Positions 1-20,755 of a stretch of 20,755 nt of DNA are shown here, in pieces. Numbering within the stretch: position 1 is the first letter of the stretch; each line of letters opens with the position of its first letter. The position numbers were made by a program, and so were the translations under genes. The DNA is from Planctomycetota bacterium (GTDB lineage: Bacteria; Planctomycetota; GCA-002687715; DRQF01): the NCBI GenBank assembly GCA_036479435.1, contig JAZGFI010000059.1, forward strand, positions 1 through 20,755. Direction: 5' to 3'. The notes below the pieces were generated by a model, which worked only from the letters and a program-made list of their open reading frames with translations, ran no database searches and had not been told where the DNA came from.

Positions 1-160
1 TTCTTAGCTCAAACCTCGGCGTTTTCGCCGGGTTTTTCTCTTTGCTCAAACCTCGGCGTTTTCGCCGGGTCTTTCTCTTTGCTCAGACCCCGGCGTTTCG
101 CGAGGGGTTTTTTCTTGGCTCAGCAAACCCGGCGTTTCGTCCGGGTTTTTCTTAGCTCAG
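1..160. repeat. Tandem array of 37-bp imperfect hairpin repeats (4 full units plus partial units at both ends; probably continues beyond the window start)
   Basis: GCTCA recurs at 7, 44, 81, 118 and 155 (exact 37-bp period). Each unit has a GC-rich stem-loop (e.g. AAACC-T-CGGCG-TTTT-CGCCG-GGTTT) followed by a T-rich tract. There are no unique spacers. Confidence 0.9.
7..154 (+). terminator. Intrinsic terminator-like hairpins (the repeat units), possibly bidirectional
   Basis: Each hairpin is followed by a T-rich run on + and by a shorter T run on -. The array ends about 30 bp downstream of the stop codon of the minus-strand gene at 188. Confidence 0.5.
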
Positions 161-187
161 GCCACCTGCACCCTAACGCCAGGCGAG

Positions 188-2431
188 TTACTTGGGCTCT
201 GTCCGTTTCGCGTTTTCCGCTTGAACTTCAAGGGCCTTCTTCTTCCAGATCTCACCTTCCTCTGGCTTGCCAGATTCAATGAGCAGCTGGCCCTTGAAGT
301 CGTAGGCGCGGGCGGCGTCGGGTCGGATCTCAATGACGCGGTCCAGCGCAACAATCGCTTCGACTAGTTTCTTCGCTCGCGCACATTCCTGGGCGAGGGT
401 AAAGACAATGTCGGCGTTGTTGGGATTGCGTTCGCTCTCTTCGCGTAGGACATCTTGGGTGTCGTCCATGAGTTGACGCGCTTCGTCGCGTTGCTGGTTG
501 CGGATGAGCGCTTCCTCCAGCCGATGCCTCACATCGATATTCATGGGCCTGGCCGCGACAGCTTTTTGTAACCAGGGAATGGCGGCCGCGGCATCCTTCT
601 TTTTGAAGAGGTACCAGGCGCCAAGATTTGAGGCGGCACCGAACTGCTTCGGATCGGCCAAGACCGCCCGGCGCAAATGCTCGGCCCCTTCCTCGGCGCG
701 TGCTCCCCTCAGCAACAAGCTGCCGAGTTCGGCTCGGACGGAGGCGTCATCGGGTGCTAAGGCGAGGAGCGATTCAAGGCTAGTTTGCGCGCTTTCGTAG
801 CGGTTAACTTTTAGCTGCGCGTCGGCGAGGCGCCGAAGGATCGTCTCGTTCCTCGAGTCTAGCTCGTGTGCTTTCTCCATGGTGTCCGCGGCTTTTTCGG
901 GTTGCCCTGCGGCGACCTGCATCAAAAACAGCTCGTGGTATCCCGGCTTAAAGTCGGGATTGATCTCAAGAGCTCTTTTGAAGTGCTTGGCGGCGTCCGC
1001 GAATTTGTGCTCGGCTGCACTGAGGCCGCCGAGGCGACTGGCGGGACGGAGGTCCGGAAAGAGCCGAATGTCATCGGCGCGCTCGAAATAACGTCGTGCG
1101 GTATCGATGTGTTCGCGATCCACCTCGGAGATGCTTTGCCCTTTTGGTCGCGAAGCAAGTTCGTCCGTTGAGATCTGAAAAAAGGCGTAGTCGGCCCTGA
1201 ACATGTGATATTGGTACCAAGCGCTGTGGGCGAGGAACGCTCCGTAGAGCAAAGCGAAAGTGCCAAAAAGGATACCGGGTAAACGCAACTTGCCAGCATC
1301 CTTGAGCGTCCAGCTTTGAAACTCGAGATCTCGTCGGCTCAGAAGACGAAAACTGAACAAGGCGACGAAGGCGGCAAGGATTGCTAAACCGAGAGCAAAC
1401 AGAAGAGGAAGGTTGCCATATAAGCGACCCGCCCAGGGGAAAAACTCACTTGGAAACCCTCTGAGAATCAGCATCGCCACCGTGAAGACACAGACTAATG
1501 CCAGCTCTTCGGCAAACTTGAAATCCGAAATGCGTTTGGCCTTGCGTTTAGATTTCGCTCCGAGGGCCGGCGCTCCAAAACCGAACCGCAGCGCGTTCTC
1601 GGGGCAGACACTGACGCAGTCCATGCACTTCATGCACCCGGGGTCGACGACCATTCCGAAGCGTTTGACTTCGTCGGCGATGGCGACATTTGAGGTACAA
1701 ATTGCGCTGCAGTGCCCGCAGGCCTTGCAGTCGTCATTGACCCGGATGCGGCCCGTCGCGAGTTTGTCGACCACGCCGAAGAGTCCACCGTAGGGACAGG
1801 CGTAGGTGCAAAACCCCTTGGCCCCCAACAGGTAGACCATTCCAAAGCCGCAGATCAAAAAGGTGAGGATGGAAAGCCAAAGACCCGGGAAGGTCTCCCA
1901 AAAGTCGGCGCGCATCAGACCGTTTGAAAACTCTGGCAGTCCCAATCCTCGCCACATGCGGGCGAAGAGCGGCATCCCAAACAAAAAGATCCCGGCTCCA
2001 AGCGGCACCCACATCAAGGCTTTGGAGCGCAAGGGGCGGGGGCGAATTCCGATCTTTCTGAGTAGCCACGCGGCGCCGTCTTGAATGGCCACGAGGTGAC
2101 AGGCCCAGCCGCAGAAAAAGCGACCGACGACGAGAACCGAGGCCAGCGATAGCAGCATCAAGATGGCACCGGCGTTGATCGCACCGGAGGCCAAGGTGTA
2201 CATGCCTTCGCTGGGTTCGACGGGGCTCACCGTGGGGGCTTCATCGCTCAGCTTCCACCACAAGATGTGGATGAAGGCCACGACATGAATCCCGACGAGG
2301 ACCCAGGCGCGCCGGCGGCCCATTTTCGAGCCCCGAATCTGCCCGCGTGTGACGTAGGCACCGTCGTAGAACGACTCGGCGAGCGGCGTCTTGCCGCCTG
2401 GTTTCGAACAAGATGTTGGTTTGTCAGACAT
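188..2431 (-). CDS. Membrane 4Fe-4S-binding protein (NapH/MauN/RdxA-like ferredoxin-type) with a C-terminal TPR domain
   Basis: 747 aa with multiple TM helices. Motifs GRFFCGWACH and GFCTYACPYG (CxxxCP-type), plus two ferredoxin motifs CKACGHCSAICTS and CMKCMDCVSVCP. The C-terminal ~300 aa are TPR-like (e.g. AAKHFKRALEINPDF, ALDRVIEIRPDAARAY). GGAGA RBS upstream of ATG 2431. Confidence 0.85.
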   Translation of the reverse strand: MSDKPTSCSKPGGKTPLAESFYDGAYVTRGQIRGSKMGRRRAWVLVGIHVVAFIHILWWKLSDEAPTVSPVEPSEGMYTLASGAINAGAILMLLSLASVLVVGRFFCGWACHLVAIQDGAAWLLRKIGIRPRPLRSKALMWVPLGAGIFLFGMPLFARMWRGLGLPEFSNGLMRADFWETFPGLWLSILTFLICGFGMVYLLGAKGFCTYACPYGGLFGVVDKLATGRIRVNDDCKACGHCSAICTSNVAIADEVKRFGMVVDPGCMKCMDCVSVCPENALRFGFGAPALGAKSKRKAKRISDFKFAEELALVCVFTVAMLILRGFPSEFFPWAGRLYGNLPLLFALGLAILAAFVALFSFRLLSRRDLEFQSWTLKDAGKLRLPGILFGTFALLYGAFLAHSAWYQYHMFRADYAFFQISTDELASRPKGQSISEVDREHIDTARRYFERADDIRLFPDLRPASRLGGLSAAEHKFADAAKHFKRALEINPDFKPGYHELFLMQVAAGQPEKAADTMEKAHELDSRNETILRRLADAQLKVNRYESAQTSLESLLALAPDDASVRAELGSLLLRGARAEEGAEHLRRAVLADPKQFGAASNLGAWYLFKKKDAAAAIPWLQKAVAARPMNIDVRHRLEEALIRNQQRDEARQLMDDTQDVLREESERNPNNADIVFTLAQECARAKKLVEAIVALDRVIEIRPDAARAYDFKGQLLIESGKPEEGEIWKKKALEVQAENAKRTEPK

Positions 2432-2624
2432 TTCGGTTCTCCGCTGCGGTCGGCCCCAATCCTAAGCTTTCGCTTCTTTCGATTCTCCGCGGCAGCTTGT
2501 CTCGATTTTTGGGAGTAAATCGTTCTGATTCCCTGCCATCGAGTCGCTTTGACTCTCTGCTATGACTTCGAGGAGGATAGCTGAAATGGCGCTCAGGACC
2601 CGCTCGTTTCGGCGTCCCCGAGCT

Positions 2625-2633
2625 TGATAGGAT
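2625..2633 (+). promoter_or_regulatory. Possible extended -10 promoter element for tkt
   Basis: TGaTAGGAT fits TGnTAnnnT and lies about 40 bp upstream of the tkt ATG in the divergent intergenic region. Pattern match only. Confidence 0.3.
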
Positions 2634-2671
2634 GGCTGACATCCACTCTCATTCTCCGGAGTTTCCGCTCG

Positions 2672-4684
2672 ATGGCCGCGTCCGACTCTCCCGCCAAACT
2701 TGCGATCGATACCATCCGAACCTTGTCCATGGACGCGGTTCAAGCCGCCAATTCGGGGCACCCCGGAACGCCCATGGCTCTGGCCCCAGTGATGTACCGG
2801 ATCTGGGATCATTTTCTGCAGCACCATCCGGCCGACCCGGATTTTCCCAACCGAGATCGCTTTGTGTTGTCGGTGGGGCACGCTTCGATGTTGCTCTACT
2901 CGACATTGCACTTGACCGGCTATGACCTGTCGCTCGATGACATCAAGAGTTTTCGCCAACTCCACAGTCCCTGTGCGGGGCACCCCGAGTTCGGCGAATG
3001 CCCCGGGGTCGAGACGACGACGGGGCCTTTGGGGCAGGGTTGCGGCAACACCGTCGGCATGGCCATTGCCCAAAAACACCTCGCCGCGCGTTACAACCGG
3101 CCGGGTCATGACGTCGTCACTTGGCGCACGATCGCCCTTTGTGGTGACGGCGACTTGATGGAAGGCGTTACCAGCGAAGCCGCTTCGCTCGCCGGACACC
3201 TAGGTCTCGACAATCTGGTTTGGGTCTACGACGACAACAGCATTACGATCGAAGGCTCGACCGATCTCGCCTTCGGCGAAAACGTCCAAGGGCGTTTTGA
3301 GGCCTACGGCTGGCAAGTCCTTAACGTTGCGGATGCGAACGATCTTGACGCTTTGGACGAAGCCCTCGAGAGCGCTGAGGCGGTCATGGGCGCTCCGGTC
3401 TTGATCATTGTCAAGAGCCATATCGGCTACGGCGCTCCCAATAAGCAAGACACTTCGGATGCCCACGGCGCGCCCTTGGGTGTCGAAGAAATCGCGGCGG
3501 CCAAGAAGTTCTACGGCTGGGACCCCGACAAGACTTTTTATGTGCCCACAGAAGTCAAGGATTCCATGACGAACCGTGCGATGGCGCGTGGCAAAGAACT
3601 CGTCATGGAGTGGGAAGGCAAGATGCAGGCCTACCGCACCGCCCACCCCGAGCTCGCAGCAGAATTCGAGGCCTTTTTGGCCGGAGACTTACCAGAAGGT
3701 TGGGATAGCGAGCTTCCGACCTTCGCCGCCGACGCCAAGGGAATGGCGGGGCGCGGGGCCTTCGGCCAGGCTCTCAATGCCAGCGCTGGCAAGGTCCCCT
3801 GGTTAATGGGGGGCTCGGCAGACCTCGCTTCTTCCAACAAGACCAACATCAAAGGCGAAAAGAGCTTCTTGAAGGGACAGTACGACGGTCGCAACATGCA
3901 CTTCGGCGTGCGTGAGCACGCCATGGGTTCCATCGCGAACGGTATGGCGCTCGCTGGCCTACGCGCCTACACCGGAACCTTCTTCGTGTTTAGCGACTAC
4001 ATGCGCCCGGCACATCGTCTTTCGGGCTTGATGGAGCTTCCGGTTATCTACGTCTATACGCACGACAGTATCGGCGTCGGCGAAGACGGGCCTACCCACC
4101 AGCCCATCGAACATTTGCCGAGCCTGCGCGCGATCCCCAACCTTGATGTTATTCGCCCCGGCGATGCCAATGAGGTGGTGGAGGCTTGGCGTTGCGCCTT
4201 AGAAGTCGACGATCATCCCGTTGCTCTGCTCTTGAGCCGGCAAGCCCATCCGACTCTCGACCGCGACGTCTACGGTGCGAGTGCGGGCTTGCAACACGGT
4301 GCGTATGTTCTTGCAGATAACGCCGAGGGCGAACCCGATGTCATCTTGATCGGAAGCGGGAGCGAGCTTGGCTGTGTTGTTGAGGCCTACGAACGGCTCG
4401 ACAAAGAGGGCGTCAAAGTACGCGCGGTGAGCATGCCCTGTTGGGAGATCTTCGAACGCCAAGATGCCGCTTATCGCGAAGGTGTCTTGCCTCCTAAGGT
4501 TCGGGCACGGGTGGCGATCGAAGCGGCGTCGCCCTTTGGCTGGGAGCGCTACGTTGGTTTGGACGGGTGCGTCATCGGCCGCGAGGGCTTTGGTGCTTCC
4601 GCGCCGGGCGCGGTTTTGTTCGAGCACTTCAAAATCAATGCCGACGCCGTGGTGGAGGCCGCACATGAATTGCTTGCAGATTAG
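2672..4684 (+). CDS. tkt: Transketolase
   Basis: Motifs [46 protein letters not shown], the TPP-binding GDGDLMEG...[11 protein letters not shown] and [16 protein letters not shown]. Start moved to ATG 2672 (GGAG at 2658-2661). Confidence 0.97.
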
Positions 4685-4696
4685 GCTCAGAACCTC

Positions 4697-6523
4697 GTGA
4701 GCAAAAAAAAGGACAAAAAAGACGACGCTGGTTCTCTGGGGAGTTTCAAGGACTTGCTCGGCCAGTTTGGCGGCGGCGGTGACGAACCCGACGCCGATGA
4801 GGCGAGTGGCGACGAACAAATCGAGTTCCGCCGCGACGGCGAAACCGAACAGAAAGTCGAAGTCGAGTTCGGCGAAGGCATCGATCCGCTTCTCGAGGGC
4901 TACTCCGGTGGTTCCCGTGAAATCATCGCGAATCGACCGATGGCCTTCGGCCCGATGCCTGATGGCTCCCCTCCCTACCGGGAGTCTGATAGCGAAGAGA
5001 TGAACCTCCTCGCGTCTTTCCGCGTGCGAACAATCTTCCCCGCCGACGTGATGGAGGAAGTGTCCAAACTCGGTCAAGATCCGCCGAAGTCGGATTACGA
5101 AGACGTCGAGTCGCGCGAGGACTTACGAAAAGAGCGCATCTTCACCATCGACGGCGCCGACGCACGCGACTTCGACGACGCTATTGGCATCCGCAAGATC
5201 GAAGACGGCTACGAGGTTAGCGTTCACATCGCTGATGTCGGCCACTACGTTCGCCCCGGCACCGCGGTCGAAGCCGAGGCCTTGGCGCGCGGCACATCGG
5301 TCTATCTGGCCGATCAAGTCGTGCCGATGCTGCCGGAAGAGCTTTCGAACCATCTCTGCTCTTTGGTCCCTGATCGCGACCGTTTGGCTTTTTCGGTGTT
5401 CATGCAATTCGATCTGCAGGGGAAGCGCAAGGGTTTCTACGTCACGAAAAGCGTCATCCGCAGCATGCGGCGTTGCACCTATCAAGCGGTTCAGGAACTA
5501 CTCGACGGCGTCGACAACGCCGCGACCCAAAAGATTGCCGATCTGAAGCCCGACCTGGAAATGTTCACGGAATGGACCAAAAAACAGCAGCTCCTTCGCG
5601 ATCGCAAGGGCTCGCTGCGGATGCAGAGCAGCGAGCGTAAATTTCGATTCGACAAAGAGGGCAAAGTCACCGAGATCTACGCGGCGACGAACTACTTCAC
5701 GCAGACTTTGATCGAAGAGACGGCCTTGGCGGCTAACCAGGCGGTGGGCGATTTTTTCAAAAACCACGGCTTGCCGACGATCTACCGCATCCATCCGGAA
5801 AAAGACGAAGACGAGATCAAGCAAGTCACCAAGATGCTTGAACAGCACGGCTGCCGCGTCCCCAAAAAGGATCGCCTCACCGGTCGTGACATTGGCGCGA
5901 TGATTCGCTGGGCGCGTCGTCAGTCGAATGCTGAAGCGATGATCGCTCGCATCATGGGGCTGATGGAACGAGCTGTTTACGAGGTGCGCGATCACGACGA
6001 TCGGGCCGAGCACTTTGGTCTCGCGCGCGAGCATTACTTGCACTTCACATCGCCAATCCGCCGCTATCCCGATCTCATCGTGCACCGGATGCTGTGGGAC
6101 TTTCTCGACCGCGGGGATGCCGCCAAGGGTGATCTGCGAGACTACGAGCTGTTGCGTGACCTCACCGACGTGGCGGCGCACGCGAGCGGCCAGGCCGACA
6201 TGTCTTCGATGGCCGAAACCGCCGTCGGCGACCTCAAAGTCTGCCAGTACATGGAACCCAAAGTGGGCGAGATCCACCGCGCGAAGGTTGAGCGCGTTTC
6301 CCGCTACGGCATGGAAGTCAGGCTTGATAGCGAAATGGTCACCGGGTTTTTGCCGTCGCGAACCTTGGGGATGCGCGTGAAGCTCGAAGGCCCGGTCCTC
6401 AAGATCCAAAGCCGCCAAGGCACGCGCGTCTTCCGCGAGGGCGACACGGTCGAAGTCCTCGTCAAAGAGGTGGACTTCATCAAGCTGAACGTTTTCTTCG
6501 AGCTTCAGATCACCAAGCGCTAG
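4697..6523 (+). CDS. rnr: RNB-family 3'-5' exoribonuclease (RNase R/VacB-like) with a C-terminal S1 domain; N-terminal HTH/cold-shock domains absent
   Basis: Catalytic motif TIDGADARDFDDA, plus VHIADV, RGTSVYL...VVPMLPEELS and HFTSPIRRYPDLIVHR, and an S1-like C-terminus. GTG start 12 bp after the tkt stop. Confidence 0.9.
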   Translation: MSKKKDKKDDAGSLGSFKDLLGQFGGGGDEPDADEASGDEQIEFRRDGETEQKVEVEFGEGIDPLLEGYSGGSREIIANRPMAFGPMPDGSPPYRESDSEEMNLLASFRVRTIFPADVMEEVSKLGQDPPKSDYEDVESREDLRKERIFTIDGADARDFDDAIGIRKIEDGYEVSVHIADVGHYVRPGTAVEAEALARGTSVYLADQVVPMLPEELSNHLCSLVPDRDRLAFSVFMQFDLQGKRKGFYVTKSVIRSMRRCTYQAVQELLDGVDNAATQKIADLKPDLEMFTEWTKKQQLLRDRKGSLRMQSSERKFRFDKEGKVTEIYAATNYFTQTLIEETALAANQAVGDFFKNHGLPTIYRIHPEKDEDEIKQVTKMLEQHGCRVPKKDRLTGRDIGAMIRWARRQSNAEAMIARIMGLMERAVYEVRDHDDRAEHFGLAREHYLHFTSPIRRYPDLIVHRMLWDFLDRGDAAKGDLRDYELLRDLTDVAAHASGQADMSSMAETAVGDLKVCQYMEPKVGEIHRAKVERVSRYGMEVRLDSEMVTGFLPSRTLGMRVKLEGPVLKIQSRQGTRVFREGDTVEVLVKEVDFIKLNVFFELQITKR

Positions 6524-6526
6524 CCC

Positions 6527-8785
6527 TCACTCGCTTTTTGGGTTGAGCTCGCGTTCGAAGAAACGCGTCATCTTGCGGTAAAAGTGTTCGCGGTTTTTGC
6601 CGCGCAAGCCGTGCAGCTGGCCCGGGTAGACGAAGTAGTCGACGTCGACTCCGGCTTTGATGCACTTACCCAAAAAGTTGATGGTGTGTTGCCAGACCAC
6701 GGTGGCGTCACTGGAACCTTGCACGACCAGCAGCCGTCCTTCAATTCCTTTGACGTGATTGCCCGGGTCGGACAGCTTGTAGCCCTCGACGTTCTCGCGG
6801 GGCTGATCCATGTAGCGCTCGCCGTAGCCGGTCTCGTAGTAACTCCAGTCCGTAACCGGAGCACCGGCAACACCTGCGGCAAAGTGCTTACCCGCGCGGG
6901 ACATCAACGACAGAGTCATGAATCCGCCGTAGCTCCAACCCGTGACGCCCACGCGGCTAGCATCTGCGGGTGTGGTTTTCAGAATGTGAGCGAGGCCCGC
7001 AACTTGGTCTTTGATCTCGGCCTTTCCAAGTTGGCGATGGATGCACTGCTGCCATTCGATCCCTCGGTTGAGGGTGCCCCGACCATCGACACGAAAACAA
7101 ATGAAGCCCTTCGTCGCCATGTAGTGGAGCCAAAGGTTGGTGCCGCCAAGCCCGCCCATCCATTCGTCACGGACAAACTGCGAGTGGGGCCCGCTGTAGA
7201 CGTACAGTAAGACGGGGTGCTTTTCGTTCGGATCAAGACGAGGCGGGAGGATTTGGTGGCCATAGAGCTTTTGGCCGTCTTCGGTCTTGGTGACGAAGAA
7301 ACTCTCGGTCCCAACGTCATAGTCGGCGAGAGGGTTCTTGGCGGTGTGAAGCCGACGATGGACATGGGATTTGCCGTCGAGCAGATCGATGGCCAAGGGG
7401 AGTTCGAGGTTGGAGTGGCGATCCAAAACCCACCGGCCATTAGATGAAACCTGAGCGTTGTGCTGACCGCGGCCACCGGTCAAAGACACCGCCGCCATGG
7501 TGTTGAGCTTCATTTCAAGGTCGCGAACTCCGGCTTGCTTGATCTCGTACTTGGGCGCCACGATTTTTTGGTGGAAGAGGTGTTTTTGGCGTGGGTCGTC
7601 GCCGCAGGCTTCGAAGTAAAAGCCCAGGCCGGTCGCATCAAATCCCTTGAACGCCGCGACGTCGTAATCGCCAGTCGTGACTTGCTGCAAAAGCTGGCCG
7701 TCGCTGGCATAGAGATAAAGCTTGTTGAAGCCATCGCGCGGCGAGAACCACAAAAACTGATTGTCCTGCGTCGGCAGAAAAATCGGGCCGTGTTCGGGCT
7801 CCGTCCATTGCTCATCGCGTTCGCTGAATAAGTCCAGGTCGTGTTTGCCGGTCACCGCGTTGTAGCTTTTAAGCGTCATGCGGTCTTGGCCGCGTGCGAC
7901 ATGGGCTACATAAAGGCGGTCGCCCTGCGGCCCCCAAGCTACGTTCGTCAGGTAGTCGTCAGAATCGTCGGGGACGTCGAGCCAGAGCAGGGAATCATCG
8001 CGACTGTCGTAGATGCCAATAGAGACTAATCCGTTAGGTGTGCCTGCCATCGGGTAGTGGCCGGGGCTCAGTCGCGCCGGGGTCTTAGTCCAATCGACGA
8101 TGGGGTAGGGATCGACGACGCGCAAGTCTTCGCGATAAAACGCGAGGCGACGTCCGGTCGGGTCCCACCACAAACCGTCGGTAATGCCAAACTCGACGCG
8201 GTGAACGGCGACCCCATGCGTGAGGTGTTTGAAACCCGAGCTCGTGATGCGGTGCTCGGTGCCGCTGCGCTTTTTGACATAGACATCGTGATCCAAAACG
8301 TAGGCGATTTGCCCGCCGTCTTTCGTCGTCGTGGTGGCTTCTGCCTTGGCCGGATACTCAAGCTTGGTTTTGAAACCCAAAGGCGAAAGGCCGACGTCGA
8401 TCCTCTTGCCGCGCCAGTCGAGCCTCATGACCATGCTCTGCTCAAGCCAGGATGCCCCGGCCAGCGAGCCCAGCGCCAGCCCCTTCAACCCCGCCGCGGT
8501 CGCCGCCAAACCAAAGGCCTTGCCCTCGACCAGCACTGTCTTTTTGCCGTCCTTCGTCGACTCCAAAACAAACCGAGTCGTCTTATCTTTGCGTTCAAGA
8601 TAGCTGAAGTGCTCGCCGTCGCCGTGCCACTTAAGCCCCCGCATCGCCCGCGGAAAAAAACCAAAGGGAGCGAGAGTCGAGGACTCAAAGGACAGCTTCT
8701 TCTTCGCCGTCTCCTGAGCCCCCGCAGGCTGCAAGGCCAAACCAAAGGCGAGAACCAATAACCAAAGGCAAGCACGCGAATTCAT
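6527..8785 (-). CDS. Secreted S9B family peptidase (dipeptidyl peptidase IV-like)
   Basis: Signal peptide (CLWLLVLAFGLALQPAGA-Q) and a DPPIV-type beta-propeller (VEFGITDGLWWDP, YPMAGTPN). Catalytic triad context GWSYGG, DATV and YPGQLHG. ATG 8785 has a GGAG RBS; GTG 8794 is an alternative start. Confidence 0.92.
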   Translation of the reverse strand: MNSRACLWLLVLAFGLALQPAGAQETAKKKLSFESSTLAPFGFFPRAMRGLKWHGDGEHFSYLERKDKTTRFVLESTKDGKKTVLVEGKAFGLAATAAGLKGLALGSLAGASWLEQSMVMRLDWRGKRIDVGLSPLGFKTKLEYPAKAEATTTTKDGGQIAYVLDHDVYVKKRSGTEHRITSSGFKHLTHGVAVHRVEFGITDGLWWDPTGRRLAFYREDLRVVDPYPIVDWTKTPARLSPGHYPMAGTPNGLVSIGIYDSRDDSLLWLDVPDDSDDYLTNVAWGPQGDRLYVAHVARGQDRMTLKSYNAVTGKHDLDLFSERDEQWTEPEHGPIFLPTQDNQFLWFSPRDGFNKLYLYASDGQLLQQVTTGDYDVAAFKGFDATGLGFYFEACGDDPRQKHLFHQKIVAPKYEIKQAGVRDLEMKLNTMAAVSLTGGRGQHNAQVSSNGRWVLDRHSNLELPLAIDLLDGKSHVHRRLHTAKNPLADYDVGTESFFVTKTEDGQKLYGHQILPPRLDPNEKHPVLLYVYSGPHSQFVRDEWMGGLGGTNLWLHYMATKGFICFRVDGRGTLNRGIEWQQCIHRQLGKAEIKDQVAGLAHILKTTPADASRVGVTGWSYGGFMTLSLMSRAGKHFAAGVAGAPVTDWSYYETGYGERYMDQPRENVEGYKLSDPGNHVKGIEGRLLVVQGSSDATVVWQHTINFLGKCIKAGVDVDYFVYPGQLHGLRGKNREHFYRKMTRFFERELNPKSE

Positions 8786-8925
8786 CAAGGGCACTCCAGA
8801 CTAGGGTCGTCGATGATTCTATCGTCTTTGCGAGAAAAGTCCTCGATTCGTCGTTGGCTCGAAGAGGGGGTGCCCCGAGGGTCGGCCTCAATGTGCCCCC
8901 AAGAACCGCTGGGATGCTTGGACTG

Positions 8926-9735
8926 CTACTTGTCGTAGGGGTTGATGCGCCAGAGTTTCGTCGTGATGCCCAAGAGCGCTCGGGTGGCGTAGACGCAGAC
9001 TACGAGGGCGTAGATCGCGTAGTAGATCTCGACGTGGTTGATGACGCAGACCAGCAAGATGTAGCTGGGGTAGTCGACGACAAAGCGGCCCGCTTTCTCG
9101 GCCAGGCTCACGAGTTGGGCGATGAGGCTTTTCTTGCTCCCACCTTCGCCCGCGGGGAAGGTTCCCTTCCAGCTGTCGAGCTTTAGGAACTGGGTACAAG
9201 AGATCCCAATCGCCAAGCCGGTGATGCCGGCGAGAGCGCCCAAGATGATGGAGTGCGGGCCAAACCGCTCGACCATGGGCTCGATGAAACCGACGCCATC
9301 TCCGGCCAAGGACTGCTGGTAGAGGCGGATCGCGATCGACAAAAAGACAAAGTAGGCCTTGAGTTCATCGACGAAGAAATCGAAGTGCATGCCGACGGTC
9401 GAGCCAGCCTTGCGGTGGCGGGCGAGTTGCCCATCCAAGGCGTCCAACATGTGGGCGATCATGAACAGCACCGCTCCGAGGACCAGGCCCCAATAGCTGA
9501 GCCACGCCGCTTGGACGCAGAATCCACCGATGCCCACGATCAATGACAGGATCGTGACCTGGTTTGGCGTGATGCGACCGTCTTTGATGAAATAAAGGAC
9601 GAAGGACGCCACCGGCCGCGAGAAGATGCGGAAGGCAAGACCCTCTTTGGCCCCGAGCGTCGTTTGCCGGTGAAGCTCTTTGATTTCGTCCCAGGCCGCA
9701 CTCATTGTCGGATATCTCGCAAGATTCACAGTCAA
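8926..9735 (-). CDS. CDP-alcohol phosphatidyltransferase family protein
   Basis: ITPNQVT motif and family signature DALDGQLAR-x7-G-x3-D-x3-D (LDALDGQLARHRKAGSTVGMHFDFFVD), with hydrophobic helices. Start uncertain (GTG 9735 or ATG 9705). Confidence 0.88.
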   Translation of the reverse strand: MTVNLARYPTMSAAWDEIKELHRQTTLGAKEGLAFRIFSRPVASFVLYFIKDGRITPNQVTILSLIVGIGGFCVQAAWLSYWGLVLGAVLFMIAHMLDALDGQLARHRKAGSTVGMHFDFFVDELKAYFVFLSIAIRLYQQSLAGDGVGFIEPMVERFGPHSIILGALAGITGLAIGISCTQFLKLDSWKGTFPAGEGGSKKSLIAQLVSLAEKAGRFVVDYPSYILLVCVINHVEIYYAIYALVVCVYATRALLGITTKLWRINPYDK

Positions 9736-9993
9736 CCACAGTCGGCTGCCCTTGTAACAAGGCGCGTGATTGATCGAAAACGATCGATCCTGGCCGATCT
9801 GGGCGCTGCGACGAAAAACCGCAGAGTAAAACTCACAGTAGCGTCGGGGTCATCCCTAATGAACTTTGTCTAGTGACATTTGGGAGTTAGAAACAGTTAC
9901 AGTACACCTTCGCGCCTAAGTCACGGATTCGAAACCAAAGCCGTGATCATCGCTTATCCGCCAACATACAAACTTCCCCAACAGGAGAATTCC

Positions 9994-10482
9994 ATGGCAC
10001 GTCCCGCAGCAAAAAAAGACAGTCGATTCGATCGCGCTATCCGTCAGGCATCTAATCGGATCGTCAAAGAAACCCTCGCTGAGCTTCCTGCGAACATGTC
10101 GCTCGGCGAATTGGTCAAAGAGTTTGATCGCTCAAAGTACGGCGTTCAGCTCCGCGAACTCTCGCTCCGCGAATTTGCCGAGTCTTTGGGCGGCGCGGTG
10201 GGAACCGGGAGCCCTCGCACGATGGCGGCAAGTCCTGCGGAGCCAGCGGAAGCGCGGGGGCGAAAGACTTTTAAGACGCGCACCTTGAAAGGTCGTGTTG
10301 CTTATGACGCGGCCATCAGCGCCGCTTTGACCAAACGCGGCACCATGAATGCGGAGACGATCGGCTCCGTCGTTGGCGGCGAATCGGATCAGATTCGCAA
10401 GTGCATGAAGAGACTCATGGACCTCGGCCAAGTGCGCAAGACGGGTCAAAAGCGCTCCACCGAGTATCACTGGAAGGGTTAA
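9994..10482 (+). CDS. Small basic hypothetical protein with a probable C-terminal winged-helix DNA-binding domain
   Basis: Strong AGGAGA RBS before ATG 9994; 162 aa, K/R-rich. The C-terminus AISAALTKRGTMNAETIGSVVGGESDQIRKCMKRLMDLGQVRKTGQKRSTEY fits a three-helix plus wing pattern. Confidence 0.75.
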   Translation: MARPAAKKDSRFDRAIRQASNRIVKETLAELPANMSLGELVKEFDRSKYGVQLRELSLREFAESLGGAVGTGSPRTMAASPAEPAEARGRKTFKTRTLKGRVAYDAAISAALTKRGTMNAETIGSVVGGESDQIRKCMKRLMDLGQVRKTGQKRSTEYHWKG

Positions 10483-10527
10483 TTCCCTCAGAGACAACCG
10501 CAGAGATCGTGCCCGCGCTTCGGCGAA

Positions 10528-12315
10528 CTACTTTGTCGAAGCGTGGCAATGATCCTGGTCTTGATCGTGATTGTGGCTTTCGACCCATGGCAGAACTTGC
10601 GCCATCAGGGCCCTTGGCCCGCGCCGCAGCAGCGACCACAACAAAAGACCGCAGAGCGCTCCCAGAGCTAAAGCCCGGATGGGGCTGTTGCCAGAATTGG
10701 CCACGGTATCCCAAGATTGCGCCGTGATGGGGCCGGCGAAGGCGTCGATCCCCCAGCCCAGCAAGGTCGTGGTACTGAACACGGTGAGCGCAAAGGCGAA
10801 AGCCAAGCGTCGGCCGTGGAGACGATTCAAAAGCCCAAAAGTCGAGACGTTGGTGGCGGGGCCTGTCAACAAAAAGGCGAGGGCGGCACCGGGCGAAACC
10901 CCCGTCGTGAGCAAAACGGCCACCATTGGCGTCGCCGCCGAAGCGCAGACGTAAAAGGGGACGCCAACTAAGGCGAACAAGGGCACCCGAAGCATCGGCG
11001 GCACGCTGGCCAGCCAACCGGGATTTAGCTCTTCCCCAAATAAGGCGGCGATCGCGATCCCGAGAACGATCCAGGGCGCGGTCGCATCAAAAACGTCCAA
11101 AAGGCCGACCCTCAGCGCTTCGCCAATCGTGCGCGGCCGCGCTTCGATCTCTTCATCGCCCTTAGCAATCTTGGAGGCGTCATCCGCTCGAGCGAATCGA
11201 GCGGCGATCATGCCGACCGAGAACGCCACGACGACGGCGGCTCCGATGCGGATCACCGTCATCTTGGTGCCGAGGAGTGGCAAGGAAATTAAGACCGCGT
11301 CCAGGCCGAGCTCTGGGGTCGCAACCAAAAACGCGAGCCCAGCGGAAAGGCCAACCCGTTTGGTCGCGAGGCTCTTGTAAACCGGTACGACCCCGCATGA
11401 GCAAAGAGGGAGCGGCAATCCAAACGCGATCCCGCGCATGGTTTGTGAAAAGCGACTGCCCCGTGAGAGCCACGACAAGGTGGCGCCAGGCATCAGAGCT
11501 TGGACGATACCCGCGCCGACGAACGCGATGAGAAGGGCGGGAGCGCTCGCAAGACTTAAGGCGATGAAGTAATCGACAAACGGAGCGGCCGTGTTCGTGG
11601 TGTCGTGAACTTCGTGCAAGTGAAAGCGATTAAGTAACCACAATAATCCCAAACCGGCGAGGCCGCCCAATCCCGGGCCAAATCTATCGCGTCCGCCCGC
11701 CTCGCCGGATCGGGGAGCCATGGGATGCAACACGACATGCAAAAGCGATCCGGCGACCAAACCCTCGAAGAGGCCCAAGGGAATCGATGCACTGCGTTCG
11801 ATAAGGGTCTTGCCGCCGAAAAAACCCACGGTGGTGGCGAGCGCCATGAGCCACAGCATGAGGGAGGCAAACCCTCGGCCCCGGTATCTTTTGAGCAAGG
11901 CCCAGATCGTGAGGCCAACCGGGATTCTGTGAAGAATGACCGCCAAGGCCAGCTCGGCACTCAGGCTTTGACCGCCGTGGTCATCGGCACCCCCTAAGGC
12001 GGCACCATCGACCAATCCGTGCACAAAAAGCCCACCGACGCCAAGAAACAGGGCCACGGCATGGGCCCGATTGGCGAGCTTTCCGATGGAGCCCTCGAAC
12101 CAGCGCGGCAAAAAGAGCCCGGCCGTGGCCGCGAGGATGGCCCCCCATCCCGCGAGTCGCATGGCCTCGGGCATGACGTGCCCCACGATCAAGCCGGTGA
12201 TCGTGACGAGTATGAACGCGTCGAGCCCGCTCGAAAGGCCTCGTCCCCGACGGACAACGCGATCCGAGAGCGGGCCAACGCACAGGGCGACCAAACTCGC
12301 GAGAAACAAAAACAT
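10528..12315 (-). CDS. Metal permease fusion: N-terminal ZIP-like domain plus C-terminal DUF318/ArsP (SO_0444-like) permease
   Basis: ZIP-like motifs HVMPE, HGLVDGAALG and LHRIPVGL. DUF318 motifs PLPLCSCGVVP, AFLVATPELG, PFYVCASAATP and GAALAFLLTGPATN. His-rich linker and tail. ATG 12315 has a GGAGG RBS (595 aa); the longer 5' extension of the ORF is spurious. Confidence 0.85.
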   Translation of the reverse strand: MFLFLASLVALCVGPLSDRVVRRGRGLSSGLDAFILVTITGLIVGHVMPEAMRLAGWGAILAATAGLFLPRWFEGSIGKLANRAHAVALFLGVGGLFVHGLVDGAALGGADDHGGQSLSAELALAVILHRIPVGLTIWALLKRYRGRGFASLMLWLMALATTVGFFGGKTLIERSASIPLGLFEGLVAGSLLHVVLHPMAPRSGEAGGRDRFGPGLGGLAGLGLLWLLNRFHLHEVHDTTNTAAPFVDYFIALSLASAPALLIAFVGAGIVQALMPGATLSWLSRGSRFSQTMRGIAFGLPLPLCSCGVVPVYKSLATKRVGLSAGLAFLVATPELGLDAVLISLPLLGTKMTVIRIGAAVVVAFSVGMIAARFARADDASKIAKGDEEIEARPRTIGEALRVGLLDVFDATAPWIVLGIAIAALFGEELNPGWLASVPPMLRVPLFALVGVPFYVCASAATPMVAVLLTTGVSPGAALAFLLTGPATNVSTFGLLNRLHGRRLAFAFALTVFSTTTLLGWGIDAFAGPITAQSWDTVANSGNSPIRALALGALCGLLLWSLLRRGPRALMAQVLPWVESHNHDQDQDHCHASTK

Positions 12316-12545
12316 CGAACCCTCCATGGCCTTCGGCAAGTTTTGCTGACCAAAGCCGAGCCTACGAGCAATAACAAACGCCGCTCGGGCGAAGGCAATA
12401 TTCTTCCCAGGCCTGAATGCGCTGGGGAGATGAGCTAATGCTCCATTGGCTTGGGGGATTGAAGGAAAGGGTAGTGACTTTGGGCTGACGCAAGTGTTCA
12501 GGGTTTGGGAGTTGAGAGGCGGGTTTGGGTGGGGTTTGGAATTTC

Positions 12546-12581
12546 TCGACCCTCTTTGGAGTCTCGCGCTATCATGCGCGA
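12546..12581 (+). promoter_or_regulatory. Candidate sigma70 promoter for the XDH-like genes, with the -10 box inside an inverted repeat
   Basis: TCGACC-N18-TATCAT. TATCAT (12570-12575) is flanked by TCGCGC/GCGCGA. GGAG RBS at 12591 precedes TTG 12601. Confidence 0.35.
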
Positions 12582-12600
12582 CCCTTGCCCGGAGTGATTC

Positions 12601-14283
12601 TTGACGGTGACCGACCACGACCTTGCGCACGATGTTTTCAGGCGCCCGATGCGGCTTCAGGACGTCGATGTCGTTGATGGCAAAGAGAGACTTTATGCGG
12701 CGATTCTGCGTGCCCCCACGAGCCGCGGTCGGATCTTGGAGTTTGAGTTGCCCAAAGACCTCAGTGCGCGGGGGATTCACTTCCTTGCGGCACGACACCT
12801 TAGCGGGGGCAACGAACTGCCAGGAGACCGCCCGCTCCTTGCGGACAAGGCCATTCGATACCGCCATGAACCCGTGGGCCTGATTGCTGGAGCGTGCAAG
12901 AACGAAGTCGCCCTGGCACGCGAGGCGATTAGCGTCAAAGTTCAAAGTCGCATTCCCGTGGAGTCGATCTCTGATGCCCTGAATGGTCGCAACATCATTC
13001 ATGGCGAGGACAATGTCTACGTTTCATTCGAGCATGGCGCCAACGAAGACCGCAGCTCTGACCGTGAAGGCCTTGAAGTTTTCGAGGCAACTTACTCCAT
13101 CGCCCATCGCGTGCGCTTGGCGCTTGAGACGCGCTCGGCCTTGGCCGAGAGCGATGGCGACAAGGTTGTCGTCCACTCTTCCGACGGTTGTTCACGGCAG
13201 CTCGGCGAAGGCATCGCGAAGGCCCTAGGGGTGGACGCAAGTCTCGTTCGCCACGTGCCTCTGCGGCAAGGACAGGGATTTTGCAGCTACGATGACACCC
13301 TGCCGATTCTCGCTTCGGCGGGAGCGCTATCTCGCGCATTCAAAAAACCGATCAAGTTGATTTTGGATCGCGATGAAGAGCTGCTTTCGAGCCCCAAGTC
13401 CCCGCCGAGCGAAGTTCAGGTTCGCGCGGAATACGACCAACAGGGCCGCATTCACTCTCTTCGCATCGACGCGGCCTTTGACGCCGGAGCCTACTTGCTC
13501 TGCGCAGAGGACCTGAAGGAGCTGGAACAGGAGCCCGCGCCGGGGCCCTACGACGGTCTCATCACCGGGTTGCGAGTGCGTTTGTTCGCGACGAATACGG
13601 CTCCGAATGCCGAAGCTCATTTCGGCCAATCGGCGCTGCAATTCGCGCTGGAGCGCAGCCTCGATCAGATCGCCGCGCGATTGCACATGGCGCCCGCTAC
13701 TTTGCGCCGCGCCAATTTCTCGTCGGCTTGGTCAGCGTTTGACCCCTGCGCCCTAGAGATGTTGGCGCGCGGAGACGATAGTAGCCTCTACCAGCTTGAT
13801 CCTCTGGATGAGGAGCCCGGCCGCGGTTCCGCGATGGCCTACGGGTGGAGAGGCCCCGAGTGCCTCGTCGCGTCGCGTGTCGTGTGCCGCCTAGATCCTC
13901 TCACGGACGCGCCGCGCATCGAAAGTTTGACGGTCCTCATTCCCGAGGGAAGTGAACTTTCACGGGCCGAGGCCGCCGCAGCTAAGGCGGTCGCACGGGC
14001 CTTTTTCCAAGAGCTTCACTTGTCCTACGGTGCGATCGTGAATGTGAGGATTGGCCAGCTTTGTGCGCCCGGTGCCGCCGACATTCCCGCTGTTGAGGTC
14101 CTGACAGTTCCGAGATCACAACCCGTTGCTCAAGCGGACTTGTTGTTTGCGATCGAGTCGGCCGTGACCTCGGCCCTGATCTCTGCCCTAGGTCACACCC
14201 TTGGTGTCGAACTCTGTGCGCTACCCGTTCCCCCCCGCGAAGTCGGCTTTCAGCGCGGCAAAAAGAAGAGGGCGCGGAAATGA
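12601..14283 (+). CDS. Xanthine dehydrogenase/CoxL-family molybdopterin-subunit homolog, shortened and degenerate
   Basis: Recognisable scaffold: LYAAILRAPTSRGRI, LLADKAIRYRHEPVGLIAG, LETRSALA, KPIKLILDRDEEL, DAGAY, GPY, LDQIAARLHMAPATLRRAN and LPVPP. Only 560 aa, with canonical Moco motifs altered. Translationally coupled to the 2Fe-2S and FAD subunit genes. Confidence 0.8.
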   Translation: MTVTDHDLAHDVFRRPMRLQDVDVVDGKERLYAAILRAPTSRGRILEFELPKDLSARGIHFLAARHLSGGNELPGDRPLLADKAIRYRHEPVGLIAGACKNEVALAREAISVKVQSRIPVESISDALNGRNIIHGEDNVYVSFEHGANEDRSSDREGLEVFEATYSIAHRVRLALETRSALAESDGDKVVVHSSDGCSRQLGEGIAKALGVDASLVRHVPLRQGQGFCSYDDTLPILASAGALSRAFKKPIKLILDRDEELLSSPKSPPSEVQVRAEYDQQGRIHSLRIDAAFDAGAYLLCAEDLKELEQEPAPGPYDGLITGLRVRLFATNTAPNAEAHFGQSALQFALERSLDQIAARLHMAPATLRRANFSSAWSAFDPCALEMLARGDDSSLYQLDPLDEEPGRGSAMAYGWRGPECLVASRVVCRLDPLTDAPRIESLTVLIPEGSELSRAEAAAAKAVARAFFQELHLSYGAIVNVRIGQLCAPGAADIPAVEVLTVPRSQPVAQADLLFAIESAVTSALISALGHTLGVELCALPVPPREVGFQRGKKKRARK

Positions 14284-14753
14284 ACCTGGAGTTCATACTC
14301 GACGATCAGCCGCAGCGAATCCAATCGGAGGGACTCGAAACCCTCATGGATTTACTGCGAGATCGACTCCAAATCGACGCCGTTCCCGATTGTTGCGGTG
14401 AGGGAGATTGTGGAGCTTGCGTGCTCATGATCGATGGTGAGTTAGCGATGGCCTGTCTCGTTCCTGCGGTGCAAATACACCGGCGAGTGATCACGACCGC
14501 CGCCGGGCTTGTCGCCGCTGATCCCAAGCTCGCCGCTACCGTCCAAGCTCTATCTGAATCTTTAGATTGCAGCGTCTGCCTGCCGGGGTTCGTCGCGGCG
14601 GCCGTAGCGGGCGCCCAAAGCTGTCAGGGCCGATTCGACAGCGACACTTTCCGTCGTTCCCTGGCGGGGCAGCTTTGCCCCTGCGGCGAGGCCCAGAGCA
14701 TTTGCCGGACGCTCAAGATGGCACTTTCGCCGAAAGCTGAGGGCCAGTCGTGA
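14280..14753 (+). CDS. XDH/CoxS-family 2x[2Fe-2S] subunit
   Basis: Motifs CGEGDCGACVLMIDG...CL and CSVCLPG...LCPCG (all eight ligand Cys). ATGA overlap with the upstream gene. Confidence 0.9.
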   Translation: MNLEFILDDQPQRIQSEGLETLMDLLRDRLQIDAVPDCCGEGDCGACVLMIDGELAMACLVPAVQIHRRVITTAAGLVAADPKLAATVQALSESLDCSVCLPGFVAAAVAGAQSCQGRFDSDTFRRSLAGQLCPCGEAQSICRTLKMALSPKAEGQS

Positions 14754-15625
14754 GTTCGCGGTCGGGTCTGCTCCGCCGCGTCGAGGTGTTTTCTCCGGAC
14801 ACTCCCGAAGAAGTCGTCCAGCTCTTAAGAGACCTTCCCGCTCCCATCCAAGTCATTGCGGGAGCCACGAGCTTATTGGTGCGGGCTCAGCTGGGGAGGT
14901 GGCAGCCAAAGGGGGTGGTGATCGACCTGTCCTGCGTAGCGGACTTGCAGAGCTTCGAGGTTGGTGAAAAGTTATTAAGAATAGGCTCCACAGTAACTTG
15001 CAGCCAGATGGCCCAGCTTGATGACCGTCATCCCTTGGCCCCAATCTTCGGCGAGGCGACGTGCTTTGGGCCCTTGGCAATCCGGAATCGCGCTACGGTC
15101 GGCGGTAATATCATGCAGGCTCGTGCGACCGCCGACCTGGCGACCGCGCTTTTAGCCCTCGATGCCTCCATCGTTCTGCTCTCGGCCGAGGGACGTCGCC
15201 AGGTGCCGTTGTTCTCATTTTTGGTGGCAGACGGCGAAACCTCGGCGAAATCGACGGAACTGCTGGTCGAAATCCGGATCGAGATCCCCAAGCCGCCCCT
15301 GGTGACTTTTTACCGGAGAGTGGCGCGCTGCGCGGCCGGCAGATCGGTCGTCTCGTTTGCGGGCGTGGTGACCGCCGGGGAACAAGGGCCGCGCTTTCGG
15401 GTCGCCGTCGGGGGCGCTGGCCCGACCGCACTGAGGTTGTTTGAATTGGAGAGAGTTCTCGCCGCCGAGCCCTTATCGGAGGCGCTGATACCCCGGGCCA
15501 TTCGGACTCTTGACTCCGAAATCACGCCGCCGGATGACTTCGAAGAAACGGCTGCCTACCGCCGCCAGCTGATCTCGCGGCTGTTGGCGGAGTTTTTAGA
15601 GCTGAGCCTCAAGCAGGTATCCTGA
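14750..15625 (+). CDS. XDH/CoxM-family FAD-binding subunit
   Basis: Motifs IAGATSL (AGGTxL-like), LRIGSTVT, IRNRATVGGNI...ADLATALLALDA, ELLVEIRI and C-terminal PPDDFEETAAYRR. GTGA overlap with the upstream gene. Confidence 0.9.
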   Translation: MSSRSGLLRRVEVFSPDTPEEVVQLLRDLPAPIQVIAGATSLLVRAQLGRWQPKGVVIDLSCVADLQSFEVGEKLLRIGSTVTCSQMAQLDDRHPLAPIFGEATCFGPLAIRNRATVGGNIMQARATADLATALLALDASIVLLSAEGRRQVPLFSFLVADGETSAKSTELLVEIRIEIPKPPLVTFYRRVARCAAGRSVVSFAGVVTAGEQGPRFRVAVGGAGPTALRLFELERVLAAEPLSEALIPRAIRTLDSEITPPDDFEETAAYRRQLISRLLAEFLELSLKQVS

Positions 15626-15656
15626 CGCGCTCTGCACCCCCTGGAGAAGTCGCGTG

Positions 15657-15685
15657 TTGCCGCCACCGATGTGCTTCTCTACACT
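15657..15685 (+). promoter_or_regulatory. Sigma70-type promoter upstream of nuoA
   Basis: TTGCCG (15657-15662), a 17-bp spacer, then TACACT (15680-15685), within the 146-bp intergenic gap. Confidence 0.55.
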
Positions 15686-15771
15686 CCTGGCAGAAGTCTT
15701 TGCGCGAGCAGCAGTTCCAGACCGTTGCCGCCGAATTCAAAGGTGAGGTTCGCGAACGCGAAGGGGGCGGG

Positions 15772-16134
15772 ATGGATGACTCGCTGACGGCATCGGGAAT
15801 CGTCGTGGCCTTGGTCGCTTTCGGATTTCCCGCCTTCATGTTGATGGTGGCCCGCGCTTTGGGCTCGCGCCGCCCCGACGAGGTAAAGAACTCTGTTTTT
15901 GAGAGTGGCATTCGCCCGGAAGTCGACGCGCGGCGGCGCTTCTCCGTCAAATTTCACGCGGTGGCGCGCCTTGTTCTTGTCCTGCAGGCGGCGCTTACTC
16001 TGATCATTCCTATTGCACTGGTGTTTCGCGGCCAAGCGAGTGCGTCGTTGTGGGCGGCCTTGGCGCTCTTCTTTTTGCCCCTCACGGTGGGGCTTGTTTT
16101 CGCTTACCGCGGTGGGGCACTCCGATGGGAGTAG
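15772..16134 (+). CDS. nuoA: NADH-quinone oxidoreductase subunit A homolog (divergent)
   Basis: 120 aa with 3 TM helices. Motifs KNSVFESGIRP, RFSVKF and C-terminal GALRWE. Overlaps the nuoB start (ATGGGAGTAG). Confidence 0.88.
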   Translation: MDDSLTASGIVVALVAFGFPAFMLMVARALGSRRPDEVKNSVFESGIRPEVDARRRFSVKFHAVARLVLVLQAALTLIIPIALVFRGQASASLWAALALFFLPLTVGLVFAYRGGALRWE

Positions 16135-16673
16135 ATCGTCTACTTAGTCAGCGTGGCTTTATTGCGACCCGCGTCGATTGGGCCCTTCAACGCGCGGTAA
16201 ACTGGGGTCGCGCCGAGTCCTTGTGGCCCCTAGACTTTGGCACCGCCTGTTGCAACTTGGAATTGGAATCTGTCTTGAAAGGAAAAGGCCGGGACGCCCA
16301 AGACTTGGCTTTCCCCGTCGCGAGCCCTCGGCAAGCCGACCTCCTCATTGTGGCGGGCACGATCACCTGGAAGATGGCACCGGTGTTGCGACGTCTGTAC
16401 CGGCAAATGCTTGAGCCGCGATACGTCATCGCCTTCGGAGTTTGCAGCGCGACCGGTGGCATGTACCAAAACTACGCCGTCGTTCCGGGCGTCGACCAAA
16501 TAGTGGATGTCAACATCTACGTTGCCGGTTGTCCGCCGCGCGCCGAGCAATTGTTCGACGCCATCCAGTCGCTAAAAATCCAGATAAAGTCGGGCGAGCC
16601 CCTTCAAGCCGCCACGCGACCAGATGGTCTTGCCAGCGGCAGCTCGTCGAATACCACTGGGGCGGGGGGCTGA
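16125..16673 (+). CDS. nuoB: NADH-quinone oxidoreductase subunit B homolog
   Basis: Motifs SLWPLDFGTACC, SPRQADLLIVAGT, KMAPVLRRLYRQMLEPRYVIAFGVC and GCPPR. All four N2 ligands are present. Confidence 0.95.
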   Translation: MGVDRLLSQRGFIATRVDWALQRAVNWGRAESLWPLDFGTACCNLELESVLKGKGRDAQDLAFPVASPRQADLLIVAGTITWKMAPVLRRLYRQMLEPRYVIAFGVCSATGGMYQNYAVVPGVDQIVDVNIYVAGCPPRAEQLFDAIQSLKIQIKSGEPLQAATRPDGLASGSSSNTTGAGG

Positions 16674-16678
16674 GTCTC

Positions 16679-18382
16679 GTGTCGCTTGACATTCTTTTGG
16701 ATGATTTGGCTGCCGCCTTTCCCTTCTCCGTATTGGAGACCCACAACGGCAGGCTCGGTGCATCTGCACTGATCGACAAGGAATCCACGCTTGAGATCTT
16801 GACCTGGCTCGGCCGCCACGAGAAAAACTCCTTCGAATTTCTAAGCGATCTCAGTGCTCTGGACCGATTCGGACAAGTTGGCATGGATCACCGATTCGAG
16901 GTCGTTTATCAGCTCGTCTCGTGGTCGCGAAAAGAGCGCTTCGCGCTCAAGGTTGCCGTCTCTGAAGACGACCTTGAGGTGCCCAGCGTCTGTTCTATGT
17001 TCCGACTCGCCGATTGGGCCGAGCGTGAGGTCTTTGATCTTTTCGGTATTCGCTTTCGCGGTCACCCCAACTTGAAACGCATCCTCACGCACCAGGCTTT
17101 TCAGGGCCACGCCCTGCGCAAGGATTTCGACATTCAACAAGCATCCCCTCTGGAAGATGTCGACGACATGATCGACGAGATCGGGGCTTGGGGCGAGAAC
17201 CCTGAGGACCTGGGGTTCACCGAACTCGTGCCCTTGAATTTGGGGCCCGCTCACCCGGCCTTGCGTGGGGTCCTAAGGATTCTGGTGAAGATCGACGGCG
17301 AGTGCATCAACCAGGCCGCTTGTGAAATCGGGTACTTGCACCGCGGCGTGGAAAAAGAACTCGAACGTCGCGGGTGGGCCCAGGCGATTCCTTTTACCGA
17401 TCGTTTGAACTGGGCCTCGCCCTGGCTCAACAACCTCGCCTGGTGCGAAGCCGTTGAGCGTTTGCTGGACTTAAAAGTTCCCGATCGCGCCGAGACCATT
17501 CGGGTCATGATGGCTGAACTGTCGCGAATCTCCGACCACGCGACTTGCCTTGCGGCCACCTTCGAAAGCCTCGGCCTTCGCGCGGCCTACTGGAGGCTGC
17601 AGGCCATCACCGAGGGCGTCACGGAACTCAATGAGGCCATTAGCGGTGTGCGGCACAACCCGAGTTTTCTTCGCATTGGCGGGCTCAGTGCCGATTTGCC
17701 CGACGGATTCGAGAATTCCGTGGCCGAGTTTTCAAAACAGCTAGTCGGAGCGATCGACGGCATCCTTGACTTCGTCTTGAGCAACCCGATTTTCGATCGC
17801 CGCACGCGCGGCGTCGGCGTGGTGAGTGCAGCTACCGCATTGAGCTACGGTTGGACCGGGCCCTGCCTTCGGGCGAGCGGCCTCAACTACGACCTCCGGC
17901 AGTTTGATGCCAAAAGCGCTTGGCGCCACTACCGCTTCAAGCCCGCTTGTCGTAAAGGCGGCGACGTTCACGCCCGTATCTTGGTGCGATTCGACGAAAT
18001 CGTCGAGAGCTTGGCCCTCATTGAGCAAGCCCTATATCGACTGAATCCCGGCGAGATCATGACTTCCAACAAGGCCGTAGCGCTGCCCAAAAAAAGCGAC
18101 GTATCCAGTTCGCTGGAGGGCATGGCGAACCACGTTCTGTTGCTGACCGAAGGCATGAAAGTGCCCAAGGGCGAGGTCTACCACGCGATCGAAGGTGCCA
18201 ACGGCGAGTTGGGATTTCACCTCATTTCCGATGGCGGCACGAGGCCGCGCCGCGCCCGTTGTCGCCCGCCGTCGTTTCACAACTACGCTGCTTTTCCGAG
18301 TATCGTGGCGGGGCAGCCGCTTTCACACGCCATTCCGATCTTGGCTTCACTCAACGTCGTCGCCGGAGAGCTGGATCGATGA
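16679..18382 (+). CDS. nuoCD: Fused NADH-quinone oxidoreductase subunit C/D homolog (divergent quinone site)
   Basis: NuoC motif ADWAEREVFDLFGIRFRGHPNLKRIL...GHALRKDF. NuoD motifs LNLGPAHP, GYLHRGVEK, ELSRI, EGANGELG and terminal GELDR. Start probably GTG 16679, just after the nuoB stop. Confidence 0.93.
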   Translation: MSLDILLDDLAAAFPFSVLETHNGRLGASALIDKESTLEILTWLGRHEKNSFEFLSDLSALDRFGQVGMDHRFEVVYQLVSWSRKERFALKVAVSEDDLEVPSVCSMFRLADWAEREVFDLFGIRFRGHPNLKRILTHQAFQGHALRKDFDIQQASPLEDVDDMIDEIGAWGENPEDLGFTELVPLNLGPAHPALRGVLRILVKIDGECINQAACEIGYLHRGVEKELERRGWAQAIPFTDRLNWASPWLNNLAWCEAVERLLDLKVPDRAETIRVMMAELSRISDHATCLAATFESLGLRAAYWRLQAITEGVTELNEAISGVRHNPSFLRIGGLSADLPDGFENSVAEFSKQLVGAIDGILDFVLSNPIFDRRTRGVGVVSAATALSYGWTGPCLRASGLNYDLRQFDAKSAWRHYRFKPACRKGGDVHARILVRFDEIVESLALIEQALYRLNPGEIMTSNKAVALPKKSDVSSSLEGMANHVLLLTEGMKVPKGEVYHAIEGANGELGFHLISDGGTRPRRARCRPPSFHNYAAFPSIVAGQPLSHAIPILASLNVVAGELDR

Positions 18383-19992
18383 CGTCCGACGCGCGAAAGA
18401 CCGAGTTTTTCTCCTGCGTGATCGACGGTAAGGCACTCAAAGTTCGTCGTGGTGAACGCTTGCTTGAAGCCGCGCGCCGCGGCGGCATCGAGATACCGGG
18501 GCTTTGCCACCACTCGAGCCTGTCGCCTTGCGAGGCCTGCGGGCTGTGTCAAGTCGAAGTCCGCGGTTACGACGGCCCCCAAGCCGCGTGCTCCTTGGTC
18601 GTCGAGACGGACCTTCAAGTGCGCTCGCGCAGTCCCGAGTTGGACGGAGTTCGTCGCGAGCGAATCGCGACTTTGTACCGTAATCACCCGGCGGAATGCC
18701 CGGAGTGCGATCTCAACGGCGACTGCTCGATACAGGGCCTGTACCTATCTCACGGTCAACAAGAGCCGCAGGAAAAAAGCTCGAATCAGAGCCCAATATC
18801 TGCGCCCATTCCTTTGGGGCCCGCCGTCGCGCTTCACCTGAGCCGTTGCGTCGGCTGCGAGCTCTGCGTTCGGTTCTCGGCCGAGATCGCTGGCGATCAA
18901 GTTCTTCGGATGCGTGAGGAGGCAGGAGTCAAGTCTGTGGGGCTTGTCCCTGGCTTGTCTTTGAACGGCAATTACTCGCTCAACACAGTTGATTTGTGTC
19001 CGGCCGGAGCGCTCGTCAGTCGTGAGCTCCGGGCGCGTACACCAGCTTGGGCTCGCGAGTCTAAAGAGACCGTGTGTCCCGGATGCGCAACCGGCTGCAA
19101 CGCCTACTTGGATTTCGATCGCGGCCGTGCATTGCGTTTGCGGCCGCGCCGCAACGATGAAGTCAACAGCTCATGGATGTGCGACTTGGGGCGCGAAGAA
19201 TCGAAACAAATCGGAGCAGATCGCCTGTCGCAACCGATGGCGAGCGGAATCGAGGTCGATTGGTCGGGAGCGATTGTGAGTACTTCACAGATCCTTGCCC
19301 CCCTGCGTGAGGCGGGTTTGAATCGGATTGGCGCAGCATTGAGTTTTGATGCGACCTGTGAAGAAGCTTGGTTGTTGCACCGTCTCATGAGCGAGGTCTT
19401 TGGGCAGCACCAGGTCGCGGTCCTGCCGCGTCGCGCCGAAGGCGCCGCCGATGATTTTCTCCTTGATGCGGACAAGCACCCCAATCGTCTCGGTGTGCTC
19501 TTAGTGCTTCAAGATGGCGTGGCGCCAGATCCCGCCGCGTATTTCGAATCGCTGGATGCCGTCATCGTCATGGATGTCGATCCGAGTGCCGAAATTCACG
19601 ATGAACTTCAGCGCCGAGCCTACGCCGGTGTCAAACATCGCATTGTCCTTTCCTCACGGGAAACGTCTTCGGTGTCCGACGCGAGCGTGGTCTTGCCCAT
19701 GACGAGTTTTGCGGCGAAAAACGGGACTTGGGTCAACCGACAGGGCCGCGTGCAAGGCCTGGTCTCTGCGGTCTCAGTTGGCGCGGAATTCTCTCGCGGG
19801 CGTGATGCGCTAAAGCTCTTGACCGCGATAGCAGGGGCGATGCATGTCGACTGGGACGAGCCCTCGGTGCCGGACTTGTTCGCCGAGATCAGCGCACAGC
19901 GCCCGCGGTTTGGCGGTTTGGCATTTGATGAGTTGGGTGGCCGAGGCATGCGGTTGCGCAAGCCAGATTCCGCCGCGGGAGGCCCGGCATGA
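18379..19992 (+). CDS. nuoG: NuoG-like Fe-S subunit (short form, 537 aa)
   Basis: N1b: PGLC...CEACGLC...AAC. N5: NHPAECPECDLNGDC. N4: RCVGCELCVRF...DLCPAGAL. N7-type: CPGCATGC...WMCDLGR. C-terminal motif ASVVLP...KNGTWVNRQGRVQ. ATGA overlap with nuoCD. Confidence 0.9.
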   Translation: MTSDARKTEFFSCVIDGKALKVRRGERLLEAARRGGIEIPGLCHHSSLSPCEACGLCQVEVRGYDGPQAACSLVVETDLQVRSRSPELDGVRRERIATLYRNHPAECPECDLNGDCSIQGLYLSHGQQEPQEKSSNQSPISAPIPLGPAVALHLSRCVGCELCVRFSAEIAGDQVLRMREEAGVKSVGLVPGLSLNGNYSLNTVDLCPAGALVSRELRARTPAWARESKETVCPGCATGCNAYLDFDRGRALRLRPRRNDEVNSSWMCDLGREESKQIGADRLSQPMASGIEVDWSGAIVSTSQILAPLREAGLNRIGAALSFDATCEEAWLLHRLMSEVFGQHQVAVLPRRAEGAADDFLLDADKHPNRLGVLLVLQDGVAPDPAAYFESLDAVIVMDVDPSAEIHDELQRRAYAGVKHRIVLSSRETSSVSDASVVLPMTSFAAKNGTWVNRQGRVQGLVSAVSVGAEFSRGRDALKLLTAIAGAMHVDWDEPSVPDLFAEISAQRPRFGGLAFDELGGRGMRLRKPDSAAGGPA

Positions 19993-20755
19993 TTTGGTCC
20001 GGCGCCATGTTGGAGACGCTTTCGCTCGTCGGCGTGGCGGCTTTTTCCCTACCTTTCATTGCGGCGATTGAACGTGGCGGCGAAGCTCGTTTCGGTGGCC
20101 GTCGCAGTTTGGGGGCTTTGGGATTTCGACAGAGTATTGCGGACTTTTTGAAACTGTTCGCGAAAGAGGATTTCGTTCCCAACCACTCGTCTCGGCGGCT
20201 TTACACTTTGGCCCCAATTTTAGCCTTCGGTTTCGCATTCTGTGGTCTCGCTTTTCTGCCCTTAGTGCCCGCCGTCAGAGACGAGCACGGCGTGACCAAG
20301 TCAGTCGTCATTGAAAGCGATTACGGGCTCTTTTGGTTGCTGATGCTGTTCGCCGCGGGCTGTGCGTCGTCGGCGCTCGGAGGCTGGGCGTCGAACAATA
20401 AGTTGAGCTTGCTGGGCGGCGTGCGCGCGCTGTCGCGGCTGGTCGCGGTGCAAGTCGTGTTTGTGCTCGCGATGGCGACACTGGCCATGAGCGCCGCAAG
20501 CGCGCGCTTGGATTTGATCGCCTCATCTCAAAACCAGCCCTTCTTGGCGCTTTTGCCGCAGTGGAATATCTTTACCCAGCCCTTAGGCGCGGTGGTTTGC
20601 TTCCTGAGCGGATTGGCTTTGTGCGCGGCATCGCCTTTTGATCTGGTCGAGGGCCGCGGAAAAGAGAACCTCCTCGATCCACGCGCTGAATACGGTGCCT
20701 TGAAGTTCGCCTTTTTCATCGTGGCCGACCGCATCAGGCTCTTTACCTTTGCCGT
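19989..20755 (+). CDS. nuoH: NADH-quinone oxidoreductase subunit H homolog (divergent; 3' truncated by the window end)
   Basis: Not in the ORF track because it has no stop in the window. Manual translation gives MIWSGAMLETL...ER...QSIADFLKLFAKEDFVP...LAP...GGWASNNKLSLLGGVR...QWNIFTQP...PFDLVE...EYGALKFAFF. ATGA overlap with nuoG. Confidence 0.92.
   Translation, partial: MIWSGAMLETLSLVGVAAFSLPFIAAIERGGEARFGGRRSLGALGFRQSIADFLKLFAKEDFVPNHSSRRLYTLAPILAFGFAFCGLAFLPLVPAVRDEHGVTKSVVIESDYGLFWLLMLFAAGCASSALGGWASNNKLSLLGGVRALSRLVAVQVVFVLAMATLAMSAASARLDLIASSQNQPFLALLPQWNIFTQPLGAVVCFLSGLALCAASPFDLVEGRGKENLLDPRAEYGALKFAFFIVADRIRLFTFA

Follow-up and report, generated by a model that had tools for sequence, protein, structure and literature searches.

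A planctomycete nuo operon that has lost its quinone triad and most membrane-axis residues probably encodes a catalytically dead complex I with all iron-sulfur ligands kept

Introduction

The nuoCD fusion gene of a planctomycete operon raises the question of what a complex I subunit does once the residues that bind and protonate quinone have been replaced. The original prediction was that the His/Tyr/Asp triad of NuoD had changed (H>R, Y>W, D>S), that this subunit either does not reduce quinone or binds a different acceptor, and that the change was site-specific. We analysed the window, the whole stretch of 20,755 nucleotides that carries the gene, together with the remainder of the host genome (G000, 5.5 Mb) and related genomes. 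The closest named homologs of the host proteins point to a planctomycete. One sequence run matching the window was labelled invertebrate metagenome, and no RNA run was listed among those matching it.

Results

The quinone triad is replaced in an intact nuoCD gene

The nuoCD fusion (16679..18382, + strand) encodes 567 aa in an intact frame with a normal predicted fold. The AlphaFold model had a pLDDT of 86.5, low only at the loop bearing Arg196 and at the C-terminus, and compared to E. coli NuoCD with a TM score of 0.89. A profile search found the Pfam 30 kDa and 49 kDa domains above cut-off, and NuoCD scored 393 bits against both PRK06075, passing the cut-off of 360, and TIGR01962, below the cut-off of 459. 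A gap-free alignment put Arg196 (CGT, 17264..17266) on the column of E. coli NuoCD His228 in the quinone site, Trp245 (TGG, 17411..17413) on that of Tyr277 and Ser297 (AGC, 17567..17569) on that of Asp329, all on the + strand. This confirmed the three replacements, with the codons exactly where they had been predicted. The RERE-type motif was also altered as predicted, Thr311 standing in place of the RE-motif Arg, and NuoD H224 was kept. The equivalent triad in T. thermophilus Nqo4 we take to be residues 38, 87 and 139. The triad was retained in 119/119 of the best NuoCD homologs and in all 14 same-order orthologs. The quinone-protonating residues are given as bovine His59, Asp160 and Tyr108 in the available portion of PMC7613608, and H228-D329 are named among them in the available portion of PMC10212512. 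The quinone site of a functional complex I was not found here, as NuoD reads R/W/S.

The changes in NuoCD were not confined to the triad. NuoCD deviated at 34 of 165 invariant columns, as compared to a maximum of 8 and a median of 1 in the other homologs. Residues 289-332 (17543..17674, + strand), the helix with the Asp column and the RE motif, were changed at 12 of 19 invariant columns versus 22 of 146 elsewhere (p 2e-5 for a stretch picked post hoc), and residues 216-244 around N2 kept 16 of 18. The chance of losing the whole triad at NuoCD's own rate of invariant-column loss was about 0.01-0.02, suggesting that triad loss was only modestly above the general erosion of the protein. The missing triad together with the changed neighbouring helix supports the predicted lack of quinone reduction, which we consider probable from the sequence. 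The proposal of a site-specific change did not hold against the number of altered NuoCD columns, the deletion of nuoEF and the stripping of the proton path in NuoA, H, J, K, L and N described below.

The triad codons were covered by contigs of runs X2, X3 and X6, which come from three studies, and no difference was seen among those listed; the X6 piece (17221-18311) had 0 other letters. The assembly itself may derive from X2 and from the X6 sample; X3 is not marked in this way. The identical NuoCD protein was present on 4 contigs, and reaching either Trp or Ser takes two base changes, making sequencing error unlikely. The multi-study contigs, the 4 identical copies and a normal transketolase ruled out sequencing error or recoding. 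The operon part of the window contained 2 SNPs, both missense.

Variant contigs were seen elsewhere in the window. Contigs about 8% different covered 2911-3982 (transketolase) in runs X2, X3, X6 and X7, and variants of 9082-9142 (CDP-alcohol phosphatidyltransferase gene) were present in X2 and X3 too. They occurred at about a third of depth in X2, none was listed over the nuo genes, and they possibly belong to a co-occurring relative. In positions 1-160 a short sequence of about 37 bp is repeated in tandem, and contig C55 has a similar copy.

The protein descends from a true NuoD

MBX/MBS, FpoD and group 4 hydrogenase large subunits belong to the same superfamily as NuoD and use non-quinone or other acceptors. 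NuoCD matched 6u8y (5e-39) and 6cfw (2e-34) more weakly, scored 275 bits against FpoD (cut-off 600) and 23 bits against the hydrogenase model (cut-off 1101). Neither the DRLN motif nor the C-terminal GELDR motif contains a Cys; these we take to be the positions of the Ni-binding CxxC or catalytic cysteines in hydrogenase and MBX/MBS types. As judged from these sequence comparisons, the host NuoCD is a descendant of a true NuoD and not of MBX/MBS, FpoD or a hydrogenase. Its place in complex I by descent follows from NuoCD sequence and fold and from the conserved order of core subunits.

The NADH module and most membrane-axis residues are lost

The genes are ordered A-B-CD-G-H-I-J-K-L-(M)-N and are orthologous by synteny and tree to the operon of relatives. 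In the window nuoCD is flanked on the + strand by nuoA (15772..16134), nuoB (16125..16673), a short nuoG (18379..19992) and nuoH (19989..20755), which exits the window. The remainder lies on C98 (end of nuoH, nuoI, J, K and start of L) and C62 (nuoM stub and nuoN); NuoM, bar a C-terminal stub at the contig end, and the second half of NuoL fall within an assembly gap, into which a contig of run X3 extends about 1.7 kb past C98. The locus of same-family relatives, full or partial depending on the locus, reads xdh(Mo, FeS, FAD)-nuoA-B-CD-E-F-G-H-I-J-K-L-M-N. In the host nuoE and nuoF have been deleted at the point where the nuoCD stop and nuoG start overlap as ATGA (18379..18382, + strand), and the operon is therefore missing both subunits of the NADH/FMN module. 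The only NuoF-like gene found in the host genome was inside a formate dehydrogenase cluster on C131. Adjoining this cluster (C131:7652-13006, L007) were three FG-GAP-repeat exported proteins encoded in tandem, whose C-terminal domains are nearly identical.

The host carries a single NuoD and 7 of 8 same-family relatives have a second one, which was part of an 11-gene operon in both relatives examined. No second nuo operon was found in the host assembly; the assembly is only 92% complete and the operon could be absent from it for that reason.

Fifteen membrane-axis positions that are invariant in 7-11 relatives were compared, and 12 of these were replaced in the host, mostly with neutral residues. 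The replacements were D79Q and E81A in NuoA (E81 being, as we assume, a proton-path position), E157Q in NuoH, Y59F in NuoJ, E36Q and E72Q in NuoK, K217A, K247L, H305Q and K395R in NuoN, and H254Q and E144T in NuoL, the alignment being less sure for E144T. NuoN E133 and NuoL D178 and K229 were retained. The E-channel carboxylates were lost, with NuoH E157, NuoA D79 and NuoK E36/E72 all Gln, and the central Lys/Glu/His axis was broken in NuoL and NuoN (the host NuoM being unassembled). NuoH also carried R209A and E218R and kept carboxylates E216, E220 and E228; NuoB kept E67 and its D77 loop was remodelled. The proton-path role of the membrane-axis residues is stated in the consulted parts of bioRxiv 10.64898/2026.01.27.702182 and of PMC7613608 (section 5), and according to the former D79N alone drastically impedes pumping.

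The subunits had diverged throughout, keeping 31-73% of invariant columns as compared to medians of 96-100% when relatives were left out in turn. They were 25-49% identical to those of relatives, which were 50-76% identical among themselves (mean per subunit). The control transketolase of the host kept 160 of 163 invariant columns (98%) and its RpoB was 85% identical to that of G017. Genome-wide fast evolution was rejected for the controls examined, as transketolase, RpoB, ATP synthase, Mrp and Nqr identities were ordinary.

An Xdh-like enzyme upstream is hollowed as well

Three Xdh-like genes precede nuoA on the + strand. The PucD/XdhA-like Mo subunit (12601..14283) is about 190 aa shorter than those of relatives, its start codon being uncertain, and it has no glycine-rich Moco motifs and no catalytic Glu. 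The [2Fe-2S] subunit (14280..14753) kept 8/8 cysteines. The FAD subunit (14750..15625) kept most FAD motifs, with two changes in the FAD motif, and had no close-relative match in the searched genome contigs. The enzyme shares the Mo/FeS/FAD three-gene layout, the FeS cysteines and most FAD motifs with the PucD/XdhA-type (PucCDE-like) Mo hydroxylases and differs from them in the Moco motifs, catalytic Glu and residues missing from its Mo subunit. A single in-frame TGA, possibly encoding selenocysteine, occurs in the genes for Xdh-like Mo subunits on host contig C124 (35-1714), on G019 C212 and on G022 C102.

Just upstream of the xdh-nuo run is a match to a sigma-70-like consensus (12546..12575, + strand; pattern match only). 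One copy of a dispersed repeat (about 43 bp, without obvious identity, 47 blastn hits in the host genome) lies at 12465-12509 between a divergent permease gene and the xdh-nuo run. The permease (10528-12315, - strand) has an ArsP_1 domain, a preceding His-rich membrane domain and a His-rich tail, and is perhaps a metal transporter fusion. Positions 9880-10482 (+ strand) encode a small basic protein with a terminal weak winged-helix match (TrmB, below cut-off).

All iron-sulfur ligands are kept

The losses in the nuo and Xdh-like subunits were accompanied by complete retention of Fe-S ligands (36/36), 28/28 in Nuo and 8/8 in the small Xdh subunit. NuoG kept 16/16 ligands of N1b, N4, N5 and N7 and NuoB 4/4 N2 cysteines; with N6a and N6b the ligands of the whole Fe-S chain were present. 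At the background column retention of 335/510, keeping all 28 Nuo ligands had a p of about 8e-6. No internal stops were found in the assembled parts of the nuo genes. In a neutral simulation of 2684 codons from an intact relative, at least 2 stops arose in 200/200 runs at 90% identity; this was conservative as only point mutations and no indels were simulated. Retention of all ligands with no stops found is not what neutral decay would give. Codon-position GC of the nuo genes was like that of other genes. No relatives between 50% and 100% identity were found for dN/dS.

The retained ligands fit a non-pumping electron wire, in which the N1b-N4-N5-N6a-N6b-N2 chain would feed a non-quinone acceptor or act as a redox buffer or sensor, with the Xdh FAD/[2Fe-2S] pair, the FDH flavoprotein or a ferredoxin as proposed input. 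Full ligand retention across both sets of subunits, the FAD motifs largely kept in both stripped genera (see below), the kept residues around N2 and a peripheral arm (363/538 invariant columns) better preserved than the membrane arm (227/493) would all be expected of a wire. However, the off-path cluster N7, described in the consulted part of the literature as needed for stability and not for electron transfer, was kept like the on-path clusters, so that ligand retention need not mean electron transfer and fits folding alone. The acceptor site also has no common replacement chemistry, the host FAD motif carries its two changes, and the entire membrane arm, superfluous for a wire, was retained. 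We regard a wire as unlikely.

A second genus carries the same stripped locus

The same xdh-nuo locus was stripped in another genus (G003), with a NuoD triad of R/P/G. NuoA, J, K, L, M and N and the Xdh Mo subunit were degraded there too, the four NuoB cysteines were kept, and NuoM retained E144 and K234. NuoL of G003 lies in two frames; the same assembly also breaks rpoB, suggesting that the frame split may be either an error or real decay. Orthologs of nuoG, nuoH and nuoF were not found in G003 with the queries used and are probably in an assembly gap (81% complete). New residues common to both genomes were NuoD His>Arg, NuoK E72Q, NuoN H305Q and K395R, and NuoA E81A.

The two transketolases were sisters (81/87) on normal branches. 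The two NuoCDs were sisters at 98 inside the planctomycete clade, on a long common stem, and we count the stripping in the two genera as one event. The NuoCD tip branches after the split were 0.57 and 2.76, indicating that erosion went on after it.

The locus might instead be a functionless relic, a transcribed operon in which selection only purges truncations and misfolding that cause toxic half-assembly or downstream polarity. Two unrelated enzymes of one operon were hollowed alike, at rates far above normal, the gene 3' of nuoN is conserved at 59-65%, and many replacements in the His column of other NuoDs lie one base change away (see below), all of which a relic would explain. A promoter mutation or deletion would offer a simple exit, as in the clean deletion of nuoEF, yet the operon survived in two lineages whose transketolases are 31% different and whose GC is 58% versus about 75% (genome and locus values), and the new residues they share persist in both. 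We therefore consider a relic improbable.

Stripped NuoDs elsewhere share no replacement

We surveyed the 149 nearest NuoD representatives at 50% identity, of which 135 cover all three triad columns; the 14 gapped rows were omitted. Clustering at this level over-represents fast-evolving proteins, and Fpo- or Mbx-like proteins may be among the rows. H-Y-D/E was found in 84 representatives, 44 had lost at least two triad residues and 23 had lost all three. Replacements in stripped representatives were nearly all different, with almost no repeated triplet, which argues against one new acceptor. On the FastTree tree the stripped state required at least 6 changes of state.

FastTree grouped the two planctomycetes with other stripped rows; in a site-heterogeneous tree (a quick search of 30 selected rows) they fell among planctomycete orthologs, separate from the 10 other stripped rows used. 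As this tree separated the stripped rows, the FastTree join was treated as long-branch attraction and a single ancient family of stripped NuoDs was rejected.

Homologs with Arg or Trp at these columns did turn up: Arg at the His column in 9 other representatives and Trp at the Tyr column with otherwise canonical motifs (H-W-D/E) in 4/135 (P0210, P0219, P0244, P0266), so that Trp alone is not diagnostic. Replacements in the His column (R, Q, N, P) were often one base change from His.

The different acceptor of the original prediction, which we pictured as a targeted pocket change with Arg196 holding an anion beside N2, gained little from these comparisons. In its favour, Arg is common to G003 and the 9 other representatives and the changes concentrate in the pocket helix. 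Against this, a single transition turns His into Arg, the Tyr and Asp columns carry different residues in nearly all stripped proteins, G003 included, the cysteines of the hydrogenase or sulfur-reductase type are missing at what we take to be their motifs, and the proton path and input module are gone as well. A new acceptor seems very unlikely to us. The Trp representatives could also point to an enzyme that still reduces quinone despite the changes, slowly or without coupling, and a yeast complex I Tyr-to-Trp mutant reportedly keeps some activity with short quinones. In the host, however, all of the triad has changed along with the Arg of the RE motif and the loop of NuoB, and the operon has no NADH module, leaving residual activity of this kind barely credible.

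Na+-NQR is present in both stripped genera

NqrB was found in only 3 of 23 genomes of the class, the two with stripped operons and G013. The host has complete nqrA-F, ACIII, oxidase, menaquinone (mqnA/D-family) and Mrp genes, and loss of quinones or respiration was excluded on the mqnA/D-family, ACIII and oxidase genes. A second ACIII-like cluster on host contig C137 (5415-6902 of locus L176) includes a gene that weakly matches heme-copper oxidase subunit I (59 bits). The ATP synthase c-subunit of the host does not have what we take to be the Na+ motif, suggesting that proton force is still used, and a switch to Na+ bioenergetics as the full explanation was rejected on this ground.

G013 combines NQR with an 11-gene nuo operon that has canonical NuoD and NuoK motifs, and no ortholog of the 14-gene operon was found in it. 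NQR gain is thus not always followed by stripping. With the two stripped genera counted as one stripping event and G013 as one loss, the link to NQR rests on these two.

Discussion

The operon has descended directly from the 14-gene operon of its family, as shown by synteny and tree. It resembles E. coli Nuo/NDH-1 (NuoCD 7z7t, 7p61) and the family orthologs in gene order, NuoCD fold and Fe-S ligands, and unlike canonical complex I it has no nuoEF, no quinone triad and few of its membrane-axis residues. The 11-subunit complex I-like enzymes (PMC3144371, PMC11238625, as far as their available text goes) likewise have no NADH-binding module; unlike them the host keeps NuoG and has lost the quinone and proton residues, and the relatives' own 11-gene operons keep His/Tyr/Asp in 4/4 checked. 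In SAR116 LGC2-C/D, Na+-NQR replaces complex I and a leftover nuoL sits beside nqr, according to the accessible part of PMC8547437. The nuo operon was replaced there, whereas the host keeps a nearly whole, stripped operon far from nqr. No description of a stripped complex I was found in the open literature, with most subscription papers and supplements outside the search.

From sequence evidence the complex is very probably catalytically dead. The wider reading, to which we give an even chance, is that of a pseudo-complex I that would assemble with its clusters and be kept for a structural, non-enzymatic role after NQR takeover. The ancestor of the two stripped genera would have gained Na+-NQR, which took over NADH oxidation, and the second (11-gene) nuo operon would then have been lost. 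Catalysis in the remaining operon would have become dispensable, and buried charges may have drifted to neutral or hydrophobic residues, sealing the membrane arm against leaks. The folded, cluster-loaded complex would still be needed as a scaffold, for example in organising respiratory partners or the membrane, with the clusters kept because the subunits need them for folding. A scaffold role in the membrane is our inference, and the number of invariant columns kept in the membrane arm counts against it, being weak for a tight scaffold. The erosion that went on after the two genera split also speaks against the wider reading, as do the residues still present in NuoH (E216, E220, E228), NuoB (E67) and NuoD (H224). 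The FAD/Fe-S pair of the hollowed xanthine dehydrogenase might be a new partner of the complex. That pseudo-complex I is a recurring end-state, with the chemistry lost and the chassis kept as scaffold, Fe-S redox buffer or sensor, is possible but falls somewhat short of an even chance in our estimate. The host lineage makes a clean case, as this is the only complex I found, intact sister-genus orthologs exist and a hollowed xanthine dehydrogenase is paired with it.

Energy conservation is the assumed reason why complex I is retained. A cluster-binding copy that likely neither catalyses nor pumps, present in two deeply diverged genera, would point to an uncharacterised non-catalytic function. 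In addition, the locus offers a natural experiment: set against its intact orthologs, it can tell residues required for folding apart from those required for coupling. Annotation pipelines would score this genome as complex I-positive, and with 44 of 135 distant NuoDs having lost most of the triad such miscalls may be common.
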